This document shows positions 1 to 64,000 of a stretch of 64,000 bases of DNA, piece after piece. Location of the stretch: IMG/VR virus record IMGVR_UViG_3300046170_000391. One strand, written 5' to 3'. The notes under the pieces were generated by a model. That model searched no databases. It was given only the letters and a program-made list of their open reading frames with translations, and had not been told where the DNA came from. Numbering within the stretch: the first letter of the stretch is position 1; each line of letters opens with the position of its first letter. Position numbers and translations under genes: made by a program. The stretch comes from a virus.

Positions 1-1198
1 GATGACGACCTGTTCCACCAACGTTGTCCATGAACTCAGAGATAGCAATTGGAATACCGTAAACGGCGCCAACTGAACCTGTGAGGTAAGTTGCATTCGG
101 ACCAAACTTGTCAACAGTCTGGAAATCAGAAGTTGTTACAAGATTGTTATAGCCTTCGATTGAGGTAATAAACACGAGGTCGTTACCAAGCTGTAAGCCA
201 TACTTACCAAGTGAGGTACGAGCAGCTGCGATATCTGTTGGATCAGCTTTATCGTTTGCTCCGCCTGTTGCAACAGAGAGTGATGCGTCAGATGCGAGGT
301 TTGTGATACCTTCGATAACAGATGCGTAACCTGTACCGGCGGTAATGGCGTTAGTTGGAGAAGCTGTAAAGCCTGTCAACGCGCCTGTACCACGTAGGAT
401 TGACTTATCGATGGCACGTGCCAAACGACGAGTTGCTGCAGCGCGCAAGAAGTCGAGGAGTGGAAGAACTGTATCTTCTTCTTCGTCTTTTGCGAGGTGA
501 GTTGAAGCCATAAATTTATGTGGTGTAAACTCAACTGCGCTGATGGTGTTCTGGTTTGATGCAGGAACACGAGTTGCCTCTGCAATACCAGTTGCGAATG
601 TGCCAGAAGCAAACATTGCAACATCACCGTCAGTATCTTCGTCAGCTACTGGTACACGGAAAGTCTTAGCATCCACTGCCATACGCTGGAACATAGGTGC
701 AACTACAAGCTGCTGCTCCATCTCGGTGTAGATGTTCTGTGAGAAGTTGCTCAAGAACTGGTCTACAGATGTGACTGCTTTAACTTTTTGACCTAGTTTT
801 GTGTCAAATGGGTCACGACGATTCAGCAACTTTGAAAGAATAACAGCGTTAGCCATTTCTTTTTCAGAGAACTGAGCTGCATTGCGTGACTGCTCTTGGA
901 ATTGCATCTTTGAGCGCTGAAGAGATGCGACCTCTTCTTTATATTTTTCCATCTGAGCTTTAAGTTCTGCGACTTGCTCAGATTCGCGAGGTGTGTAAGC
1001 AATTTCTGCCTCACCCTTCACGAGAGTTTGTTGGTCTTGTGCGTCTGACTCTTTTACGATAGCTTCACCGGTAGCTTTAACCAGCTCTGCAACTTGAGGC
1101 TCAGACACTTGAGCACGAGGTGCTTCTTTTTGTGTCTCGATTGCTACTTCTTTTTTAGCAGCTTCGAGATCAATTGTATCTACGACTTGATCAGCCAT
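1..1198 (-). CDS. Major capsid protein, HK97 fold, T5-like (runs off the window; not in the ORF track)
   Basis: Manual translation from ATG at 1198 with AAGGAG RBS: MADQVVDTIDLEAAKKEVA...FSQNIYTEMEQQLVVAPMF...FTPHKFMASTHLAKDEEEDTVLPLLDFLRAAATRRLARAIDKSILRG; coiled-coil N-terminus; downstream of the protease. Confidence 0.9.
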   Translation of the reverse strand, partial: MADQVVDTIDLEAAKKEVAIETQKEAPRAQVSEPQVAELVKATGEAIVKESDAQDQQTLVKGEAEIAYTPRESEQVAELKAQMEKYKEEVASLQRSKMQFQEQSRNAAQFSEKEMANAVILSKLLNRRDPFDTKLGQKVKAVTSVDQFLSNFSQNIYTEMEQQLVVAPMFQRMAVDAKTFRVPVADEDTDGDVAMFASGTFATGIAEATRVPASNQNTISAVEFTPHKFMASTHLAKDEEEDTVLPLLDFLRAAATRRLARAIDKSILRGTGALTGFTASPTNAITAGTGYASVIEGITNLASDASLSVATGGANDKADPTDIAAARTSLGKYGLQLGNDLVFITSIEGYNNLVTTSDFQTVDKFGPNATYLTGSVGAVYGIPIAISEFMDNVGGTGRH

Positions 1199-1361
1199 GT
1201 TGTCTTTCTCCTTTGTAGAAATGTTGTGAAGCTCTTCAGTCAGACTTTCGTTAGAATCTTCTTCTTCACTTGTTTGAGTTTTCTCGACTTGTGAAAGTTC
1301 ATCTGCGTTCACATTAAGAACATTATCACAGTCATTTCCGTCAGCGTCAATCTCTAAAAAC

Positions 1362-2534
1362 TTAAAGATTGGGCTTTGCTCTGTTGCGATATTTGCAACC
1401 TTTATACATTTTTTGTTGGTAATGAACTAGATCACCATTTTGAAGTTCGCTTGCGTCTGTAGAAAGCAAGTTAACAAACGGGATAGACTCATTAGGATCA
1501 CGTGCTACAAACACTTCCTCTTCATCATCCTTTTCCATTTCGTCTTCAATAGCTTCCTCGGCTTCAGCTTTGACTTCAACATCATCAGTTTCAGTTTTTT
1601 CTTCAACTGCTTCGTCATCGTCTTTTGTTTCAATGACTTCTTCAGTCTCTGTTTTCACTTCAACCTCCATATCAGCTGTTTCTTCGATGACTTCTTCAGT
1701 CTTCTCCTGAACAGCTTCCTCAGATTTTGAGTTACTCATTGCTTCCTCCTCGGTTGGAGACATTGGACGCTCGTTTACAACCTCGCCCTCCTCCATATTA
1801 TGAATTGGAACACCCAACATTGTAATATCATGTGTGTGGCCTTCGGCCTCAAGCATAACACCTCCAATGATTTTGTGAGCATGGTTAGCCATATGCGATG
1901 CGTATGTGGTTACACCATTGCCAGCATCATCCATTTCTACGGTATGATAATGACCTTCGCTCACGTCAGTAATTCCAGCTTTAATTTTACGCATCATCTT
2001 GATTTCATTTTCGTCAGCCTCTTTAAAAGACTTTTTAAACTCATTAAATTCATCATCTGAATCGAATGATTTACGAATTGAGAATAGTGAATCTTGGTTA
2101 CAAGGGACAGAAACAACAGAAATTTCTAGAAGTTCAACATCAGTAATCATCATTGAGTCATCTTCCCTGTTATATTTGCCATCCTTAACACGAAAACCTA
2201 CACTAAAACTTTTTAAAGCACCATCACGAATCAGGGTTTGTACACCATGAGTCTTTTCTGCTGCTTCGCTAACTGCGCCTTCAACAAAGATACCTTTTTT
2301 ATCGACTGTAATTTTATCAATACGACCGATAGGACAATCATGCTTATGTTGGAATAACATAACAGGATTTTTTCTAAAGTTCTCAACGCCTTTTGCCCAG
2401 GCCTCAGCAGTAACAATATCTCCAGCACGATCTTTTGCTGTTGTATTTGCATAACCTGCAATCTTGAGAGCTTTAGTTCCTTTTTTAACGCTCTTTGTTT
2501 CGAAAGCACTATTTAGATAAAATGTTTTATTCAT
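1362..2534 (-). CDS. Prohead protease (HK97 family) with long acidic C-terminal extension
   Basis: IAGYANTTAKDRAGDIV, LFQH, LKSFSVGF, ELLEISVVSVPCNQDSLF motifs. Confidence 0.92.
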   Translation of the reverse strand: MNKTFYLNSAFETKSVKKGTKALKIAGYANTTAKDRAGDIVTAEAWAKGVENFRKNPVMLFQHKHDCPIGRIDKITVDKKGIFVEGAVSEAAEKTHGVQTLIRDGALKSFSVGFRVKDGKYNREDDSMMITDVELLEISVVSVPCNQDSLFSIRKSFDSDDEFNEFKKSFKEADENEIKMMRKIKAGITDVSEGHYHTVEMDDAGNGVTTYASHMANHAHKIIGGVMLEAEGHTHDITMLGVPIHNMEEGEVVNERPMSPTEEEAMSNSKSEEAVQEKTEEVIEETADMEVEVKTETEEVIETKDDDEAVEEKTETDDVEVKAEAEEAIEDEMEKDDEEEVFVARDPNESIPFVNLLSTDASELQNGDLVHYQQKMYKGCKYRNRAKPNL

Positions 2535-3787
2535 CAGTTACTTCCTCGTTTTCTGATTCCCCTTCTAGGGGTCTTCCACCTTGAGTAGCATCAGTCGCGC
2601 TACCTGTGATGTTTTGTGGTACTCTTATACTATCATTTCCTTCTAATTTTGGAAATCTTAATCCTTCACGAGCTTCATTTGGGGTTATAATTCCAGTGTT
2701 TACCAGAGTAGAGTAGTAAACTGCCTGCGTTCTGTTATCTGGTTGTAGTGCTGGGACTGATAATTTATCAGGGCGTATGGTAACTCCACCATTAAAAAAG
2801 TGCTGAAAAGCTGAACAAAATTGATTTAATATAGGCAGTACAGTATGTAAGTAAAATAATTTTTGATTGGCTTCAATATTAGCGTTATTACCAGATTTTA
2901 ACAATACATAAGGAACTCCGATAGCTTTTGCCATATCAATTTGAATTCTTTCGATTGAGTTTTCAAAGTCCAGTTGGTCAAAGTTCACTGTAGAAAATTT
3001 ATCTATTTTTAAACCACCATCTAAAATAGCAGGATTTCGAGCACCATCAAAAATGGTAGTATAAGTAGAACGCCATGCCTCTAAGAGTCTTTGTTTTACG
3101 CGTTGCGATAGAATATTATCTGTAGTTAAAACAAACCCCGGTAGGGCATTGTTTTTAAAAAATTGTCTTTGAAATTTTATCATGTAATAATAAACTTCCA
3201 TAAGGCCTAGAATAGATTTTAGCTTTGATACTCCCCGAAAAATTGAATTTTCGTTTTCAGAGTAGACATGAATAATTTCATGAGGTTCAAAACGTATTGA
3301 TTCAGATTTACGAGTTTGTTTACCTGCTCCAAAACCATAAAAATCTTGAGATTGTTGATTATGAATTAAATAATTATAGTGAGAAACAAAAGTTTGAGAG
3401 TCAGGAACTACTTCAACATCATTAGCAGGTAGCAAGAATAAATCCTGCCCATCATAGTAAAAAAAAGGCGTTACCATCTAACATGAAATCTAAAAAAGCT
3501 CGCCTAAACATACGTACCCTATCTTCAAAAGGGTTAGGCTTGTAATTCAACATCCTATTTACTTTTTTTGCAGGGGAAGTGCCTTCAACTATCAAGGGTA
3601 ACTCAACACATGAATTGATAACCATCTCAACAGATCTGTGAACTACTTCAATCTCTCTATAAGCTTGTTCAAAATCTACAATAGTTTCTGGCGAAGCATA
3701 AGGCTCTAAGGAAGCAATTGATGGTTGAGCGGGATTTAATTTTTGAGCCACCCAACCTCTTAAGCCTAATTTTATATCATCTGCCAT
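2527..3787 (-). CDS. Portal protein, split by a 1-nt indel in a homopolymer near 3460
   Basis: ORFs 3452-3787 and 2527-3477 join as ...DFMLDGNAFF/YYDG...; PNPF, FFKNNALPG, GIITPNEARE motifs. Confidence 0.9.
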
Positions 3788-4154
3788 TTTTTGCCCTTTG
3801 AATATTCAACCAATTTTTTATTTTATCGGATAAGTGATTTGAGTACCTTTGTCCGTAAATGTTATGAAGCTGTTTATGATGAGTTGCACACAAAGTATAC
3901 AAATTCTCATGACTTAGATCAGAATAACAGTCTTGAGAAAATTGAACTCTAAGAGTGTTTATAGTCTCAACATCTTCAATCTTAATTATTTTATTTTTAT
4001 CGCACCAATTATTAAAAAGTTCACTTACGCTGTAAAGGTGGTGAAGCTCTAGACTTTCAGTAGACCCACAAATATAACATTCGTCTCTAAGTTTATAATC
4101 CTTTTTAATGAAATCTCTAATATATTTTATAGGAATGCGCTTTAATTTATTCAC
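3777..4154 (-). CDS. T5-like nicking HNH endonuclease
   Basis: KYIRD...CYICG...LELHH...TLCATHH; position between portal and TerL as in T5. Confidence 0.75.
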   Translation of the reverse strand: MNKLKRIPIKYIRDFIKKDYKLRDECYICGSTESLELHHLYSVSELFNNWCDKNKIIKIEDVETINTLRVQFSQDCYSDLSHENLYTLCATHHKQLHNIYGQRYSNHLSDKIKNWLNIQRAKNGR

Positions 4155-4825
4155 TTTACTACACTTTCATTAGCTGTCCAAGAGTTATTTTTAAATTTTT
4201 CTAGTATGTTCCATCTCATCTTAAAATGATTTGGATTTTTGTTCAGACCAACGCGGTCATCAGGCAGATTCATAACTTTTCCTGATACAGTAGGTAGAAG
4301 AGAGACATTCAATTTATCCTTTAGTAAGTAAGAAACTATTATATCATCGCCTCTTTCTGGATACCCTATTTTTTCTATATCTGCTTTTATGAGATTAAGA
4401 GAAGATTGTTTTACTAGAATAACAGATCCTACTAAAAAATCAACGAAGGAATCTTCGCACCAGTGATCAGTAAGTTCTTGATAGGAAGTAGCACTAGAAA
4501 CATTTGACTTACCGTATATCCCGCATATGTTTGTATCAAGTTTTAACATTTTTTTTACAAGGGAGGGGTGAGGTAGTAAATCATCGTCAATAATAAGTTT
4601 ATATTCCTCATCATACTCAAAACATCTGTGCCATCTCTCCATGCAATACCAATTCTTTTTATTATTCAAAACTTCTACAGGTTGGGAAAAATAAGGGTAA
4701 GGGTTATCTGGATTATTATTTACAATAGTGATAGGAAAAAGTTCTTTAAAAACATTCATTATGGTAGCAACATTATTTTGTCTTTTGTAGCTTAAAACTA
4801 TGACACGTAAACTTGAATTAAGCAT
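4151..4825 (-). CDS. Putative GT-A fold glycosyltransferase
   Basis: VIVLSYKR N-terminus, IIDDD (DxD) motif, GDDI motif. Confidence 0.55.
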   Translation of the reverse strand: MLNSSLRVIVLSYKRQNNVATIMNVFKELFPITIVNNNPDNPYPYFSQPVEVLNNKKNWYCMERWHRCFEYDEEYKLIIDDDLLPHPSLVKKMLKLDTNICGIYGKSNVSSATSYQELTDHWCEDSFVDFLVGSVILVKQSSLNLIKADIEKIGYPERGDDIIVSYLLKDKLNVSLLPTVSGKVMNLPDDRVGLNKNPNHFKMRWNILEKFKNNSWTANESVVK

Positions 4826-6065
4826 AGATAGATATGTTACTCATTTTTGAATGTGTGTAGAGAGCGTATCTAACGGCATCACATGGGTGAGATGCCCAAT
4901 CGTGAACGGGCTTTGGCGTTTCAGTATTAGGATTCCATTTATAAGAGCTCATAGAAGAAAACGTATGAGAAGCTCCCATAGTATCAAAAAATAGTTTATC
5001 TGCTTGTATTAAAACTTGCACAAAGTTAATACCGTCATTAACCGATTTGATCGCGTTTTCACAATATATATCATAATCATATGCAAAGTCAGCCTTTACC
5101 TGCTGCGCCGCAGAATCTATGTATATTGAGTCAATATTCCATTCATCAATTTTTTCTTGAATAGCAGAAGCGAGCTCAGAAGTAGTTGATTCTTTAGATA
5201 TGTACTCATCAATTATAAAGTAATTATAACCGTCAAATCCTATTACAACAAATACATTTTCATCTCTATACCCTACATCTAACCCTGCAATAACTTCTGC
5301 AAAACGCTCTCCTACATAATCATTTACGTGTTTTGCCTCGTCTAAATCTTCATATATTTGTGATTCTGTAGTTGTCCATTCACATTCATACTCTTGAGCA
5401 AATAAAGCTCGCGTGATTGATCTACGTGCTTCTTCAATGTCTTTTTCTGAAAGTAGAGGGTTAGATCTCCAGCTGTGAAGTGAAGATCCCCATTCTTCGT
5501 ACTCCTGATCGTCTCCTCGTAAGAAATAATTATATAAGTAATTACCCTTACCACGAGGAGTAGATATCCATAAGCATCTCGAATCTTTAAAGGTAGATAG
5601 TGCTGGCCTTAAATCTCTAGTAAAATATTCATCATTAGGTATAATAGCAGCTTCATCGACTATAAGTAGATTAGCGGCGCGACCCACAAGAGAGTCTCGA
5701 TTGTTAGCAGAAAGAAGTCTGAAAATAGAGCCATTAATTAACTTAACAACTTTGTCTTTTTGATTAAATTTATCTACTTCAATATCTAATTGTTTTATAA
5801 GATCGGTAACATAGTCCCAGATAATAGATGAGAGTGAAAAATTAGGAGCCACTACCATTACTTGTTGTCCGGGCTCTAAAAGCTTTGCAAAAGCTAAAAT
5901 AGCTGCTGCATAAGACTTACCAGTACGGCGTGCAGCGATATGAACGAAAAATCTGCTCTCGTTTAGTCCTTCGATCATAGCTTTTTGGGATTCATTAAAT
6001 TGAACGGGAGTGGGTAGCTTAGTCAATAATTTATCTATATTTAATCGAAAGAATGTGTCTGACAT
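4818..6065 (-). CDS. terL: Terminase large subunit
   Basis: Walker A (AARRTGKS), Walker B (LLIVDEAA), ISTPRG, nuclease GLDVG and HPCDAVRY. Confidence 0.95.
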   Translation of the reverse strand: MSDTFFRLNIDKLLTKLPTPVQFNESQKAMIEGLNESRFFVHIAARRTGKSYAAAILAFAKLLEPGQQVMVVAPNFSLSSIIWDYVTDLIKQLDIEVDKFNQKDKVVKLINGSIFRLLSANNRDSLVGRAANLLIVDEAAIIPNDEYFTRDLRPALSTFKDSRCLWISTPRGKGNYLYNYFLRGDDQEYEEWGSSLHSWRSNPLLSEKDIEEARRSITRALFAQEYECEWTTTESQIYEDLDEAKHVNDYVGERFAEVIAGLDVGYRDENVFVVIGFDGYNYFIIDEYISKESTTSELASAIQEKIDEWNIDSIYIDSAAQQVKADFAYDYDIYCENAIKSVNDGINFVQVLIQADKLFFDTMGASHTFSSMSSYKWNPNTETPKPVHDWASHPCDAVRYALYTHSKMSNISIYA

Positions 6066-6370
6066 TATTTAGGAAACATACCATAAAGAAGAGAAATAAT
6101 AGTGATGACGCCCCCGACAACGCCTCCTAACCACAAAAGTGTTCGTAAAGATGTTTTGCCTTGAGAGGCTAAATTATTTACATCATTAAGTTTTTTATGC
6201 ATCACACTCATTTCAGACGATAAAGAAGCTAACGTATTAATGATCTGCGCATAACGCTCTTCACAGACTGCTTCGTGTGCAGAGATGTTGGCTTTATTAG
6301 ATTGAGAGCGTTCATGAAGTCTGTCTAACTCAGTCTGTACTCGGTCTAATTCTCTGGTTGTTTGTTCCAT
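6065..6370 (-). CDS. Coiled-coil protein with C-terminal TM helix
   Basis: HEAVCEERY motif; hydrophobic C-terminus. Confidence 0.55.
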   Translation of the reverse strand: MEQTTRELDRVQTELDRLHERSQSNKANISAHEAVCEERYAQIINTLASLSSEMSVMHKKLNDVNNLASQGKTSLRTLLWLGGVVGGVITIISLLYGMFPK

Positions 6371-6372
6371 TA

Positions 6373-6957
6373 CTACTCCGCATAAACCAACTGTTTAGAG
6401 TACCATACGGGAATGGTAAATCGCTGGCTATTTTTTATCTCTTTAACTCCGTGATTGTAATCACCATTAGAAGGGAATACTACCGCCATCCCTTTTTTAG
6501 GACTAATTTCTATATCATGATCAGGAAAATATATCTCACCACCTTCATAATCATCATTTAAATAAAATATTACAGAATAGTCTCTATAGTTTGTTGGGTG
6601 TTCCGTATCTTTCACATGATCAGGAGCATCTTCTTGCCACGAATTATCAGAATGTACACTCATCATATCACCGGGATTCCAGAAGGTCAATTCGGTATTA
6701 TCGGGAAAAGCTAGTTCACCAAAATTTTTATATATATAAGTTTGTCCTAAAAATCGAGCGTAGTTTAGAGCTCGTTCAATACTACCAAACGGTGCTTGCA
6801 TATTTCGATGTAGTATTTTATAACTGAGTGTTTTGTTTTTAAACTGCCCTATGACTTGAGCATCGTTTATAAAAGCTTTTGGATTTTCTTTAGCAAACTT
6901 CACAAGAAAATCGCAAGTATCAGGTGTTAAGGCGTTCTCAATCTTAACTGGGGACAT
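6373..6957 (-). CDS. 2OG-Fe(II) oxygenase, prolyl-4-hydroxylase-like
   Basis: HSD...YLNDDYEGGE...HGV...R motif. Confidence 0.85.
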   Translation of the reverse strand: MSPVKIENALTPDTCDFLVKFAKENPKAFINDAQVIGQFKNKTLSYKILHRNMQAPFGSIERALNYARFLGQTYIYKNFGELAFPDNTELTFWNPGDMMSVHSDNSWQEDAPDHVKDTEHPTNYRDYSVIFYLNDDYEGGEIYFPDHDIEISPKKGMAVVFPSNGDYNHGVKEIKNSQRFTIPVWYSKQLVYAE

Positions 6958-7223
6958 TAGTTAGCACCTGGTGACGCAGGTACTCCTGGAACTCCTGAAC
7001 CAGCGGATTGCGAAGCTTCTTTATGTCTTATTTGTGTGATTAATTCGTAACGCTCTTTACTAAAAACAAAATAACACGATACAGGTAGTTCTACCCTAGA
7101 ATCATCTTGTAGAATAAAAAATCGAGATTGAGCACCCTCATTAATTCCGTCTTCTTTTATACCTTTAAGTGTTTCAAAAGTCCAAGATCCTTGTCTTTTG
7201 AATTTTACTGTGTAAGTAATCAA
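6957..7223 (-). CDS. Hypothetical protein
   Basis: GGAGG RBS, coupled to the downstream gene. Confidence 0.6.
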   Translation of the reverse strand: MITYTVKFKRQGSWTFETLKGIKEDGINEGAQSRFFILQDDSRVELPVSCYFVFSKERYELITQIRHKEASQSAGSGVPGVPASPGAN

Positions 7224-7241
7224 TTAAACCTCCATTAACAG

Positions 7242-8150
7242 TTATATCTTGATTATATAATTAACAACACTGCTAGGCAAGGTTGTTGTTAAAGCAGGTA
7301 TGCTTAGTGCAGGAATAGAGAGTCCAGGTACGCTGAGAGCAGGGATTGACAAGGCTGGTATAGAGTGATCGTGATCAGCGACAGCCAATGCAGGAATTGT
7401 CAGAGCAGGTATCGATAACCCTGGGATAGAAAGACCGGGAATTGATAATCCAGGGACAGAGTGTGTATGCGCAGCCTGAGTAACACCTGTCACAGCAGTG
7501 GCAGTTGCTGAGTCCTTAGCAGAAGAAGCAAAGGTAGCTGTAGGTACTGTTAGGTCGCCATCACCCTCTGATCCAGTTGTGCCTGCACCTGTAGTTCCAG
7601 TACCAGTAGTTCCAGTACCAGTGGTCCCAGTAGCCGTATCATTAGCCACCGTTACAAGACTTGTTTTTTCTGCAGTAGTTCCTGTTCCTGTGTTACCTGT
7701 ACCTGTGTTAGCTGTCCCAGTTGTGCCAGTGCCTGTATTAGTTGTGGCATTAGTGATAACAGAAGAAGCAGCGGCGGAACCAGTCTCTGTACCTAGTGTA
7801 GAGTTATTAGAGCCTTTACCTAGAGGAACACGGTCACGAAGATCAGGAAGACCAAAAGTACTAGAGCCATTACCTGCCCCATAGGCAGTGCCGATTACAG
7901 CGAATAGTCGAGCATAAGTAGTACGATTAACATCAGAACCGTCACAAAGCAACCAAGCAGCATTAGGAGCAGCAGCTCCTCCAAAAGGTAGAATTGATCC
8001 TGAAGGCATAATCTCAAAGCCTCCAGCTGTTGAGCCATCATGAACTCTAACATTTTTAGTGTTATTATCTACAGATAACTCACCAGCCCCGCCTGTGAAC
8101 GAGTTATTTTCTGCTGTCGTGCCTCGTCTTAATAGTAGTTGTGTACTCAT
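7242..8150 (-). CDS. Tail fibre with tail-collar domain and repeat needle
   Basis: LRRGTT N-terminus; collar motif WLLCDGS...YARLFAVIGTAYG...FGLPDLRDRVPLG; C-terminal NYIIK. Confidence 0.85.
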   Translation of the reverse strand: MSTQLLLRRGTTAENNSFTGGAGELSVDNNTKNVRVHDGSTAGGFEIMPSGSILPFGGAAAPNAAWLLCDGSDVNRTTYARLFAVIGTAYGAGNGSSTFGLPDLRDRVPLGKGSNNSTLGTETGSAAASSVITNATTNTGTGTTGTANTGTGNTGTGTTAEKTSLVTVANDTATGTTGTGTTGTGTTGAGTTGSEGDGDLTVPTATFASSAKDSATATAVTGVTQAAHTHSVPGLSIPGLSIPGLSIPALTIPALAVADHDHSIPALSIPALSVPGLSIPALSIPALTTTLPSSVVNYIIKI

Positions 8151-8160
8151 TTATTGCTCC

Positions 8161-8373
8161 TTAAAGTGCTCCTAAGTCAAATTGGCCTGTGACTGTAAAT
8201 ACGTTTGATGCGTTAGTTCCTATTATTACATTACCTTGTACGCTTAATAAGGCGTTATCTACGGTTGCCGCACTACTTATATTGATGCCTACATTACCGT
8301 TAGTATCAATCATAATTTTATCTGTTAGATCTCTACCAAGACCTCCCATAAACGGTGAAACTTTTGTACTCAT
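8161..8373 (-). CDS. Small tail-fibre-associated protein
   Basis: GNVGIN motif; C-terminus GTNASNVFTVTGQFDLGA parallels the end of 8418-10262. Confidence 0.5.
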   Translation of the reverse strand: MSTKVSPFMGGLGRDLTDKIMIDTNGNVGINISSAATVDNALLSVQGNVIIGTNASNVFTVTGQFDLGAL

Positions 8374-8417
8374 AATAACCTTTCTAACATAATTAACCTA
8401 CGTGGTCAATATAATTC

Positions 8418-10262
8418 TTAACTGAAGGCTCCACAGTCTAATATACCTACAATAGTAACTGTATTTGAAGCGTTTGTTCCTAGTGTTGTGTTTGCTACTA
8501 CTGCTAAATCATTTGAGAAACTAGTGTCTCCCGAAGCATCAGCGGTAACTGCTTTTGAAGCGGCGGTAGTGCCTAGAGTAATTCCATCAATCATACCAAG
8601 CTCGGTAGGTGTGACTGCGCTGGAAGCTGCTATTTTACCGTCGCCGTTAGTAATCATCACTCGATCACCAGTTAAGTCACTAGTAAGAACAGTAGATACT
8701 GCACCTGCAATGTTAGCTACACGACGTGCTTCAACGGCTGTAGAGGCTGCTGCCGCAACAGTAGCATTGTCTGCAATAGCAGTGTGTACAGATAATCCAT
8801 CATATTTAAGGGTAGCTGCGTCTACGATACCTACGCTTAAGTTAGAAGCAGTAACAGGAGATAGTGATGTATTAGATTTTGGATCTTTAGTGTCACTAAG
8901 CTTAAATGTTTTCGCTGATTCATCATAGAAAAGAGCAGCATTACCTTGATTACCACGATTAAAAAGCAAACCTACATCTGCACTTGGAGAACCTGATACT
9001 CCATCGGCTAGCATGATTATACGGTCTTCCACATCAAGGTTAGTTGTAGACACTGTAGTAGTGTCACCATTGATTGTTAAATTTCCAGTTATCACAACAT
9101 CATCAGTGAATGTAGTAGTAATATTATTGGCGGCTCGTCTTGCCTCAACCGCATCAAGCTGTGTCTGGATCGCACCAGAAACTCCACTTACATGGTTTAA
9201 CTCTGCTAGCGTAGTAGTCGCAACACCAACTTTTCCTGAACTGTCAGATGCTAAAGCGCGAGATGCTGTAAGGTTGCCTGTTGTAATTGTAGATACTGCA
9301 CCAGCAATATTTGCTACGCGTCTCGCTTCTACTGCTGTAGTAATACCTACATTAGTAGTAAGTCTAGACTGGATAGCAGTAGCTTCAGCAGCTACATTAT
9401 CTTGAACAACGTCAAGATTCGCATTTAAACGAGTTTCTACACTACTAGCAGATACAATTGCGGCAACATTATCTTGAACTAAATCAATATTTGCAGTAAG
9501 ACGGGTAAAGGTTACAAAATCGTTAGCAGCTGCTACAAGAGTATTAGCCGCTATTCGAGCTTGAAGCGCTGTATCTTCATTAGTAAACGCTGTAACGTTA
9601 GTAGCTAAACGAGACTGTAAAGCTGTATCTTCGTTAGTAAACGCTGTAACGTTAGTAGCTAAACGAGACTGTAAAGCTGTATCTTCGTTAGTAAACGCTG
9701 TAACGTTAGTAGCTAAACGAGACTGTAAAGCTGTATCTTCGTTATTCATTACTGTAACGTTAGCAACTCTACGAGCTTCTACAGCGGTAGTAGTAGCTAC
9801 ATTAGTAGTAAGCCTAGCTTGAACATCTATTAATTCTTGGGCAACGTTTGCCACACCACCTGCACTAGGAGTGGTGACATTTGCTTGCTCACCAGAAGCA
9901 CCTGTAACAGTAAACCCCTCATTACCTAGAGCTGAGAGAGTAATACCACCAAGTTTGATAGATGCGCCTGTGAGATGTAGATCTTTCCATTTTTTAGCGG
10001 CAGACCCAAGGTCATACACTCCATCTGTTAAAGGAATTAAATTAGCACTTAGAGTTACTGTATGACCGTCAGTATCAACAATTGAGGCAACATTCGATTG
10101 AATTTGCACTACATTTTGATTTTCATTAGTATCAATAGTAGAGATTAGATTGGCAAGAGTAACCGATTTGGTTTCATCATTTTCAATATCAACTGCTACA
10201 AACTGAGTATTTGCTACGGGAGTTTGTAAATTATTAAGTTCGGTAATCTTTTTATTAGCCAA
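8418..10262 (-). CDS. Long tail fibre / coiled-coil structural protein
   Basis: ANKKITEL start, YDLGS..KKWKDL, recurring AVEARRVAN and TNEDTALQSRLATNVTAF repeats. Confidence 0.75.
   Translation of the reverse strand: MANKKITELNNLQTPVANTQFVAVDIENDETKSVTLANLISTIDTNENQNVVQIQSNVASIVDTDGHTVTLSANLIPLTDGVYDLGSAAKKWKDLHLTGASIKLGGITLSALGNEGFTVTGASGEQANVTTPSAGGVANVAQELIDVQARLTTNVATTTAVEARRVANVTVMNNEDTALQSRLATNVTAFTNEDTALQSRLATNVTAFTNEDTALQSRLATNVTAFTNEDTALQARIAANTLVAAANDFVTFTRLTANIDLVQDNVAAIVSASSVETRLNANLDVVQDNVAAEATAIQSRLTTNVGITTAVEARRVANIAGAVSTITTGNLTASRALASDSSGKVGVATTTLAELNHVSGVSGAIQTQLDAVEARRAANNITTTFTDDVVITGNLTINGDTTTVSTTNLDVEDRIIMLADGVSGSPSADVGLLFNRGNQGNAALFYDESAKTFKLSDTKDPKSNTSLSPVTASNLSVGIVDAATLKYDGLSVHTAIADNATVAAAASTAVEARRVANIAGAVSTVLTSDLTGDRVMITNGDGKIAASSAVTPTELGMIDGITLGTTAASKAVTADASGDTSFSNDLAVVANTTLGTNASNTVTIVGILDCGAFS
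9565..9745. repeat. 54-bp tandem repeat (about 3.3 copies) inside the tail fibre
   Basis: gctgtatcttcgttagtaaacgctgtaacgttagtagctaaacgagactgtaaa repeated. Confidence 0.9.
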
Positions 10263-10782
10263 TGATCATTTCCTCGCCTGATTGAGTTAACAGAAAATCG
10301 CGCAGTTCTGTATCACTGTTGCGCTTCTGTAAATTTAAGTAATCTTGAGTTATAAACAGTTTTCCACCCTGTTGAGTGTGTAACTCAAATCCATCTTGCA
10401 TAATTATAATGTTCTTATCAGCAAGCTGTCTAATTATAACTTCTGAGTTTTGAGTTATAATAAATCCAGAACCGTCTTCTAACTCAACTCCAAAGCCTTC
10501 TTGAATAGGAGCTGCTTGACGTAGTATAAACTGGTCTGACTCTGTGGATAATAGTTGGTCGTCTGCTTGAAGAAGAATTCCAAATACATCTTCGTTTCCT
10601 GCAAATTGACGAACTAGAAAGTCAAGAGCTTGAGTCTGGATAAACTCACCTGACTGAGTAAGAATAGCAGTGATATCACCGCCATCGCCATCATCTACAG
10701 GAGGAGTAGGTACAACTGCGTCTGTTCCAAAAAATCTTTTGATAGATGACAGTGATAGAGCGAGTCTAAGGCGCGTAATCAT
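10255..10782 (-). CDS. Putative virion structural protein with (I/L)TQxG repeats
   Basis: ILTQSG/IITQNS/LHTQQG/LLTQSG; adjacent to the fibre gene. Confidence 0.5.
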   Translation of the reverse strand: MITRLRLALSLSSIKRFFGTDAVVPTPPVDDGDGGDITAILTQSGEFIQTQALDFLVRQFAGNEDVFGILLQADDQLLSTESDQFILRQAAPIQEGFGVELEDGSGFIITQNSEVIIRQLADKNIIIMQDGFELHTQQGGKLFITQDYLNLQKRNSDTELRDFLLTQSGEEMIIG

Positions 10783-11120
10783 TAGTCACGCTCACTTATA
10801 TATAGCACTCCTGTACCTGTGGTAGCAATAATTGAAATATACTTATCGTTTTGCGACGGAACATTGTCTGCTCCCAGTGAAATGTCATAGGGAATTTGGG
10901 CAGGTATAAAATGTGAGTTAGAGGTATTAGCCTCAATAGTAGCTGTCCCGGTTTCAAAAAATGCATTCACCGTAGAATAAAGAGTTACTACACGGGTAGC
11001 GTCTGATATCTGCGGTGATGTGTTAGCTGATGTAGTAAAAGGAACTTGATATCCACGATGCTGCTTGAAAGCTAGTACGGGAATTGGATCGTTTCCGTCA
11101 TCTCTTGGTTGTTTACTCAT
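10782..11120 (-). CDS. Hypothetical virion protein
   Basis: AGGAG RBS, coupled ORF. Confidence 0.55.
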   Translation of the reverse strand: MSKQPRDDGNDPIPVLAFKQHRGYQVPFTTSANTSPQISDATRVVTLYSTVNAFFETGTATIEANTSNSHFIPAQIPYDISLGADNVPSQNDKYISIIATTGTGVLYISERD

Positions 11121-11130
11121 GTCTTTTCTC

Positions 11131-11768
11131 CTAATTCTCCACGAACTCTACAATATAATACTCGTCTGATGTTGAACTTTTCTCTAACACAACAGTATCT
11201 TTTTTACAAGAATATCTGCTTCCTGCTTTCTTACCGATGTTACGCTCAATCTTTCTTTTAACGCCTAAACAATTAGATAGTGTAAAATGAGGAGTCCATT
11301 CGATTGGGCCTCCACCCATTGTCAAAAATAATACAAATAGTGTTTCAGTCATTAGTGATTTCCGTTCTTCATTTCTAGTAAACCGTCTTTTAATTTTTCT
11401 AATGAATCTTCAAGATTGTGTATACGCTTTTCATAAAAATCGAGTGTTAACTTTTGCTGTTGGTCAAACGGTGCTCGACCTTCTTCAATTTCAGTTGTTA
11501 ATTTTTCAAGTTCACTAGCTATGTGTTCTATTAACATAAACTGCTCTGAGTCTGCTGGTAGTGCTCCCAGTTCACCACGAGGCCACTTAATACGAAACTC
11601 TGTGTTTTGAGTTACATCACTTTGCATCATAGTGATCTCTGTTTCAGTTTGATTAAGTCGCTCTATAATGCCAAAGTATGCCCATGTTGCGATTGCCGCA
11701 CCTGCAATTAAACTGATAAGGTTACGCAAGGGTAGTGCTACGTTTGTGTCATCTGATATCTTAGGCAT
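11131..11768 (-). CDS. Two coupled hypothetical genes (11352-11768 membrane/coiled-coil; 11131-11352 small exported protein)
   Basis: ORF track; TM segment; overlapping stop/start. Confidence 0.55.
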
Positions 11769-11993
11769 TCTTTATCTCATCGCGGGGCGGCACCCAGCTT
11801 TCATTTGCTTTGCGCGAAGCGCTTGCGATTTTTTTATGTCTTTCGTCCCAGCTCACACGATTCAATTCGTTATCCACGTGTTGTCGAACATATTCATCAA
11901 TCCACCCATCATCTCGTGTTGGAGCACAGTCCCAGTCATCTGTTGGATCATTGATGAAGTCACCAACCCCAGTCATGTCTTGCGTGAATCGGT

Positions 11994-12443
11994 TCATTCC
12001 ATTAAATCTCGCATCAGCTTGTCATAATTGTTAATCTGTACAGCTACAGCAGGGCCAGAAGCCTTCGGCTTCAAGCTCGTCTCCACCTCTTGTAGATGCT
12101 TCATCCAGTCGAGAAGGTCTTTTTTAGAGTAGATGCCTGTTTCCACAGCTTCTTGTATCTTTTGGTCAATGACTGAATTGATTAAATTGATGCGCTTAAT
12201 TCGATTAAGATATCCTTGCGTGGCGAAGACTGAATCAATGTAGTTCTTCACTTCCTTTTTCTCTATGACCGCTGTAACGCGGTCTTCAGATATTCCATAC
12301 TCATCAGCTATTTCGTTTACGCCCTTACCGGATAGGTAATCGTTAGCTAGCGCAAGCACAACCGGGTCCAGAGGCGGAGCCTCTAAGCTGCGGTTTAGTG
12401 CATCAACAGACGTAGTAACCTGTGTTTTATTATTCGATGTCAT
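11994..12443 (-). CDS. terS: Terminase small subunit, T5-like
   Basis: HTH then EVKNYIDSVF...GY.NR...VIDQKIQEA.ETG, resembling T5 TerS. Confidence 0.75.
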   Translation of the reverse strand: MTSNNKTQVTTSVDALNRSLEAPPLDPVVLALANDYLSGKGVNEIADEYGISEDRVTAVIEKKEVKNYIDSVFATQGYLNRIKRINLINSVIDQKIQEAVETGIYSKKDLLDWMKHLQEVETSLKPKASGPAVAVQINNYDKLMRDLME

Positions 12444-12859
12444 GTTGTTATCTCCACATCATAAGTTATATTTATACTTAGGTCACATACTCCATACGGG
12501 TTCATCAAGCCTTCGTCAGTACGTACCGTAGTTATTACTGCAGACTCAACCTGATGTTGGCGATAAGTTTCAGCAAATGTTTGAACACGTTGCTCAATCT
12601 CATGCGCTAGAAGTTCTGCTGCCTCAGTAGATCCTTCTCCATAGGTATACCCTCTTAACTCAATGATAAGTGCTGCAAGCTTACGTCCAGCACCGCGATG
12701 CAATCGCGCCTCCCTACGGGGGACAAAGGTAATTGCAGGATAATCATTTAACTCGTCAATCCAACGATATGATTTATATACATTACGCGGTTCAACACTA
12801 GATATAGCTTGAAGATGCGTCACAAATGAATTGACAACATCAGTACGCCTATTTGCCAT
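12440..12859 (-). CDS. Tail terminator/completion protein (T5 p142-like), copy 1
   Basis: RRT.V...DYPAI...TDEGLMNPYG motif. Confidence 0.7.
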   Translation of the reverse strand: MANRRTDVVNSFVTHLQAISSVEPRNVYKSYRWIDELNDYPAITFVPRREARLHRGAGRKLAALIIELRGYTYGEGSTEAAELLAHEIEQRVQTFAETYRQHQVESAVITTVRTDEGLMNPYGVCDLSINITYDVEITT

Positions 12860-13287
12860 TAGTCTTCCTCATAAACCATTTCCACCTCTACATCAACTAT
12901 TCCATATGGAGAGAATAGCCCTTCATCAGTTGAGATTGCAATAACCTGTGATCGATGAACTGACAGGTTTGCCGCGTTAGCGGCATAGTCGGTAACTACA
13001 GTCTCAATATCATGTGCTAAGTTCTCAGAATCGTAAATCGAGTCTTCATCACTCATTACATATGCTCTAATAGATTGTCGCAGAGATCTGAGGTGTTGTC
13101 CATCACCTATTTCAACTAAATCTTCACGTGGAGTTCCCCCTAGTGTGATAGTAGGAAAATCGTTAATATCATCTAGATACTTATAGCCACGAGATACTTG
13201 ACTCACGTTAGTGAGGTTGCCGTTGGTAGTATTTATCGTAGATAAACGGTCTACAAGATAATTTAGGATTTCTGTACGTCGGGCCAT
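12859..13287 (-). CDS. Tail terminator/completion protein (T5 p142-like), copy 2
   Basis: RRTEI...DFPTI...STDEGLFSPYG motif. Confidence 0.7.
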   Translation of the reverse strand: MARRTEILNYLVDRLSTINTTNGNLTNVSQVSRGYKYLDDINDFPTITLGGTPREDLVEIGDGQHLRSLRQSIRAYVMSDEDSIYDSENLAHDIETVVTDYAANAANLSVHRSQVIAISTDEGLFSPYGIVDVEVEMVYEED

Positions 13288-13422
13288 GCACGTTCAATCA
13301 CTTCCTCTATTGAATTACACTCTGTGACAATTTTCAAATACGCATCAGATTTGTCTTGTTGATAATTATACCAACGTAGTATATAGTAACAAACCTGCCA
13401 ATCAGATATTTCTAAAAAATTA

Positions 13423-13680
13423 TCAGTAAACCAATCTTTGACCTAATTCGGGCACAGGCAGGTACGTTTCTAAAACATGATTTTTTTCAGTTTGTTGTGG
13501 TACAAAAGAAGGATGCAAAGGGCATGATAGGTCAAGGCATTGAAAACCTCTGTGATCTATAGGTATGCCTAACTCGTCATAGCCTACTGGGACTAACCCT
13601 CCCCAGTAAAAATTACCGGAGTCATCATCGTCAGTATCCACTGTATTAAATACTAAAGGTCCGTACTTGTATTTTTCCAT
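13423..13680 (-). CDS. Hypothetical protein (likely start MEKYKY)
   Basis: GAGG RBS before ATG at 13680. Confidence 0.5.
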   Translation of the reverse strand: MEKYKYGPLVFNTVDTDDDDSGNFYWGGLVPVGYDELGIPIDHRGFQCLDLSCPLHPSFVPQQTEKNHVLETYLPVPELGQRLVY

Positions 13681-13832
13681 ATTTTCCTCATAAAAATTTT
13701 TTAACATTGTCCTAATAGTTGAATTAGAAATTAAGTCTATAGTACTATTCCCTTTAAGGGATGTCAATTTAAGTTTGCATTTAGGCAGTTCGTGATGGTA
13801 ATATAAGTTTTTATGTCTAAACGGAGAATGCG

Positions 13833-14831
13833 ATGCAAGGACAGAGAACAGATATAGACCAATCAAATAAAGCTTTTTTACAAAGGATAAAAAATAAATG
13901 TATACTCAATGAAAATAGTTGTTGGATATGGCAAGGGACTTGTAACCAACGTGGTAGACCTATGGTATCTTGGAAAGGTATGCAAGGCTTAGTATACAGA
14001 TACACATATCTTGCTAAACACGGTAAACCTATTAAAAAAGGACTTTATGCGTGCCACTCTTGTGACGAGAAGCTGTGTTGTAATCCAGATCATATATTTG
14101 AAGGAACTAATAGAGATAATCAAATAGACTTTATGATAAAGAATGAGGGAATTATACATAATGGTTTTAATACCTATGGAGATAAGTACTGGGATGGAAG
14201 ACCAAAGATAGAATTAAAATTAATGATACCTTCAAATCTATCGGATGAAGAACGCTTTAAATGGTATAGGGATAAATATTGTCATCATGACGAAAATGGT
14301 TGTTGGATCTGGTTAAGAGAAGTTGGAGAAGACGGTTATGGTCGACTTAAGTATAGATCAAAGAAACATCAATCTCATAGAGTGATGTGGATGTTAGCTA
14401 ATGATAAAACTCCAGAAGACTTAGAACAGCTTAAAAAAGACAACCTGGTAGTAGGGCATGTATGCCCAGTAGAAGGAGCGCCTAACAAAGCTTGTTGTAA
14501 TCCTGACCATTTAGAAATCAGAACTCGATCACAAAATGGATTAGATACAAGAAGCTACTCAAAGCAAAGAAAGGAAGAACTGTACACAGACGAACAACTT
14601 TACGAGTGGCTTCACATTTATGAATTTGTAATAAATGAGTTGGGAGAAAATCATAAACTACTTAAATCGGCTAATGGAGGTAAGAATTACAAATTAATAG
14701 CAGATGGATTAATAGATTTAGGACTCGTTAATGAAAATATACGCTGTCAGTATCTAAAAGATTTATTAAGAGGTAAAAGTGCAAAACATATTCATAATGA
14801 GTTTTTTGATTGGACTCCATTATGGAAGTGA
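13833..14831 (+). CDS. Homing endonuclease with two HNH / zinc-loop domains
   Basis: Twice CWIW...(H/Y)R...H.C...CCNPDH....T..N. Confidence 0.85.
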   Translation: MQGQRTDIDQSNKAFLQRIKNKCILNENSCWIWQGTCNQRGRPMVSWKGMQGLVYRYTYLAKHGKPIKKGLYACHSCDEKLCCNPDHIFEGTNRDNQIDFMIKNEGIIHNGFNTYGDKYWDGRPKIELKLMIPSNLSDEERFKWYRDKYCHHDENGCWIWLREVGEDGYGRLKYRSKKHQSHRVMWMLANDKTPEDLEQLKKDNLVVGHVCPVEGAPNKACCNPDHLEIRTRSQNGLDTRSYSKQRKEELYTDEQLYEWLHIYEFVINELGENHKLLKSANGGKNYKLIADGLIDLGLVNENIRCQYLKDLLRGKSAKHIHNEFFDWTPLWK

Positions 14832-14938
14832 CTTCGCGTCCCAGATTTTCGAAAAATCCCTGGTCGAGGCTCAGTGGAGGTAAGTAAGTCGGCGGCACAA
14901 CATGTATGGGGTAAAACCCCCCTACCTACTACATATAG

Positions 14939-15075
14939 CCCCTAGCTAACCCCTAGCTAACCCCTTGAAAACAAAGGAAAATAAAAATGACAACCCATTG
15001 AAAACATTGGAAACTATTTTGCGTCTTGCCCTTGACTTTAACCCCTTGGATGCTTATATTATATATATAAAGTTA
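14939..15075 (+). promoter_or_regulatory. Spacer module 1: CCCTAGCTAAC tandem, two IHF-type sites, pre-early promoter
   Basis: TAACCCCTTGAAA 14958, CAACCCATTGAAA 14991, CCCTTGAC..ATGCTTATAT. Confidence 0.65.
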
Positions 15076-15091
15076 ATAAGGAGATTCAAAA

Positions 15092-15322
15092 ATGTTTATC
15101 AACTATCGCTTAAAAGCTAAACGTCAAATGGCAATCTTTGCTACTCTCGGCTTCGCTGGCTTCGCTCTTATCGTGATGTCTGGCTTGGCTATGGCTACAA
15201 CCCCTCACCAGGACTTTGCTTTTTGGGCAATGATGGGCGTTGGCATGGTTGGGTTCTTCACTCTGTTCTGGTCAATCCTTGGTTTTATCTTTGGTTTGAT
15301 CGACTACAAATCTTTATCATAG
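15092..15322 (+). CDS. Small two-TM membrane protein
   Basis: AAGGAG RBS; hydrophobic; followed by further mini-ORFs to about 15660. Confidence 0.65.
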   Translation: MFINYRLKAKRQMAIFATLGFAGFALIVMSGLAMATTPHQDFAFWAMMGVGMVGFFTLFWSILGFIFGLIDYKSLS

Positions 15323-15664
15323 GAGTTACCATGATTGAAATTTTCATAGCACTTGAAATTGGTTATATCATCTATCTAATGGCTCAATAGGAGGCGTAAT
15401 GTTCCATTATAAAGAAATTAAAGAAGCAATCGTCGAACACAAAATCGGCTCGGCTATTGTAGGTTCCACTACAACTTATCTGATTTGGTTTGCTGGATCA
15501 GTTTTAATGGGGGCATTTTAATGGATTTTGATCTAGACCAAATAGAAAAAGAAATGGACAAGATGACAAAAGAAATGTCATTAGAAGAAATCGCGGCAAT
15601 GGAAAAAGAAATTGTCGAGGGCTTCGGCCAATCATTCGAGGATATATTCGGGGCTGACTAGCCC

Positions 15665-15890
15665 CGATTTTCTTATATAATACAAACACTTACGGCAATT
15701 GGCGCCGGCCCTACAAAAAACTCAATGATTACAATGCCTTAGCTACCCCAAGGCATACCCGGCGATTTGCCTCTAAGTCATTGATTTTATTAGATAATAA
15801 AAATGATAACTCATTGATTTCATTGGAAACTATTTTCACCTTACCCCTTGATTTTTACCCTTACAATGCTTATATATAATATATAGAAAG
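15665..15890 (+). promoter_or_regulatory. Spacer module 2: four IHF-type sites, GGCGCCGGCC, promoter
   Basis: Exact WATCAA-N4-TTR (reverse) at 15774 and 15807; near matches at 15680 and 15729. Confidence 0.7.
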
Positions 15891-15911
15891 AAACATTAAA
15901 GGAATAAATAA

Positions 15912-16382
15912 ATGACTATCAAAAATATCACAATCTTTGACCTAGACGGAACCATTATCGATAGCTCGCATCGCCAAGCTACACTTCCAGATGGCACGTT
16001 AAATCTGCCAGCGTGGATTGAAAATTCCACAGCTGAAAAGATTTTTGGTGATACTGTTTTACCATTAGCTACACAGGTTCGTCGTCGTCAAAAGGCTGGC
16101 GATTATGTTATGGTTTGCACAGCTCGCAATATGAGCGATGCAGATTTTGAATTTCTGCAAGATGTCGGCATTTGCCCTCACAAGATTATCAGTCGTCCAG
16201 ATGGCAATCAAACGCCAGATGGTGAGTTAAAAGCGAAACAACTTAAAAGCTTTTTATCTCTTAAACAGTTTCAAAAAGCCTCAAAGGTTATGTTTGATGA
16301 TGCGGCTTCGGTTCGCACTGCACTTCGCAAGATTGGAATTGCAGTTATTCATCCAGAAAAAATCGAAAAAAAAGTTGCATGA
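15912..16382 (+). CDS. HAD-family phosphatase, paralogue 1
   Basis: IFDLDGT, CTAR, K, FDD motifs. Confidence 0.85.
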   Translation: MTIKNITIFDLDGTIIDSSHRQATLPDGTLNLPAWIENSTAEKIFGDTVLPLATQVRRRQKAGDYVMVCTARNMSDADFEFLQDVGICPHKIISRPDGNQTPDGELKAKQLKSFLSLKQFQKASKVMFDDAASVRTALRKIGIAVIHPEKIEKKVA

Positions 16383-16444
16383 CCCCTTGACATTTGGGGT
16401 TGCAATGCTTATATATAAGGTATAGGAAACGAAAGGTTGAAATT

Positions 16445-16645
16445 ATGTTTGGATGGATTGGATCATTTTTAGTTATCGCTCAGATGATGGCTTTGACAGT
16501 CGGGCTACCAACACACACTGCAATCATGGTTGGATTTGCTGGGGCTTGTTGTTGGATTGTCCACGCTATTCGGCGTGATGACAAGCCATTGCTTTTTGTT
16601 AATACAGCAGTTTTAATGACTGCACTTGTGGGGTTGATGCCATGA
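16445..16645 (+). CDS. Small membrane protein
   Basis: MFGWIGSFLV... after a promoter and AAAGG RBS. Confidence 0.55.
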   Translation: MFGWIGSFLVIAQMMALTVGLPTHTAIMVGFAGACCWIVHAIRRDDKPLLFVNTAVLMTALVGLMP

Positions 16646-16754
16646 AATATAATATCAAAAAAATTATGGTTGGATTATATCTGGCCTATTCAGTCGCAAC
16701 AGATACAATCATCTGGGGTGGCGCGCTTTATCTCTTAATCAATGGGGGTTTCTA

Positions 16755-17375
16755 ATGTCTGAAAGATTGCAAAATTTTATCAAGTTAAATGAACTCGCTG
16801 AAAATATCTTTGACACTGGCCGCCGTGTTGCGGTTGTGTTAGAGGGGCGCGATGGTGCGGGTAAATCTGGCACTGTTCGAGAAATCACCCGCTATATGCC
16901 ACCATACGCCTACCGCGTCCAACCGTCATTTATGCCATCAAAACGCATGATGAAATCTTGGTTGCCCGAATGGAAGAAACTTTTGCCTCAAAAAGGGCAG
17001 ATGGTTATTTATGATCGCTCTTGGTATTCTCGCGCATTGCTACAGCCTGTTATGGGATGGTGTTCAGATCGTCAATACAAAAATTTTATGCGCGACGTGA
17101 CTGACTGGGAACATGAACAGCAATTTGAGGTTGTCAAGGTTTGGCTTTCGGTTAACGAAAAAAAGCAACGTCAATTATTATCTCGCCGTGTTGATGATCC
17201 GCTTCGCTATTGGAAATACAGCCCGAATGATCCAAAATCGCTAGACGCATTTGACGCGATTACTCAAAAGAAAAATGCAATGTTTGAACTGAATTTTGAT
17301 TGGAACGTGATTGACATGGAAAGCAGGGATCATGGACGCAATCGGGTTATTGAAAATATTATCTCACAACTTTAA
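16755..17375 (+). CDS. ppk2: Polyphosphate kinase 2
   Basis: VVLEGRDGAGKSG Walker A, YDRSWYSR Walker B, K.WLSV, R..DPLRYWKYS. Confidence 0.92.
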   Translation: MSERLQNFIKLNELAENIFDTGRRVAVVLEGRDGAGKSGTVREITRYMPPYAYRVQPSFMPSKRMMKSWLPEWKKLLPQKGQMVIYDRSWYSRALLQPVMGWCSDRQYKNFMRDVTDWEHEQQFEVVKVWLSVNEKKQRQLLSRRVDDPLRYWKYSPNDPKSLDAFDAITQKKNAMFELNFDWNVIDMESRDHGRNRVIENIISQL

Positions 17376-17404
17376 TAAAAAAGGGGCGTAAGCCTCTTTT
17401 TTTA
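17376..17404. terminator. Bidirectional intrinsic terminator
   Basis: aaaaaaggggc-gtaa-gcctctttttt. Confidence 0.7.
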
Positions 17405-17409
17405 TTGAC

Positions 17410-17610
17410 AAAATCCAAGGGCGCGCCGGTTGGACGGGAAAACCTAATGAAATCAATCACTTAGCACTACCAAGACCTACCGGCGGCCGACTCGTAAGTC
17501 ATTGTTTTTAAAGGAAAATAAAAATGATAACCCACTGAAAACAAACAAAACTATTTTCACTTTGCCCCTTGATTTTTAGGGTTAGAATGCTTATATATAA
17601 AGGGTAACAG
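17410..17610 (+). promoter_or_regulatory. Spacer module 3: GGCGCGCC, IHF-type sites, promoter
   Basis: AATCAATCACTTA 17451; TAAGTCATTGTTT 17495; TAACCCACTGAAA 17528; CCCCTTGA..ATGCTTATAT. Confidence 0.7.
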
Positions 17611-17626
17611 AAAAAAGGGTTTACAA

Positions 17627-18292
17627 ATGACTATTCAAAAAAATGCTTATGTTGTCATGGATACAGAAACCAGCTTTCGCAATGGTTTGGTTTTCGATTT
17701 TGGTTGGACGACTATCGACAAGCGTGGTAATGTTCTCGGCTCGGCTGACCTCAATTTCCTTGACGTTATCTGCAAGGAAAAGCCTTACTATATCCACAAG
17801 ATTGCAGGCTATGCCAGACGCCAACGCAAAGCAATCCACAAGGTGACGACTTTTGCGGTTGGTCAACGCTTGTTCAATCTGCACATTCAACATCTCAAGG
17901 CGGCTGGTTATCGCGTTATTCTTTGCGCTTATAATGCTGGTTTTGATTGCCGCGTTTTGGGTGGCACATCTCGCGCTTTTGGTTGTGGCAAATTTTTGAG
18001 ACACTCGGTTGAGTTGCTAGACATTTGGGGTAATTGGGCGTTATCTGCTCCAAAATGTTACACAGCCCCAGCGACAGCAAGCGGCAAATTTTTGTCCACC
18101 ACTGCCCAGAATGTTTATCGCTTTGAAAGCCAACAGCCAGATTTTATCGAGGCGCATACCGCATATGAGGATACCACTATCGAGGCAGAAATTTTGCTCA
18201 AGATTTTGAGGCGTAAAAAGAGGCTGAAGGTTGTCAAAACCCCACGCGAATTTGATGCTCAGATTTGGGAAAAATTTCCAGTTGCGGCTTAA
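17627..18292 (+). CDS. DEDDh 3'-5' exonuclease
   Basis: DTET, AYNAGFD, HTAYED motifs. Confidence 0.85.
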   Translation: MTIQKNAYVVMDTETSFRNGLVFDFGWTTIDKRGNVLGSADLNFLDVICKEKPYYIHKIAGYARRQRKAIHKVTTFAVGQRLFNLHIQHLKAAGYRVILCAYNAGFDCRVLGGTSRAFGCGKFLRHSVELLDIWGNWALSAPKCYTAPATASGKFLSTTAQNVYRFESQQPDFIEAHTAYEDTTIEAEILLKILRRKKRLKVVKTPREFDAQIWEKFPVAA

Positions 18293-18380
18293 TTACGCAA
18301 AATAATTTCACTCTGACCCCTTGAAAAAAGGGGTTGGAATGCTTATATATAATATATAGAAACAAACAAAGAGGTTAAAA

Positions 18381-18854
18381 ATGACTATTAAAAATATTAC
18401 AATATTCGATCTTGATGGCACTGTGATCGACTCTAGCCATAGACAAGCGACTAAGCCAGATGGCACACTTGATCTTGCCAAATGGTTTGAAAATGCTACT
18501 CCAGAAAAAATCTTTCAAGACAAGGTTTTGCCACTGGCTCAACAAATGAGACGCAGGTCAAAGGCTGGTGATTATACCATGATTTGCACAGCTAGAACAC
18601 TAAGCCAAGCTGATCTTGAATTTTTTCATCAAGAAGGTTTATTGGTTGATAAAATTATCTCAAGAAAACAAGGAGATATGACTCCTGATGGTGAGTTAAA
18701 AGCTAAACAGCTTCGTTCGTTCTTTTCTCTTAAACAATTCAAAGACTTAAACAAGGTGATGTTTGATGATGCTCCAAGCGTCCGTAAGTCACTGAGAAAG
18801 CTAGGAATTTCAGTAATCAACCCTAACAAAATAAATCAGCGACTAGCTGGTTAG
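18381..18854 (+). CDS. HAD-family phosphatase, paralogue 2
   Basis: Very similar to 15912-16382 along the whole length. Confidence 0.85.
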   Translation: MTIKNITIFDLDGTVIDSSHRQATKPDGTLDLAKWFENATPEKIFQDKVLPLAQQMRRRSKAGDYTMICTARTLSQADLEFFHQEGLLVDKIISRKQGDMTPDGELKAKQLRSFFSLKQFKDLNKVMFDDAPSVRKSLRKLGISVINPNKINQRLAG

Positions 18855-18969
18855 AAAGGCATATAATGAAAAATTTTCGTATCTTCTTAGAAATTATCCG
18901 CACTGTGACCCCTGTTGCAATTCTCGCTTTACAGGTTGTGATATTAAATGGCCTATAAAGGCCATATTG

Positions 18970-19175
18970 GGTAGCTTAACCCGCTGAAAACAAAGGGAAA
19001 ATCAGACTGCGGCCGGCGGCCGGCGATTTTCTCAATGATTACAACAACTTACAGGCGAAAATAATTTGAAAAAAAAATGCTAACCCATTGATTTTAAAGG
19101 AAAAGAAAATGCATTTTTTTTGCATCTACCCCTTGAAATTTGACCCTAGAATGACTATATATAATAGGTAACAAG
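18970..19175 (+). promoter_or_regulatory. Spacer module 4: GCGGCCGGCGGCCGGCG, IHF-type sites, promoter
   Basis: Sites at 18977, 19039, 19081 (exact). Confidence 0.7.
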
Positions 19176-19204
19176 GAAAACCACTTTCAGAAAAGGACGA
19201 AAAA

Positions 19205-19504
19205 ATGAAAGCTCAAAACTACACTCCAGAACTCACTGCCTCAATCATCGCTGACTATCAGGCTGGCGTTGACGTTGCCGAAATCGCAGCATCTATCGAA
19301 AAGTCAATTCGCTCTGTTCGCTCAAAATTGGTACGCGAGGGCGTTTATATTGCCCAGCCAAAAGTTGCGGCTCGCAAATCTGATGAGCCAACCAAAAAAG
19401 AATTGCTGATCGAATTGGAATCAGTTGCCCCATTTTCGGTCAATGGATTCATGGGTGCGACAAAACCCGCGATTATGGATTTGATCGCTCACTTCAAATC
19501 CTAA
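19205..19504 (+). CDS. T5 A2-like DNA-binding protein, copy 1
   Basis: NYT.E...SIRSVRSKLVREGVY...KKELL...F.GATK; SVRSKL motif recalled from T5 A2. Confidence 0.7.
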   Translation: MKAQNYTPELTASIIADYQAGVDVAEIAASIEKSIRSVRSKLVREGVYIAQPKVAARKSDEPTKKELLIELESVAPFSVNGFMGATKPAIMDLIAHFKS

Positions 19505-19573
19505 AATAAATTGTGGCTGACCCCTTGACATTTGGGGTCAGTCACCCCATATATACTATAGGAGGATTTTATT

Positions 19574-19756
19574 ATGACTGTTAAAAAAATTTGGAAAACT
19601 GAGGGTCAAGAGGGTTGCGACGATTGCCAGTGGCTAGCAAACGAGACAGATGGCGAATGGCTGATCTGTGACGAATGCGAATGGGTGTTGCATGGCGAAG
19701 ATGACGGCCAGCCAGACTGGGCGCAAGAATGGCATGACTTTGACCCCGAATGTTAG
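19574..19756 (+). CDS. Small acidic Zn-ribbon-like protein
   Basis: CDDC...CDEC; C-terminal DGQPDWAQEWHDFDPEC; AGGAGG RBS. Confidence 0.6.
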   Translation: MTVKKIWKTEGQEGCDDCQWLANETDGEWLICDECEWVLHGEDDGQPDWAQEWHDFDPEC

Positions 19757-20740
19757 GCCTCGCAATTTATTGGCACGACAGGTTCGCGGGATGCAACCAC
19801 GGGTCAAACCATCGAAAAAGATTTATCGGAGGAAACCGAAAAATGAAAAAGCGCGAACTGATTAAACGCATTAGTTGTTACACCACTGTTTCGCCAATTA
19901 TGGCAATTCGGTTGTGCTGTTGGTCTGAGGCTAGATTGCAGCGCGTTCTTAAAAATATTAAAGCTATCAATGAGGTTTACAATGACACAAACAATAATCA
20001 AATCAAAGCGTTCTTTGGCAACGCTAAATAATAAACGCAACTTTCAGGGTCTAAAGCTAAAAGAAAGGCCGAAAAAGCCAGCTAAAACAAAGAGTTAGAG
20101 GGCGGCGGCCGGTGAATCTTAGGTAAGCTAACATACTGATATCATTGAATAATTAAAAGTGACCGGCGGCCAAACCCCTTTTTGTCAATGAAAACAATAC
20201 ATTGCGTGCTGCAGTTAAACCATGAAAATTCAATAAAAACAACAGGGTAGGCGTGTCAATAGAAAACTTACAGGCCAAAGTTAAGACGGACACCAGGACT
20301 GTTATGTTATAACGTATCATATTGCGTTTTAACGTGTTACAACATTAATACACACTTAGCAAGCATTCCTACCATGCGATATCAAGAGTAAGCGCTATCC
20401 AGCGCCAGTAGTAGTTCGACGATTGTCAAGTAAAAAGTCAATTCGAATGCATCTTTTTGTACGATTGAAAGCAAGTCTAAGTGCGCCAGCGCCAGTGAAA
20501 AGGCGATTGTCAAGTACAAAATCGCACAAACTAGGATAAAATTTTTATCTAAAAGTCATGTCGTTTCTGATTGACACTAGCCCATCATTCTGATAAACTC
20601 TCTTTACAAATTCAGAGAACGACCATTTTTCTGATTGTAGGCGAAAGCCAGAAACATTCACTTTTGACTTGCTTCTTGGCTAAAAATAGCGTATTATCTT
20701 TATATCAAATGAAAACAGAAACCCATAGGAGATATTCATT

Positions 20741-21049
20741 ATGGCTGCAACTATCAAAAACGTAAACTATACCGCCGAACTTACCGCAGCAATCGTTGAG
20801 CAGTACCAGCAGGGTACTGACGTGGACGCAATCGCTGATTCTATCGGTAAAAGCATCCGTTCGGTGCGTTCAAAGCTGGTACGCGAAGGTGTGTACGTAG
20901 CGAAGCCGAAGGTCGCTGCAAAGCGCGATATGGGTCCAACTAAGAAGGAACTTCTTAAGGACTTAGAAGCTACTGGTTTTGAGGTAGCTGGTTTCGAGGG
21001 GGCTACTAAAGAGGCCATCGTCCGCCTCTTGGGACACTTCGCGAACTAA
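20741..21049 (+). CDS. T5 A2-like DNA-binding protein, copy 2
   Basis: Paralogue of 19205; AGGAG RBS; TTGCTT..TATTAT promoter at about 20688-20720. Confidence 0.7.
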   Translation: MAATIKNVNYTAELTAAIVEQYQQGTDVDAIADSIGKSIRSVRSKLVREGVYVAKPKVAAKRDMGPTKKELLKDLEATGFEVAGFEGATKEAIVRLLGHFAN

Positions 21050-21070
21050 GACACTCGTCAGAGTGTTTGG

Positions 21071-21100
21071 AGGGACAGGCTTCGGTCTGTCCCTTTTTTT
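21071..21100 (+). terminator. Intrinsic terminator
   Basis: agggacaggc-ttcg-gtctgtccct followed by a T run. Confidence 0.9.
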
Positions 21101-22128
21101 ATGAACAAAATCAAGCACTTACATCTACATTATGTGCTCAACGCACCAGTACAAGTACGAAGTATAATTTCAATTGCTTGTGCACCGCTGCGCCAGTGCA
21201 AAGTCAACCATAAAGTCACATCGCTTGCTAGCATTAGTGTAAATAAATCAAAAGTCCATAGTCTATTTCCAAAACAACAAGTCATATATTCAAGTCTGGT
21301 CTAAACCCCTACCCACCCTGGTATAATAACACATAAAAACAGCTCTGCGCAAGGCTGCACTGGCTCCCTACGGTCGCCACAGTCCAATAAACAGTAAAAA
21401 TAATGTGTTATATGGTAAAAAATGGTAAAATAGCAAAGAAATAGCTGTTTTTACGTAGTAAAACAGACAAATAAGTGCATTTACGGAGTAAAATAGCTCC
21501 CCAATAAACCAGAAAATGATTGACGAGAGGGTCTGCTTGGCAGCGCTATGCGAACTCCGTTCGCGGGCTGTGCGAGAAGAATTCCGATGTAGGGAGGCAA
21601 TCATATCACTTCGTGATACAACTGTCCCAAGCACACACGCTCCGCGTGGAATCGAAATAGTGAGTATGTTTATGGAATATAGTATAAAGTGAACGAACGA
21701 AGTTCGATAGCTGGTACAGCCTCTATGCTCCCTACGGTCGCTTATGTTATCTATGTACAAAGGCTATATACACGGCTACGCAACGTGGTGTAAAAGCTGT
21801 GTAACATATGTAATAGCTATGTAATCGCTGTTACAAAAAAAAAGACGCTGTGTAATAGCTAAACAGCGGCTTCGTTTGCGTTCTGTATACAAATAATAGC
21901 AGAATATTTGTACATTGTCAACGGGTTGTATTGGGTAATTTTGTGAAATGAGAAGTTTAGAAATGACGAATTAGTTACTCTTTATTCATGTATACATTGT
22001 ACTATAATTGGTATGGATTTCAACAGTTAGGTTCATACTTTTTGTATAGTTGCTAAAGACTGTAGTGTGAAAAATGCTACAAAAATTTCTCTCTGTAGCA
22101 TTGGTAGGATATAATTTGGTTGATTAGA

Positions 22129-22668
22129 CTAAGTAAAATTATAGTGATGGATGGTTTTAATTCCAGCTGTGGTATATCTTTTGGCAGCTATTTGCATATC
22201 AGCAGTATGATTTAGAAGTCGATCATTTTCAGGATGTGTAATAATTGTGGCTTTGCCGTATGTCCACATCCAGTCTTTAAGTTCATTTTCAGTCCAATGA
22301 TCGTCTAGCACACCTTTCTTTGGAATAAGAATTGGATACTCATGTTCTACAGTGAATGGACGTTTTCCCCTAACATCTCGCCATTGAGTAATTTGTCGAT
22401 GAGTTGGGGGTTTACCTCCTCGACTTTCAGTAAGTTGTGCTTTGATATGTTCATACTCTGTCATCGCTTCTTCAGACCATTGAGTAGTCCATTGTATTAC
22501 AGATGCAGTATTATTCACCACATTCGTACACTGAGCTGAAAGTATGTCAGATGCAGCACGAAGTGAACGATCTACTAGGTTGTAAGCAAATTTTCGATTC
22601 ATATGAAGTGTAGTGCAATAGTGAGCTACATGAAGTAGTTTGTCTACTTCTTGCTTCCAATCATCCAT
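22129..22668 (-). CDS. Hypothetical protein, possible HNH-like nuclease
   Basis: TVEHEYP...IIT..EN pattern. Confidence 0.45.
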   Translation of the reverse strand: MDDWKQEVDKLLHVAHYCTTLHMNRKFAYNLVDRSLRAASDILSAQCTNVVNNTASVIQWTTQWSEEAMTEYEHIKAQLTESRGGKPPTHRQITQWRDVRGKRPFTVEHEYPILIPKKGVLDDHWTENELKDWMWTYGKATIITHPENDRLLNHTADMQIAAKRYTTAGIKTIHHYNFT

Positions 22669-23065
22669 CTATCTGCTCCTCAATTTCCTGTACAAGACAT
22701 CTAACTTCGTACCCCATCTCTTCAATCAATTCTTGAAGTGAATCTACAGCTTCATCAACTGAGTAATGGTACAGCTCTCTCTGTCTCTGCTCAGTGTCTA
22801 CAATACGGTGTGCATCATGTAACTGTTTCCACGTTCGCTCTACAAGATAAGTGTCAGCATTTGAGGGTAATGCAAAGTACGCATGAAACCACCAATTAGC
22901 TCCTCCTTGAGCACGACCACGTTGAATTGCTTGTGCATTTTTAGACCGTCCAACCTTAGTAGGAGCATGAAGCTCTGCTATTTCGTGTGTCCCAACATAA
23001 ACTCCGCAACAATCATCTGTGGCTTTTAAATCTAACCAACGATGTATTTCATGCCCTGTAACCAT
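22661..23065 (-). CDS. GIY-YIG / T5orf172-like protein
   Basis: GVYV...KVGRS...E...H...RELY pattern. Confidence 0.45.
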   Translation of the reverse strand: MVTGHEIHRWLDLKATDDCCGVYVGTHEIAELHAPTKVGRSKNAQAIQRGRAQGGANWWFHAYFALPSNADTYLVERTWKQLHDAHRIVDTEQRQRELYHYSVDEAVDSLQELIEEMGYEVRCLVQEIEEQIDG

Positions 23066-23074
23066 TTCACGCCT

Positions 23075-23881
23075 CTATTGATTAAGATGATGATATTGTG
23101 TAATCAAAGCAGTATCACGCATAAAAGAGACATAACGATTATCTACGCGATTAGCCCATGCTTCAGAGTCGAGAACAGTTGCCTGGATATCTCCGTCTAC
23201 AGGAATGTTAGCTCCAATTAGATAAGTGCTATAAGAAAAATCATGCAACACAACAGCATCTGCAACTAAATCTTGCCCACGATGAGTAGCTTCATTAGTA
23301 AGTGTAGGAGAAAGTACTACAGGACAGTACTCTCCATCTTTTGCAAGAGAGGAAATCATGTAGTCAATTTCTCCAGCAGCTAGAGCAGCTCGATAAGCTT
23401 TTGAGTTTTTGTAAGGCAGTGCTTTTGCATTTGGAAGTTCAGCGGCTAGACGAACACTCTGTTGACGAATCCATGCCCAATCAGCATATCCTAATAACAC
23501 TTCGTCTGTTAGCAGCCGATCAACTGACTGTGCTTTATTCTCTTCTCGAACACACAAAAACATAGGAGAGGCTCCAAGGTATCCATGAAACATCTCTGCT
23601 TCTACCGCACAAGGGTTATTATTACCAGCTTGCATATCAGGATAAGCGATAGCAATGGTAGGACGATCCGTAGTTTTTAGATATTCAACAGCTGCAGCAC
23701 ATCCTTTTACTACTACACGCTCACCGTGTTGATCTCCTAGTGATTGTTCTACTACTTCAGTTGTTCTACCTACAAGTCCTCCTGGACGCGCAAAAAGAAG
23801 CGTATCAATAGGCTCTTGAGCTACAGCTTGTGAAACAAGCGTCATTGCCGTAACAGCAAGCGTATAAGTTATTGTTTTCAT
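23075..23881 (-). CDS. TctC/Bug-like periplasmic solute-binding protein
   Basis: Signal peptide MKTITYTLAVTAM..; PGG motif; PYK....ALAAGEIDY; adjacent to tctA. Confidence 0.6.
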   Translation of the reverse strand: MKTITYTLAVTAMTLVSQAVAQEPIDTLLFARPGGLVGRTTEVVEQSLGDQHGERVVVKGCAAAVEYLKTTDRPTIAIAYPDMQAGNNNPCAVEAEMFHGYLGASPMFLCVREENKAQSVDRLLTDEVLLGYADWAWIRQQSVRLAAELPNAKALPYKNSKAYRAALAAGEIDYMISSLAKDGEYCPVVLSPTLTNEATHRGQDLVADAVVLHDFSYSTYLIGANIPVDGDIQATVLDSEAWANRVDNRYVSFMRDTALITQYHHLNQ

Positions 23882-23895
23882 TTTATTTCCTCTAG

Positions 23896-25221
23896 TTAAA
23901 AGTACATAATTGCAATACGTTTGGACACCCAAAAGATTGTATCATGCAATAAAAATCCAAATATCAATGGACTAGTATCAAGTTTACGCATTAATAGCCC
24001 AAACGGAACTAGCATTGCGAAAATTAAAAGATGATCTTCACCGTTCATGGTGACATTTCCTAACCACCATATCATAAAAATTAACGATGAGACAATAAAT
24101 AAGTAAAGTTTCTCTACACTAAATCCATCTAAAAAACGAAAGATGTTGATGTATTTACCTGCAACAAGTAGTCCAATAGTGGAACTTAACATGAAACAGA
24201 TAACTACTAGTGAAAAGGTATCTTGAAACCATGCAACGGTAAGAGAAACTCCTTTTGACTCTAAAATGTTATAAATTAACGCCTCAGCCGCAGTAATCGG
24301 TATACCTAAAAACAGTAAAGGAACTAACTGAGTAAAAGCTCCTGCATTATTAGAACCCTCACTAGCAATTAAACACTTAACATCCCCTTTACGATATGCT
24401 TTACCTCTAAAAATCTTCTCACCATAGTAAGCAAACAAGGTACTAGCAGAGTAAGCCAATCCTGGCACAAATCCTCCGATACACCCAATAAACGCACTCC
24501 TGAGTAAAGTTAAGTAATGATTTTTGATTTCAAGTAGTGAATGCCAGTACCCTTTAATAGTTAGCAAAGGCCAAGAAATAGCCGAACTATCTTTTAGATA
24601 GCTGTTAATAAAGTTAGGAATTATGAATAGTGCTACAATAACACATAAAGTAGGAATACCTCCATATAACGGAGTCCAGTTAAGAGTTAAATTGTGAATA
24701 CCGAGAGACTCATCATAACCAATCCATCCTAAAAATAATCCTAATAAAAACAGTATAGTGTTAATCCAAATACGATTAGGCGAAAAAAGCACAATGGAGA
24801 TGAAAGCTATTGCAAAAATAACTGCTTGTACAGTGCTATTCCACATTTCATAGAATAAAAATAGAATAGGAATACAGGCTAATACAAACATCACCGCAAA
24901 AGCACTACAAAACCAACTAGCAATAGCACTAAACATAATTGCTTTGTCGCCTTCTCCACGCCTAAACATTGTGTGACCTTCAATCACACTTGGTACAGCA
25001 GTAGCATATCCTGGAAGTCCTAGTAAGATAGCAGAAGTGTTATTAAAGTATTGGTCAATACTTATCAACACCACATAAAATAACACTACATTTACAGGGT
25101 CAAGACTCATTAAAAAAGGAAAAGCAGTTACTAAAACAACTAAACCACCAACTCCTGGCATAAGTCCCCCAAATATGCCGGAGAGGGTAGCTAATATAAA
25201 TACTACAACAGTCTCGATCAA
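23896..25221 (-). CDS. tctA: Tripartite tricarboxylate transporter large permease TctA
   Basis: G..GG.MPG.G, AILLGLPG, GCIGGFVPG, EGSNNA, LGIP motifs; multi-TM. Confidence 0.85.
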   Translation of the reverse strand: MIETVVVFILATLSGIFGGLMPGVGGLVVLVTAFPFLMSLDPVNVVLFYVVLISIDQYFNNTSAILLGLPGYATAVPSVIEGHTMFRRGEGDKAIMFSAIASWFCSAFAVMFVLACIPILFLFYEMWNSTVQAVIFAIAFISIVLFSPNRIWINTILFLLGLFLGWIGYDESLGIHNLTLNWTPLYGGIPTLCVIVALFIIPNFINSYLKDSSAISWPLLTIKGYWHSLLEIKNHYLTLLRSAFIGCIGGFVPGLAYSASTLFAYYGEKIFRGKAYRKGDVKCLIASEGSNNAGAFTQLVPLLFLGIPITAAEALIYNILESKGVSLTVAWFQDTFSLVVICFMLSSTIGLLVAGKYINIFRFLDGFSVEKLYLFIVSSLIFMIWWLGNVTMNGEDHLLIFAMLVPFGLLMRKLDTSPLIFGFLLHDTIFWVSKRIAIMYF

Positions 25222-28077
25222 TCCTTAAACTCGTCGATATCATAAGACATTCCGTCATCATGGCTCATGATGTCAGCAATAGTTTCACATAAATGTTGTG
25301 GATCGTATGGAATGTCTTGGGTAAGATAAGGAGAAAATACACCAATTTGTACCATTTCACGCCCGCCAATGTACGTATAAAAATGAAAAGTATTTGTTTT
25401 TTTATTATAAGTGTACATAACAGACTTAGTAAATTGAGGCTTACCAATAAGTTCTCTCATTTCATCTGAAAGATCATAAATATTTTTCTTCTGTTTATTA
25501 CTGCTCATCTGATTTTTCCAATGCAAAACAAACTAAATTATTATCTAATTTAACAGCAGGGCTAGTCTCGGCTGGACGACAAGAATCAAGAAGTGCCCAT
25601 TCATACCCTTCTGCCATTTGTTTTTTTGATGTGTTAACAAACTCTGATTCAGTGTATACGAACAGAGCCGAGATTGTAGCTATAAAAGTTATTAGCATCG
25701 CCATTTCCTTTGTGGTGTATGATTCTGTTGAGTGTATTTAGTAAACCAGCATACACTCCAATCCAATATTGTTGTGCCCAAGTACCTTCTTCAAGTGTTT
25801 CAATTAGTTGGGTCACTGCATCAAGTCTTTTTTCATATAATTCTATCTGTGTCACTTTAGATTATTCCACCAAATTGTAATCATAAGAGCTACGATTATT
25901 GCTACTGTGTAAAAAAATACTTGATCTGGACTAAGCAAGTTGTAAATCCTCCCAAGTAGAATCACCAATTAGGCTACAAGTCACAATACCATCTCCTGAT
26001 ACAGCGTAGCAAGAACCAATTTCATAATTACTACCCATATAGAAGTGAAAAGTAGATACGGCTTCTTCTACAGTAGCCGCATCTTCTGTCCATCCCTCTA
26101 TATCATCAACTGCTTGAAAATACAACGAAATCATTACCTACGCTTACCACGAGCTGCCTCGCGTGCCTTTTCTTTTGCAATAGTCCAAGGTTGCTTAACC
26201 TGAAATCCATTGATTTTGAGACGAATTGCCTCAATATCGAAATCTGGTTCGTTTTGAACAACACCATTCTTAACACGCAAGCCAATCGGGCGACCCCACG
26301 CATCTTTAAGTTCTACACCTTCATATTCCATTTTTTGCCTCCTAAATTTCTGATTCTGTTAATAATACACAATTTATAAACAATAGGCAACTAAAAGTCT
26401 GCTGCTGTTGGAAGATTGTTGCCCCAGTAATAATCATTTTCTTCAGGATATGGAGAGTGTTGCGAGACAGCCAAAGGTACACCAGTTTCTTTAAGGTCAA
26501 AGCAGTCATTGCATAAACCAATTCTCCATATCCCACCTGAGTAACCACAGTTCAAACACGAAGTAATCATTAGAAGCTGTCAATCATGTCTTGAATTTTT
26601 TTCTCTAGATCTTCATTTTGATTTTCTATTGTAGTAATTTCATCACGTAGTTTCTCAACTTGATCTTTTCTTTGCTGCATTACGTCACGCAACTCAGAAA
26701 GAGTAGTGCTTAGTCTCGCTGCTAGATCTGTAGCGTCTGTCACAGTTTTCCTCCTTGAAACAGTTGATATTCCGTTAAAGTAAATTTTTCCTTTATCTGC
26801 TCTATAAGCTCTTTTATTCCTCATCAGGATCAAATTCAACTCTTAGTTCAAAGTCAATAGATAATAGCATAGCTTCTGCAGCTGTTTCTGCCGCAGATTT
26901 AGATTTATAATAATCAGGTAATTCAAGCCACTCTTCTCCGATGGTATCATATATATGAGCTACCCACCCAAGTAGTGTTTTTTCAATTACAGGATTTGGA
27001 TAATCTTCTGGAGTACGAGGATCAAAAGATATTTCAATATTAGGCCACTCATGAGAGTTGAACATATCATAGTCAATGATAAGTTCTTCTTCTACAGGTT
27101 TAGGGGTAAAATCTACGTGGATTACATTATTAGACATCATCATCTCCTATCTCTGAAATACAGTCACCATAAGCCCAGTGTCCATTGTCTAAGTCAACAA
27201 CAAAAGTGCAATTTGAAGGTACACTCTGCACATCATAACCATATTTGCGGTCACTTTCGTTCGTGACCTCGATAGTTTTGATTCGTGCTATACCCCATCT
27301 TGTTACGACTTGTTGTCCAACATGAAACATCCTAAACTCCTTCAAGCTGCCCAACGTATGCATAGTACATCTCCTCAAGTCCTGGCATATCATACCACTG
27401 ATCTATAATAGCACTGTCAATAGCATCTAAAGCAGACATCTCAGAGTCAAAATAATCATACCAAGCTGCATCAGGTAAATCATCAGAGTTCAAGCCACAA
27501 ATTTTTACAAGTAGTACATCAACATCTTTTTTGAACTTGCTAAACTCAACATCTTTGACTGCCATGAGATTCTCCTTTTCTCTTTCCATAAATTCCATAT
27601 AGTTACCATAAATATCAATCTCCTGAGAACTGTAAATGTGGGGACGAAATGTCATTGCCTACTCCTAAATTTTGATTATGATATAATATAGCATAAACAA
27701 CAGGAGTAGGCAATGATAAAGAGCTCATTAATACTGACCTCGTTCTCTCTCAAGATCTCTTAATGTTCTACGTTTCAGTCTTTGTTCTATGGTTTTGGGA
27801 GGATCTTTCTCCTTCACAACAAAAATATGAGGATAAGTTAGTCTAAATAACTTAATTCTCTCTTTAATATTATGAACTTTTTGCTCTATGCTTGTTAGAG
27901 TCATTGCTCCACCTTTCGTCAAAAAGGGCTTCACTCCAGCTCATGCCAGTAACAATAAGGATCATCAAAAATCCTAAGTAAGCAAGAAGACCGTAAAGTC
28001 CCTCTCCAGTGTATTTTTCGGCTACAATGTGGAATGAGTACATTATACCAAAATTACCAAAAACAAAAAATAAGTTT

Positions 28078-28542
28078 TTAGTTAGTTTCTTTAGGAAGCG
28101 TATTTTCATCGTCGTTTTCTCCTTCTAGTTGGATGTCGATTTGCCCACAGATATAGGTTTCCATATCTTGAGGAACAAACCCTCGTTCTTCTAGCCACTC
28201 AAAGTAGTCACCAGAATTCTCTATTTCCTCCCGAAGTTCCTCCCTTTGTTCATCTGTCCAGTTGCTGTTCCAAACACGATAGTCCATCCAACAACCGTCC
28301 CAAGTATGATCACATTCAAAATCTGTTAATGCTGAGATTTCAAATTCATCATAACGACTATTCACTTCACAGTATATGTTATGGTCGTTGAGTTCTACCA
28401 TCTCTTCATCAGTTACATAAGCGTAAAAGGCTCCCCAACGCCAACCAGTTTCTACATGAACCCAAGTATTATTATCGTCCTTGAAAAACTCAATTTCCAC
28501 AGTTGACTTTTTGTATGTAGGTTCTAGTCTTACTCTCGTCAT
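28078..28542 (-). CDS. Conserved phage hypothetical protein
   Basis: ETGWRWG motif, acidic. Confidence 0.55.
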   Translation of the reverse strand: MTRVRLEPTYKKSTVEIEFFKDDNNTWVHVETGWRWGAFYAYVTDEEMVELNDHNIYCEVNSRYDEFEISALTDFECDHTWDGCWMDYRVWNSNWTDEQREELREEIENSGDYFEWLEERGFVPQDMETYICGQIDIQLEGENDDENTLPKETN

Positions 28543-29207
28543 TATGTTACCTCTAATCTACCATAATTATCTGCCCAATCTTCGACTGAACACACATCGT
28601 CCATGTCCACATTTGAGTACGGATCTGTAATTACTAATTGCTCTCCGCGAAACATAAAGTTAGCTGAGTGTAAGTCTAACTTAACAGCTTCATGAATTTC
28701 ATCAAATTCCCAGTTATCACTAATGTCATCACAGTCTCCTTCTGTGATTGCATCTGTCCACTTTCTAATCTCATCACACAATCGAATCATTGCATTAGGA
28801 TAAGGAAACACACGAGGATGCTCATCCATAAACACTCTAAATCTCATCTCGTGTTCGTCAACAATGTAGTCACGAACATACTCATAGTAATCATTATAGT
28901 TATCTGATTCGAGACGTTCCATAGTAGCGATATAATAATCATTTTGATAATCAATATAAAATGAATCAACACGTGGCACACAAGGATTACCTTCAAATGT
29001 AAGTGGTTTAATGACCTTTTCATAATAGTGTAACCAAGGATCGTAAGCGTTATTACTAATCTTGATAACTTCAGAATCATTATTACGCTTCTCCATAACA
29101 GCAGAGTAACAACCAATGCCAAGAACAGCATTACCTGCTCGTGCAGTATTCTTCATAATGTTATAAGCAGTTGCCATTACAGTATAATATCCGCAAGTTG
29201 AGGCCAA
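28542..29207 (-). CDS. Ser/Thr protein kinase, T7 gp0.7-like
   Basis: LGIGCYSAV, VIKI, MERL, DLHSAN, VITDP motifs. Confidence 0.75.
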   Translation of the reverse strand: MASTCGYYTVMATAYNIMKNTARAGNAVLGIGCYSAVMEKRNNDSEVIKISNNAYDPWLHYYEKVIKPLTFEGNPCVPRVDSFYIDYQNDYYIATMERLESDNYNDYYEYVRDYIVDEHEMRFRVFMDEHPRVFPYPNAMIRLCDEIRKWTDAITEGDCDDISDNWEFDEIHEAVKLDLHSANFMFRGEQLVITDPYSNVDMDDVCSVEDWADNYGRLEVT

Positions 29208-29931
29208 GTTTCAAGAAGTCGAATACGATCCTTTTGATTCATGTAGTATTCTAGAGCGCACCACAAAGTTTGAATCTCGTCACAGATAGCAGCATCTTTT
29301 TCTGGAAGCAGAGATAACTGAATTAAATCATCTGCGATAACACGTTTAACAACCTCTAATTGTTGCTCTGAAGTAAGTGCAATAGTTGCCATTAGTGTAC
29401 TGTGCCTCGTGTATACATTTGGTGTAGATCATGTTGTATTTGATACCATTCGCTTACGGCGGCTTCAAACCCGATAGTACCCTCACCAAACTCAAGCTGT
29501 GCTTTAATGATGAAATCTGGTTCTGCGACATTAAAGTGGTCACACGCAAAAATTTCACCTTCTAATACTGCTTCTTTGATTTTACCCATTATACTCTATC
29601 TCCCATCATTGCGTCATTAATTTCAGCAGATATCATATACTCATGCTCATCTTCCTCCATCTCAGAGGCAGCATCATACGCAAATTTATAAACATAACGC
29701 TTGATAGCAAGTTGTCCAAGAGCAGACTCGATAGCATCCCAATCATAAGCATATTCTGCTCTTTTGAGACGATCTTCTAGTTCAGATACTTGATATGCAA
29801 AAGTTTCCACAACAGGAAAAAGTTGAGTTGAAGTGGTGCAGTTGCGAATAATTGTAATGTCGTGGTTCATTGTCATGCCTATCTCCTCATTTTCTGTAAA
29901 CAGTATATCAAATATAGGACTAAAACGCAAG

Positions 29932-30612
29932 AAGGGAGTGAACTACGTTTGTCCACTCCCTCCACGAGCATTTAGATCGTGATGATCAATCAATAGGATC
30001 AACTCCGTGCCAGACAAGGTGTAAGGTGCGCTCCCCACATTGGCTTGTTGACTCTAGCTTGAGATTTTGCTTTCTCCTTGGTTGGATGCACGTTATTGTG
30101 CAATTCGTGTATAAAGTCGGAACTAAACACACTGACCTGTATGGAAGGCTAAACCCTTGGTTGTCTGGTTAGGCCAACCTAGAAGCCTCTTAGACACCGA
30201 CTACTCCGAATAGTCAGTACCCGTTTGATGATGATCTCTCATTTTAATGTCTTAACCCAAAGGTTCTACACCTCTATGAGAGTGATGACAGCCACCAGCC
30301 TCGCCTGTCACCGTGAAGGCACGATACACCGTGTGATTCCTTCCCCGACTCTCAGTTAGTTTATCCACACTGAGACACTGTGGCGGGGGTAGCTAACCCC
30401 CTTTACAGAGCAGAGCCTGGTTATATACCCAGGATGCAAGTTGGCGCTTGTAGTATCGAATTAACTGCATACCAACCGATGAGTTAAACTAAATACCCGA
30501 CCCTACCGAAGTAGTTTGTTACATAGTGCTACGCGCGCACAGCCTGGTATTTGTTTTTTCTACTCAGCCTTGCAACGCTTTACAGCCAACGGCACTGAGT
30601 AGATAGTAGTAG
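29932..30612 (-). ncRNA. Candidate large structured ncRNA A (about 680 nt)
   Basis: No ORF of 60 aa or more; GC-richer than flanks; many nested helices; ends in AGGGAGTG..CACTCCCT hairpin. Confidence 0.65.
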
Positions 30613-30615
30613 GTC

Positions 30616-30933
30616 TTAGTGCGCTACTACACCCATCAAACGAGTTAGTGCGTCTTTCGTTGCACCCTCGAACCCAGTAACATCAAAGCCTTGAGCTTCA
30701 ATATCACGCAGGATTTCTTTCTTAGAAGGGCCATCCTGCTTTGCGGCGGACTTTTTAGGAGATGCCACATATGCTCCCTCGCGAACGAGCTTGGAACGGA
30801 CAGAACGAACAGTTTTGTCCATTGATTCAGCAATCTGGTCAAGACCATCGTTGCCGAGTTCATTATACATTTCGATCATAGTATTGACCATTTCCGCAGT
30901 ATAATTTGCAGATTTTAGAGTAGCTTCAGCCAT
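30616..30933 (-). CDS. T5 A2-like DNA-binding protein, copy 3
   Basis: NYTAEM...RSVRSKLVREGAY...KKEIL...FEGATK; own TTGCTT..TATTAT promoter at about 31005-31036. Confidence 0.7.
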   Translation of the reverse strand: MAEATLKSANYTAEMVNTMIEMYNELGNDGLDQIAESMDKTVRSVRSKLVREGAYVASPKKSAAKQDGPSKKEILRDIEAQGFDVTGFEGATKDALTRLMGVVAH

Positions 30934-31044
30934 AATTCACCTCGATTAGCTCTGAAACGTGATGGCAATAGTCAGAGGCATTGCCGTTCCCTCATTCAAT
31001 AAATACATAATATCAAATAAATAACCTATAAGCAATTCAAAAAT

Positions 31045-31198
31045 CATGGGGAAGACTGTGTTCTCTACTAGCGAAGGTTGTTTTGAATGGTGCCTAGTGC
31101 TTAACACATCGTGGGCTTCTCTTGCGTTCGATACTGACAGGACTTCCCCTGAGACTTTGCGGAGGGTTCTTTAGAGTCGGTTATCCCTTACCTCAACG
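31045..31198 (-). ncRNA. Candidate small structured RNA B (about 150 nt)
   Basis: Own promoter at about 31207-31236; no RBS/ORF; GGGGAAG/CTTCCCC, TGTGTT/AACACA, ACTAG/CTAGT helices. Confidence 0.5.
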
Positions 31199-31254
31199 AC
31201 ATATAGATAATACGAAATATTTAAGTAAAAAGCAAACAGAATGTTTAGTTAGAT

Positions 31255-31742
31255 TCCAACACAGCCCCCACACCCGCCTGTTGAATGAGCCTTCTTCAAA
31301 CGAGTGAAAGAGATTGACTTTGACTACCCCCGTTGGTAGAAAAAGAACTCAATACCCAAAGCAAGACCCTTACCGTTTCGGGGAGCTACAACACGTCGCT
31401 GGTAGGCGACAGGCGACGGGAGCTCACCCAGAAAAAGGTGGGGATGTTTTTTACATCGTTTCCCCTTGCCCCTCAGAGCCGATGGCACGGTTGCGCGTTG
31501 TGCAATGCGCCTACTCTGGATATATTTACAAGCATCGAGTAGGTTTGGCTTGGGAGTCGCAAGTGGTGCCTCACTTACCTTATCGCGGTAAACGGCTTCT
31601 TTCACCCATGAGCGTGGGACAGATAAGTTACAGGCTGAGACGCTTTCCGTGACTCCGTTGGATCATTAACCGAATTTAACTTGCGCAGTGCTTTCCACAA
31701 GGGTAGCAGTACCTGCTCGGAGGATGATGCCTCAACTCATCT
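31255..31742 (-). ncRNA. Candidate large structured ncRNA C (about 490 nt)
   Basis: Own promoter (TTGCTC..TATTAT, about 31752-31780); GC-rich; near-continuous hairpins. Confidence 0.65.
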
Positions 31743-32065
31743 TGTATATACATAATATCGAAAAATTTAGAAAAGAGCAACAGCAAAGTGAAATTATTAA
31801 GAGTTGCTCGACTTATTTATTTATGGTTTTTAATCATCTCTTGGTAGCGCAAGACTACCTTCTCGTCTCTCAGGTGACAACCTGAAAAAAGCCATATAAA
31901 ACGTTCTTTCCAGTTTGCTTTGTGTGATATACCATTAGGTTCAATCACTTTAAGAGTAAAAAACTTGCTTATCATAGATTTGCTCCTTTTTCGTTCAAGA
32001 GATTAAATATATCTGAAATCAGAGCAGAAAGCAATTTTTAATTAAAAATGATTACAGTTCAATAA

Positions 32066-32863
32066 CTAATTTTCATCATTCCACCCACTTCTTCTGTAGT
32101 TTTGACGCTCTGGAATAGCAGGATTTAGGATGACCTCTTGATTTGTTTGAAAATTTTTATGAAAGCCTGAGCAGAAGAGTCTTAGTCTTTTAATATCTTT
32201 ATGATCTGTGTAGCCGATTGCCGTATATTTCTTGTTATCATAAGGTAAATGGTCAAATTTAGGCAAAGGTTTATTCAAATCTAATATAAAAGTCTCTACA
32301 TATAGATCTTCGACTTCTTCTGGAGTAATGTAAATATCGACAGTTCCATTTGAAAGTAATTTATTGACGTATTTTTGACCAGTAATTTCATATTGATAAA
32401 ATACTTCATCTAAGTAATGTGAATTAAATCTAAAAACAGAGTATGATTTTGACGTTGGAAATATCTGAACCATTCGTGATTGCCAATTATGAAGTGCGTA
32501 CGCAACTGAAGGAATCATCGGGACGGTATAAACTAGATCTTCAAAAAATATATAATCATACCCATCACGCGGTTTCATGTAATTGGCCTTGATAAAGTTG
32601 ACTTCAGGGTACTCCTGTTTACAAATATTCTCACAAACAGAGGATGCGTCCATACAATCTACATCAAGGCCAAGAGATAGTGCGTAATTGGTTAATCTAC
32701 CTACTCCGCCAGGCACAAAAAGTCCTTTTTTATTAATCCATTCATCTTTATAAGTATCAACAAAAGATTTTTGTAGTTCAAATAATCTTTTATTGTTAAC
32801 TTGAAAAGGCCCAGAATCAGTCATTGACGACTGATCACTAGGGTGAGTAATAATTCTCATCAA
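32066..32863 (-). CDS. Degenerate SAM-dependent methyltransferase-like protein
   Basis: PGGVGRL...VDCMDAS...YDYIF pattern. Confidence 0.4.
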   Translation of the reverse strand: MMRIITHPSDQSSMTDSGPFQVNNKRLFELQKSFVDTYKDEWINKKGLFVPGGVGRLTNYALSLGLDVDCMDASSVCENICKQEYPEVNFIKANYMKPRDGYDYIFFEDLVYTVPMIPSVAYALHNWQSRMVQIFPTSKSYSVFRFNSHYLDEVFYQYEITGQKYVNKLLSNGTVDIYITPEEVEDLYVETFILDLNKPLPKFDHLPYDNKKYTAIGYTDHKDIKRLRLFCSGFHKNFQTNQEVILNPAIPERQNYRRSGWNDEN

Positions 32864-33579
32864 GCAGCCTGTTTTAGCTGTACCATTTCATCAATGTCAA
32901 CGAACTGCATAGTCTCATTCTGACACAAACTATCAATCCACTCATTACGTTTTACTACTAACATAAAAGTATTTCTAGGAATTGAAGTGATATTTTGAGT
33001 TCCATGACCAGTGTGATCTGGATTGAAGATCAGAAACTGACCTTTTTGTAGATTAACAGTGACTTGTGAGTCAGCCGTCTTAAAATGGAACCAAGCCCCT
33101 CCGGGCATATCATTGAGTTGTACAAAAATACGAACTGTCTCACCATAGTCGGTGCCTTTAGTGTTATCAAAATCAGTATGAATAGGCATATGATGCCCAG
33201 GTTGTTGTTGAAAAATTCTAATACGAGATTTTTCACACTGGAACCAATCACATATAGCAGCTAGTTTTGGTGATGCAAAATATGAATCTGTATATGAAAA
33301 ATCGGATGGTACATCTTCTTTCCAAAAGTCATCACCTAGTGTGTCATGAAATGTAGACTCACCTGTGGCACTCTTGAATGAGTTGTACAGATAACCAGAG
33401 TGGATACCTTTATCATCATCCGATTGACGAATTGTTTCGTCTTGGCTCTCCTGAGTGCGAGGAGTATATTTTAGATTAGCGAGTTCATTATCCCAGTTAC
33501 CTGTGAAAATATATGAACTAGCATAAATGCCAGTTGAAGGATTATAACCTTCTGGCTCATATTGTTTTAATTCAGTCAT
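32860..33579 (-). CDS. 2OG-Fe(II)/cupin hydroxylase (AspH-like)
   Basis: QPG...HTD...HGT.N. Confidence 0.7.
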   Translation of the reverse strand: MTELKQYEPEGYNPSTGIYASSYIFTGNWDNELANLKYTPRTQESQDETIRQSDDDKGIHSGYLYNSFKSATGESTFHDTLGDDFWKEDVPSDFSYTDSYFASPKLAAICDWFQCEKSRIRIFQQQPGHHMPIHTDFDNTKGTDYGETVRIFVQLNDMPGGAWFHFKTADSQVTVNLQKGQFLIFNPDHTGHGTQNITSIPRNTFMLVVKRNEWIDSLCQNETMQFVDIDEMVQLKQAA

Positions 33580-33634
33580 TTTTCTCTCCTTTACTGAGTT
33601 TTCTCAGATTTTTATTATAACGTATTGTAAAAAA

Positions 33635-34174
33635 CTACGCTATATCCCAAATTCTAAATATTGTGTAGTCTTTACAACAATTTCTAATTAGTAATTCACC
33701 ACATATCTTTGTGGCTCCGTAAATATCTATAGGTTTTTCGCCGTTAAATTCATCAGCATAAACTCTACCACCATTCTTATTTGTGGGAATATTGATGATT
33801 TTATTTCTTAAGTGTCCTCGACTAGCTACATCAATCATTAAGCCAATATCTTCTCTGCTGACCCGACCAGGACTGTATTGTTCTTTTTTCCAAATAGCTT
33901 TTGTACTAGTGTAGATTATTCTCCTGTTAGAAAATGCAGAGACAATATTAGATAATCCTCTTACTTCAGTAGTCATCGTATCAATATCACGTCGAGGTTC
34001 TTCTTTTCTGCAAGCACGGGACAAAATTACAATGTTCTTTATGTGAGGGTGCCTATTTGCTAGTTTTTTCCACTCATCTTGTGACCATTCAAATCTACCA
34101 CTTAATGCATATCCATCAAGTTGATTAACTAAATGTTGACCTAGATAACTTGTAGCTCCAATGATACCAATCAT
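33635..34174 (-). CDS. NAD-dependent epimerase/SDR-like protein
   Basis: GIIGATSYLG, YTST, YGATK. Confidence 0.7.
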   Translation of the reverse strand: MIGIIGATSYLGQHLVNQLDGYALSGRFEWSQDEWKKLANRHPHIKNIVILSRACRKEEPRRDIDTMTTEVRGLSNIVSAFSNRRIIYTSTKAIWKKEQYSPGRVSREDIGLMIDVASRGHLRNKIINIPTNKNGGRVYADEFNGEKPIDIYGATKICGELLIRNCCKDYTIFRIWDIA

Positions 34175-34806
34175 TTTACAAACCCAGTCACGGTAAAAGT
34201 ATATTTTGGGTTAATACCTGCATTACCGCTAAGATGATATACTCCTTCTGGAATTTCAACAGCGTAACCAGAATCATATTTTGATACCATATTATCATGC
34301 ACTTGTAAAAAATGACCCCAATCCCAAGGAGTAATTGCTATGAACCAGCGAGTAATACTGCCATCACCATAACGATCTTTGAAGCCGTTATATGAGTCTG
34401 TATGAAGCGGAAGCATTTGTCCAGGATTGTATTGAAGTAGTCTAACCATGCTTGTTTCCGCATTAAGAGACATTTGATCAAACGCTTGAGTACCTATCAT
34501 AGATTTGAAAATAGTGTCGTTTTCTACTCCCCAGTTCCATTCTTGGGTATTATGTTCATTATAACCTGCCCATATAGACATTACTGATTGGCGCATTGAC
34601 TCATCAGATACAAAGGGTCTAATCGGCCCAATAGATTTATGAATAGCCGTATCTCTGTTCTGGTCAGCCCATTCAACAATTTGTTCCCACGACCAATCGA
34701 GATTAAGTTGAGTTTCTAAAGGACTTATCTCAAAATGATTGTCCAAAGAAACATTATGCTCATCTAAAAAAGTCTGATAATAATCTCTTTTTGCATAAAT
34801 ACTCAT
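34171..34806 (-). CDS. 2OG-Fe(II)/cupin hydroxylase
   Basis: PGQMLPLHTD...WDWGH...HLSGN. Confidence 0.7.
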   Translation of the reverse strand: MSIYAKRDYYQTFLDEHNVSLDNHFEISPLETQLNLDWSWEQIVEWADQNRDTAIHKSIGPIRPFVSDESMRQSVMSIWAGYNEHNTQEWNWGVENDTIFKSMIGTQAFDQMSLNAETSMVRLLQYNPGQMLPLHTDSYNGFKDRYGDGSITRWFIAITPWDWGHFLQVHDNMVSKYDSGYAVEIPEGVYHLSGNAGINPKYTFTVTGFVK

Positions 34807-35510
34807 CTTAGTTTACCACTCCAATGCATTGTAATTTTTGGTGTAACACCGCAATTAGCACTACCGTGATAAATACCCCCTAAAAGATCCCAAGTATCTC
34901 CTGCTTTCCAAGGTTGCATCACATGATTACCATAATGAAAAAAGTGACCCCAATCCCAATCAGAAACAAAAGTCATATATCTACGTAAACGAGAATAATC
35001 AGGATATTCCCCTGTCTTTCTCATATAAGACGAATAAGTATCAACATGACCAGGCATAGTCTGTCCAGCAGGTTGAACAAACAAACTCATGGTCATATCC
35101 TCAAGTGTATCTTCAAACATGGCTTTGAGAGGTTCAAAGAATCTTTCAAGTTCTTCATTAGCAAACTTAAAGTATCTAGTGTTGTGCTCATTGTAGTCAT
35201 TTTGAACCATCCACTGTTTGCAGGTATCAAATATCGGACAATGATTGACAGATTCATTAGCGTGCATAGCGTGACCATCTTTCCAGTGCCAATATTTTTG
35301 TGGAACTCTGATTTCGTTAGACTGGGCTATAGCCCAATTTCCTAACTCGGTCCAGTCTAAATGCTCAGAGTTGTACATGAAAGAATCACCATCATTATGG
35401 TTTTGTTCTTGAGCATTCCAATGCCAGGGTGATTGTTTAATAATTTCTTCAGGTATTGCGTCTTTTGGACTAATAGTAGAATCAATTCTTGCATTTATTG
35501 GATATGTCAT
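34803..35510 (-). CDS. 2OG-Fe(II)/cupin hydroxylase
   Basis: GQTMPGHVD...WDWGH...WKAGD..HGSAN. Confidence 0.7.
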   Translation of the reverse strand: MTYPINARIDSTISPKDAIPEEIIKQSPWHWNAQEQNHNDGDSFMYNSEHLDWTELGNWAIAQSNEIRVPQKYWHWKDGHAMHANESVNHCPIFDTCKQWMVQNDYNEHNTRYFKFANEELERFFEPLKAMFEDTLEDMTMSLFVQPAGQTMPGHVDTYSSYMRKTGEYPDYSRLRRYMTFVSDWDWGHFFHYGNHVMQPWKAGDTWDLLGGIYHGSANCGVTPKITMHWSGKLR

Positions 35511-36301
35511 TATACTCTTGCCCCACTAATACTACAAGTTAGCTTAAGCCTCATTCCCATATTAGTACTACAATGAGGTCTTGGGATAGGAAGATTGTAA
35601 ACCTCTCCACTTTTCCAGTTAGGAAAGTATGAATTTTCAATCTGTAATACGTGCCCCCAATGCCAATCACTAATCATAACAAGGTCTCTTACAATGGGGC
35701 CAAGATCACACACTTGTTCGTCAACCCTTGGGTTAAGGTGTTTATTATTTCTACACCAATTACCAAGATTGTCATGATGCCAAGGTAGAGTTTGTCCTGG
35801 AAGATATGCAAGTAATCTTACAAGTGCAGTATCATAGTCTATTTTCAAAATATTATCCCAAACACTTCTATCACCAATCAATCTTTTAATTTGTTCATTT
35901 GAATCTCCATAGAGTCCCCAGTTGTATTCAATAGTGTTTCGTGCATTATAACCACACTTCATGGGATAGTTACTAGTAAGTTCACTATCACCACTTCCAT
36001 GATAAGGTCTTCGTTCATAGTATTTTTTCTGACAAGTGTGTTTATTGTTAATCATGTAATGTATAAACTCTTGTTCATCAATATCTAAACGTGCATAGGG
36101 TTTAGCTTCGTAGGTCTCAGTCAGAGTGCTACCAATTTTAGTAGCCCATTCTTCGTAAGCACGATCAGGTCTTGTCTCAAGAAAATCCCATAACGTTAGT
36201 TCTGGCTGTTTAGCCATGACACTCTCTTTAATATAGTATTCAATATCTTTTGGTATCTCGCTATAGTCAGCATTAGTCTGACTAGGTGTTAATTTATCCA
36301 T
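35510..36301 (-). CDS. 2OG-Fe(II)/cupin hydroxylase
   Basis: PGQTLPWHHD...WHWGH...WKSG..HCSTN. Confidence 0.7.
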   Translation of the reverse strand: MDKLTPSQTNADYSEIPKDIEYYIKESVMAKQPELTLWDFLETRPDRAYEEWATKIGSTLTETYEAKPYARLDIDEQEFIHYMINNKHTCQKKYYERRPYHGSGDSELTSNYPMKCGYNARNTIEYNWGLYGDSNEQIKRLIGDRSVWDNILKIDYDTALVRLLAYLPGQTLPWHHDNLGNWCRNNKHLNPRVDEQVCDLGPIVRDLVMISDWHWGHVLQIENSYFPNWKSGEVYNLPIPRPHCSTNMGMRLKLTCSISGARV

Positions 36302-36926
36302 AAGTTACTCCTGTAATATTTAATGTGAATTGAGTCTTTAATCCAAAGTTTACTCCAAGATGTGGGATGCCCCAAGGAATTTCATATCCATCTCCTACTT
36401 GCCAATGAGAAAGAACTTTATCAGAGATCTGAAAAAAGTGTCCATCTTCCCAAGGAGAGACAGGAAACCAAAGTCTCTTAGCCTTTTCTTTGTGAGCGAG
36501 TGAAAATTTCTGTGTATATGTACTAGCATCGTCAAGGTGAATTGCAATACCGTGACCAGGAACTTTTACAATTAGTCTCATCAAAACAGTATCTGGTAAT
36601 AGATTAAGTTTTGCTAAATTACCGTATCCAAATATTTCTTTGAGTTGTTCATTAGTGTCACCATTATTTCCATATTTGAGTAAGAATGTATTGTGCCTAC
36701 CATACAAAAGATTCATATTATCCCTAACCCTAAGATTACCATCATCAGGATAGTGGTCTTTTTGCCTCTCCCAATCTTGATCTGCTAATTCAAAATAGTC
36801 TTCAGTAAAATCAATAAATGAATCAGAATATAAATTAAGAAAAGGTAATTTAATTAGATCAACAGGTACGTGATCATAATGAGGTACATTATAGTTTAAC
36901 AGGTACTGATATTCTTCTTTATTCAT
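36294..36926 (-). CDS. 2OG-Fe(II)/cupin hydroxylase
   Basis: PGH...HLD...WEDGH...WQVGD..HLGVN. Confidence 0.7.
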   Translation of the reverse strand: MNKEEYQYLLNYNVPHYDHVPVDLIKLPFLNLYSDSFIDFTEDYFELADQDWERQKDHYPDDGNLRVRDNMNLLYGRHNTFLLKYGNNGDTNEQLKEIFGYGNLAKLNLLPDTVLMRLIVKVPGHGIAIHLDDASTYTQKFSLAHKEKAKRLWFPVSPWEDGHFFQISDKVLSHWQVGDGYEIPWGIPHLGVNFGLKTQFTLNITGVTYG

Positions 36927-36927
36927 G

Positions 36928-37911
36928 CTACTCTCCTAAGTCTAGTTCAAAAAGCTTAAAACCTACATTAAGGTTAAGAACTGATTTTGTGTTAATTGTT
37001 GTACCAAGTAAAAACTTATATCTGTCTAGTAAGTCCTTATTAGGATCTTGGTTCATCATGGCTTTTGCCTTTAAAGTAGTAAAATTAATAGTTGAAGAAT
37101 TACGATCAGATTTTATCATAGACGGGTGTTCTTGAGCAACGGGAGTATCTCTTACAACTTCACGGGCTATATGTTTAGTATCACGAGTATCATTAGTGTG
37201 TTTAATATGATTTTTCATAATGTGACATTGTTTAGAATGTAATTTAGGTAAATCTGCTGAAGTAAAGAATAACTCTACATTTTTATGAACGTAGTCAGTC
37301 ACATTTGTTGTATCCCACTGTATATCATAATATCTATTACCAACCTTTTGAACACATGGAGAGAAATCACCATATATATTACAAAAATTACTACCTCTAA
37401 TTCTAGGAGCATACATTGTTCTGATATCTAAATTGTTTTTTCTTTCAAACCATTTATCATTAAGTATCTTTCTATACTCATCATAGCCAACATAATAAGT
37501 TGTAAACTTAGTTTTAGTTAAATGTAGAGATAACTTTTTAAGAAAGGGAAGTGTAAAAGTATTAAGTTCATAATTACCTAGATGATTAAAGTCATTAGTC
37601 AAAGATTGAGTGTAAACAACAATTTCATCTATGTGTATGTTACTTTTTAAAAAACCGTTTAATATAGTTGTAGTATCAGTACCACCACTAAACCATAATT
37701 TAATGTAGGGGTACTTATCTCTAATTTGTTTACATCTTTCGCCGACTAACTCATAAAATGATTCAGTAGGATTACGAGTAAAATCAAAGTTTGTAAAAGA
37801 TTCAGGCATCAATGTACAATTAATATCAAAGATATTGCTTCCAGCAGCTTCAATAGCTTTAAATTTCCTATCGTAATTAATACCTCTATATTCCCAAACT
37901 AGACCTTTCAT
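36928..37911 (-). CDS. PP-loop / asparagine-synthase-like protein
   Basis: LWFSGGTDT motif. Confidence 0.55.
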   Translation of the reverse strand: MKGLVWEYRGINYDRKFKAIEAAGSNIFDINCTLMPESFTNFDFTRNPTESFYELVGERCKQIRDKYPYIKLWFSGGTDTTTILNGFLKSNIHIDEIVVYTQSLTNDFNHLGNYELNTFTLPFLKKLSLHLTKTKFTTYYVGYDEYRKILNDKWFERKNNLDIRTMYAPRIRGSNFCNIYGDFSPCVQKVGNRYYDIQWDTTNVTDYVHKNVELFFTSADLPKLHSKQCHIMKNHIKHTNDTRDTKHIAREVVRDTPVAQEHPSMIKSDRNSSTINFTTLKAKAMMNQDPNKDLLDRYKFLLGTTINTKSVLNLNVGFKLFELDLGE

Positions 37912-38594
37912 TGAAGTTCAGCATTTCCAAAGAAAGATATGTCAGTAAATCCAGATATTTTAAGTATTGGACGATGGGAAAAAGATGCGTTAGCAGTTGA
38001 ATGAGGTTGACCTCTCCAATGAAAATCTATTACATCTCCTTTTTTCCAACCAGACCATTGCTTTTTTCCCATCTGGAACATCCACCCATCTTCCCAATCA
38101 GATAGTGCTACAAACAGACGACGTAGTTTAAGTCGGTGTTTGGGTTGACGATTTATAGTATCAAATGGCAGACTATGAAGAGATTCAAAATTCCTACAAA
38201 AAGTTCTCATATTGTCATAGTGTAAAACTTTTACAGTATTTGGCGGCTGTACGTTTACATCAGCTTGATATTCATCCTTAAAGCCTAAGAAATCAATAAC
38301 CTTTTGACAAAAATCGTCAGGGTAGTGCCTGTCATAACCATGAGTATAGTTGTGAGTTTCTAAACGTCCTCTCTCAGGATTCATCATAGCGGCTTGAGTA
38401 CCTACACGGAATTCGGTAGGGGGGATTAAATAAGTAAAATTATTACCAACATTACCTAAGTAAGTATAAGCACTTGTATCATAATCCCAGGTGATGGTAT
38501 TTTTCTCAATCTCTGCTTCATCATAGTTTTCACACAATGAAATAAAGTCAGAAACAGTATCGAGTGAGTTGTAAAGTTGTTTATAATCAACCAT
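37908..38594 (-). CDS. 2OG-Fe(II)/cupin hydroxylase
   Basis: HYD...WEDG...WKKGD..HSTAN. Confidence 0.7.
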   Translation of the reverse strand: MVDYKQLYNSLDTVSDFISLCENYDEAEIEKNTITWDYDTSAYTYLGNVGNNFTYLIPPTEFRVGTQAAMMNPERGRLETHNYTHGYDRHYPDDFCQKVIDFLGFKDEYQADVNVQPPNTVKVLHYDNMRTFCRNFESLHSLPFDTINRQPKHRLKLRRLFVALSDWEDGWMFQMGKKQWSGWKKGDVIDFHWRGQPHSTANASFSHRPILKISGFTDISFFGNAELQ

Positions 38595-38689
38595 AAATTA
38601 CGCCTTTGCAATAAATTTATGGAGAAATGCAAATATGAAAATGTAATAACGAGTACCTGCATACTCCAGTTATGTATTAATTATATTTA

Positions 38690-39286
38690 TTATTTTAACA
38701 GATGACCAGTAAAAACAATTAAAAATCTGTCATCTAGTCCAGCATTAACGAAACCATGCTCTACACCATTTGGTATTCTAAAAACATCGCCTTGTTTCCA
38801 AGAATTAAGAGCAAAGCCTTCTCCGTAAAAGATATGACCTAACTTACTGTCTTCTAAAGGTATCCATGCTCTCATAATACCTTTACCTATCTCTCTAGTT
38901 TCTTCCTCAGTGTATAAAGTTCCGTCTGGTTTCTTTTGTGATAAGAATGAGGGGTAAAAATCTACATGAGGAGGCTCAAAGTTTCCTGGCTTTGTCCACA
39001 CAACTTTTGCAACCCACTGTTTACTAACATCATAATTTAATTCTTCGAACCATTTGATAGGAAAATATCTTTTATCAGTAACATCTAGTCCAGCATTTAC
39101 ATTGTTATGCCAACCGTAGAATTTTTGGTATTGTTGTTCTTTTTCAGAGCGTGTAGGTAGTGCATAATCATTTAGAGCACTACTAACATGTTTTAGGTTA
39201 CCATAACCTACACTTTTCATATGTTCTAAAATATCCGCGTAAGGAAGATAATCATGAAAACCGAGATAAGGAAAACTCACAACCAT
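38690..39286 (-). CDS. 2OG-Fe(II)/cupin hydroxylase
   Basis: PG..PPHVD...WKQGD..HGFVN. Confidence 0.7.
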   Translation of the reverse strand: MVVSFPYLGFHDYLPYADILEHMKSVGYGNLKHVSSALNDYALPTRSEKEQQYQKFYGWHNNVNAGLDVTDKRYFPIKWFEELNYDVSKQWVAKVVWTKPGNFEPPHVDFYPSFLSQKKPDGTLYTEEETREIGKGIMRAWIPLEDSKLGHIFYGEGFALNSWKQGDVFRIPNGVEHGFVNAGLDDRFLIVFTGHLLK

Positions 39287-40041
39287 TTATCCTCTTCAAA
39301 ACGCATGGCAATCTTATCTTTATCCTCAACCAAAAACTGTGCAAAAGATCTACCAGAATAATAAAAGAGTGTCTTCACAGAGTTAGAGGTTTCTGGGAAC
39401 CATCCATGCATGTATTTTTCACCAAGACGTGCTAATAGCTTCTCATCTGCGTCTCTATAATCAATATCATGAGTTTTTGTATATACACGATCAGCTATAG
39501 TTTCAACATCGTAACTAGCATCTTCCATATATAATGCGATATCATATATTGTATACTGTTCATCACCAGTAATGTGCAGAGGTGTTTTCCAAGTAAAATT
39601 ACTAGTTAATGTGTAGTGAATTACATGAGCAAGTGCCTCTGGGTCTAAATAAGGAGCTGATCCTCCAAAACGATAATCATACAAAACTTTATCACAATAC
39701 TGTTCATAAAAAATAGCGTTCATCAATGGGGCTATAGCTAAAGTAGTAACATACAGCCCTGCCTCCTCTGCAAATGAATCAAGCTGTTGATGAATCATTC
39801 TGTAAGGACCAAGAGATCCAAGCTTAACAATATGTTGAATACCTCTGTCGGCACAATACAATAAAAATTCTTTACTCTGCTCAACAGTCTTTTCTTTTTT
39901 CGGAACGTACATAAACATCTTATCAAGATTATCTACTTGATTCCAAGTGCTTTTATCGAAGATATCGACATCTATATAGTTTACGTCTTTAGGAAAATAT
40001 TGTGATAGAATTGTATTTTTTCCAAAGTATCCTATGTTCAT
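39277..40041 (-). CDS. NmrA-like Rossmann-fold protein
   Basis: GIQHIVKLGS, ITG...T..DIA pattern. Confidence 0.55.
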   Translation of the reverse strand: MNIGYFGKNTILSQYFPKDVNYIDVDIFDKSTWNQVDNLDKMFMYVPKKEKTVEQSKEFLLYCADRGIQHIVKLGSLGPYRMIHQQLDSFAEEAGLYVTTLAIAPLMNAIFYEQYCDKVLYDYRFGGSAPYLDPEALAHVIHYTLTSNFTWKTPLHITGDEQYTIYDIALYMEDASYDVETIADRVYTKTHDIDYRDADEKLLARLGEKYMHGWFPETSNSVKTLFYYSGRSFAQFLVEDKDKIAMRFEEDKWL

Positions 40042-40395
40042 CTTTTTACTAATCCTGTTGAGGTTCTAAGTTTACGCTTAAGTTTCTTAAAATTTTCTTT
40101 AAGTTTAATACGTTTCCTAGATTCATGAGTTTTATTCTGCATCTTAGGATCAAAATAATCATTAATTGGGTGAGAGCCGCTACGATTTTTCAACAACGGC
40201 CTCCACTAGCATTCTTTGCAACTTTTCAATCTCAGAATTCTTACGGTCAATCTTTTTATATGATTGTTGAAGGTGAGTTTGAAGTTCATTTACATTTCTC
40301 TTTAAAATATCAATCTGTCCTTCTTTTTCCATAAGAGCATCTCTCAGTGTCTCTTCAGTAGATTTAGTGTGATCTTGCCAATTCATATTTACCTC

Positions 40396-41118
40396 CTATG
40401 ACTCTACAAAGGCACGCTCAAGTACAAAAGTTCCAGGTTCATTGCGAGTGCCTTCAACAAACCCCCTATCTTCAAGTATCTCTTTCATATCTTCATTAAA
40501 ACTCATATTACCACAAAGCATGATGCGAGCATTATCGGGGGTTATGTGTTTTAAGATATTATCCGTTTTAAGCATAGTAGTAATTCTTTCATTATTCGCC
40601 CACGGCTCTTGAGTTACTATAGGTATATAAAGTATATCTACTTCCTCACCTAAAAACTCGTCAAATGCTTGCAAATCTTTTTTGTGGGAAACAGACCAAA
40701 CAACAAAAATGCAATTAAATTGCTCATAAGTATAAGGATCACGTAAAATACTGATAAATGGAGCAATACCAGTACCAGTAGCAAAAAGCCAAAGATTATC
40801 ATTTTCTTTATGAGCAGTAAGATTAGTCATAAGTAAAGAACCAGTTGGTTTTTTACCTATCATAATTTCATCTCCAACTTCCATTTGTGAAAGTTGAGAA
40901 GTGAAAGCTCCGTCAGTTACATTTATTGAGTAGAACTCTAAGTATTCATCATACGGGCCGGATGTATATGAATAAGCTCTTTTTAACTTACCGTCTAGAG
41001 TAAGCATATTAAACTCCCCTGCGGTGAATCGGTGAGATGCTGGACGCTCAGTTCTAAAGCAAAATAGCTGATCTGTATAATGATGTATATCAGTTATGAG
41101 CACTTGATCAAATGTCAT
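40396..41118 (-). CDS. fpr: Ferredoxin-NADP+ reductase
   Basis: RAYS, ATGTGIAPF, MLCG, ERAF motifs. Confidence 0.9.
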   Translation of the reverse strand: MTFDQVLITDIHHYTDQLFCFRTERPASHRFTAGEFNMLTLDGKLKRAYSYTSGPYDEYLEFYSINVTDGAFTSQLSQMEVGDEIMIGKKPTGSLLMTNLTAHKENDNLWLFATGTGIAPFISILRDPYTYEQFNCIFVVWSVSHKKDLQAFDEFLGEEVDILYIPIVTQEPWANNERITTMLKTDNILKHITPDNARIMLCGNMSFNEDMKEILEDRGFVEGTRNEPGTFVLERAFVES

Positions 41119-41458
41119 CTATAAGCTTGCTCCAAGTTTTTAATTTTTTTCTTTTGTATAAGGCTCTCTCTTCAAGATCATCAACTTTAACTACTCCAAA
41201 CTCAACTAAAAGTTGAATCATACAATAAACGTCACCAATCTCTTCTTTAAGTAGTTTATTAGTGTAATGATTATTATGTTTTATTGATTTGCTACACGCT
41301 TGAGTAAGTTCGCCACACTCTTCCATAGTAATAACCATAAGTTGTAAAAGTGCGTCTTTTTTGAAATGATAATTAGAAGTCAATTTGCCCAAGTCCTGAA
41401 CCAAAAGGTGAACCATGACGAACGTCGTGATGAGCGTGTTGATTTTTCTCATCTTCAT
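41108..41458 (-). CDS. MazG-like nucleotide pyrophosphohydrolase
   Basis: MEECGEL...EEIGDV; true start probably downstream of 41458. Confidence 0.75.
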   Translation of the reverse strand: MKMRKINTLITTFVMVHLLVQDLGKLTSNYHFKKDALLQLMVITMEECGELTQACSKSIKHNNHYTNKLLKEEIGDVYCMIQLLVEFGVVKVDDLEERALYKRKKLKTWSKLIDDI

Positions 41459-41931
41459 AAGGACAATCTTTTATATTACAAGGCCAAATAGCAGGTTCGC
41501 TATCTGACGCACTCCACAGATTGATAGTACAAATAGAACACTTACCTACTGCTTCTCCAAAGTCTTTTTTAGCCACAATCAAATATCCCCATAACATAAT
41601 TTTCTGCACAATCTTCAGCATAACGCTCACTATGGTCGTATAGTGGTCGTTTTTCTACATGACCATCTTGTAGATACATATTAACATAGAATCCCTCTTC
41701 ATTTTTACAAACATGAGCGATTCTATCTTTATACTCACCCTCTCCCCAATAAGTACTAATAATCATCTTCATCCTCCGAGTCATAATTTATAGCAGGTAG
41801 TTCAATTTCATTAATTTTTATACAGTCTATAAGTTCGTCTGTAGTCATGTACTTAATCAATGATGTTACAAGATAATAGGGCTCTACCCAGCCGTCTTCC
41901 ATACCTTCAATAATTTGATCTCTGATATCCA

Positions 41932-42390
41932 TTAGTCTTTATCCCATGAATGTTCATAATATACTAAAAAACCCATACCACCCAGCTCATTCCACTTCTG
42001 GATAGTCCAGCGTTTATCGTCATACAACACATCGCCTGGTTGACAGTATGGAAGTTTGTCTTTAGATTGTTCAACTACAATTATATCTTCACTCTTAAAT
42101 CCGAATTGATTCAACCAGAAGTGTTTATTTTCGATTACAGTGCTGATGTGTTCTTTCTTATAGTGAGACCCTCTGGCAGTGAGAATTTTCATGTCTTTCT
42201 CTCTGGCATACATCTCTCTAAAAAATTCCATGTTTTTAGTTGGAGGTGAAGTTCTAAATATTTGAGTGTAGTTATCTGCCATAAACTTTTCCAGTTTACC
42301 GTGTCCACCAAACAAGTCACCTTCCCAACCAAGAGCAACACACCCTACATAAAAGTCAGCGATTACACCGTCAACATCTAAATATATCAC
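41932..42390 (-). CDS. 5'(3')-deoxyribonucleotidase (HAD)
   Basis: YLDVDGVIADF, ILTA, LYDD, W...GG.G. Confidence 0.8.
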   Translation of the reverse strand: MIYLDVDGVIADFYVGCVALGWEGDLFGGHGKLEKFMADNYTQIFRTSPPTKNMEFFREMYAREKDMKILTARGSHYKKEHISTVIENKHFWLNQFGFKSEDIIVVEQSKDKLPYCQPGDVLYDDKRWTIQKWNELGGMGFLVYYEHSWDKD

Positions 42391-42911
42391 TCAGATTTTT
42401 CCTGCTCTTCAGCATAAAGACGCTCTTCTTCTAAGTACTCTTGCATCCACTCAGAGGCTCCATACTCGTCATCAAGATCATCCCCAATACATTCACGTAA
42501 TTCTTCTGGAGTCTCACAGTGTGCATAGTTAATGTGTTCATCACCCCCCTCAGAATTAAAACATCCTACAAAGCACATACCCGGCTCGTAGTAGGTAGCT
42601 TCTACATAAATACCTTGTTCTTGTGCGGCTTCGTACACACCAATAGGAGGACCCCATGCAGTATCAAAAGTCATTACTACATTTAGATCATCTATCCAAT
42701 TCATATCAATGATGTTAGCATCCCACTTAGTACCCCACGCGTCAACACGAGACCAGTACCATGAGTCTTGATCCCATACTTCAGGAACAAAGAAACCAAA
42801 GAATGACCAATTGTCATCATCTGCTTCTTTTTTCATGTGCAGGTGAAGTTCGTCAGCTTCTTCTTTTGTAGGGAAAGTGAGTGTTAGATTATTGTTACAC
42901 CAATTTGGCAT
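42387..42911 (-). CDS. YubB/Api92-like ferredoxin-fold protein
   Basis: MPNWC.N, WGTKW, FDTAW.PP, YYEPG. Confidence 0.75.
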   Translation of the reverse strand: MPNWCNNNLTLTFPTKEEADELHLHMKKEADDDNWSFFGFFVPEVWDQDSWYWSRVDAWGTKWDANIIDMNWIDDLNVVMTFDTAWGPPIGVYEAAQEQGIYVEATYYEPGMCFVGCFNSEGGDEHINYAHCETPEELRECIGDDLDDEYGASEWMQEYLEEERLYAEEQEKSE

Positions 42912-42995
42912 TGCCTACTCCATATATCTGGTTAAATCTTTATCTTTGTATAATATATCAAACATCAGGCGGATAAGCAAGATCAAAGTAACTAT

Positions 42996-43439
42996 CTATT
43001 CTCTTGGGTCACGGCCTACTTGCAAAGATAGGACAGTTATACTAGATACATTTTTTTGTTTATATCCGTATAGGTGAAAGCCTTTGAACGGAGGAGTGGG
43101 GGAACATTCATAAATGAAAGGTTGTGCTTCTGCATATCTTTTCGCTGGCATATCAGCGTCAACCCCGTAGGCAAAAGAAGGGTGAAATTTATTATAAGTG
43201 AAATCAAAAGTTCCTACAGTTCCATCCTCTAACTTAACAGTGCAGACAGTGTGAGAATCACCATTATCGAAAAAAGAAGTGATAATATAAACTTTAGAGT
43301 AGTAACTACTTAACCAGAAAGCACACATTGCAGCATGCTCTCCGCATCTCCAAATACGTCTTGTAGTATCGATACGATTGTCTCTTATATTATCACCTTG
43401 ATGAGCTATAAGAGAAATCATTACTGGAGGTTTATACAT
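42996..43439 (-). CDS. Transglutaminase-like protein
   Basis: RCGEHA...HT....FDFT putative Cys-His-Asp triad. Confidence 0.45.
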   Translation of the reverse strand: MYKPPVMISLIAHQGDNIRDNRIDTTRRIWRCGEHAAMCAFWLSSYYSKVYIITSFFDNGDSHTVCTVKLEDGTVGTFDFTYNKFHPSFAYGVDADMPAKRYAEAQPFIYECSPTPPFKGFHLYGYKQKNVSSITVLSLQVGRDPRE

Positions 43440-45734
43440 AGTTTCTTAAATTAAGGCACAAGTATGACGTGAAACTGGGCAACTCCGTTGCCCCACTAGC
43501 TCCCTACGGTCGCACAACTAAACGATAGCCTGTGCCGCGCTGTTCGCCAGCGTTTTTAATCGTTTAACAGCTAACGCATATAAATTAGCATACATGAAGG
43601 CCAGTGTCCAAATTAAAATATTACCAATCGCGAGGTTTAGGATCATCTAACCAATCATCCATCACGCTAAAGTCTAAGCCTGCGCCAATGAGAATCTGAC
43701 AAGCATAGTTTGCTTCTAGATTGTACTCTATCAACGAGTAGTATCCATTTTCTGATTGATCGTAGAACATGATCCAAGGCAGCTCATGCATATTATTTTC
43801 AATACGTGCTTTTGTCACGCCAGCTATAAACGGAGTGAGACCTTCTTCAGCTTGGCGCTCATTGACTTCAGCTACAGACGCACACTGTACAGGTTTAGAT
43901 GCCCACTCAGGTTCAGCCTGTGCAGAAACTGCCCATAAGAATGCCAGAACAAAGGCTAGCGCTCTCATTCTTCGCTCATAAAGACGTCAAGCATTTCCAT
44001 GCGATCTTGTGCAGCTGCCATCTTATCCAACTCATCTTGGATTGCTTCCATAATATCAGAGTGTTCACCAATACCTGCAGGATTTTCCATGTATACTTCG
44101 ATATTAGCTTTGTGTAGTAAAAACTCTCCATGCGCATGAGCATAAGCCGCATCGAGCATATTATTCTTCAGTCGTGTCATTTTGATTCCTTTGCTGTTTT
44201 AAGTATTGATAAAGTTGAATATAATAGTAGAATGTTTTCGGATAGAGATCAGGGTCTGGTAGAGAACCAAACATCTGACACATTTCTTTTATCTCTTCTA
44301 ATTTTAACATTTAGTTAGTAAAAACCCAGATCACATTTGTCGCACTTTTGGGTTGAATTTGGTCAGCACGATGAATACCTACTGACGGTAGAGTTTGAGC
44401 AATTTCAACTGTTGGTTTAGTTTGTGTTTGAATGATTTCTTCTTCACTAGTGTAGTGGTCATAAGCGTGTGCCACTCCAAGTATTAATCCTAATGCTACC
44501 ATAGCTTCCATTATTCTGATTCCCCTTCTTGTTTAATTTGTTGTAATCCAAACTCTGTTTGTTCATAGAGATTTTGATCTATGAATCTACGTTCTCCAAC
44601 CTGTAGTTGTATTGGGTCGCGGATTACCAGTGTTTCACCACACTTTGTGCAGTAGGCTTGCATTCCAAAACGGGAAATTAAGCAAAAGTTATGTCCAAAA
44701 AATGCACATATTACGTTCATTACACACCCTCTGAATTAATTGGTTTGCAAAGGTATGTAACAGATGTCCAATCACCATCGAGAGGGATCTGTTGATACAG
44801 TCCTTTTGATAGTTCACATTCTTGTTTAGTGTCAAACCACTGAACATCTTGCACTACACAGTTTGAACCTAAACATGCGGTTAATAGAATTTGCCAAATA
44901 ATCTCCATCAGAACAACCCTACGATACCTCTTATAGCTGTATATACAATAATACCAGCTGTAAGAGCAAAAGGCAAGTATACTAACACAATCTCAATGTC
45001 GTCATGTTCTCTAAAGAATTGAATAATTTTACTCATGTTCTCCTCCTGGATCATTTGAATCAAGCATAACTCGCTTACCATTAATCCACATGTGCCCTCG
45101 TGTGCGACTTACAGAATGATAACCATCCGTGCGCAACCTAAAAAGTTCAGGTTTGTTCTTTGCAACTGTAAAGGTTCCAACAGTGATTGCAATCGCTGCC
45201 AACACAATAACGTGTGCAATAGCAGTGACTCCAAACATCCACATGCTGCCAAAGTAGCTACTAAACACAATACACCACATCCAGGCTAATACTTGCATCA
45301 CCATGTGTCGTGTGTTTAAGTCTGGAATATGTCGTAATGGATTCATATTATGATCCATGATTGTATTCCAACAGTTTATAATAAATGTGCTCATTGGATA
45401 AACTCCTTTGTTAAATGTAACACGAAGTGGATAATGAGCGTCCACTGTGTCTCTAAAATCTATTGCGTCATACTGATCTACAAAGTATCGAGTAACAACA
45501 TGACTTTTGAAATATGCTTTTACTTGATACATTAATACCTCAATAAGTAGTCCCAATGACCTGATGTTCTGACACATACCCAGTCACGATTAAGAGTTCT
45601 AAAATTGTATTCAAACTCTTGTTCTGTTTTTGCAGCATAACACTCAGCAATTGAAGTGTGTATGCTAATTTTTTCTGCTAATAAATTATTGCCTACAAGT
45701 GAAACCATTACAAGAATCCACATTATATCTCCTT

Positions 45735-45808
45735 TGGCAGAGGATCAAGGAATTGAACCCTGTCTTGCTGGGTTGGAGCCAGCTGTGCTACCGTAACACT
45801 TATCCTCT
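45735..45808 (-). tRNA. tRNA-Trp(CCA)
   Basis: Cloverleaf AGAGGAT..ATCCTCT, loop CTCCAAC, GTTCAA, encoded CCA. Confidence 0.92.
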
Positions 45809-45812
45809 ATTT

Positions 45813-45887
45813 TGGAGCGGGTAGACGGAATCGAACCGACATCCTCAGCTTGGAAGGCTGTGATAATTGCCATTATACTATACCCGC
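45813..45887 (-). tRNA. tRNA-Gly(TCC)
   Basis: GCGGGTA..TACCCGC, loop CTTCCAA, GTTCGA, CCA. Confidence 0.93.
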
Positions 45888-45888
45888 A

Positions 45889-45965
45889 TGGACGCCCTTG
45901 AGAGACTCGAACTCCCGACCTTTTGGTTCGTAGCCAAATGCTCTAATCCACTGAGCTAAAGAGCG
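45889..45965 (-). tRNA. tRNA-Arg(ACG)
   Basis: TAGCTCAGTGGATTAGAGC D arm, loop CTACGAA, GTTCGA, CCA. Confidence 0.92.
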
Positions 45966-46179
45966 TATAAATCTTATGTAGTGTATAAAACCACACACCG
46001 TTAATAGAAGGCTCAATCAATGCAACAAGTCCCGCTTCCCATAAACTTGCTTCTGTCATGATACTTACAACAGACATTGCTATAATAACATGGCCGACAG
46101 TATAAATCAAGGCAAGAGCAATACTCGATTGGCTTAAATTTTGTAATACAACGTATGCTCCTTGCCTAAACTCAGTCAC
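45943..46179 (-). CDS. DUF2061-like small membrane protein
   Basis: IYTVGHVIIA...ALIEPSINGVWFY. Confidence 0.6.
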   Translation of the reverse strand: MTEFRQGAYVVLQNLSQSSIALALIYTVGHVIIAMSVVSIMTEASLWEAGLVALIEPSINGVWFYTLHKIYTLFSSVD

Positions 46180-47578
46180 TTAACAATCCTCTGGGTAAAT
46201 GCTCTTATTACGTTCTACTTTTCTACGTGCTGCCATTCTCCAAGGGGGTCTATCCTCTGTAAAGGTTGCATCACTTGCAGGAGTCTCGTCTAACTTACGT
46301 GTTAGTGTAGCAACGCGTGACTCCATCCAACTAATAGCAGTACTAATATGCCCAGTATCGTGTGGAGCAAGTTGAGACTTAGCAAATTCAATCTCACGTA
46401 ATAGATGAATTACTCTTTCATAATCAGCTTTAGTTCCATTATAGTGCATTAGTTATCTAACTCCACTGCTGAGTGTTCCATTACAAGTGTGACTACTTCA
46501 TCCATCTGGGTGCAAACAATCTTATAGTGTTTCCATTCGTCGTCACGAGTACGACCACCAAACTCTACAAGCCAGCCGTTGTCAGCGCGTCTTACAGTAA
46601 TATCTTCATTTACTTTTGCAAGCTTGCTTGCGATAGTTCCGTCCATTTTATTAGCCATATCATTATCCTAAAATTTTGTTAGTGGTTGAATCTACATAGT
46701 CTTTTTCGTTAAAGAACTTGCGACTAACGATTTTTTGACAAATTGCGCCGTCTAAGTCGCGATAAGTTGTGACAAGTTGTTGTTCTAGTAACCCTGTAGT
46801 AGGCTGGGCAAGAAACTTGTCATGTTCCCATCCAGAATCTGTTTTAGTCATTAGTGCAATCATATAAATCTCCCATTTTTTATATCATACAAGAATAAAG
46901 GCCATAAAGCAAGAAAGGAACCACATTAGCAGCTCCTTTAGTACTTAGATTTTTTGTTTTACTTATTGTAAGAAGTCAGCTTCTTCATCAGTATAAGGCC
47001 ACATTACTTGCCACCTTTTTTCTGTTCACCCTTTGGGCGAAGGTATGTGTGATCGACATCTAACATTAGTATCTTGTCCCGTATCCATTGATTTCTGCAT
47101 TCAGACGACGCTCAAGTTCTGCGAGTGTATAAGTTGATTCACGATACTTTAATGGTTGCCCCATTGGTGTACCAGGCCAACCACCTGTTTTTGCATCGCT
47201 AAATCGCATACTGACGATGTTATTTATGAAACGTTTAATCATTTGTGTTGTTCCTTTCTAAAATTTTAGAAAGTTTGCTGATTGTTTGAGGGTTCATTTG
47301 TAGTACTCCTTCAATGTTTTATCATTAAGGATCGCCAAAACACCTGCGTAGTCTTCGTGCGGATATTCGTGACGAAGCATGTGAGCAAGTTTTTGATTAG
47401 CTTCAATTTGTCTTGAAACTTGAATCGCTCGACCCAATGCGTCTAAGTAACCTGTCATCGAAACAAACAGTGCTGCAATGAATGAATTGCGAATATATGA
47501 AGCTACCTTGTTGCAAAACGAACAAGTATAGCCCCATGTTAGGGTAAGTGTAGTCATTGATTTCTCCTCGAATATTGA

Positions 47579-47983
47579 TTATTTGATCTCAATTAAACGA
47601 GGACGCTGCTCTTCTGGAATTACTACTTGAGGTCGATCACAAGTAGTCCATCCTTAATTTCAGCTCCATGCACTTGAGTGTGCTCAGACAGACGAAACTG
47701 GCGTTTAAACTTCTTTGTACTAATTCCACGATGAATAAATTCACGACCACGAGATTCATGCTCACCTACAACGGTTAACACTCCTTCTTTAAGTTCAGCT
47801 GATACTTCATCTTTTGTGAAGCCTGCAACTGCAACCTCAATAGCAAGCTCATGTTCATTGTATTTTACAATGTTATGAGGTGGATAATGATCCATTGCAT
47901 GTGTTGAAATTTGTTCTAGTTCTTTTAGAATATGATCGAAGCCGATAAAACCAGCATTACGAATAGCGAATTGGTCCTGTCAT
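47579..47983 (-). CDS. Small heat-shock protein (IbpA-like), two apparent 1-nt indels
   Basis: FIGFD...YPPHNI...VAGF...HRGIS...F.L...DGLL.I...PEEQRPR when frames are corrected. Confidence 0.85.
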
Positions 47984-48122
47984 TTTTTTCTCCTTTATAA
48001 CAGCAAGAAATTTATAAGTCCCTAACGGCAACTTATGTACATATAGTATTAAAATTAATCCTATCAAGCAAGCTAAATTTATAAAAGTCTGGACAAATTG
48101 ACAGTTTAAAATAAAATTAAAT

Positions 48123-48626
48123 ATGATTAAAATTAACGATAAAAGCGGAATTAAATATTTAAAGTACTATCCCGACACATGCTTACCTACTATAAAAAAT
48201 ATGGTATCAGACCTGAATTTTGTTCATGTAAATATTGTAGATAGTAAAGAGGAAGATGAAATAGTAGAAGGGGCTCAATGGGAGCTTTTTGATAAAAAAA
48301 TACAATCTTTAGTAGAATTTTATAATAAATGCGTAGCCGTGTCTTTGTATAGATGTCCTATTCTTTTTCATACACAATTACCTAATTTTATACCATCTTT
48401 AACAGATTCAATGATTCATAAATATTGTGAGTTTAACGATAAAAGTTATGAAGAAGCTAAGGCTCATCTAGAACTATTGTTTGAGTTAGCTAAAGATCAG
48501 TCATGGGAAATGTATTGTTTCTATGATAAATGGTCTAATGAGATTAAATATTGTGAAGACATAAAATCTTTAAATAAAGTATTTGAAAATGCTATGAATA
48601 AAATTGAAAATCATTCTGTGATGTAA
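48123..48626 (+). CDS. Hypothetical protein (very AT-rich, opposite strand)
   Basis: ORF coupled to 48626. Confidence 0.5.
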   Translation: MIKINDKSGIKYLKYYPDTCLPTIKNMVSDLNFVHVNIVDSKEEDEIVEGAQWELFDKKIQSLVEFYNKCVAVSLYRCPILFHTQLPNFIPSLTDSMIHKYCEFNDKSYEEAKAHLELLFELAKDQSWEMYCFYDKWSNEIKYCEDIKSLNKVFENAMNKIENHSVM

Positions 48627-49573
48627 TGCAATACATAAATGACCCGTTTACAGATAGAACAAGACCTCTATTTGACATTTTTGGTTTTGGCAGATTTTTA
48701 TGTGATAGAAAAAATCCAGAAAATACAAAAAAATGGCCTTACAAATTTACTATACGTGATGACTGCCGTATGCCAACAGAACTTACTACTTTAAGTTTTG
48801 AAGAAATTTGCATGAAAAAATTAAACGAAATAAAACATATGAATAGGGATAATTGGGTAGTTTTATGGAGTGGAGGTATAGATTCATCACTTGTTCTAAG
48901 ATTATTACTAGAACATGAAAAAGATTTTAATTTTAGTGTTATGTTGTCTGACGCTTCAATACAAACTTTTCCAGAAATGTACAATGAATTACTGAAAAGA
49001 GGTATCAATCTTTTATCAATTTCAAAGTATCTTGAAATTGCTAATGAAGTATCTTATTTAGCTGGTGCTGGGGCTGACCCCTTAACATATCAATTTGCAA
49101 ACTGGTATGAAAGAGGAATAAATCCAGATATGCCTATAGATAATTTCTACACTGCTTACTCAAAGATTATGAAAAGCAAATCACTAGCAAAATTTCAAAT
49201 TGATTTGATATTAGATTCTTGCCCCTATGAATTAGAATATTTTTGTGACTTAGCTTGGTGGTATAGTTTTAATTTCGGGTGGCAAAGCACAAGTTTAGGT
49301 CATAATATAATGCTACAAGCTAACAATACGCATTACAAAAGAAAAATTGAAGCTTTTTTCACAGGGAATTTGTTTGAAAGATGGTCTTTGTCCACGTATA
49401 AATCAAGGAGGATAGATAACCACAGAGATATTAAAGCACCTATTAAAAGATTTATTTACGCACTAGGGGATAAAAACTACGCTGATAGAATAATTAAGAC
49501 TAAAAGTCATATTCTGGCTCTAGGAATGAATAAATCACATAGAGACATTGACGCTAATGGTAAACTTTTATAA
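48626..49573 (+). CDS. Asparagine-synthase-like PP-loop protein
   Basis: VLWSGGIDSS, GAGAD. Confidence 0.6.
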   Translation: MQYINDPFTDRTRPLFDIFGFGRFLCDRKNPENTKKWPYKFTIRDDCRMPTELTTLSFEEICMKKLNEIKHMNRDNWVVLWSGGIDSSLVLRLLLEHEKDFNFSVMLSDASIQTFPEMYNELLKRGINLLSISKYLEIANEVSYLAGAGADPLTYQFANWYERGINPDMPIDNFYTAYSKIMKSKSLAKFQIDLILDSCPYELEYFCDLAWWYSFNFGWQSTSLGHNIMLQANNTHYKRKIEAFFTGNLFERWSLSTYKSRRIDNHRDIKAPIKRFIYALGDKNYADRIIKTKSHILALGMNKSHRDIDANGKLL

Positions 49574-49760
49574 ATTGTGTTCTTCAATTATGTCATCAAA
49601 TCTTTGTGTAAAAAAAGACATATCTGCAATGAAAAATGATAGTAATAGTGTTAAAGCAGTTATAGGAATTGCAAAGAGCATTGATGCTAGTAAAGTAATA
49701 TTAAACCATTTAAATTGAGTAAATACGTAACTTTTTAGCTCTTCTTTTGGTACAATTAAC

Positions 49761-50304
49761 TCATTTAAACCTATAAAATATATGATCATCGATTTCAATA
49801 GTTTTCTCCTTTTGTTTTGCCCAGCTCGGTAATACGTAATCTGCGTGATAGAATAATGCTCCGCCTGTATAATCCATGTATTTAGTAGTTAAAATAGCAT
49901 TAGCAATTTCATGGGCTATCATAACAGCTTCCTCATCGAACTTAGGAAACTTATCCGTTTTTCCATCACAATACCACGAAAATTGACAACGATCTCTCAT
50001 TGGTATTAATATAGAAGGATCTTTCCATGACTTACGGTGTAACCCTTCATAAACTACTTCACAAACTGTACCAGGAAAGCGCTCATCTCTAACACGATTC
50101 ATAGTAACCATCCCAACAGCCCATTGACCAAAGTAAGATTGATTTCGTGCTTCCCAGTATATATTCTTTGCTAAACAAAGAAGTTCGTCTGCATGCTGAT
50201 TACTGATAGTTGAGGGGTGGGCGTTCTGAGCGAATAATGTCAGACTCGCGACAATCGCTACCAAACTGAATCTCAATGATGTGAACAGGTATTTCTGTTT
50301 CATT
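49761..50304 (-). CDS. SleB-like cell wall hydrolase
   Basis: CLAKNIYWEAR, VTMNRV, CQFSWYCDG, YHADYV.P.W, HIFY. Confidence 0.88.
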
Positions 50305-50571
50305 TGCAAGTTGGTGCCACTTTCCTTGAGCGATATCAAATGTTTTGAATTGAGTAATAGTATCCTTAAAAACTTCGTGCCCATCATTATCCGCTGAGTA
50401 ATAAACTGTAGCAGTTCCTCGACTACAAAACCAATGCTCAGATCTATGCTCGTGTTTTTGCCACGAAAGACGACATCCAGGATTAACTACTAGTTCTTTT
50501 ACTTTACAAGTACTATCATATTTTTGAAGTACGTCCCAGTATCCCCAGTCACGTGTTACTATTCCATCCAT
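50200..50571 (-). CDS. Cupin, mannose-6-phosphate isomerase type II C-terminal-like
   Basis: R.WG...KVKEL.V.PG..LS.Q.H.HRSEHW...IIEIQ.G...E.DI.R. Confidence 0.8.
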   Translation of the reverse strand: MDGIVTRDWGYWDVLQKYDSTCKVKELVVNPGCRLSWQKHEHRSEHWFCSRGTATVYYSADNDGHEVFKDTITQFKTFDIAQGKWHQLANETEIPVHIIEIQFGSDCRESDIIRSERPPLNYQ

Positions 50572-50804
50572 AAGTTACCTACTATATTAGCTTCATCATC
50601 AAAAACAACACCTACAGGGTTATTTATCTTATTCCAAGCTTTTAAAATCTTGGTATGTTTACAAGTCCTATAACGAGAAGGACAAGAACAGCCTCTAGTA
50701 TTGATGGTATATACATCAATTGGATAACTTGATTCTTCAAATTTTGCAACTTCATCACTAAACTTTCCTTTACGAACAACATAATCAGCCACTAAAATCT
50801 CCAT
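50559..50804 (-). CDS. SWIM zinc-finger protein
   Basis: CSCP....CKH. Confidence 0.65.
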   Translation of the reverse strand: MEILVADYVVRKGKFSDEVAKFEESSYPIDVYTINTRGCSCPSRYRTCKHTKILKAWNKINNPVGVVFDDEANIVGNLWME

Positions 50805-50858
50805 ATTTTAACTATAGTATCAAAACTATGTCTACTTTGCAATTATAAAGTATATTTA

Positions 50859-51602
50859 TTAGGAGAGGTTGTTTCTAATAATATAATTTTTCAAAAAATC
50901 TGCAAACCAGATCTGAGCATTTTCATCGTAATGAGAAGAGAAACCACTATCAATACTAGGTTGTGCTATTTTTTGATTAGATTTAAGACATAATTCAGTA
51001 AAACAATAAGAAGGCTCGTACATTTTAGGGTATCTTTTTGGATTAATATGTAAAGCATAAGGGGAAAATTCTGGTCTTCTTTCAATAACACTTTTAGAAG
51101 CATTCCAAAATATATATTTTATACCATATTTTTGGAATAAAGTTTGAAGTAATATAACACTCATTTGAAAGTCGATTAGATGTTGATGTTTGTCTGTTGT
51201 AGTAACCCAAGATTGATAGTATGCATAATCAGAATAGTTAAGAACCTCTTTATACTGTGAATCATTACCTACAACTAAGGGGCACCAATTATTATCATAA
51301 AATTGATTTTTGCCTTCACCTGAACCATCATATATCTCAGTTCTAAATATACCAGGCCATAGTATGACAAAAAAGAGATCTTTGAGGTCTCTTTTGTTAT
51401 CTATAAAATGTGTATGAATATATTCAAGAGTAGTTCTAACTACTCTGTGATTAGATGCCCCTGACATAGACAGATTCATATGATCATAACCAAGAGAATT
51501 AGCTAAATGTTGGGGCCAAGCTTTTTCATAACACTGACCTTGTTGAGGATACTCAAGTTCAGCCCCTGCTGTATGAGAACAACCGTTTGCTACAAGTATC
51601 AT
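50859..51602 (-). CDS. SGNH-hydrolase-like protein
   Basis: NGCSHTAG, G.SN, C-terminal H. Confidence 0.6.
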   Translation of the reverse strand: MILVANGCSHTAGAELEYPQQGQCYEKAWPQHLANSLGYDHMNLSMSGASNHRVVRTTLEYIHTHFIDNKRDLKDLFFVILWPGIFRTEIYDGSGEGKNQFYDNNWCPLVVGNDSQYKEVLNYSDYAYYQSWVTTTDKHQHLIDFQMSVILLQTLFQKYGIKYIFWNASKSVIERRPEFSPYALHINPKRYPKMYEPSYCFTELCLKSNQKIAQPSIDSGFSSHYDENAQIWFADFLKNYIIRNNLS

Positions 51603-52161
51603 CCCGACCCAGAAGAAATGATTGTGTTTATGAGGGGAATTGCGTTTGCTAGAATAGCTGCTTCTGATATACCCACAGGAAATAAATTACTAGAGATATT
51701 ATTTACTTCTAATACTTGTACACGGGGTCGATCCCATGCAGTATTCTGACCTATATCAGTATTGCTAAAATATATAAGATCCATGTTCTTATGGCCTGCT
51801 CCACCATTAACAAGAGTACACGTATAAGGATCCTCAGCATCTGCAGTAATTGTTACCACTAAACCTGTTCCATCCCCCGTAGATGACTCTTGTCCTACAT
51901 TAGTGTAAGTCCCATCAGCTAGTCTAGTGTTGCCTGTTAGGAAATTAAATTGTGTGACTTCCCCCTGCGTACCTTGATCATACAACTGATCGTTTTGAAA
52001 ATGATAAGAGAAATCTTCAGTCCAATGCCCGTCTGAATCTAGATGACCTCCTGTAGCAGCTGCAACTGTAGCATCTTGTTGAACATTGCTAATAAAATAA
52101 TCACTACATACAAATAAATTTGCCATTGAAAACTCCTTATAAATTAATTATATAGAATATA

Positions 52162-53343
52162 TCATTTTTTACTTGCATAAGCAACAGCTTTATGTAAGGA
52201 ACTACTTGATAATGTAAGATATTCGTAATTTTTAAATTGCGGGAACGTTTTAAAGAAGTCTGTGCCTCTATACCCATCCAAAAGAGTATTAACATCAATA
52301 AACTCTTTCATTCTATCAGGCTTATCCTCTGAGATAAAATCATTGTATAGTTTAGTTAGTCTATCGTCATGTTTGTATAATTCTTTTAATTGTTCTTTTA
52401 ATTCTCTGGGTAAGGCTTGCGCACTAAGATACGCAGGAGCGTGTAGAGGATTAAAAGTAACACGTTTTCCTAACGTATCCATAATCTCTAATAGTCGAGG
52501 TAAAGTCCACACACTGTACTTATTTACAACACAACATATCTGAGAAACAAAAGGAAAGGCTAGTTTCAAGTTAGTTAGAAAAATTTTAGTGTCAAAACCT
52601 GTTCTACTATACTCGTTTTGTGGCCCCCATCCATCACAACTTGCTAATAAACTTACTTGAGTAAAGTGTTTCCAAAGATCTCTTAAATTATAATTTTTGT
52701 AGTGTAAATTAGATAAATTAGTCGAGTAAGAAAGAATGACATTAGTACAATTATTATCTATTAGGAATGTTAATAATTGAGCATTAGCATCGGTAATTAG
52801 TGGCTCACCTCCAGAAATATTAATTTGTTTGAGAGAGTTGTTTTGAATTAACCCTTTAATGAGTTCTAAAAAACGAGGATCTTTTTTGAAGATATTAGTA
52901 GTAAGCTCTTCATCCGGCATAAAAGTGTAAAATTTATGCTTTTTATTTTCAATCGCCCAAGTGGTTGAAAAACTAGGGTTACACATACGACATTTAAAGT
53001 TACACACATTGTTTAATCGAATGTGTATTTTTTCAATATTTTTGGCATCATTTCGATAAGTTGGATATTTTACTCTATGCGTTGGGAGATTATATTTTTC
53101 ATTTTCCCAGCAGTATTTACAAGACGGATGCTTTTGATTATTTAAAAATGCTTGTCTTAATTCTTTAAGAGCATTGCCTTTTAGATATTCTTTAATGGAA
53201 TTACCCATAGGAAAACTATTAGAAGGCATAACACAACAAGGAGTAATTTTTCCATCTTCTTCTATATGCAATTCAGTCCAAGGTCTAACACAGAAATTAC
53301 TAGGTACTGGCGGCTCTTTTGAAAAGTTTTTTGATTTCGTCAT
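52162..53343 (-). CDS. Radical SAM protein with N-terminal twitch/SPASM-like domain
   Basis: C..PW...PCC...C..C; CNFKCRMC; SGGEP. Confidence 0.88.
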   Translation of the reverse strand: MTKSKNFSKEPPVPSNFCVRPWTELHIEEDGKITPCCVMPSNSFPMGNSIKEYLKGNALKELRQAFLNNQKHPSCKYCWENEKYNLPTHRVKYPTYRNDAKNIEKIHIRLNNVCNFKCRMCNPSFSTTWAIENKKHKFYTFMPDEELTTNIFKKDPRFLELIKGLIQNNSLKQINISGGEPLITDANAQLLTFLIDNNCTNVILSYSTNLSNLHYKNYNLRDLWKHFTQVSLLASCDGWGPQNEYSRTGFDTKIFLTNLKLAFPFVSQICCVVNKYSVWTLPRLLEIMDTLGKRVTFNPLHAPAYLSAQALPRELKEQLKELYKHDDRLTKLYNDFISEDKPDRMKEFIDVNTLLDGYRGTDFFKTFPQFKNYEYLTLSSSSLHKAVAYASKK

Positions 53344-53863
53344 TTGTTATTACTTTGAAATTACCAGACTCTACGCCTTTTACTATCTTTTCGTATTCTA
53401 CATGGGCTTCAGCTTGATTCTCTAGCAGAGGATTAAGAAAAGCACAACGAAGACGGCGATACATATTTTTAAATGCAGGTCCATGAGGTTTACATCTATA
53501 GTTATTTAATCTATATGAGTAATATTGTAAAGCATGAGCAACCTCGTGTAAAATAGTCATTTCTAATTTTGCTGTTTTCCTACGAGTATAAATTTCACCT
53601 ATATCTCTATCCTTAGCAAACGACGCATATTCATAGATTTTGTATAATTCGCCTTTTTGATCGCGACAAGCTGGGACCATTGCAATTGAAATACCAGGGC
53701 CATCAGCGTACATGCCCCCACGAGACCGAGAACGTCGAGAACTCCAATCAAGAGTAATACTTTTTAGCTCAAACTTAGGGTACATTTCTTGTTGCGCCCA
53801 AGCCTCAACCTCACGTGCGTACTTATAGCCAAAGCTATGCCACTCAGTTTTATTCATTCTCAA
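53300..53863 (-). CDS. SprT-like zinc metalloprotease
   Basis: HEVAH...PHGPAF. Confidence 0.7.
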   Translation of the reverse strand: MRMNKTEWHSFGYKYAREVEAWAQQEMYPKFELKSITLDWSSRRSRSRGGMYADGPGISIAMVPACRDQKGELYKIYEYASFAKDRDIGEIYTRRKTAKLEMTILHEVAHALQYYSYRLNNYRCKPHGPAFKNMYRRLRCAFLNPLLENQAEAHVEYEKIVKGVESGNFKVITNDEIKKLFKRAAST

Positions 53864-54343
53864 TATCCTCCAAAAATACTATATCATCGTGACATATAAC
53901 TTCAAACATTGCCGAACCGAAATCAAACATCTCAGCAGCAATTAAACATGCATTGTCTTCATCTTCTGCTTCAACATCCATTGTTTGTGTTAATGTAACT
54001 GTAAATTTCATCGTCTTTTCCCTGTTGCTGAGTCGGAGGCTTCCTTTGAAGAAAGCACGACAAGGTTGCCTTTATTGTATGCTTGACCAACGTGAACACC
54101 TGAGCCACTGTATGAGTTCTTACCTTTAACAAATCCATTACCAACCCGATCTGATGTAGGCAATGAAGTACAATCAGATTTATAATCAGGCATAGGTGCC
54201 GATAATTTAGTAGCTATTTTAAGTTGTGAGGGATGTAAACCTCGCTTACGTAGCCAAGCATCGTGATATGCTATTTTTTCTGCTTTTGTATATTTTTTCA
54301 TATATACATATTAGTAAATAATAGAGCAGTATGCAAGAAAGAC

Positions 54344-55288
54344 TTATATTCTAAGATCACGAAAGTTAGTTAGTGCGTCAGTATATTTTCCATCAATATC
54401 AGGAGTAAAAAGAGCTATTGCTATATTTCGTGCATCTGTGACATCTCTGAGAGATTCGCCACAAAAGATAGCAAGACGTTGACCTGAAGGAGGATTAATA
54501 CAGGCATTATTAGGATCATCAATCTGGTAGTAGGTTAGATAATCAAATATTTCTTCACATAGATTAGGATTAATAGTAAATGATTGATTGTATTGTGCAA
54601 ATAACGCAGAGAGATAAAACTCCTCAGTTCGATCACCGTCATAAGTCCACTCTCCTACGTTATATAACACATGAATTGCTTCCATCAACTCTCTATCACC
54701 AAATCTATCTATATCGCCCATACGCAAGTGACACTCAATGATAGTTTCTCCAATGACTTCAAGATTTAAACAACCAGTGTAGTGTTCAAAATTTTCTTCT
54801 ACCCAGTTATATACATAGCGATAAGTAGCGTCAGGACACTCTATTAGTTCCCAATAATCAAACATTCCGTGCTGTAGTTTTTCTCCACGTATACAATAGT
54901 GGTCTACAATCTCACCTTTACGAAGTATTAAATCAATTGAATAGTGTTCACCCATTACATAAGGAGACCAGAACAAACTGGTCAACTGAGTAGATTCATA
55001 CTGCTCACGATTGTGAATAACTTGACTTTCCATCCCTCCACCACGTAAGTTATAGATTGGTTTTAGTACGATAGGATATTGAGTAGGGTCAGTGCCTATA
55101 GGTCCATGAGGTATATCCTGCATCTCACAAACATGCATTTTATTGTAGAAATTACGATAGTTAAAAAACTCTGGATGAGAATATGCGAATTCGTCTGTTG
55201 TGGGAATATCAACTCCCCAATCAGACACATAATTTTTGTAGTATTGAGGCATCGACTCAATCGGATTGTGGTTTTTCCAAGGCATCAT
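54344..55288 (-). CDS. ATP-grasp-like protein
   Basis: YPIVLKP..N..G.G; GEHYSID; NLE.I...IIECH.R. Confidence 0.55.
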   Translation of the reverse strand: MMPWKNHNPIESMPQYYKNYVSDWGVDIPTTDEFAYSHPEFFNYRNFYNKMHVCEMQDIPHGPIGTDPTQYPIVLKPIYNLRGGGMESQVIHNREQYESTQLTSLFWSPYVMGEHYSIDLILRKGEIVDHYCIRGEKLQHGMFDYWELIECPDATYRYVYNWVEENFEHYTGCLNLEVIGETIIECHLRMGDIDRFGDRELMEAIHVLYNVGEWTYDGDRTEEFYLSALFAQYNQSFTINPNLCEEIFDYLTYYQIDDPNNACINPPSGQRLAIFCGESLRDVTDARNIAIALFTPDIDGKYTDALTNFRDLRI

Positions 55289-55827
55289 ATACTCGCTCTC
55301 TTATATCAACAACTTTTTCAGTTTCAATTATGTTGATACATAGATTTGTAATGTCAATATCTTTCCGTAAAAAGAACATTTTTTCTTGAAGTTCTTCAAG
55401 TTGTTTTTGGTAATACGCAAGTTCTTTTTCTTTGCGAAGTTTTTGATCAATAATATCCGTTAACAGAAAAATTCTATTCTCGCTCACAAGTACTCTCTCA
55501 CGGTAATAAATTTAAATTTTTTTGGGTCTTTGTTAATATCTTCCGACCAAAAACGTTCATATCTAGCTCTCTGTAAATATCCTGCAAACCAAGTTATTTT
55601 GGTAAAATCTATATCAAAGAAACAATTAGACCAAACATCAATCCAATAAGTAGAATTATATAGAACAAATGTATGAATATAGTTCTGTGCAACAACAGTT
55701 GTTTTATCGAAAGAAGTGTGTGGCTGTAGGCGCCAACACAGTCTTAAACTAGACGACTCGCAGTCACCTGAAGAATCTCTGTATTTTATTATCCATTCTT
55801 CTAACCATTTTACTAATTCTTCTTCAA

Positions 55828-56697
55828 TCAAAACTGAACCGCCGGAGACCAAAAAGTAGTACGCCCATCATCAAGCTTGATTTTTTCAACAGGATGACCG
55901 TATATATCTTTTTGCTGATTATAAACCATTACGTGTCCTCCTCTTGCTTCTACTATTTCAGAAGGATTTGATGCGAAACGAGTATACTTCCCATGATTAT
56001 TATATAAGTCAGAATAATTACGAATAGTTGCTCCGCCAGACTCATACGATGCTGATAGTACTTTACAAATTGCATAATAAAGTTTTTCAAGTTCTTTTTC
56101 GTCCAAACTACCCATTGTTCTATGAGGAGCAATACCAGCTAAAAATAGGGATTCTGATTTATAGATATTTCCTACACCAGAAATTTTTTTCTGATCCATT
56201 AACCACTTTACCACTGACCAACTGGGATTACCTCGTGCGCGGGTATTAAATTCGCTAAGAGTACAAGGATTATTAAGCATATCAGGTCCAATTGATCTAA
56301 GTTTTGCTTGAAGATCACTTTCTTTATCCACAAACTTAATAGTCCCAAAATTACGCTGATCGTTGTAGTAGACAGCAGTGTCATCATCAAAGTAAAAAGC
56401 CATCCTTGTGTGTTTGGATGGCTGGAGTTTAAAATTACCAGTCATACCAAGAGTAGTATAAATATAATATATTGGAAGCAAATCACCAAGCTCCCAATAT
56501 ATAAATTTACCCTTGTTGTGTACGGCTTTGACAGGAAATGGCCCATCATCTTCTAAATCACAATAGAAGCTGCCAAATCCTGTAGGTAGATTTTTAGTAT
56601 ACCTACCAGAGATAAAATTAATATTGATTAAATTTTTACCTCGTACAGCCCGATCAAGTTGTCTAGCTGTACGTGTGCATTCTGGACCTTCAGGCAT
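55828..56697 (-). CDS. Fpg/Nei DNA glycosylase (zincless finger)
   Basis: MPEGPE, KGK, LGMTG, D.RNFG, GPD, LMDQ..ISGVGNIY, GRTTFW.P..Q. Confidence 0.93.
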   Translation of the reverse strand: MPEGPECTRTARQLDRAVRGKNLININFISGRYTKNLPTGFGSFYCDLEDDGPFPVKAVHNKGKFIYWELGDLLPIYYIYTTLGMTGNFKLQPSKHTRMAFYFDDDTAVYYNDQRNFGTIKFVDKESDLQAKLRSIGPDMLNNPCTLSEFNTRARGNPSWSVVKWLMDQKKISGVGNIYKSESLFLAGIAPHRTMGSLDEKELEKLYYAICKVLSASYESGGATIRNYSDLYNNHGKYTRFASNPSEIVEARGGHVMVYNQQKDIYGHPVEKIKLDDGRTTFWSPAVQF

Positions 56698-56963
56698 TAG
56701 CGCATCTTAAGGTTAGCTTGACGTGGAAATCCCCAAACATCTATTGCTGGAACACGAATCATACGCTCTTTAGTATTCTTTTTATCGGGATTTGGGACAG
56801 TGAGCACAACGTTTTTACCTTTACGCCACGCAATAGCTTGATTATTACGGCGCATATCAGACTGAATATACTCACGACGAAGAGCATTTAACACAGAACG
56901 TGTTACATTTGGACGCTCACCTTTAGAGGTGTAATTTTTACCAGAACTTTTCTTACCTGCCAT
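56697..56963 (-). CDS. Basic conserved phage protein
   Basis: YTSKGERPNV...AWRKGKNV.LTVPNP; own promoter. Confidence 0.6.
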   Translation of the reverse strand: MAGKKSSGKNYTSKGERPNVTRSVLNALRREYIQSDMRRNNQAIAWRKGKNVVLTVPNPDKKNTKERMIRVPAIDVWGFPRQANLKMR

Positions 56964-57214
56964 TTGAATCTCCTGTTTTTGAAATATAAGTTAATATACA
57001 AAAATTAAAGGGACTAAGCAATTATAAAGTAGCTGAGAAAGGGGTTGAGTTAGAAGATACAGAGATATTGCTGTGTAGTTCTATAAATGTATAAATAAAA
57101 TCTGCGGGCTCATATAATTGTGAACATTTTCGACACTCTACAATATCAAGCGGCTCCACTTTACCATTCATAAACCATACTTCTTCATCAGAAGAGCAGA
57201 TAGGACATAAGCTT

Positions 57215-57961
57215 CTAGCTCTGTAAGTAGACATGATAAATTTTGCGGTGATATAAATCCATGGAATGGTCACGTGCTCCGTCAAAAAATTCACGTTTCT
57301 TCCACGCTGCTAAACGTCCACGCCATTGATCTTTAATGCGTTGCCAAGCAGTCATTTTACGAATATTTCCATAGTGATTTATATAGACAAGCTCTCCGTG
57401 ATGACGGTACACAATAGGAGGAGGTACACGAGTCACTATATCATTGTTGTTAACAAAGCGGTAATGCTTTATTTTGTCAGTACTCATTTCTTTGACGAAG
57501 CGTCTATCACCTACACGAGGGGAACCAAAAGTGTAAAGTTCGTTGGCGTCTAACCGACTTGCCATGATAGTAGCTAATGCAGCTCCGAGTGAATGACCCG
57601 TACACGTGATTCGACAATCATCATCAAATTGTTGAGCATCTAAATACTCAACAATCTCACTATACACAAGATTTATAGCATTAGCAAATCCTGAATGAAC
57701 ACGACCCCTCTCTTGGGCTCTTTTCGGCCACGCTCGGAGATCGGCTAAGACATCGGAAAGTTGGTCTGGCTCAGTACCTCTGAAACAGATAATCACTGTG
57801 TTGGTTTCTTTATCCCAAGCAACAAAACATTGTGTGCTTCCTCTATCAAACCATTTGAACTTTTCATAGCCAAATGTATCACAAGACGAACGCACTAAGG
57901 GCTCACCTGAGTAGACAAGTTTACTCAAGTAAGCCGCACGAACTGCTTTATGTGTTAGCAT
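57215..57961 (-). CDS. Class 3 lipase
   Basis: FRGT, VHSGF, GHSLG, YTFGSPRVG, D.V..VP. Confidence 0.9.
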   Translation of the reverse strand: MLTHKAVRAAYLSKLVYSGEPLVRSSCDTFGYEKFKWFDRGSTQCFVAWDKETNTVIICFRGTEPDQLSDVLADLRAWPKRAQERGRVHSGFANAINLVYSEIVEYLDAQQFDDDCRITCTGHSLGAALATIMASRLDANELYTFGSPRVGDRRFVKEMSTDKIKHYRFVNNNDIVTRVPPPIVYRHHGELVYINHYGNIRKMTAWQRIKDQWRGRLAAWKKREFFDGARDHSMDLYHRKIYHVYLQS

Positions 57962-58277
57962 TACTTTTTCTTCTTTTTATTTTTTAAGATAGCAGCTTGA
58001 AGTGCTGGTGGAAGTTTCTTTTGAGCGGCAGTAAGTCCATTACCTTTACCATTCATTTTTTTCTTACCACCATTCATTGGTTTTCCGTTTTTCTTGTGCA
58101 TAGCCATTAGCTCTTTCCTCTTCTTCCTAAGTCGATTTTTTTACCCTTATGAGGGCCTGATTTACGTGGTATCATGCCACGGGCTACAAGTCTGGCTCGG
58201 TTAGTAGAACCGATTGAGCGCCCAGACTTATATTTGCGTAGTAGTTCCGCATAGTTAATTTTTGGTTTTTTCTTCAC

Positions 58278-59126
58278 CTATACGTTCCAATCAAACGTGT
58301 CTGATTCTTCTGTAGGTGCTACTTCTAGTCCTACAAAGTTTTCACTATATTTTGTAAAACCAAAAGACGCAATTTCAGACTGAGTATACCCTATTAAATT
58401 TGATTTAGTTGAATCTTCCCAATAGTTTAGGTTTTTATAGCCCCAACCACTTGGTTTTCCAGACTCAGAAATATCTAGTTTAATCATGGAATTGTTCGCC
58501 ATAGTATCTGTAGTGATCTTATTTCTATGATAAGAGTGTCTTATCACATTACCTTTAGTTCCTGCATAGATCATTAGTACGGGAACTACTGGTTGCCGTT
58601 CATAGTAAGAACCAAAAGAAGTATTCCAGGCGATAGGAGCCATAAAAGGTGCGCTTAAAAAGCCTACATCATAACCAAAATCTTGCAAAGTTCTTGCATA
58701 TTCCATTGCTGAGATAGCTATACCTATAGCATAATTTCTGATAAAGTCATTCATCACGGCAGGATTGTTTAAAAAATTTTTCTCACCTGCTAAAAAACCT
58801 CCATCGAAATATTCGTCTGGATAATCAATACCCCAGCCGTTATCCTCAGTTTCTGAATCTAGTTCTGGTATCATTGTCCATATAGCAGCGTGTCCACAAT
58901 TTGAAATTAAATTTCTAGCAGTAGACGCATGAGTATGTACGTCCATCCAATTCCATACCTCAGAGAGTACATCTCCAGTCTCTCTATGAGGCAACCAAAC
59001 ACGCGTATGATTGCGAGAAGCCGCTGGCATTTGAAATGCTTTAACTAGTGCTTGGTTGATGTGATCTTCAGTGGGATTTTCGTTATCTGAAGCGTATCCA
59101 ACTGTTTGTAATAACATATCTCTCAT
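58278..59126 (-). CDS. Hypothetical protein, possibly nitroreductase-like
   Basis: I..AL..A..MPAA.RN; weak. Confidence 0.35.
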   Translation of the reverse strand: MRDMLLQTVGYASDNENPTEDHINQALVKAFQMPAASRNHTRVWLPHRETGDVLSEVWNWMDVHTHASTARNLISNCGHAAIWTMIPELDSETEDNGWGIDYPDEYFDGGFLAGEKNFLNNPAVMNDFIRNYAIGIAISAMEYARTLQDFGYDVGFLSAPFMAPIAWNTSFGSYYERQPVVPVLMIYAGTKGNVIRHSYHRNKITTDTMANNSMIKLDISESGKPSGWGYKNLNYWEDSTKSNLIGYTQSEIASFGFTKYSENFVGLEVAPTEESDTFDWNV

Positions 59127-59152
59127 TTTTTAATCTCCAAATATCATAAATT

Positions 59153-59668
59153 TTACCTATTTGCTAAAGGGTTGTCCAATGCTCTTTGTAACTGTTTTTC
59201 CATATCCGCTTCAAGATTTTGAATCTTCGTTTCTAAAATATCACGAGTTGCAGTGTTTTCACGGATTAACAAATCTTTTTGAGCTACATATTGATTCAGT
59301 AAATCTTGTCGCTTTACTTCAAAGCGCTCTTCAGCATCATCAATTGTGGTGCGTACATCATCTTCAACACCATTAATATCATCCTCTACAGAATCTACGA
59401 TACGTTCAAGACGAACTATGTCATCTCTTAGACCATTTTTGATATCACGTGAATACTCAAGAGCTTCATCGAGTTTTGTTTCAAGCACAGCGTTACGTGT
59501 CGCAATTTCATCAGTATCAATGTTAGCAATAATTTCTTTCATATTCATGTAGTCTTTGTAAAATTCAAAACCAGCCCAAAGACCGCCACCAAGTGTTCCT
59601 ATCAGTGGAAGGATGAGTAGTAGTTTAGAACCACCAACCTTTACTCCGGCATATTCTATCTCAGCCAT
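59153..59668 (-). CDS. Membrane-anchored coiled-coil protein
   Basis: N-terminal TM; C-terminal ALDNPLA. Confidence 0.6.
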   Translation of the reverse strand: MAEIEYAGVKVGGSKLLLILPLIGTLGGGLWAGFEFYKDYMNMKEIIANIDTDEIATRNAVLETKLDEALEYSRDIKNGLRDDIVRLERIVDSVEDDINGVEDDVRTTIDDAEERFEVKRQDLLNQYVAQKDLLIRENTATRDILETKIQNLEADMEKQLQRALDNPLANR

Positions 59669-59676
59669 TTTATCTC

Positions 59677-61566
59677 CTATCTATATTGTAAATCAGTCAT
59701 CATACTGAATTTAGGGTCGTTTAAAAACCATCTTGCAAACGAATGATCTACCGTGGGTTTTGGCGGATAGAAGTTTGCTAAGTCTAGTATTTCTTCTTCG
59801 TTATAATCTTTAAAATCTGGTACGAAAGAAATCAAAGCGAGAAGCCTACGTTGAATGTCCATTTGCTGTTCAAGTGTCACAGCAGCTTCAAGCTCTTTAA
59901 CAGCTTCAATAGCTTTCATAGCTATTAGTAATTTTAGTTTTTCTCTCTTTGAATCTACGGGATCAACTTTAGGCATTGGTTTACCAGGAATATTCTCAAT
60001 ATACTCGGGTTTAGCATTCTCTAACTCAGCTAATTCTTTTTCAATATCATCTTCCTGATTTGCTCCACCCATCATAGCATCCACGGGACTTCCCTCTTCA
60101 TTAGATTCTGATTCTAACGCAGCAATCTCTGAGTCTATGTCGTCAATCATTTCAAGTTCACCAACTTCTTCATCAATATCATCTTCTACCATTTGAAAAC
60201 CATCATCAAGTTCTACGGTTTCTTGTTCTATTACTAATTCTTCTTGCAAAAAGTCATCAGTAGGAACACTATAAAACTCAGGTTCACCAGTTGTTATGTC
60301 AGTTTCCACAGTCAATACATCATCAATCAAGGGGTCTAAAACAGTAAAGTCACCATCATTACCTGATAAATCAACATATCCTGTGCAGGTGATATCATAT
60401 TGGGGATCTAATGAGCATTGTTGATCGAAGTATGCGGTATCGTATCCTTGACAGCCTGGATCAAACAAAGCATCCTCTTCACACATTGCTATGTAGTAAT
60501 CAGGGCAGCTTGGATCTGAGGTAGGATCATTAGTACACTGTTGATTGTATGATGCAGTGGCATAGCCTGAGCATCCTTGATCGTAAAGCGGATTTAAGTT
60601 ACACTGTTGAGTATAGTAAGCATTAGCATATCCCGGGCAAGCAGGGTCATGTAATGGATTAGCAGTACACTGTTGAGTTAAGTTAGCTGCGGCGTATCCA
60701 GGACAGGATGGGTCGTATAGAGGGTTTGCCGTGCATTGCTGATTAAACAATGCATTAGCATATCCTGAGCAAGACGGGTCGTGTAGAGCATTGATAGCGC
60801 AAATATCTTGACTGAATACGATATCACCAGTCATTCTTCTTACTGCAGGTCCAGCAAAGAAACTTCCTCCATTTTGATAACCTCCATCACCACCGTCTCC
60901 GCCAGTGATAGAAATATCAAAGCTTGCAATGTCTGTGCCATACCCAAGTTGACTGTTAAACCAACTTAAACCACTTTCAGTATACCACGTACCATCTGTA
61001 GCATTTGAGTCATAATTAAAAGTATCAGTTACAACAGCTTTACCATTACTGTCTTTTATAGTAAAACTAATCTCAAGGTGGTCATCACAACCCATCATCA
61101 TACGATTAGGTACTTGTCCATGACACATACCGTTTGAAGCAAATGCATCATCTGACTTTTTATACTCCCAAGAGTATGAGAATCCATCTAACTTGATTCC
61201 TGTTAATTGTTGAAGTAGTCCTGAAACAATTTGAGAGGTGTAGGTCCAATTGGCATCTCCGTTTATAGATTCGCCGTGTAATAGAATTTGGACGTTATTG
61301 CTGCCGCCATTATAGATACCAGTGCCTGCACCTTGGTTTCCGCCCCAAAAGTCTGATTGTTGGTGAGGACCGCCACCATCAAATATTTGCAGTTCAGTTT
61401 GTGCGTGAGTATTTGGATCTTCGGCACAAGCTGTACCAGTGACGAAATTAGTAGTTCCGTTAGTCGAACAATCACCTGTTGTTAAGGATTGAGCATTAGA
61501 GAAGGAGCAATAAGAGAGCGAGAGAAATGCCGCCACCAGCAATCGCTGCGTTACGTTTCTGAACAT
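59677..61566 (-). CDS. Exported protein with Cys-rich tandem repeats and acidic stalk
   Basis: Signal peptide; seven C..(N/D)P..DP.C.GY-type repeats. Confidence 0.65.
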   Translation of the reverse strand: MFRNVTQRLLVAAFLSLSYCSFSNAQSLTTGDCSTNGTTNFVTGTACAEDPNTHAQTELQIFDGGGPHQQSDFWGGNQGAGTGIYNGGSNNVQILLHGESINGDANWTYTSQIVSGLLQQLTGIKLDGFSYSWEYKKSDDAFASNGMCHGQVPNRMMMGCDDHLEISFTIKDSNGKAVVTDTFNYDSNATDGTWYTESGLSWFNSQLGYGTDIASFDISITGGDGGDGGYQNGGSFFAGPAVRRMTGDIVFSQDICAINALHDPSCSGYANALFNQQCTANPLYDPSCPGYAAANLTQQCTANPLHDPACPGYANAYYTQQCNLNPLYDQGCSGYATASYNQQCTNDPTSDPSCPDYYIAMCEEDALFDPGCQGYDTAYFDQQCSLDPQYDITCTGYVDLSGNDGDFTVLDPLIDDVLTVETDITTGEPEFYSVPTDDFLQEELVIEQETVELDDGFQMVEDDIDEEVGELEMIDDIDSEIAALESESNEEGSPVDAMMGGANQEDDIEKELAELENAKPEYIENIPGKPMPKVDPVDSKREKLKLLIAMKAIEAVKELEAAVTLEQQMDIQRRLLALISFVPDFKDYNEEEILDLANFYPPKPTVDHSFARWFLNDPKFSMMTDLQYR

Positions 61567-62056
61567 CTTCTTTTGTCTCCATTTCTTCTACGACTGGAAT
61601 TCTATGTGGATTTGCTTTCCACTGATCAGAGGCTTTGTCACCGATCTCTCCTAAATAAGGACAAGGAGTTCCTGCCATTTCCATTGCGTCATATACTCTA
61701 CGATCTTGACATAGTACTGACACAGCAGCTACTTTCATGCCCATATCATAAAGAGTTTTTGAAATTTTGAGACGTTCACAGTTTTCATCTCTGACCATCT
61801 CACCAGTTGAGATACCCAATATTTGTGTTTGTACTGCCCCAGAAACTCCGACTGTACATAAATCAGATGATGAAGAACCAACACCTGGTGATATTGCAGA
61901 GGGAGGGGGTGATATTACGATTGTACGCGATTTAGCATCAGTGTCTACAGATGATTCAGAAGTTGAATCTGTAATAACTGTGCTAGTAGTTTGCGCAAAG
62001 GAGGCCCCACTAATTGATAGCAGGGCCATAGTTAAAATTATTTTTGTGAGTTTCAA
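61496..62056 (-). CDS. Exported Cys-containing protein
   Basis: Signal peptide; PPPSAISP, D.NCERLK, AM.MAGTPCP. Confidence 0.65.
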   Translation of the reverse strand: MKLTKIILTMALLSISGASFAQTTSTVITDSTSESSVDTDAKSRTIVISPPPSAISPGVGSSSSDLCTVGVSGAVQTQILGISTGEMVRDENCERLKISKTLYDMGMKVAAVSVLCQDRRVYDAMEMAGTPCPYLGEIGDKASDQWKANPHRIPVVEEMETKEDVQKRNAAIAGGGISLALLLLLL

Positions 62057-62276
62057 TTCACCATTCTCTAACTACTATGTAGTTTACTTTCTAGTTGTCG
62101 TTTTTGATCATATTCCATAAGCCCCAGGCTAGACCTGCCCAGACAACAATGTCTAATAAAGCCATACCGCCCCAGATAACTGCGACTGCAGCGGCTGCGA
62201 CGATTACACCGTTGTGAGTGGAACGTTCTTTGATTCTATCTGTAATCCAGCTCATCCACCACTCCTTTCTGTGTTG

Positions 62277-63366
62277 CTATTTTTTGCTCTTGTTATTCTT
62301 TCTTTTAGGCAAAGGAGATGCTAAAACTTTGCGTAGCATCTTTGACTGTTTTGCATGAGCTTTTGAGGCTCCAGCTAACAAGTCAGCAACTTTTTTAATA
62401 GTTTTATCGTTATGCACTTTTTCTCCTTTTTGCAGTAATCTTTTTCTGAGCGTTAATAAATTTTCTATAAACACCCGCTGCCGAGACCTTTCCCATCTCT
62501 CTTGCTCGTTGTTCCATAGCGATAGCCGCTTGTGTCTTATGAGCGTGAGACTTTCCTGATCTTTTAATTTTATTTACAGAGGTTTGCGCAGATTTAACTG
62601 TAGCAAAACCTAGTCCTTTTATAGTACCTTTTGGGTTTTCATCAGTGTACAAATCACTATGTTTAGTAGAATTGGCACGTTGTCCTTTTTTGCGAGGAAT
62701 ACGGGGAGCCATTACTTTTTCTTTCTTCTTTTCATAGTACTTACCATAGTAGGTTTACCACCCGGATTACCTGCAGCACGTTTACGTTGTACTGCGCTAC
62801 GAATCTGTGCAGCAGTCATACTATTAGCTTTAGAGCGAGGTACACATTTCGGGTACTTACCTCCATCACCAGCAGATTTTCTACCACAAGGTTGCCATTT
62901 ACCGTTCTTTTTAGGCGCACCAATGTTTACCCAATCACCTTTTTTACCTTTGCCAAACCATGCAGTAAGGCCGCCTCTAGGTTTAGCCATTATCTATACC
63001 CACCACCACGTTGTTTGTAGGTTCTCACTAACCAACCATTAGCATACGCTGATGGATAAACATTAAATTTTCTTTTAGCTTCTGCCTTAACTCTTGCATA
63101 TAATTTTGGATTTGTAGGTTTTGCACCTTTTTTCTTAACTGCCATTAATAGCTCCTTCTGACTCTACCTTTAAAGGGTGTTTTTTCTGCACACCAATCTT
63201 CGGGGTGCATATGACGTGGACGTTTACCTGCTGGTTTACTTACAATGCGCCCCATTGGGGTGTAAAAGGCACACCAATCTTGTTGTGGTCTACGTTTAAC
63301 AGAAGAGCTCATTGACTCCCACATTTTTGTTCCATTAGATGCTTTAGTCAATTTACGAACGGCCAT
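62277..63366 (-). CDS. Cluster of small Lys/Arg-rich proteins (62410-62712, 62712-62990, 62990-63145, 63145-63366)
   Basis: Coupled ORFs; KHSDLYTDENP, YPKCVP, YPSAYAN motifs. Confidence 0.6.
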
Positions 63367-63441
63367 GATTACTCCAATAAAAAAGGGTATATTTGTATAC
63401 CCTCATTGTTGCACTTTAGTTTTAGTATGTCAAAAAGATAG

Positions 63442-64000
63442 TTATAAAATTTGCTTTAATTCTGGAATTGCTGCAATAAAATTACGATTCCATAGAGAAT
63501 CTAATTGAGTTGTGTAATTTAAAAATTGTTGTTTTTTTGGAATGAAAATTTCTTGCTTTAAACAATCTGCTATTGGGTTAAAAAAGTTTACACTATCGTA
63601 GTAATCTAAAACACGTTTTCTATCTACTTTTTCAAGAACATAAACACTTAAAAAATCAGGATCAACTAGAAAGTTATAGTTTATACTTATCCCATAGCTT
63701 TCTGCATATTCAAATATTTTAGGTAGATTAAATATATTATATATTTGAATTGTAGTTGAAAAGTAATTAACTAAATCAAGGCAAGTTTCTAGATTGTGCT
63801 GAAATTTTTTTGCTGAAAAACCAGTTCTAATATATTCTCCAACAGCCCCCACACCGTCAAAACTAGCATAAACATCTACATCTTTAAATCTTTTCAAGTG
63901 ATCTATATGATCAACTCCTTTATAAGAGAGTACAGAAAGATTTGTTGTCATAACTAGATAAATTGACTCATATAAATTATTCTGTTCAATCAAATTTAAG
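63442..64000 (-). CDS. Radical SAM protein, C-terminal part (runs off the window)
   Basis: TTNLS, SFDG.G...EYIR.G; paralogous to the C-terminal half of 52162-53343. Confidence 0.7.
   Translation of the reverse strand, partial: LNLIEQNNLYESIYLVMTTNLSVLSYKGVDHIDHLKRFKDVDVYASFDGVGAVGEYIRTGFSAKKFQHNLETCLDLVNYFSTTIQIYNIFNLPKIFEYAESYGISINYNFLVDPDFLSVYVLEKVDRKRVLDYYDSVNFFNPIADCLKQEIFIPKKQQFLNYTTQLDSLWNRNFIAAIPELKQIL

Follow-up and report, generated by a model that had tools for sequence, protein, structure and literature searches.

The locus analysed here is part of a 64-kb stretch of DNA (hereafter, the window) from the virus represented by IMG/VR record IMGVR_UViG_3300046170_000391 and consists of a plus-strand gene cluster, closed by a terminator at 21069-21096, with its intergenic spacers (Table 1). 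The phosphatases encoded in the cluster are clear homologues of T5 dmp (E = 4e-15), and the similarity of the HTH proteins to T5 A2 is weak (E = 0.006 and 0.022; phrog_1725 at 3e-5). A1 was not detected in the cluster because no ORF there exceeds 221 aa, and the combination of dmp, A1 and A2 that marks T5-type pre-early regions is incomplete. Each operon starts, after a terminator, from one of several near-identical, sigma70 consensus-like promoters. As proposed in a preliminary description of this DNA, such a promoter (CCCCTTGA...TATATA) closes four modules, with TTGA at 15032, 15848, 17569 and 19133. In the operon-internal promoter of the same family, the -35 element sits inside a GACCCC...GGGGT inverted repeat.

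Table 1. Genes, promoter modules and predicted IHF-type sites of the cluster (window positions)
Feature	Coordinates	Strand	Details
Genes served by these promoters	15912..21049	+	
Two T5-dmp-like HAD phosphatases	15912-16382, 18381-18854		
PPK2	16755-17375		
phrog_20187 protein	17627-18292		221 aa
Two HTH proteins	19205-19504, 20741-21049		64% identical; faint T5 A2 likeness
Module 1	14939..15060	+	sites, block and promoter
Module 1 tandem duplication			11 bp, CCCCTAGCTAA x2
Module 1 sites B, C	14958-14970, 14991-15003	-	both minus in the IHF sense
Module 1 block	15009-15021		GGAAACTATTTTG
Module 1 promoter	15032-15060		TTGACT-17-TATATT
Module 2	15680..15876	+	3' of terminator 15648-15667
Module 2 forward sites	15680-15692, 15729-15741		
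Module 2 G/C run	15701-15711		
Module 2 reverse sites B, C	15774-15786, 15807-15819		both exact
Module 2 block	15825-15837		GGAAACTATTTTC; promoter TTGA at 15848
Module 4	17419..17597	+	orthologous module aligned across 19 relatives
Module 4 G/C runs	17419-17429, 17480-17489		
Module 4 forward site A	17451-17463		exact
Module 4 reverse sites B, C	17495-17507, 17528-17540		promoter TTGA at 17569
Module 6	18977..19161	+	type II
Module 6 reverse unit	18977-18989		
Module 6 G/C run	19009-19025		
Module 6 forward site	19039-19051		
Module 6 reverse site	19081-19093		exact
Degenerate module	20085..20249	+	without CCCCTTGA promoter
Degenerate module forward sites	20085-20097, 20192-20204		
Degenerate module reverse site	20129-20141		
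Degenerate module weak site	20237-20249		
Degenerate module G/C runs	20100-20112, 20163-20171		
Lone forward site	21109..21121	+	exact; 13 bp past terminator 21069-21096
Same-family promoter without upstream module	16387..16415	+	operon-internal
Its sister promoters			TTGA at 18321, 19525
Exact sites (n = 5)	15774, 15807, 17451, 19081, 21109	-, -, +, -, +	
One-mismatch sites (n = 6)	14958, 14991, 17495, 20085, 20129, 20192		
Two-mismatch sites (n = 6)	15680, 15729, 17528, 18977, 19039, 20237		

The preliminary description listed 17 exact or near matches to WATCAA-N4-TTR between 14939 and 21121, and the sequence given is present at every one of these coordinates. The 33-bp spacing of direct pairs is correct in all three cases, and the inverted pairs, described as 42-45 bp apart, measure 45, 44, 42 and 44 bp. 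Relative to the 13-bp E. coli IHF core WATCAANNNNTTR, the listed spacer sites include the five exact and six one-mismatch cases. Single two-mismatch matches are meaningless individually: those at 15680, 15729 and 19039 gain support solely from their fit to a motif derived from relatives, those at 17528 and 18977 solely from being homologous copies of a repeated unit, and the one at 20237 from neither. The listed sites are copies of the repeated unit (families D2-D4) inside promoter modules of 100-200 bp and, therefore, are not independent events.

The enrichment expected of the motif is found in the spacers but not in the window as a whole. Across the 64 kb, there are 12 exact matches compared with 7.35 ± 2.9 expected, that is, no enrichment, whereas the spacers (2,255 bp) contain five against 0.20 ± 0.47 expected, with a maximum of four in 500 dinucleotide shuffles, and 13 matches with at most one mismatch against 4.7 ± 2.2 expected. 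Of 1000 control motifs made by scrambling the consensus, its symbols and gap being retained, seven reached five matches in the spacers, four of these being near-synonyms of the consensus and three matching the TATATA -10 boxes, and the IHF consensus ranks in the top ~0.5% of such controls. The restriction to these spacers is apparent also with the motif derived from the relatives, WWWCAANNNNTTAS, for which 10 of the 15 matches in 64 kb fall there; outside the cluster, the window has few other exact or refined matches, and these are scattered. The density of the latter motif is 1.24/kb in the relatives' loci compared with 0.17/kb in unrelated viral loci.

In the relatives, which are ~50 related uncultured viral contigs with counts that are inflated because the sequences share descent, the most over-represented gapped word upstream of the promoters is CAAn4TTA (153 vs 10.8, z 43; 3+3 words, gaps 0-8, 67 dereplicated upstream regions, relatives only). 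A motif-independent alignment of the orthologous module from 19 relatives has AA.CAA and TTA invariant around a free N4, and the non-coding DNA around the aligned sites is diverged and unalignable between orthologues. On the 0-9 scale of our script, where 9 is invariant, the columns score 9 and 9 (A A), 6 (A), 5 (T), 9, 9 and 9 (CAA), 3, 4, 2 and 3 (N4), 9, 9 and 8 (TTA), 6 (G) and 5 (C). The 170 unique core instances (CAAN4TTR) in the relatives contain 52 different N4 tetramers; positions -3 to -1 are >90% A/T, with T favoured at -1 (64%), and the region from -8 to -1 is mostly A/T. The full WATCAANNNNTTR, identical to the E. coli consensus, accounts for 53 of the 170 (31%), and TTT and AAA take the place of WAT in ~40% of the cores. 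The 5' tract can be on either strand, with AATAAAAATGA located 10-20 bp from site B, and at site C, the A/T tract lies further out than in lambda H'. According to PMC1874591, an IHF site has WATCAA followed after four bases by TTR, and its 5' half contains an A/T tract; the logo of the relatives agrees with this anatomy in the core and, less clearly, in the flank. The conservation pattern is that of a putative IHF-type bipartite site, with a W-rich flank, CAA, a free N4 and TTA. Whole modules are conserved in the relatives, including AATAAAAATGA, GGAAACTATTTTC and the G/C linkers; the linker between the inverted sites A and B is 74% GC.

The sites are, furthermore, helically phased. In 70 dereplicated regions, their positions form a lattice of ~10.75 bp with respect to the -35 element, falling at -41 (22 times), -52 (15) and -74 (28) from TTGA, and also at -85, -95, -106, -117 and -127. 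The resultant length is 0.58 at a period of 10.75-11 bp, and when only distinct positions are counted, 7 of 2000 random sets equal it. Between modules and between relatives, the sites shift by whole helical turns only: the reverse site of module 6 starts 52 bp before TTGA, and its type I counterpart is one turn closer. Sites C and B have the same sense, and site A has the opposite one. The anticipated conservation of spacing in relatives holds for the 33-bp B-C distance (27 cases, with 43/44 bp in 11 and 22 bp in one) but not for the inverted pairs, which in relatives are mostly 31-33 bp apart instead of 42-45 bp. The AAA/TTT tracts have an 11-bp periodicity peak of 0.50, compared with 0.10 in shuffles.

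This uncultured T5-like marine phage and dozens of its relatives carry two or three IHF-type sites, strictly phased, upstream of their strongest early-type promoters. We put at about even odds (probability ~ 0.5) the interpretation that these are conserved promoter-upstream modules, each with two or three predicted sites for an architectural DNA-bending protein, the best candidate being host IHF; the identity of the protein, the bending and the activation are what we infer. The candidate site reads [A/T-rich flank]-WWW-CAA-N4-TTA-(G/C). Nearest to the promoter, sites C and B share one orientation, 33 bp or about one IHF footprint apart, with one at -41 or -52 and the next at -74, -85 or -95 bp from TTGA, and the oppositely oriented site A lies beyond the G/C linker. 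Bends on a single face of the helix would wrap the upstream DNA back onto RNA polymerase, together with the A/T block between -58 and -46, which is similar to a distal UP subsite, and the wrapping would make the operon-starting sigma70 promoters fire strongly once host proteins meet the DNA. Among the roles listed in the preliminary description, promoter activation is favoured because of the fixed register with the -35 element, and would be the predicted function. The 37 small ORFs of the window include no HU/IHF-family gene, and supply of the protein by the host is therefore the simpler assumption. A weak hint at a possible host comes from metagenomic binning of a related 3.3-kb contig (L188) with a Ca. 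Puniceispirillum MAG in which himA and hip (IhfA and IhfB) score 129 and 126 bits, respectively (curated cut-offs 120).

Several features speak against IHF. The WAT positions matter for E. coli IHF, and they are replaced in ~40% of the relatives' cores; TTA outnumbers TTG, the commoner triplet in E. coli sites; and the conserved AATAAAAATGA, GGAAACTATTTTC and G/C linkers are not obviously explained by IHF. Two U-turn complexes on sites 33 bp apart would be packed directly against each other, a possible steric problem, and the T5 terminal repeat itself has no such sites.

The same sites could be bound by a protein other than IHF, either a phage protein, for example one of the two or three A2-like HTH paralogues, or a nucleoid protein specific to the marine host, which could shut off or autoregulate this class of genes or act in a higher-order complex in which the G/C linkers also take part. 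We consider this explanation unlikely, albeit deserving of serious attention. The confinement of the sites to a cluster encoding two HTH paralogues, the many deviations from the E. coli consensus at WAT and the conserved linkers and other blocks, which suggest further partners, all point in this direction, as does the DNA-binding nature of T5 A2. However, no phage protein is present yet when the first promoters have to fire, the resemblance to A2 is weak, and the asymmetric 3+N4+3 arrangement with an A/T flank follows the IHF pattern, unlike a typical HTH dimer operator; the scarcity and scatter of other exact or refined matches outside the cluster also count against such a ligand.

Given that the A/T tracts are phased at ~11 bp, the effect may come partly or entirely from intrinsic curvature. 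That no dedicated protein is involved, with curved, A/T-tract-phased DNA and UP-type elements acting directly on the alpha subunits of RNA polymerase, is suggested by the tract periodicity and by the free switching between AAAA and TTTT in the tract adjoining TTG. In addition, GGAAACTATTTTC at -58 to -46 occupies the position of the distal UP subsite (PMC2613000). Curvature, however, leaves unexplained both the invariant CAA and TTA around a G/C-rich variable N4 and the strict orientation of the sites, and we regard it as improbable in this form. It is quite improbable, too, that the modules do more than boost promoters and nucleate, on the first-entering DNA, a dedicated nucleoprotein structure that couples entry, nuclease protection and immediate transcription. 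Here, host IHF-type benders and a second factor, possibly the A2-like paralogues, bound to the conserved CCGGCGGCC-like G/C linkers, would fold the A1-less T5-like region into a compact complex.

A role of the arrays in DNA entry, through end protection, a pulling ratchet, an injection-stop signal or a host-IHF sink, seems very improbable. The gene content reminiscent of the T5 pre-early region, with its dmp homologue and faint A2 likeness, and the existence of the promoterless module and the lone site would be in line with such a role, but in four of the five modules the sites keep a set register with a promoter, and it is this register that is conserved. Matches to the DnaA box of the T5 iss type (TTWTNCACA) are at chance level over the whole window, and none of the 10 lies within 14.9-21.4 kb; the T5 terminal repeat, for its part, is free of IHF consensus sites. 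The earlier designation of this region as the first-injected DNA finds no support in a cluster without a large A1-like ORF and with an A2 similarity of E 0.006-0.022, and the suggested titration of IHF founders on numbers, ~17 sites being few for a protein present in thousands of dimers per cell. The analysis lends no support to end protection, DNA pulling or IHF titration as roles of the arrays.

It is barely credible that the likeness to IHF sites is accidental, a chance motif having hitch-hiked with a duplicated promoter cassette. The membership of the sites in repeat families and the conservation of whole modules could be so explained, but not readily the invariance of both triplets around a variable N4 in orthologues with unalignable non-coding flanks, the top rank of the IHF-compatible word among all gapped words tested, or the shifts solely by whole helical turns. 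Finally, the reading of the inverted A and B arms with their G/C core as a hairpin (RNA terminator or DNA cruciform) is not supported despite the inverted arrangement, the G/C-rich centre and the T-run after arm B: the N4s of the arms do not covary (complementarity 1.30 vs 1.46 of 4 in shuffled pairings), which therefore indicates protein sites, and folding of the linkers is no more favourable than that of shuffled sequences (-5.8 vs -6.6 kcal/mol).

With IHF-type benders as the preferred reading, the analysis provides a testable sequence-level model of the way in which the first genes are driven in a large group of uncultured marine T5-related phages, its elements being a fixed bender-site lattice, a G/C linker and near-identical promoters. 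The conserved whole-turn jumps (-41 to -52; 33 to 44 bp) amount to a natural experiment on how much the helix face matters. Should the ligand be IHF, a proteobacterial host would be indicated for these phages. The modules could be usable as compact strong-promoter parts.

Among known systems, the T5 terminal repeat has paired DnaA boxes and palindromes as its basic elements, and a part for IHF in the T5 repeat regions has been mentioned only as a possibility (Davison, bioRxiv 10.1101/866236). As in these regions, blocks of conserved, repeated non-coding DNA lie among genes of the dmp and A2 types in a T5-related phage, and the non-coding DNA is better conserved than many genes; the present cluster differs from the T5 terminal repeat in lacking DnaA boxes, and the latter lacks IHF consensus sites. 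In the RIB/RIP (BIME-1) elements of E. coli, which are found at operon ends, an IHF site is flanked by two G/C-rich REP palindromes in inverted orientation. Our modules are likewise repeated and extragenic, combining IHF-type sites with G/C-rich elements just past terminators, but their geometry is reversed, with the G/C core between two inverted IHF-type sites, the cores have no selected hairpin, and the modules are tied to a downstream promoter. Membership in RIB/RIP was rejected, given the reversed order and linkers that fold at shuffle level.

In the canonical E. coli IHF site (PMC1874591), WATCAANNNNTTR lies within ~34 bp whose 5' half contains an A-tract. The sites described here resemble it in their asymmetry, in CAA and TTR separated by a free N4 and, less clearly, in the A/T-rich 5' flank, with five exact cases in the window, but differ in the relaxation of WAT to WWW (AAT, TTT, AAA), in the preference for TTA over TTG and in the G/C after TTA. 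The arrangement is a tidy variant of a known boost of phage early transcription and involves no new principle, given the textbook examples of phage early promoters assisted by IHF. At lambda pL and Mu Pe, upstream IHF sites stimulate the early promoters, and lambda pL also has a distant UP element. As in these cases, a strong sigma70 early promoter is preceded at ~60-150 bp by IHF-type sites that lie on a defined face of the helix, with an A/T block available for the alpha subunits. Unlike in those phages, there are two or three predicted sites on a ~10.75-bp lattice, the modules also contain a linker of 74% GC and a distal site in inverted orientation, and the arrangement precedes four promoters per genome and is kept in ~50 uncultured relatives.

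The intergenic spacers of the plus-strand gene cluster at 14939-21121 contain a modular, phased array of IHF-type sites, and this array is both real and conserved. All 17 sites listed in the preliminary description were found, 5 of them exact, 6 with one mismatch and 6 with two, and the spacings given there, 33 bp for direct pairs and 42-45 bp for inverted pairs, are correct for the window. The operons of the cluster begin with seven near-identical promoters of the form CCCCTTGA-N-TGCTTATATATAA, four of which have, as had been noted, a module upstream, that is, a unit of 100-200 bp. Starting 3' of a terminator, the module is composed of a forward site (A), a G/C-rich linker, a reverse site (B), AATAAAAATGA, a second reverse site (C), GGAAACTATTTTC and ACCCCTTGA, the last of these being the -35 element. 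The sites are not independent but are copies of a ~24-nt unit, TAACCCATTGAwwwCAwwGGAAAA, within a 106-nt repeat (repeat families D2-D4). The -35 regions were considered as additional copies of the site and rejected, the upstream triplet not being conserved as TAA. In the three promoters that lack a module, the -35 element lies within an inverted repeat, GACCCC-TTGACATTT-GGGGTC or similar, possibly a weak terminator or attenuator that overlaps the promoter.

The DNA of the window is that of a phage. Its large terminase shares 40% identity with the terminases of T5-like phages (Demerecviridae), and genes for head, protease and tail lie on the minus strand; the cluster of small plus-strand operons breaks into this minus-strand genome (see the table). 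No cultured relatives were detected at the DNA level among 50,697 GenBank phage records, in either near or distant mode, and, in the search for cultured relatives, the 221-aa protein gave only remote matches and the 99-aa HTH protein none. The two HTH proteins show a faint likeness to T5 A2 (E 0.006 and 0.022; phrog_1725), with the stretch SVRSKL in common. The cluster contains no ORF of sufficient size for A1 and, therefore, we infer its “pre-early” character from gene content. PPK2 is common among the relatives, with identity of up to 97%.

Features of the plus-strand cluster and its surroundings in the window
Feature	Coordinates	Strand	Remarks
Two-domain HNH endonuclease gene	13833-14831		directly 5' of the cluster
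Small operons cluster	14.9-21.1 kb	+
11-bp tandem duplication, CCCCTAGCTAA x2	14939-14960		extends into the first unit of module 1
Two HAD phosphatases	in cluster	+	homologues of T5 dmp, E 4e-15
PPK2 (polyphosphate kinase 2) gene	16755-17375	+	Pfam E 1e-42; among early-type genes
phrog_20187 protein, 221 aa	in cluster	+
Two HTH proteins	in cluster	+	64% identical to each other
Inverted repeats at the -35 elements of the module-less promoters	16381-16402, 18315-18336, 19519-19541
G/C runs	15701-15711, 17419-17429, 17480-17489, 19009-19025, 20100-20112, 20163-20171
Further short direct repeats in the long non-coding stretch	20410-20530, 21185-21216		unrelated to the IHF-type motif
CGATTGTCAAGTA(A/C)AAA repeat	in the non-coding stretch		two copies ~86 bp apart
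GCGCCAGTG repeat	~20489, ~21190

Approximately 50 related viral contigs (61-97% amino-acid identity), fetched with two protein queries, have the same promoters and modules. When 67 dereplicated upstream regions from the relatives only were searched for gapped words (3+3 with a gap of 0-8), the most over-represented word was CAAn4TTA (153 occurrences vs 10.8 expected, z 43). This word, obtained without presupposing the motif, is the IHF consensus core. A MAFFT alignment of the module 5' of the 221-aa gene, likewise made with no conditioning on the motif, shows the same pattern in the columns of site A, with conservation (script scale 0-9) of 9,9 for A A, 6 for A, 5 for T, 9,9,9 for CAA, 3,4,2,3 for the next four positions, 9,9,8 for TTA, 6 for G and 5 for C; the DNA farther 5' is unalignable. 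Across the 170 unique instances of the core, the three 5' positions are more than 90% A/T (AAT 44, TTT 42, AAA 27), the 5' flank is A/T-rich over ~8 bases, and N4 is represented by 52 different tetramers. A canonical IHF site consists of WATCAA, TTR four bases on and an A/T tract within its 5' half, ~34 bp in total (PMC1874591); the core instances of the relatives resemble this anatomy, although the fit is imperfect, only 31% of them matching the full consensus. The logos of the type I and type II modules were conditioned on the motif and are not counted as evidence for the core triplets. A third module type has CCGTTGCAAAWATGTCACAC in place of site C, after which come an A-rich stretch and a variant -35 element (AGGGGTTGA); it occurs 5' of the 221-aa gene in the related contigs L001, L005, L006, L010, L020 and L021, and also in L046, L047 and L050.

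Sites were scored by consensus matching only. Against an AT-matched background, the comparison on which the preliminary description had staked its proposal, the spacers (2,255 bp) are enriched, with 5 exact matches vs 0.20+-0.47 in dinucleotide shuffles, and 13 matches with at most one mismatch vs 4.7+-2.2. Across the whole window, WATCAANNNNTTR is not enriched (12 vs 7.35 expected). In a control with scrambled versions of the consensus, 7 of 1000 equalled the spacer count, of which 4 are near-synonyms and 3 match -10 boxes. The motif derived from the relatives, WWWCAANNNNTTAS, matches the window 15 times, with 10 of these matches in the spacers, and its density is 1.24/kb in the loci of the relatives vs 0.17/kb in unrelated viral loci.

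The positions of the sites relative to the promoter are quantised. Measured from the TTGA of the -35 element, the site starts fall at -41 bp (22 sites), -52 (15), -74 (28), -84 to -86 (11), -95 (8), -105 to -107 (17), -117 (6) and -127 bp (4), and sites B and C are spaced by 33 bp in 27 cases, by 43/44 bp in 11 and by 22 bp in 1, all these counts being inflated by kinship among the sequences. The resultant length of the phasing peaks at 0.58 with a period of 10.75-11 bp and, when only the 18 distinct occupied positions are considered, the observed value was matched by 7 of 2000 random sets. A more robust signal than the counts are the whole-turn jumps between module types: compared with modules 1, 2 and 4 (type I), module 6 (type II) has its proximal site one turn farther out. 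The sites shift by whole helical turns only, an argument for a promoter-linked constraint on the face of the helix. At approximately one IHF footprint, the 33-bp repeat would make B and C abut. The 42-45-bp spacing of the inverted A-B pairs is not conserved, being mostly 31-33 bp in the relatives.

Intrinsic curvature is a live explanation, as a partner or a rival of protein sites. The AAA/TTT tracts show a peak at the 11-bp period, and the conserved GGAAACTATTTTC resembles a distal UP subsite. This sequence lies at about -58 to -46, the place of that subsite (PMC2613000). Curvature accounts neither for CAA and TTA staying invariant on either side of an N4 that is variable and G/C-rich, nor for the rules of site orientation. 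The phage HTH proteins are candidate ligands of the sites but could play no part in the initial round of transcription. No phage-encoded HU/IHF was detected among the 37 small ORFs of the window, and the consensus sequences of Fis, CRP, CtrA and DnaA, compared informally by eye, do not fit.

The 64-kb window has seven pure G/C runs of at least 9 nt, and six of them fall in the spacers. In the relatives, the linker that separates the inverted sites has a GC content of 74% and in most cases a length of 21-23 bp, and CGGCCG and GGCnGCC are frequent in it. A hairpin or cruciform of the inverted A/B arms was rejected given the lack of covariation (N4 complementarity of 1.30/4 vs 1.46 in shuffled pairings), as was a selected hairpin in the linkers, which fold no better than their own shuffles. 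DnaA boxes, which characterise the injection-stop repeats of T5 (Davison, 10.1101/866236), are absent from this cluster, and the terminal repeat of T5 contains no exact IHF consensus site; therefore, the T5 iss model does not transfer.

With respect to the host, the search for TerL in genome contigs found nothing, and a DNA-pattern scan of genome contigs yielded mostly chance matches and one true relative, L188 (JAFMNI010000178.1), a 3.3-kb contig with two modules 77-87% identical to those of the window. Binning placed this contig in a MAG of Candidatus Puniceispirillum (SAR116) from Delaware Bay, which gives a weak indication of the host; the same MAG encodes IhfA and IhfB, both above the NCBIfam cut-offs.

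Taken together, the modules are best read as sites for an IHF-type architectural protein that would organise strong early-type promoters. Judging from sequence, we put the probability that the ligand is IHF itself at about one half, and hold with more confidence that a sequence-specific bending protein binds in register with the promoter. The accompanying suggestions, namely, first-injected DNA, end protection, pulling-in of DNA and titration, find no support here. Phage early promoters assisted by IHF are already known, in particular, lambda pL and Mu Pe. The present array stands out mainly for its G/C linkers, still unexplained, and for how cleanly its sites fall on a helical lattice.

Follow-up and report, generated by a model that had tools for sequence, protein, structure and literature searches.

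The window examined here, a 64-kb stretch of DNA considered at its full length, comes from an uncultured marine phage that belongs to a distant T5-like lineage. Its genes for the major head protein, protease, portal and large terminase stand in the T5 order, and the large terminase is approximately 40% identical to the terminases of Demerecviridae, which account for all of its best matches; at the DNA level, no similarity to cultured phages was found by megablast or blastn. A block of rightward genes at 13.8-21.05 kb carries two homologues of T5 dmp, a PPK2 gene and two copies of a 100-aa A2-like family; the window yielded no detectable homologue of A1. The two dmp-like genes encode paralogous HAD phosphatases (41% identical to T5 dmp) and flank the PPK2 polyphosphate kinase gene on the plus strand (15912-18854). 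The last gene before the array described below (20741-21049, plus strand) is predicted to encode a small A2-like DNA-binding protein of 102 aa. Alignment of the profile of this family with T5 A2 by hhalign gave a probability of 80% and an E value of 1.5e-5, and the motif SVRSKL is common to the family and T5 A2; a tblastn search of cultured phages with the A2-like protein produced no match.

The rightward block is closed by an intrinsic terminator with a 12-bp stem, a TTCG loop and a T-run (21069-21096, plus strand), and a terminator stands at the equivalent position in the more divergent relatives that we refer to as group 2. Beyond it extends a gap of 1.08 kb that holds no credible gene, tRNA or tmRNA, and leftward genes follow from 22129 on. 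The tRNAs of the window are found at 45.7 kb, within these leftward genes. On the minus strand at 23896-25221 there is a full-length gene for a TctA-family tricarboxylate transporter membrane protein (Pfam E 4e-58), which is an unusual auxiliary gene for a phage.

The succession of a rightward block with its terminator, a non-coding gap and leftward early genes is the layout of a T5-type injection-stop signal (iss) or Repeat Region 3. In T5, My1 and PR1, rightward genes and a terminator are likewise followed by a gap of approximately 1.1-2.1 kb and then by leftward early genes, and the annotated terminal repeat of all three ends inside the gap, 1.06-1.3 kb past the last rightward gene. The iss feature of T5 lies in the same gap (Repeat Region 3, NC_005859 9140-10409) and, like the array in our window, comes after a terminator and before leftward early genes; both regions are non-coding, about 1 kb long and dense in palindromes or repeats. 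They differ in that the A2 gene is directly upstream of the array in the window, whereas it is about 5 kb away in T5. Because of this synteny we place the array at the iss-equivalent position, and the window looks like a junction of late genes, a collapsed terminal repeat and early genes. This agrees with an earlier reading of the sequence alone, which had located the hairpin cluster at the convergence of pre-early and early transcription, the place of the injection-stop region in T5.

The array comprises about 400 non-coding bases in which short perfect stems are capped by 3-nt G-N-A loops closed by a C-G pair, the defining features of c(GNA)g mini-hairpins. Loops of the d(GNA) type with C-G closure are exceptionally stable (PMC3201870). 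Six of the hairpins have perfect stems or, in the case of H4, a perfect core. H1 (TTTTAC-GTA-GTAAAA, 21449-21463) and H2 (TTTAC-GGA-GTAAA, 21480-21492) are read on the plus strand and are contained in an A-rich zone of about 120 bp with GTAAAA repeats (21384-21500, plus strand). H3 (GCGAAC-GGA-GTTCGC, 21550-21564), which serves as the invariant anchor of the array, H4 (TATCAC-GAA-GTGATA, core at 21604-21618, 21598-21624 with its extension) and H5 (CACGC-GGA-GCGTG, 21636-21648) are read on the minus strand. H6 (CGAAC-GAA-GTTCG, 21694-21706) has its loop on the plus strand here and on either strand in relatives. It is followed on the plus strand by a small, nearly invariant hairpin, AGCTG-GTA-CAGC (21709-21721), located 6 nt from the second copy of a repeat, box A, that is described below. 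Further right, TGTAA(T/A)AGCT iteron-like repeats at 21790-21860 enclose H7 (TGTAA-TCGCTG-TTACA, 21820-21843, plus strand), which shows one compensatory pair and precedes an A9 tract.

Mini-hairpins of this kind are rare elsewhere in the window. With a perfect stem of at least 5 bp required, 10 c(GNA)g hairpins occur on both strands of the 64 kb, and 6 of these fall in 21449-21706, leaving only 4 in the other 63 kb. Among all perfect 3-nt-centred palindromes with stems of at least 5 bp, the c(GNA)g type accounts for 6/6 in 21300-21900 and for 4/90 in the remainder of the window. A comparison of the region with shuffled sequence confirmed the enrichment, since 5000 dinucleotide-preserving shuffles of the region gave a mean of 0.018 such hairpins and a maximum of 1, compared with the 6 observed. 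The single-strand folding energy of the whole region is only slightly lower than that of shuffles (z of -2.0 and -1.35), a comparison of little weight because the standard DNA parameters used probably include no bonus for GNA triloops. The sequence-only reading had counted at least nine hairpins, and all nine elements exist where it placed them; six are robust and two, the box A copies, are imperfect yet conserved, but the ninth is negligible and the count was to that extent overstated. This last element, a GC-GTA-GC heptamer with a 2-bp stem (21775-21781, minus strand), is weak and lacks conservation, and it carries no weight alone because 79 elements of the same 2-bp-stem class occur in the window. 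Of the four c(GNA)g hairpins that lie beyond the array, three (12058-12072, 12370-12384 and 13232-13246) are near the presumed left terminal-repeat boundary. Two of these three are within the small-terminase gene, and one sequence from this 12.0-13.3 kb group, AGAGGC-GGA-GCCTCT, recurs in at least 10 relatives.

The 15-nt box A, GCTCCCTACGGTCGC, occurs at 21363 and again, without any change, as a direct repeat at 21727, and it can be drawn as an imperfect hairpin with two non-Watson-Crick positions. On the minus strand its first copy (21363-21377), which we also call H0, reads GCGACC-GTA-GGGAGC, with a stem that contains tandem G.A mismatches and a loop of the c(GTA)g type; the second copy (21727-21741, minus strand) is nearly invariant in relatives, and the first is invariant in 13/13 aligned relatives. 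The internal mismatches are G.A/A.G on the minus strand and T.C/C.T on the plus strand, and only the minus-strand form gives a well-paired, stable hairpin. The flanking pairs covary (TGGC/GCCA versus CCGC/GCGG). Box A itself is absent from the group-2 records, which have a perfect GCGCAC-GAA-GTGCGC hairpin at the position of the group-1 box A. For this reason, box A is best read as a putative minus-strand hairpin that includes a tandem G.A pair and whose outer pairs covary. An exact scan of the viral collection with box A returned about as many matches as expected by chance, and only multi-copy or syntenic matches were used.

A third exact copy of box A occurs at 43499-43513, 6 nt from a GGGCAAC-GGA-GTTGCCC hairpin. 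Box A and the c(GGA)g hairpin (together 43477-43513) are part of a unit of about 100 nt situated between leftward genes (43430-43570, minus sense). The unit is conserved in at least 10 other contigs, where its hairpins covary and a long-range helix shows G-U to G-C changes. These patterns suggest a small RNA or 5' leader. No Rfam match was found at 43.4-43.7 kb, and a search for relatives of the gene adjoining the element found none.

Promoter-like elements flank the array on both sides. On the left, a C-rich box precedes an extended -10-like element, TGGTATAAT (21305-21328, plus strand), a candidate promoter that is conserved in group 1 (alignment A1) and whose group-2 equivalent is CCCTCCCACCTCACCC..TATCAT (alignment A4). 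The C-rich box, CCCCTMCCCACCC, which is G-rich on the minus strand, lies directly upstream of the -10-like element and is kept in both array groups (columns 190-225 of A4). On the right, a conserved sigma-70-type promoter is predicted on the minus strand (TTGACA-17-TATTAT with a TG; 21921-21893), and a hairpin with a T11 run comes within the next 45 nt or so, so that the whole feature spans 21836-21921. The relative L017 keeps both this leftward promoter and the terminator-like site, and no leftward promoter was found in group 2. The segment is likely to be a very short leftward transcription unit that stops before the array, and it could produce a tiny transcript or act as a transcriptional insulator at the array edge.

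We searched a viral contig collection with the two flanking proteins, which yielded 82 loci, and an independent metagenome scan with H3 and its flank added 41 contigs. The array is present with constant order and spacing in 23 non-redundant metagenomic arrays. In group 1, the order is the C-rich box with its -10-like element, box A, the A-rich zone, the plus-strand hairpins, H3, H4, H5 and H6, after which come the AGCTG-GTA-CAGC hairpin, the second box A, a covarying TGTRA...TYACA hairpin, the A9 tract and the leftward promoter. Relative to H3, H4 is at +54, H5 at +85 and H6 at +144. One or two A/T-rich c(GNA)g hairpins are found on the plus strand approximately 101 and 80 nt before H3, with stems that differ among relatives, and the A-rich zone keeps its composition but not its sequence. 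Group 2 (A4) follows the same array logic with different stems. In 48/51 non-redundant contigs of both sets, H3 is preceded, at a distance of 41-733 nt, by the end of an A2-like gene on the same strand.

Across the 23 arrays, 95/114 perfect 3-nt-centred palindromes are of the c(GNA)g type (83%), compared with 27/293 (9%) elsewhere in the same contigs, and the loops are GAA (52), GGA (33), GTA (15) and GCA (2). The loops are therefore kept as GNA in relatives, as the initial proposal of a GNA hairpin cluster implied. H3 is identical in every group-1 and group-2 relative examined, with L061 as a GTA loop variant. The three outer pairs of the H4 core covary, as does its 6-position extension (AGGT/ACCT, CACTT/AAGTG and CATGT/ACATG), and H5 has an invariant core, a GAA loop in relatives and a covarying sixth pair.

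The zone equivalent to 21565-21940 is also a hotspot of assembly breaks in relatives. Seventeen of the 39 metagenome contigs with H3 end 15-301 nt to the right of it, which is far above chance, and three of the five contigs that approach from the early-gene side end at positions equivalent to 21872-21940. These ends are scattered over 300 nt, often 0-15 nt past a hairpin, and on these grounds we rejected their clustering as proof of a physical genome end. We suspect that the breaks result from hairpin-induced failure of sequencing or assembly, and conceivably they might reflect a physical end or nicks.

Several explanations for the array were discarded. A cluster of intrinsic terminators was rejected because the hairpins lack T-runs, and dispersed REP or MITE elements were rejected because the array is a single locus. 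There is no repeat-spacer structure and no integrase, as a CRISPR array or an attachment site would require, and a coding region was dismissed because indels are not in threes and the overlapping open reading frames have no family matches.

The pattern of substitutions bears on whether the hairpins act as DNA or as RNA. In the five scorable helices of alignment A1, nine pairs have changed on both sides (23 cells), 95.8% of cells are paired, one-sided changes number 0 in 28 pairs, and there are no G-U or G-T intermediates. RNA helices usually do show G-U intermediates. The core stems are perfect, so a comparison of the two strands by wobble pairs versus A.C mismatches had no mismatches to score; the H4 extension of the window, however, pairs via three G.T pairs on the minus strand only. 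The GAA loop of H6 is on the plus strand in the window and in relatives L017, L027, L015, L022 and L008, and on the minus strand in L047, L024, L021, L018, L012 and L029, with stems that are the same or covary between the two sets. A change from GAA to TTC amounts to three simultaneous substitutions. Since the inversion is seen within closely related pairs of both groups, at least three independent events must have occurred, and the simplest cause would be a hairpin-templated inversion, which requires that a DNA hairpin forms.

The other loops behave differently from that of H6. There is no inversion in H0, H3, H4 or H5, and H1 and H2 have their loops on the plus strand in every case; this fixed orientation from H0 to H5 indicates that loop orientation is under selection. 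It speaks against duplex operators, which would be symmetric, and equally against a cruciform with a purely structural role. Moreover, the half-sites vary between positions and have the C-GNA-G core alone in common, and one dimeric protein would therefore not explain the array. Taken against RNA, strand-specific DNA hairpins are probably the better reading by a clear measure. The proposal in the sequence-only reading that the signal acts as single-stranded or extruded DNA rather than RNA is accordingly favored by the lack of wobble pairs, the flipping of H6 and the strand-specific pairing.

An RNA function would most plausibly take the form of convergent non-coding transcripts, one running rightward from the TGGTATAAT box and one leftward from the promoter at 21921, that carry most GNA loops in the sense orientation. 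Promoter-like elements are indeed conserved on both flanks, the orientations of H1, H2 and H3-H5 fit the nearer promoter, and box A recurs with a c(GGA)g hairpin at 43477-43513, in the unit of roughly 100 nt where G-U has changed to G-C in the long-range helix. Nevertheless, box A copy 1 is antisense to its nearer promoter, the leftward promoter is directly followed by a hairpin and T-run, and group 2 keeps the minus-strand hairpins without a leftward promoter. The region also lacks the marks of a structured non-coding RNA: a search of 19-24 kb against Rfam gave no credible match and one sub-threshold chance match, core stems are free of wobble intermediates, the hairpins are split over two strands, and one of them flips. 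In addition, the loops are nearly all 3-nt GNA, whereas a TTCG tetraloop caps the one clear RNA terminator hairpin in the vicinity. We consider the RNA explanation quite improbable. Even less probable, to the point of being very hard to sustain, is that the hairpins are N4-type promoters for a phage single-subunit RNA polymerase that could, for example, pull in the remaining genome. The geometry is the same, in that early promoters of the N4 virion RNA polymerase have a stem of 5-7 bp and a purine-rich, C-G-closed 3-nt loop (GCGGAGC core), and, as in the array, they are strand-specific and mix conserved with covarying stem positions. They are also part of the DNA that is injected first, and the array has a comparable, presumed place (PMC4496689, PMC13037366). 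However, no T7/N4-like polymerase domain was found in the open reading frames of the window or in five partial relatives (17-65% complete), and PF00940 had no match in these five. T5 uses the host polymerase throughout (PMC7472727). There are no open reading frames downstream of the hairpins in the gap, and six hairpins in both orientations within 260 bp, or six to eight per 400 bp on both strands, are unlike a promoter set.

Two further explanations assign the array to genome ends or to replication. It is possible, if rather unlikely, that the right end of a long terminal repeat is marked by the array together with the iteron and A-tract segment beside it, either as a site of terminase recognition or cutting or through fold-back hairpins that duplicate the repeat, a route reportedly proposed for the T7 concatemer junction. 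That junction resembles the array in having non-coding short repeats and hairpin-forming sequence beside a terminal-repeat boundary, but T7 has a repeat of 160 bp and a hairpin formed by a longer palindrome, and the position of the array at a boundary is only presumed. In line with a repeat end, the repeats of T5, My1 and PR1 stop in the same gap, the large terminase belongs with those of the T5 long-repeat type, and the contigs of relatives end within the array or shortly past it far above chance from one side and at the equivalents of 21872-21940 from the other. The scatter of these stops over 300 nt is nevertheless better explained by hairpin-induced sequencing or assembly failure, stems of 5-6 bp are short for fold-back priming, and the presumed left boundary has no matching array but only three isolated c(GNA)g hairpins at 12.0-13.3 kb. 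A replication origin or single-strand initiation site, in which the A-rich zone unwinds and primase starts divergent leading strands from hairpins on opposite strands, is less probable again and in our view unlikely. Its models are hairpin I of G4 ori(c) and RSF1010 ssiA/ssiB, which like the array have c(GAA)g-type caps, act in single-stranded DNA and include opposite-strand elements, the primase-recognised hairpins of G4 and ssiA being capped by the same kind of mini-hairpin (PMC13037366). Priming on H1/H2 of the plus strand and H3-H5 of the minus strand would diverge from about 21520, and both a 120-bp A-rich zone and iteron-like repeats are at hand. The known signals, however, are defined origins with a dedicated initiator or primase, while the array has no linked gene for an origin-binding protein or a primase, the linked gene being A2-like. 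Replication genes are not in first-step DNA, GC skew in the window tracks gene orientation only, and T5 origins have been placed near the middle of the genome by electron microscopy, as cited in a study of T5 (10.1101/866236).

The array and the T5 iss share only some of their elements. No sequence similarity between the array and the T5 iss is detectable. Davison proposes that paired DnaA boxes (IRD'-spacer-IRC') together with DRE and DRD repeats constitute the T5 iss (10.1101/866236). In the window, the IRD'-spacer-IRC' arrangement with paired DnaA boxes and the DRE and DRD repeats are absent; the gap has one exact DnaA box (TTWTNCACA) and no pairs, unlike the T5 cluster, and none of its three GCGC sites has the Pu^GCGC nick context next to box A. 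The palindromes of the T5 iss region (NC_005859 9587-10251) nevertheless point the same way, in that all six perfect 3-nt-centred examples are GNA-centred, compared with 21/203 elsewhere. The 111.6-kb T5 genome has six c(GNA)g hairpins with stems of at least 5 bp, three of which are in the iss (9899, 10081 and 10239), and CGAAC-GCA-GTTCG at 9899 is on the same strand as H3. We found no paper that notes the GNA centres of the T5 iss palindromes. The array differs from this region in that nearly all of its palindromes are GNA mini-hairpins with C-G closure, and their order is fixed and strand-specific. In the My1 gap there is one c(GNA)g hairpin along with two AATGA-GAA-TCATT palindromes, and the PR1 gap has no c(GNA)g hairpins; for this reason, the hairpins are not a general feature of iss regions. 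The T5 region shows no more than a faint trace of the principle, and a dense, ordered array is a trait of the marine lineage.

We tentatively favor the view that the array is a cis-acting DNA-structure signal that controls a two-step DNA transfer, because of its position, its linkage to an A2-like gene and the precedent of N4 for extrusion in incoming DNA. In T5, DNA transfer halts at the iss until A1 and A2 have been made, and A2 is needed for second-step transfer. The stretch would be the equivalent of T5 Repeat Region 3, at the inner end of the terminal-repeat DNA that is transferred first, built of H0, H3, H4 and H5 on the minus strand, H1 and H2 on the plus strand and H6 on either. Once in the cell, first-step DNA could become topologically constrained and underwound, and the palindromes might then extrude as small hairpins, as do the c(GGA)g hairpins of N4 early promoters. 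N4 hairpins, with stems of 5-7 bp and 3-nt loops, extrude from duplex DNA under gyrase-driven supercoiling, and SSB stabilises the hairpin on one strand and melts the other (PMC4496689). Similarly, a GNA-loop hairpin on the selected strand of the array would persist while a single-strand binding protein melts its partner, and the resulting structured nucleoprotein segment would act in cis as the signal for DNA transfer to pause there and then to resume. The A2-like DNA-binding protein, whose gene is immediately upstream, may recognise this signal. Although the hairpins, their conservation and strand specificity, the synteny and the gene linkage are observed directly, we infer the extrusion, the protein binding and the effect on transfer. 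Several points weigh against a transfer signal, such as the absence of T5-type iss elements, the lack of a detected A1 homologue in the window and the occurrence of box A at 43499 in an element that looks like RNA. Furthermore, hairpins of this type are known to serve in priming and in promoter recognition, and not in the arrest of translocation. Our literature search found no paper that joins first-step transfer, phage T5 and hairpins.

The mechanism by which T5 stops and restarts injection has been an open problem for more than 50 years. More speculatively than the role of the array itself, T5-like two-step transfer may be controlled by strand-specific mini-hairpins extruded from incoming duplex, as in N4, such that the stop signal is a DNA structure. 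With the same reserve, the GNA-centred palindromes of T5 may be a diluted version of this arrangement, and the stop signal would not be a protein-binding sequence. A distant lineage that keeps the position and rebuilds the region from one motif defined by hairpin stability in single-stranded DNA, with selection acting on the loop-bearing strand, narrows the hypothesis to DNA secondary structure. It also provides short elements that can be tested, such as hairpin oligonucleotides, loop swaps and the GNA palindromes of T5. The natural sites of c(GNA)g hairpins include the G4 primase hairpin, RSF1010 ssiA and the N4 early promoter GCGGAGC (PMC13037366), and the array would extend the natural uses of these mini-hairpins beyond N4 promoters and primase signals.

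Follow-up and report, generated by a model that had tools for sequence, protein, structure and literature searches.

Three structured non-coding RNAs form a modular, tRNA-associated island in uncultured marine T5-like phages

Organisation of the locus

The window analysed here is a 64,000-nucleotide stretch of viral DNA (IMG/VR record IMGVR_UViG_3300046170_000391). It carries an island of three non-coding stretches, RNA1, RNA2 and RNA3, and one copy of an A2-like gene, with all promoters and terminators pointing in one direction (Table 1). The GC content of the island was 0.45-0.52, compared with about 0.36 in the flanks, and the open reading frames within the RNA stretches are chance ones only, owing to the GC-rich sequence. 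Homologues of these stretches differed by indels of 1-2 nt, and no reading frame is conserved among them. The preliminary description, which had reported about 1.3 kb of sequence that is GC-richer than its flanks and has no credible ORF, was thus accurate on this point.

Table 1. Features of the island in the window
Feature	Position	Strand	Remarks
Island	29922-31780	minus	three promoters, ~1.3 kb of GC-rich ORF-free sequence, one 105-aa gene
Promoter P1 (TTGCTC-N17-TATTAT) for RNA1	31752..31780	minus	exact pattern match
RNA1, ~490 nt, many helices	31250..31745	minus	RNAalifold covariation
Promoter P2 (TTGCTT-N17-TATTAT) for RNA2	31207..31235	minus	exact pattern match
RNA2, ~160 nt	31039..31200	minus	H-type pseudoknot and long irregular hairpin, covariation
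Promoter P3 (TTGCTT-N17-TATTAT) for A2-like gene and RNA3	31007..31035	minus	exact match; kept in relatives
Leader hairpin GGCAAU...AUUGCC, 5' of A2-like start codon	30964..30985	minus	conserved
A2-like gene copy 3, 105 aa	30616..30933	minus	two small helical domains, basic linker
Stop-codon hairpin GUAGUAG...CUACUAC	30606..30630	minus	encloses A2-like stop, joins gene to RNA3
RNA3, ~690 nt	29922..30615	minus	modular structured region, predicted to be co-transcribed with A2-like gene
Optional RNA3 module GAGUCGGGG...GGCGAGGYUGGUGGC	30292..30349	minus	two hairpins covary
Optional 48-nt RNA3 hairpin module CUCUCAU...AUGAGAG	30236..30283	minus	presence/absence
RNA3 conserved 3' domain	29924..30237	minus	CAAG/CUUG closing helix, intrinsic terminator at end
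RNA3 terminator hairpin and T-run	29963-29931	minus	intrinsic terminator

The three promoters are of sigma-70 type and belong to the phage's own TTGCTY-N17-TATTAT class, each facing a non-coding stretch. All three are exact matches on the minus strand, as described earlier; the claim that they are evenly placed did not hold, since successive promoters are 545 and 200 bp apart. One more exact match, the fourth (20669-20697, plus strand), lies upstream of A2-like paralogue 2. When up to one mismatch was allowed, 12 matches were found in the window versus 3.5 expected, and 0 of 100 shuffles reached 12. The -10 box of P1 is kept in diverged relatives as TATTAT, TAATAT or TATACT; P2 is kept in most relatives as TTGCWT-N17-TATACT and is not recognisable in L005-type relatives. 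The heptamer GTTGAGG, previously taken as a common start of RNA1 and RNA2, is present in both RNAs of the window (31736-31730 and 31197-31191, respectively), yet it is not conserved as a shared start: among relatives, its position reads GAGATGAGG in RNA1, and GTTGAGG, GTTTACGG, GTTTCGG or GTTCAGAGG in RNA2, where the heptamer sits within a pseudoknot.

Occurrence and gene order in relatives

The same block was found in about 50 marine viral and metagenome contigs. The order up52-RNA1-RNA2-A2c-RNA3-dn95 recurs in about 35 distinct contigs, with insertions at the junctions only. Insertions of about 900 nt part RNA2 from the A2-like gene in seven contigs, and protein genes are inserted right after RNA1 in L004, L042, L054 and L071. 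The inserted ORFs at the junctions (about 200 aa) matched no Pfam family, and their identification as homing endonucleases was rejected on this basis.

Two lineages were distinguished. In every lineage-A contig, RNA3 lies directly 3' of the A2-like stop codon. In lineage B, RNA2 and then RNA1, each with its own promoter, directly follow 4-11 tRNA genes, and RNA2, RNA1 and an RNA3 module occur together with no A2-like gene within 5 kb. The synteny with the A2 paralogue is therefore tight in lineage A, whereas lineage B has the RNAs without the gene. Wherever both were detected, RNA1 and RNA2 are adjacent in either order, or parted only by inserted genes.

The terminase of this phage shares 40% identity with T5-like phage terminases, and the island belongs to a lineage of uncultured marine T5-like phages. 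Neither blastn of the region nor tblastn of the A2-like protein (threshold 1e-3) gave a match in the phage collection; the module is thus absent from the isolates in it. When 185,579 bacterial and archaeal species genomes were scanned with RNA2 and RNA1 patterns, 0 matches were returned, indicating that these RNAs are neither host-derived nor present in sampled prophages. A first RNA3-core pattern run over viral contigs recovered only five already known contigs, and L072, from the metagenome scan, was left out as a chance pattern match.

Structure and covariation of RNA1, RNA2 and RNA3

RNA1 contains at least 16 helices, arranged in a 5' domain of about 350 nt (through helix 11) and a 3' domain of about 170 nt (helices 12-16). 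RNAalifold analysis of 12 sequences (61-99% identity) yielded 88 pairs, 24 with compensatory changes, and paired cells amounted to 97%, compared with 38-47% when the partners were slid. No terminator was found 3' of RNA1, and it therefore probably reads into RNA2.

The 5' part of RNA2 is an H-type pseudoknot (S1: GUCG/CGAC; S2: GG(UA)AGGG/CCCUCC). Its long hairpin, a rod with conserved internal loops, is closed by CAAAGUC paired with GAUUUU of the 3' U-run, and this A-tract/U-tract closing helix looks like the terminator as well. Of 44 pairs including the pseudoknot, 13 covary, compared with 1-3 when slid, and paired cells reached 94.8% versus 38-52%. In the same relatives, the RNA2 sequence is about 97% identical, compared with only 75% for the A2-like protein.

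RNA3 ranges from 505 to 915 nt in relatives. As the preliminary description had it, the third promoter leads to the A2-like gene and at once to structured sequence, which is the RNA3 of about 690 nt that begins at the stop codon. The stop-codon hairpin is found in all lineage-A relatives, and in L005, L044, L057, L066 and L073 a synonymous change of GTA to GTG has its counterpart in a U to C change in the opposite arm. That RNA3 always abuts the A2-like gene through this conserved hairpin in lineage A could mean a role in cis. The MFE fold of RNA3 is a string of local hairpins; at least six hairpins carry compensatory changes, accompanied by 1-nt indels, and modules are present or absent among relatives, each independently. 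The GAGUCGGGG module is missing in L035, L036, L037, L038, L039, L041, L048 and L068 and is found in lineage B without the A2-like gene (L082, L079). The 48-nt hairpin module occurs in the window, L063 and L073 and is missing in L002-L004, which are 93-98% identical. In the 3' domain, 60 pairs were obtained from 14 sequences (21 covarying), with 96.6% paired cells versus 40-44% when slid; the domain is closed by the long-range CAAG/CUUG helix and contains nested long-range helices that covary. The alifold energy of this domain was -51.3 on this strand compared with -34.2 on the opposite one.

None of 500 shuffles reached the observed covariation for RNA1, RNA2 or the RNA3 3' domain, and paired cells were 95-97% across the three RNAs compared with 38-52% with partners slid. 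G.U cells far outnumbered A.C cells (RNA1, 156/5; RNA2, 30/7; RNA3 3' domain, 72/7), a count inflated to some degree by predicting the structures on the strand on which they were counted. Alifold energy favoured the given strand for RNA1 and RNA3. By single-sequence folding energy, RNA3 folds better than shuffles (MFE z -3.8), whereas RNA1 (z -1.1) and RNA2 (z +0.65) do not stand out from them; the structure of these two RNAs is instead demonstrated by covariation. With covariation above controls, strand-specific G.U pairing and no conserved frame, the three stretches are real structured non-coding RNAs of the minus strand, each behind a conserved promoter. This bears out the original proposal of structured RNAs behind promoters, which had named covariation among homologues as its test; strong compensatory base-pair changes were found in all three stretches.

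The A2-like gene

The window contains two further A2-like paralogues (19205-19492 and 20747-21046), and copy 3 is the only one flanked by RNAs. Its leader hairpin has a compensating variant in L005 (GGAAC...GUUCC). Copy 3 matched phrog_1725, annotated 'DNA binding protein' (E 2.2e-7), and the profile of its family matched T5 A2 (YP_006834.1) in hhalign with a probability of 94% (E 1e-7), the T5 A2 match being confined to the N-terminal domain (56 columns). The AF2 model (pLDDT 85.7) had no significant match in the PDB; the best ones were weak (E ~0.6-1) and mostly HTH DNA binders. We infer that the A2-like gene sits in the island as a passenger or neighbour, and that the RNAs do not have it as an obligatory partner.

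tRNAs and manA in the same slots

In L057, RNA3 contains a tRNA-Met and a manA RNA (60.8 bits; gathering score, 55.2), and in L073 it contains a tRNA-Met; a second tRNA-like element is among the insertions embedded in RNA3 of these contigs. A tRNA lies directly 3' of RNA2 in L041, L045, L048 and L066. In L082, manA (61.3 bits, above the gathering score) replaces the RNA1 3' domain and directly follows the 5' domain. The window itself had no match to manA (RF01745), for which above-gathering matches occurred only in the relatives L057 and L082. The locus had been put forward as a candidate for an undescribed system; a tRNA-associated structured-RNA island built of modules, in which relatives carry the known manA as well as tRNAs, is the more fitting description.

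Searches for known RNA families

Searches against Rfam 15, run on the whole window at the gathering score and on the region and each RNA at E<=10, gave no credible match for the three RNAs, and RNA1 and RNA2 had none at all at E<=10; the few matches in or near the region were due to chance (eukaryotic snoRNAs, viral elements and the like). The RNAs had not been recognised as any known family at the outset, and this novelty stands against Rfam 15. No covariance model match was obtained for 6S RNA, tmRNA or SRP RNA, and ARAGORN called no tmRNA. RNase P RNA (RF00010/RF00011) likewise gave no match with RNA1 and RNA2 in either gene order. No description of RNA1, RNA2 or RNA3 was found in the literature. 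Judged against Rfam 15, RNA1, RNA2 and RNA3 are new families, separate from manA.

Interpretation and alternatives

Our judgement leans modestly towards a conserved structured-RNA island whose RNAs are of the GOLLD/ROOL/manA kind and for which the A2-like gene is not obligatory. RNA1, RNA2 and RNA3 would then be stable RNAs that act in trans, like GOLLD, ROOL and manA, which are phage-encoded, tRNA-island-associated and self-folding, and, where tested, self-assemble into RNA-only multimers or cages. This kinship is suggested because relatives have tRNA-Met, other tRNAs and true manA RNAs in the corresponding slots, and because manA replaces the RNA1 3' domain in the second lineage. The genomic context makes the translation apparatus or the tRNA pool the most likely target. 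RNA3 would share a transcript with the A2-like gene, with the stop-codon hairpin first, followed by exchangeable modules and then by the 3' domain and a strong terminator. It is possible, though unlikely, that RNA1 and RNA2 are an obligate self-assembling pair which, with the RNA3 modules, forms an RNA-only higher-order particle capturing or presenting tRNAs or ribosomes during infection; such a particle would add an architectural class of its own to those of GOLLD, ROOL and manA. This extension takes the RNA1 3' domain to be interchangeable with the cage-forming manA.

Several other readings concern RNA3 and the gene that precedes it. RNA3 could be a polycistronic precursor cut by host RNase P, E or III into small stable RNAs and tRNAs, in which case the modules, and not the 690-nt whole, would be the functional units; a comparable case would be the T4 tRNA cluster, which includes the stable species 1 and 2 RNAs. 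Any tRNA inside RNA3 would be excised by RNase P, and RNA3 of L057 and L073 does enclose tRNA-Met, a second tRNA-like element and manA; the independent gain and loss of modules and the chain of local hairpins in the MFE fold also fit a precursor. The covarying long-range and nested helices of the 3' domain point instead to a larger folded unit, and we regard processing as a minority explanation that deserves to be kept in view. Clearly unlikely is action in cis, with RNA3 as an extended 3'UTR through which the A2-like mRNA is stabilised, or its translation gated by the stop-codon hairpin, and RNA1 as the leader of what lies downstream. The invariable position of RNA3 after the A2-like stop in lineage A, the covarying junction hairpin, the absence of a terminator after RNA1 and the protein genes that follow RNA1 in four contigs (L004, L042, L054, L071) are consistent with it; however, lineage B has an RNA3 module, RNA1 and RNA2 without the A2-like gene, only RNA2 follows RNA1 in the window, and mRNA stabilisation needs far less than 500-900 nt of 3'UTR carrying about 100 conserved pairs. 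The RNP suggested in the preliminary description, in which A2-like copy 3 binds at least one of the RNAs, found little favour. The tight linkage in lineage A, the unique flanking of copy 3 by RNAs and the basic linker of the protein speak for an RNP, but lineage B keeps the RNAs and lacks the gene, the protein has an N-terminal domain homologous to T5 A2, which binds DNA, its weak structural resemblances are mostly to HTH DNA binders, and seven contigs have about 900 nt inserted between RNA2 and the gene. We therefore consider an RNP very doubtful.

The remaining readings turn mainly on RNA1 and RNA2. The RNAs might be decoys or sponges that titrate a component of the host, for instance a defence sensor, RNA polymerase, Hfq, CsrA or ribosomes; of the three, RNA2 would most likely be the sponge because its sequence is almost invariant. 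Identity of about 97%, compared with about 75% for neighbouring genes, fits constraint by a conserved partner, and a rod with conserved internal loops encoded in the early region behind strong promoters is compatible with such a role; nevertheless, neither 6S nor CsrB-type nor any other known sponge RNA was matched and there was no array of repeated GGA or similar motifs, leaving this reading improbable. Highly improbable is a ribozyme in two pieces, for example a very divergent RNase P-like enzyme for phage tRNAs. RNA1 and RNA2 are neighbours in either order or parted by inserted genes, they often lie beside tRNA arrays, and the GGGGAAGUCC...GUCUUCCCC helix of RNA2 recalls, by eye, helix P4 of RNase P, for which the conserved segments GGAAAGUCC and ACAGAA were used in the test. 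However, GGGGAAGUCC varies (it is GAGCGAGUGCU in L079), no RNase P or other Rfam family matched at E<=10 in either gene order, and a covariation scan for base pairing between RNA1 and RNA2 gave no signal above the null (conserved helix candidates: 8 vs 10, 18 vs 16 and 47 vs 43 null). With no covariance match and a variable P4-like segment, RNase P identity of RNA1/RNA2 was rejected. A DNA-level element (origin, packaging site or protein-binding array) or a degraded coding region could account for the lack of ORFs and the many inverted repeats, but it can be virtually dismissed: pairing is strand-specific, with G.U cells far above A.C cells, long-range nested helices covary together with a pseudoknot, promoters and terminators are co-directional, and the indels are not multiples of three. 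The strand asymmetry already contradicts a DNA-level element.

Significance

To our knowledge, large and highly conserved bacterial or phage RNAs of no known function are rare. The island adds three well-supported RNA families that are absent from Rfam (about 490 nt; about 160 nt with a pseudoknot; 500-900 nt and modular) and conserved across dozens of marine phage contigs. These RNAs exchange modules with manA and tRNAs inside one island, and which modules replace which offers a comparative handle on the role of this class of phage RNA. The island also yields concrete constructs for structural work, and the natural setting in which manA is found here speaks against its original interpretation as a riboswitch.

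Comparison with known systems

Recent cryo-EM work reportedly shows that GOLLD, ROOL, OLE and manA build RNA-only assemblies without earlier parallel; the GOLLD assembly is an RNA-only 14-mer nanocage. Both GOLLD and ROOL are phage RNAs found near tRNA islands that form nanocages, and in GOLLD a conserved 3' region is combined with a variable 5' region and a linker that sometimes contains a tRNA (bioRxiv 10.1101/2024.12.08.627333). ROOL is large, has multiple pseudoknots, occurs in phages and prophages near tRNA islands and has no known protein partner (bioRxiv 10.1101/2024.12.08.627333). The manA RNAs form closed RNA-only oligomers, namely 8-, 10- and 60-mers (bioRxiv 10.64898/2026.07.01.735769).

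The early comparison with GOLLD/ROOL-class RNAs proved apt in size and genomic setting. RNA3 resembles GOLLD (RF01998) in being phage-encoded, several hundred nucleotides long, richly structured and near tRNAs, with a conserved 3' part, a modular variable 5' part and a tRNA-Met embedded in L057 and L073. It differs in its predicted co-transcription with a protein gene in this lineage and in giving no RF01998 match even at E<=10 in the region or RNA3, so that the functional analogy is drawn from context. RNA1 is similar to ROOL (RF03087) in size (~490 nt) and tRNA-island setting; in contrast, RNA1, RNA2 and RNA3 gave no RF03087 match at E<=10, and host range and habitat differ, the RNAs here belonging to marine T5-like phages. 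manA (RF01745) occurs in the very same islands (L057, L082) and shares their marine, phage origin; it was originally described as a 5'UTR element, whereas its setting here is not a 5'UTR. Since relatives keep tRNAs and the cage-forming manA in this genome slot, all three RNAs qualify as good candidates for additional phage RNAs of the kind represented by GOLLD, ROOL and manA.

The T5 A2 protein shares with A2-like copy 3 a homologous N-terminal domain, including the SVRSKL motif, although only 56 columns align, and the three paralogues here compare with a single annotated A2 gene in the T5 pre-early region examined. The T4 tRNA cluster comprises tRNAs and the small stable species 1 and 2 RNAs, which are processed from common transcripts. 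By its description, that cluster resembles the present island in gathering tRNAs and stable RNAs in a lytic phage, whereas the RNAs of the island far exceed those of T4 in size and conservation, and RNA1 and RNA2 have promoters of their own.

Covariation supports three structured RNAs on the minus strand

The preliminary description had proposed RNA1, RNA2 and RNA3 as structured RNAs, and covariation measured against slid and shuffled controls confirmed this. For RNA1, an alignment of 12 sequences (identity 61-99%) yielded 16 helices comprising 88 consensus pairs, with compensatory double changes in 24 of the 88 pairs. Paired cells reached 97%, compared to 38-47% with partners slid by 1-3 columns, and column shuffles never equalled the observed covariation. 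RNA2 was ~97% identical among contigs whose A2-like protein was only 75% identical, and its structure was made visible by more distant members. The results revealed a two-stem H-type pseudoknot in which stem S1 varies as GUCG/CGAC, GAAG/CUUC, AGUG/CACU, GUAG/CUAC and GAUG/CAUC, and stem S2 as GG(UA)AGGG/CCCUCC, AAGG/CCUU and AUGG/CCAU; 3' of the pseudoknot lies a long irregular hairpin, in which CAAAGUC pairs with GAUUUU of the terminal U-run to close it. RNA2 had 94.8% paired cells (slid: 38-52%) and 13 covarying pairs (slid: 1-3). The folding energy of RNA3 beat that of shuffles (z -3.8), close relatives differed by 1-nt indels, and at least six hairpins carried compensatory changes; paired cells in its 3' domain were 96.6% compared to 40-44% slid. 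G.U cells outnumbered A.C cells in all three (RNA1, 156/5; RNA2, 30/7; RNA3 3' domain, 72/7), with the caveat that prediction and counting used one and the same strand, and RNAalifold energies favoured the minus strand for RNA1 and RNA3. These structures belong to a minus-strand transcript.

Layout of the locus and its A2-like gene

The source is an uncultured marine phage with terminase, portal and protease/capsid genes, whose large terminase is ~40% identical to T5-like phage terminases. The locus is GC-richer (0.45-0.52) than its flanks (~0.36) and holds a single credible gene, as first described. All three proposed promoters were exact; with one mismatch allowed, the pattern occurred 12 times in the window against 3.5 expected. 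Their spacing is 545 and 200 bp, not even as claimed, and the GTTGAGG start said to be shared is not kept among relatives. The gene is indeed an extra A2-like paralogue: its product matches phrog_1725 'DNA binding protein', 56 N-terminal columns of the family profile align to T5 A2 with 94% probability, and the window carries two further copies.

Two more ORF-poor stretches border A2-like paralogue 2, and this copy too has an exact promoter of its own, along with a strong terminator-like hairpin; neither stretch has an Rfam match or similarity to RNA1-3. Upstream of the A2-like paralogues, the plus-strand block encodes a 332-aa protein that matches phrog_1872 and phrog_826, both of the HNH-endonuclease type.

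Features of the window and of related contigs (L handles)
Feature	Position	Strand	Evidence
Promoter TTGCTY-N17-TATTAT, exact	31780-31752	-	pattern match
RNA1	31745-31250	-	covariation
Promoter TTGCTY-N17-TATTAT, exact	31235-31207	-	pattern match
RNA2	31200-31039	-	covariation
Promoter TTGCTY-N17-TATTAT, exact	31035-31007	-	pattern match
A2-like ORF, 105 aa	30933-30616	-	sole credible gene of locus
RNA3	30615-29922	-	folding and covariation
48-nt RNA3 hairpin	30283-30236		
RNA3 3' domain	30237-29924	-	60 pairs, 21/60 covarying
A2-like paralogues (n=2)	19205-19492; 20747-21046		
ORF-poor stretches	20040-20740; 21050-22100		
Promoter TTGCTT-N17-TATTAT, exact	20669-20697		
Terminator-like hairpin	~21062-21095		
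HNH-type protein, 332 aa	13833-14831	+	phrog_1872, phrog_826
tRNAs (n=3)	45735-45965		
tRNA + ORF cassette	L041:190-887; L045:599-1342; L048:1399-2110; L066:2113-2858		
manA (RF01745)	L057:1385-1554	+	60.8 bits (Rfam gathering score 55.2)
manA (RF01745)	L082:692-861	-	61.3 bits
tRNA-model match	L057:1709-1780	+	34.5 bits (gathering score 29)

Gene order among relatives and a second lineage

We gathered relatives by protein anchors, DNA patterns from conserved blocks and one metagenome scan, recovering ~50 distinct marine contigs. Synteny with the A2 paralogue held in ~35 of them, which share the order up52 - RNA1 - RNA2 - A2-like - RNA3 - dn95, with up52 and dn95 as flanks. Insertions were confined to the junctions, and RNA1, RNA2, the A2-like gene and RNA3 are therefore separate units. 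Synteny failed in lineage B (L074, L076, L079, L080, L082 and L084), revealed by an RNA1-motif scan, whose closest A2-like gene lies at a distance of 5.5 kb from the RNAs. Here RNA2 precedes RNA1, each with its own TTGCTW-N17-TAWNAT promoter, just downstream of same-strand arrays of 4-11 tRNA genes and with no sense ORF of at least 60 aa across 1.4 kb. One member, L082, has RNA1 reduced to a 5' part of ~350 nt, manA replacing the 3' domain, and an RNA3 module further downstream. In L076 and L079 the pseudoknot domain of RNA2 occurs a second time, on its own, a few hundred nt beyond the pair. No isolate phage carried RNA1 or RNA2, and both were absent from all 185,579 prokaryote species genomes scanned.

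Several relatives have a cassette of a tRNA, directly after RNA2 in L041, L045, L048 and L066, and an ORF (~200-218 aa, no Pfam family) between RNA2 and the A2-like gene; L005, L055 and L059 have a comparable insertion, with no tRNA recorded. In one relative, L071 (oriented 1884-5660), a 4-kb block with up265-like, DegT-type aminotransferase and radical-SAM/SPASM genes separates RNA1 from RNA2. The window has relatives of these genes upstream of RNA1, and the RNA island therefore adjoins a mobile modification operon.

RNA3 is modular, with a total length of 505-915 nt. Its block GAGUCGGGG...GGCGAGGYUGGUGGC (30349-30292) is missing in several relatives. The 48-nt hairpin is found in the window, L063 and L073 and not in L002-L004 (93-98% identical), a presence/absence polymorphism of one RNA module between close relatives. 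A tRNA-Met is embedded in RNA3 of L057 and L073; in L057 it is followed by manA and a second tRNA-like element. ARAGORN made no tRNA call for the latter, which may be degenerate or tRNA-like.

Family assignment and alternative readings

The claim that the RNAs fit no known family stood: Rfam 15 gave no match for the region at the gathering score and nothing credible at E<=10, for the whole region or each RNA alone. A likeness of RNA2 to RNase P helix P4, seen by eye, was rejected, as no model matched in either gene order and the P4-like segment is not conserved. Candidates for conserved RNA1-RNA2 base-paired contacts were no more numerous than in the null. Inserted genes aside, the two RNAs are constant neighbours. 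RNA1-3 are real, well-conserved RNA families, not described before, in a known kind of setting.

The suggested RNP with the A2-like protein is not supported, because lineage B keeps the RNAs without the gene, homology links the protein's N-terminal domain to a DNA-binding protein, the AF2 model (pLDDT 85.7) resembles HTH domains only weakly, and several contigs have tRNA + ORF insertions between RNA2 and the gene. As a less likely rival to action in trans, RNA3 may act in cis: a conserved hairpin encloses the A2-like stop codon, linking gene to RNA3, and carries a compensating synonymous change.

Comparison with known phage RNAs

Taken as a whole, the locus forms an island of structured RNAs associated with tRNAs, and phage lineages exchange its modules. 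We infer a mechanism from this context: most likely, RNA1, RNA2 and RNA3 would act in trans as stable RNAs of the GOLLD/ROOL/manA kind, probably linked to the phage's tRNA and translation investment. For RNA structural biologists these families hold clear interest. The island setting matches the one described for GOLLD and ROOL, both of them phage RNAs found close to tRNA islands; in GOLLD the 3' region is conserved and the 5' region variable, and the linker sometimes contains a tRNA (bioRxiv 10.1101/2024.12.08.627333). manA, which forms closed RNA-only 8-, 10- and 60-mers (bioRxiv 10.64898/2026.07.01.735769), occurs in the same islands as RNA1-3. In L057 and L082 it sits among non-coding RNAs beside tRNAs, not in a 5'UTR, a setting that fits the RNA-cage finding better than the original riboswitch proposal.

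Follow-up and report, generated by a model that had tools for sequence, protein, structure and literature searches.

RNA A, a modular structured RNA of a probable new family in an uncultivated marine phage

Among the proteins encoded by the stretch of viral DNA analysed here (64,000 nt, hereafter the window) are an HNH endonuclease, a prohead protease and a large terminase. The last shares 40% identity with the terminases of Pectobacterium phage My1, Providencia phage PSTCR5 and similar phages, which we take to be T5-like. A search with RNA A and the 24 kb around it found no DNA match among 50,697 isolate phage genomes. Given this and the terminase identity, the source is taken to be an uncultivated, distant T5-like marine phage. 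ARAGORN finds only three tRNAs in the window, all at 45735-45965.

RNA A (29932-30612, minus strand) is bounded by the stop codon of a 105-aa ORF (30616-30933) and by the next gene, whose ATG is at 29876. The ORF, called A2-like after the name used in a sequence-only reading of this DNA, lies directly upstream of RNA A. Its product contains a basic stretch, RSVRSKLVREG, and its sole annotation is a match to phrog_1725 'DNA binding protein' (E 2e-7); there is no match in Pfam, PDB or the isolate phages of INPHARED. The promoter-like sequence TTGCTT-17-TATTAT upstream of the ORF is absent from the list produced by a generic sigma-70 scan, and is the likely start of the transcript carrying RNA A. 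No promoter-like site is found from the stop of the A2-like ORF to RNA A, and no internal promoter is visible. The only ORFs within 29932-30612 start with GTG or TTG, are at most 52 aa long and are not kept across relatives; the frame starting GCA AAA UCU runs into UGA in L150-type sequences (L numbers denote related loci). The features of the locus are as follows, in the direction of transcription.

31007..31035, minus strand: promoter-like TTGCTT-17-TATTAT upstream of the A2-like ORF, read from the sequence
30616..30933, minus strand: 105-aa A2-like ORF (ORF call)
30559..30603, minus strand: hairpin 1, UCUACUCAG.../...CUGAGUAGA, with inner loop GCCGUUGGCUGUAAAGC (MFE and RNAalifold; z -2.5)
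30486..30556, minus strand: domain 2, a stem AAAUACC.../...GGGUAUUU around two small hairpins (RNAalifold)
30439..30477, minus strand: hairpin 3, local GGUUGGU/GCCAACY, paired in 10/10 close relatives
30410..30437, minus strand: hairpin 4, UGCA-CCUGG...CCAGG-CUCUGC, a covarying stem
30379..30408, minus strand: hairpin 5, GGGGGU/ACCCCC with flanks CUGU/ACAG (MFE and RNAalifold), differing between lineages
30282..30378, minus strand: core motif (pattern and covariance-model searches)
30350-30375, minus strand: P1 of the core
30344-30349, minus strand: linker GUCGGG of the core
30315-30343, minus strand: P2 of the core
30284-30312, minus strand: P3 of the core, with loop GGCGAGGCUGGUGGC at 30291-30305
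30234..30281, minus strand: optional hairpin CUCUCAU.../...AUGAGAG (presence or absence in relatives; z -2.8)
29966..30233, minus strand: 3' module of about 270 nt, in which several covarying hairpins accompany a multi-branch part closed by the short helix AGCA/UGCU (alignment)
29931..29963, minus strand: intrinsic terminator, a 13-bp stem followed by UUGCGUUUUA (terminator scan; z -4.6)
29902..29930, minus strand: promoter-like TTGCGT-17-TATACT of the next gene (ATG 29876), read from the sequence

The minus strand of RNA A folds far better than expected by chance, with an MFE of -230.7 kcal/mol where dinucleotide shuffles give -197.5 +/- 5.7 (z -5.8; none of 20 shuffles as good), while the opposite strand reaches z -2.5. 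Taken singly, the 5' part and the core each give z -2.0, the 3' module gives -3.9 and the terminator -4.6. G.U pairs, which would read as C.A mismatches on the opposite strand, are frequent in the conserved helices and fix the transcribed strand; at the P3 position beside the loop, for example, 39 of 70 core sequences have U.G. The sequence-only reading had seen here a minus-strand RNA with several structured domains and a function beyond that of an ordinary UTR. Both the shuffles and the covariation described below support this, and the individual helices it listed are present where it had placed them.

Relatives were located via the flanking proteins, which led to IMG/VR contigs carrying the whole RNA at 87-95% identity. 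Related phages keep the helices, with covariation. Among the 87-95% identical relatives, RNAalifold identifies eight pairs changed on both sides, and a 48-nt hairpin is gained or lost as a unit. More distant homologues (L005/L150 and L029) retain islands of sequence with variable hairpins between them, the core being the best-conserved island.

The hairpins of the 5' part illustrate this pattern. The stem of hairpin 1, which had been noted as TCTACTCAG/CTGAGTAGA, is exchanged in its entirety for GCAGUCCAGC/GCUGGACUGC in L314 and for GCUGUCCAG/CUGGACAGC in L358, a compensatory change, and its loop motif GCCGUUGGCUGUAAAGC is also found in L029, L389, L151 and L159. The AAATACC/GGTATTT helix of domain 2 likewise shows compensatory changes in relatives, with RNAalifold reporting double changes at two pairs (A-U to G-C and U-A to G-C). 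In hairpin 4, the CCTGG/CCAGG stem is replaced in compensatory fashion by CCUAG/CUAGG in L005 and CCUGU/ACAGG in L029, and its flanks UGCA and GGCUCUGC are kept as far as L063 and L155. The GGGGGT/ACCCCC stem of hairpin 5 is present as described, though its sole variation is a single G.U change. The optional hairpin 3' of the core (CTCTCAT/ATGAGAG) is absent from L002, L003 and L004 and present in L307, L292 and L375; it carries a compensatory U-A to C-G change in L356, L323 and L344, and a different hairpin takes its place in L290 and L333.

The long-range pairings fare differently. A segment of about 390 nt had been proposed to be enclosed by a helix written GGTTGG-T-ATGCA/TGCATCCAACC (as RNA, GGUUGG-U-AUGCA/UGCAUCCAACC). 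Its outer pair is G.A in 6/10 close relatives and A.A elsewhere in 2/10, and among these ten neither half (GGUUGG/CCAACC or AUGCA/UGCAU) shows a compensatory change. The segment holding its 3' partner is missing altogether in the L150 and L029 types. Two local hairpins that exclude this helix, GGTTGGT/GCCAACY and TGCAC/GTGCA, are instead paired in 10/10, and the second has undergone a double change, G-C to A-U. The first of these is hairpin 3, which shows a G.U to G-C change and occupies the 5' strand of the long-range helix. GGAAGG/CCTTCC fails similarly as a distant pair, being broken in most relatives, and the conserved helix here is the local P2 stem GAAGG/CCTTC. AGTCGG/CCGACT holds in the ten close relatives, but its partner is missing in other lineages that nevertheless have an invariant GUCGGG. 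This pairing cannot explain the constancy of GUCGGG, since most family members lack the partner.

The core is a motif of about 95 nt in which UG is followed by P1, the linker GUCGGG, P2, 0-3 nt, and P3 closing the loop GGCGAGGYUGGUGGC. A search pattern for the core matched 15 viral and 105 metagenomic loci, of which the 99 with G+C below 0.5 were taken as genuine; these lie on about 100 viral or metagenomic contigs, mostly marine or estuarine. The window holds one copy. Among 70 distinct full cores, P1, P2 and P3 are present in 70/70. In a covariance-model alignment, 97.7% of the P1 and P3 pair cells hold standard pairs, a share that falls to 74.5% in shuffles and to 24-51% when partners are slid. 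Double changes occur at 13 of the 16 pairs of these two stems. The CTCAGT/ACTGAG and TGACAG/CTGTCA helices listed earlier correspond to P1 and P3, respectively, and both show compensatory changes in relatives. P2 begins straight after GUCGGG and is formed by at least 12 unrelated stem sequences.

The invariance of GAGUCGGG and of the 15-nt loop is partly imposed by the search pattern. Finds made independently of the full pattern comprise only L029, which reads GUGUCGGG, and second, divergent cores in L325 and L290, with loop UCGAGGUUGGUGC. Judged from these finds, the truly constant part of the loop is probably CGAGGYUGGUG. One core lies on a 107-kb contig without a related terminase, indicating that the motif is not limited to one phage lineage. 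Searching viral contigs with the loop pattern alone gave mainly chance matches, and among the matches listed only L063 was real. In genome contigs, the GTCGGGG...loop pattern gave at least 120 matches; those listed all fall within coding DNA of high GC content and lack a P3 stem, and the covariance model of the core found nothing in five of the genomes with such matches. The pattern found no real core in a sample of 800 alpha- and gammaproteobacterial genomes. A site complementary to the core, a possible target, was not found in the window.

Two further ideas about the core loop did not hold up. A two-tier G-quadruplex (GG-N3-GG-N2-GG-N1-GG) is weakened by the second copies in L325 and L290, which lose two of the four GG runs. 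Kissing of the core loop with the UACCAGAGU loop of the 3' module shows no covariation, and L366 and L321 change the UACCAGAGU loop while the core is unchanged.

The 3' module lies directly 3' of the core in 33 of the 99 loci. Pairing holds in 99.0% of its cells across 23 distinct sequences, compared with 89.1% in shuffles and 40-51% with slid partners, and double changes occur at 26 of 52 pairs; the closing helix AGCA/UGCU covaries. The GACTA/TAGTC helix also shows compensatory changes in relatives. A reading of its hairpin, GACUA-UUCGGAG-UAGUC, as a tRNA minihelix was rejected because the loop UUCGGAG is not kept in homologues, and a tmRNA reading of the module because it has no T-arm, CCA or tag. 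RNA A ends at the hairpin AGGGAGTG/CACTCCCT, which is the terminator and abuts the TTGCGT-17-TATACT promoter. With seven G-C pairs in its stem, it has the G+C-rich stem and U-rich tract of an intrinsic (Rho-independent) terminator. The stem covaries across 23 homologues, in all of which UUUCUU or CUUCUU follows. The same junction of terminator and promoter recurs in L299 and L324.

Parts of RNA A are found apart and in other combinations. In L063 the core is followed at once by its own terminator. L389 has P1 fused directly to the 3' module, without P2 and P3 of the core, and L314 is a mosaic with P1 from one lineage and P2 and P3 from another. Together with the optional hairpin, these arrangements indicate that RNA A is a chain of exchangeable, independently folding modules under purifying selection and not one globular fold. 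The sequence-only reading had favoured the latter, seeing a single RNA of about 680 nt, of ribozyme or scaffold type, held by nested long-range closing helices. Long-range pairs do appear in the single-sequence MFE of the window's RNA, AGUCGG/CCGACU is kept in the 10 closest relatives, and the closing helix of the 3' module covaries. Set against this, the main closing helix is broken in relatives while the rival local hairpins covary, the modules occur separately and in other orders, and nothing in Rfam 15 matches, including the models of introns, RNase P, GOLLD, ROOL, HEARO, OLE and small ribozymes. We regard a single large fold as very improbable.

Comparison with known RNAs covered several levels. 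Rfam 15 at gathering thresholds gives nothing at RNA A, and relaxing the threshold to E 10 gives three junk matches (E 0.3-8) in 29700-30900; in 35 related loci, nothing is found at the core or the 3' module. At RNA A, no covariance-model match was obtained for GOLLD, ROOL, HEARO, OLE, group I and II introns, RNase P or small self-cleaving ribozymes. The core has no match in Rfam 15, nor does the 3' module, and the core appears to be an RNA family without an Rfam counterpart. Resemblances to HDV-like ribozymes, the glutamine riboswitch and other known motifs were considered and have no Rfam support. ARAGORN and RF00005 detect no tRNA or tmRNA within 29932-30612. The tmRNA models RF00023, RF01849, RF01850 and RF04321 do not match RNA A, which has no T-arm or acceptor CCA, and a tmRNA-type tag frame (hydrophobic, ending ...AA stop) is not conserved there; real tags are found only in L160 and L350. 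The manA model RF01745 (gathering score 55.2 bits) does not match RNA A, nor does it match at E 10 in 29700-30900.

GOLLD and ROOL are large ornate RNAs of phages and prophages, often located beside tRNA genes, for which Rfam models exist. RNA A resembles them in its length of several hundred nucleotides, its phage origin, its lack of an ORF, its many covarying helices and the tRNA-gene neighbourhood seen in relatives. It differs in being a variable concatenation of modules whose proposed closing helix is not conserved, and it matches neither model.

The neighbours of the core in other phages are informative. All tRNAs near the core are on its strand, and in at least eight loci a tRNA, mostly tRNA-Trp, starts 16-23 nt 3' of the core loop, a gap that could not hold a promoter. 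Directly 3' of the core in L160 is a genuine permuted tmRNA (126 and 133 bits; tag ANDEVFALAA). In L350, a permuted alpha-type tmRNA (101 and 104 bits; tag ANDNHQPEMALAA) ends at the start of the core, and a U-run and a promoter follow the core. A DNA search of isolate phages with the core and tmRNA of L160 matched only the tRNA-like domains of tmRNAs from unrelated phages. A manA RNA lies just 5' of the core in L155 (61.3 bits), L321 (60.8), L297 (55.2) and L150 (54.9), and weak tRNA-like matches of 32-35 bits adjoin the core on its 5' side in two loci only, L155 and L321. In other marine phages the core occupies the slots of, or lies directly beside, genes for tRNAs and permuted tmRNAs, tRNA-like elements and manA RNAs, and in every case shares their strand.

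manA RNA (RF01745) is a structured RNA of marine phages and metagenomes, proposed as a candidate 5'-UTR riboswitch (Weinberg et al. 2010, PMC2864571). Like the core, it is a marine phage RNA with several stems, and in L155, L321, L297 and L150 the two share the same RNA islands. The consensus and architecture of the core and the 3' module are different from those of manA. In these islands, by contrast with its proposed 5'-UTR role, manA stands among tRNA-like RNAs, a setting of stable RNAs and not of 5' UTRs. A further parallel comes from phage Melnitz, where a glutamine riboswitch is reported to precede the two-piece tmRNA gene, ssrA (PMC9004378). The core of L160 and L350 is similarly a structured RNA beside a marine-phage tmRNA. 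RNA A itself is not a tmRNA, and the core matches neither the glnA nor the Downstream-peptide model of Rfam.

The presence of tRNA or tmRNA genes at this location in other phages, and the weak tRNA-like matches beside the core in L155 and L321, could also be taken to mean that RNA A consists of decaying tRNA or tmRNA remnants. Alternatively, the region might work purely at the DNA level, as a cruciform, an origin or an injection-stop region. Selection on RNA pairing is instead evident from dozens of compensatory double changes and from invariant loops. A DNA hairpin is disfavoured by the G.U pairs and by the difference in z-score between the strands, and the window lacks a T-arm, a CCA end and a conserved tag frame. 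Of all the explanations considered, this is the one to which we give the least credence.

RNA A has an RNA structure that is under selection on one strand, is modular in build, ends at a terminator and, in other phages, has tRNA-type neighbours. We conclude that it is very probably a functional, modular structured RNA of a new family. How it acts is far less certain, and the position of the core within transcription units and its linkage to the A2-like ORF bear on this. Of 73 distinct core loci, 51 have a homologue of the A2-like ORF upstream of the core and on its strand, and in a further eight the upstream region is cut by a contig end. The distance from ORF to core is sometimes just 71-126 nt. 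At least 14 core loci with intact upstream sequence, including L153, L155, L160 and L350, do not have the ORF, and other loci with A2-like paralogues do not have the core. A U-run follows P3 in 25 of the 73 distinct loci, the window's own core not being among them.

One explanation for these arrangements is a cis-acting element of read-through or attenuation, formed by the core or perhaps by RNA A as a whole. Working as a riboswitch-like aptamer or as a signal for processive antitermination, such an element would control whether RNA polymerase leaving the A2-like gene enters the downstream genes for tRNA, tmRNA or structured RNA. The put RNA of HK022 and the nut site are antitermination signals to which it might be likened. 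The core mostly lies between the A2-like ORF and stable RNA genes, and its single-stranded segments are highly conserved, as in an aptamer. Where the U-run is present, a tRNA can begin only 16-23 nt further on with no room for a promoter, so that read-through must occur. The riboswitch before a two-piece phage tmRNA offers a precedent (PMC9004378). Nonetheless, the window and 32 other loci have no U-run after P3 and continue directly into the 3' module, and in L063 and L350 the core is followed by nothing except a terminator or promoter. We saw no competing anti-terminator pairing, and none of the known riboswitch models matches. We consider a cis-acting role of this kind rather unlikely.

Less probable still is that the core or other modules serve as a binding platform for the small basic A2-like protein, either for autoregulation or as a ribonucleoprotein. 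The recurrence of the homologous 105-aa ORF upstream of the core in those 51 loci, at times within 71-126 nt and despite reshuffled contexts, would be explained by such a partnership, as would the basic RSVRSKLVREG stretch. The linkage may however mirror the shared ancestry of related phages, and it fails both in the loci that have an intact upstream region without the ORF and at the paralogue loci without a core. The only annotation of the protein is, moreover, DNA binding.

We tentatively favour a third mechanism, in which RNA A acts in trans in a translation-related role, and consider this possible rather than probable. It is preferred to a pure leader function because the core can be the first (L160), middle or last (L063, L350) element of a transcription unit. 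The cis-acting and protein-partner readings accommodate the linkage to the A2-like ORF (51/73) and the U-run after P3 (25 loci) at least as well. In the proposed sequence of events, an early transcript would run from the promoter through the 105-aa A2-like ORF and RNA A, its untranslated 3' part of about 680 nt, to the intrinsic terminator. RNA A would then belong to a set of stable, translation-related RNAs that the phage makes early. Where tRNA-like neighbours exist, tRNA-processing enzymes might cut the RNA out. No tRNA-like element flanks the core in the RNA A region, so release by RNase P cannot be assumed for RNA A. Finally, the exposed G-rich loop and the GUCGGG linker would act in trans on a component of host translation, tRNA handling or RNA surveillance. 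Co-transcription of RNA A with the A2-like ORF, its stability and its processing are all inferred from the sequence. Taken as a single explanation, a structured RNA of a new family with a trans-acting role in translation seems to us plausible on balance.

Some more specific versions of this role can be drawn from known RNA contacts. The UGGN bulge of the T-box and the GGU of RNase P L15 pair with the 3' NCCA of tRNA, and UGGUGGC in the core loop could by analogy pair with ACCA or GCCA ends; the phage tRNA and tmRNA genes neighbouring the core do encode CCA. No covariation of the core with any tRNA end was found, and the other defining features of the T-box and RNase P are absent. The GAGGU of the core loop could pair with the anti-Shine-Dalgarno sequence. 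The core might accordingly belong to a new RNA class deployed with phage tRNAs and tmRNA, capturing NCCA ends or the anti-Shine-Dalgarno sequence of the 30S subunit, serving as an aptamer or ribozyme in the maturation of stable RNAs, or acting as a decoy against RNA-targeting host defence. We consider this rather unlikely. Were the core a new class in any of these forms, the phage would possess, in RNA A with its 3' module, a new large RNA for reprogramming host translation early in infection.

To our knowledge, large structured non-coding RNAs are rare, and the phage-borne GOLLD, ROOL and manA have no known function. We regard RNA A as representing a new family of an otherwise familiar kind of phage RNA, well supported by 70 distinct sequences with strong covariation. 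What sets the core apart is its company, as it is interchangeable with or placed beside tRNA genes, permuted tmRNA genes and manA RNAs, and is tied to one small early protein. The three-hairpin motif, which marine phages place beside tRNA and tmRNA genes, is apparently undescribed. A 2023 catalogue lists 8,495 unnamed candidate structured RNAs from IMG/VR, with motifs of up to 151 nt (PMC10690425); a connection with tRNA or tmRNA genes is not mentioned in its main text. Its entries resemble the core in being short, covarying, non-Rfam motifs of uncultivated phages from the same source, and the core may already be among its unnamed DNAVirus_X candidates. Uncultivated marine T5-like phages carry exchangeable islands of RNA. 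At least two more conserved non-coding blocks adjoin the RNA A region.

The neighbourhood of RNA A contains two further blocks on the same strand of the window:
31045-31200, minus: RNA B, a block flanked by two TTGCTT-type promoters
31250-31745, minus: RNA C, a candidate that may be RNA or coding
About 50 of the fetched loci carry RNA B with an identity of 70-100%, among them loci lacking an A2-like gene (L155, L158, and L354), and its spread is therefore comparable in width to that of the core, the ~95-nt motif of RNA A. In close relatives, RNA C is 95-99% identical whereas RNA A is only 87-95% identical, and positions 64-114 of RNA C are found again in many distant loci. RNA C folds with an MFE z-score of just -0.76, and it is overlapped by a 93-aa and a 112-aa ORF, one on each strand.

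The core itself occurs in several natural variants among the related loci:
L325:5014-5102, minus: second, divergent core copy (~30 bits)
L290:11708-11796, minus: second, divergent core copy (~30 bits)
L389:1500-1560: natural deletion variant of the core
In both loci, the second copy lies ~430 nt 5' of the main one, with UCGAGGUUGGUGC as its loop and a different linker. In L389, P1 of the core is fused straight to the 3' module of RNA A, the linker, P2, and P3 being absent. Between the stop codon of the A2-like gene and the core, the shortest loci (L296, L310, L317, L385, L387, and L313) carry a hairpin. It lies 30-70 nt 5' of the core; its stems covary and its 12-nt loop, (A/C)(C/U)UGCAUUCUCC, is constant. 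The sequence CUUGCAUCC at ~30430-30438 of the window may be related.

Other structured RNAs were identified in the related loci, several of them near the core:
L155:2831-3000: manA RNA (RF01745)
L321:1385-1554: manA RNA (RF01745)
L297:1296-1471: manA RNA (RF01745)
L150:10267-10442: manA RNA (RF01745)
L155:3134-3205: degenerate tRNA-like element directly 5' of the core
L321:1709-1780: degenerate tRNA-like element directly 5' of the core
L160:1001-1311: phage-encoded permuted tmRNA gene (Rfam 126/133 bits; tag ANDEVFALAA)
L350:440-1037, minus: phage-encoded permuted tmRNA gene (Rfam 101/104 bits; tag ANDNHQPEMALAA)
All four manA RNAs sit in tRNA/ncRNA islands rather than in a 5' UTR, that of L321 directly after a tRNA, which is at odds with the usual 'cis-regulatory' label. 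The two tRNA-like elements match RF00005 at 32-35 bits with no ARAGORN call. In the L350 tmRNA gene, a ~290-nt intervening segment separates the acceptor from the coding piece.

Among the IMG/VR contigs L006-L022, many that encode A2-like paralogues extend no more than a few hundred bases past the paralogue gene, a pattern compatible with an assembly broken off at repeats, for example terminal repeats.

Two other features of the window were recorded:
45735-45965, minus: three-tRNA cluster (Trp-CCA, Gly-TCC, and Arg-ACG)
23896-25221, minus: ORF encoding a complete TctA tricarboxylate-transporter domain (Pfam E 4e-58)
The tRNA cluster provides the only Rfam/ARAGORN matches across the window. The TctA-domain ORF is unusual phage cargo.
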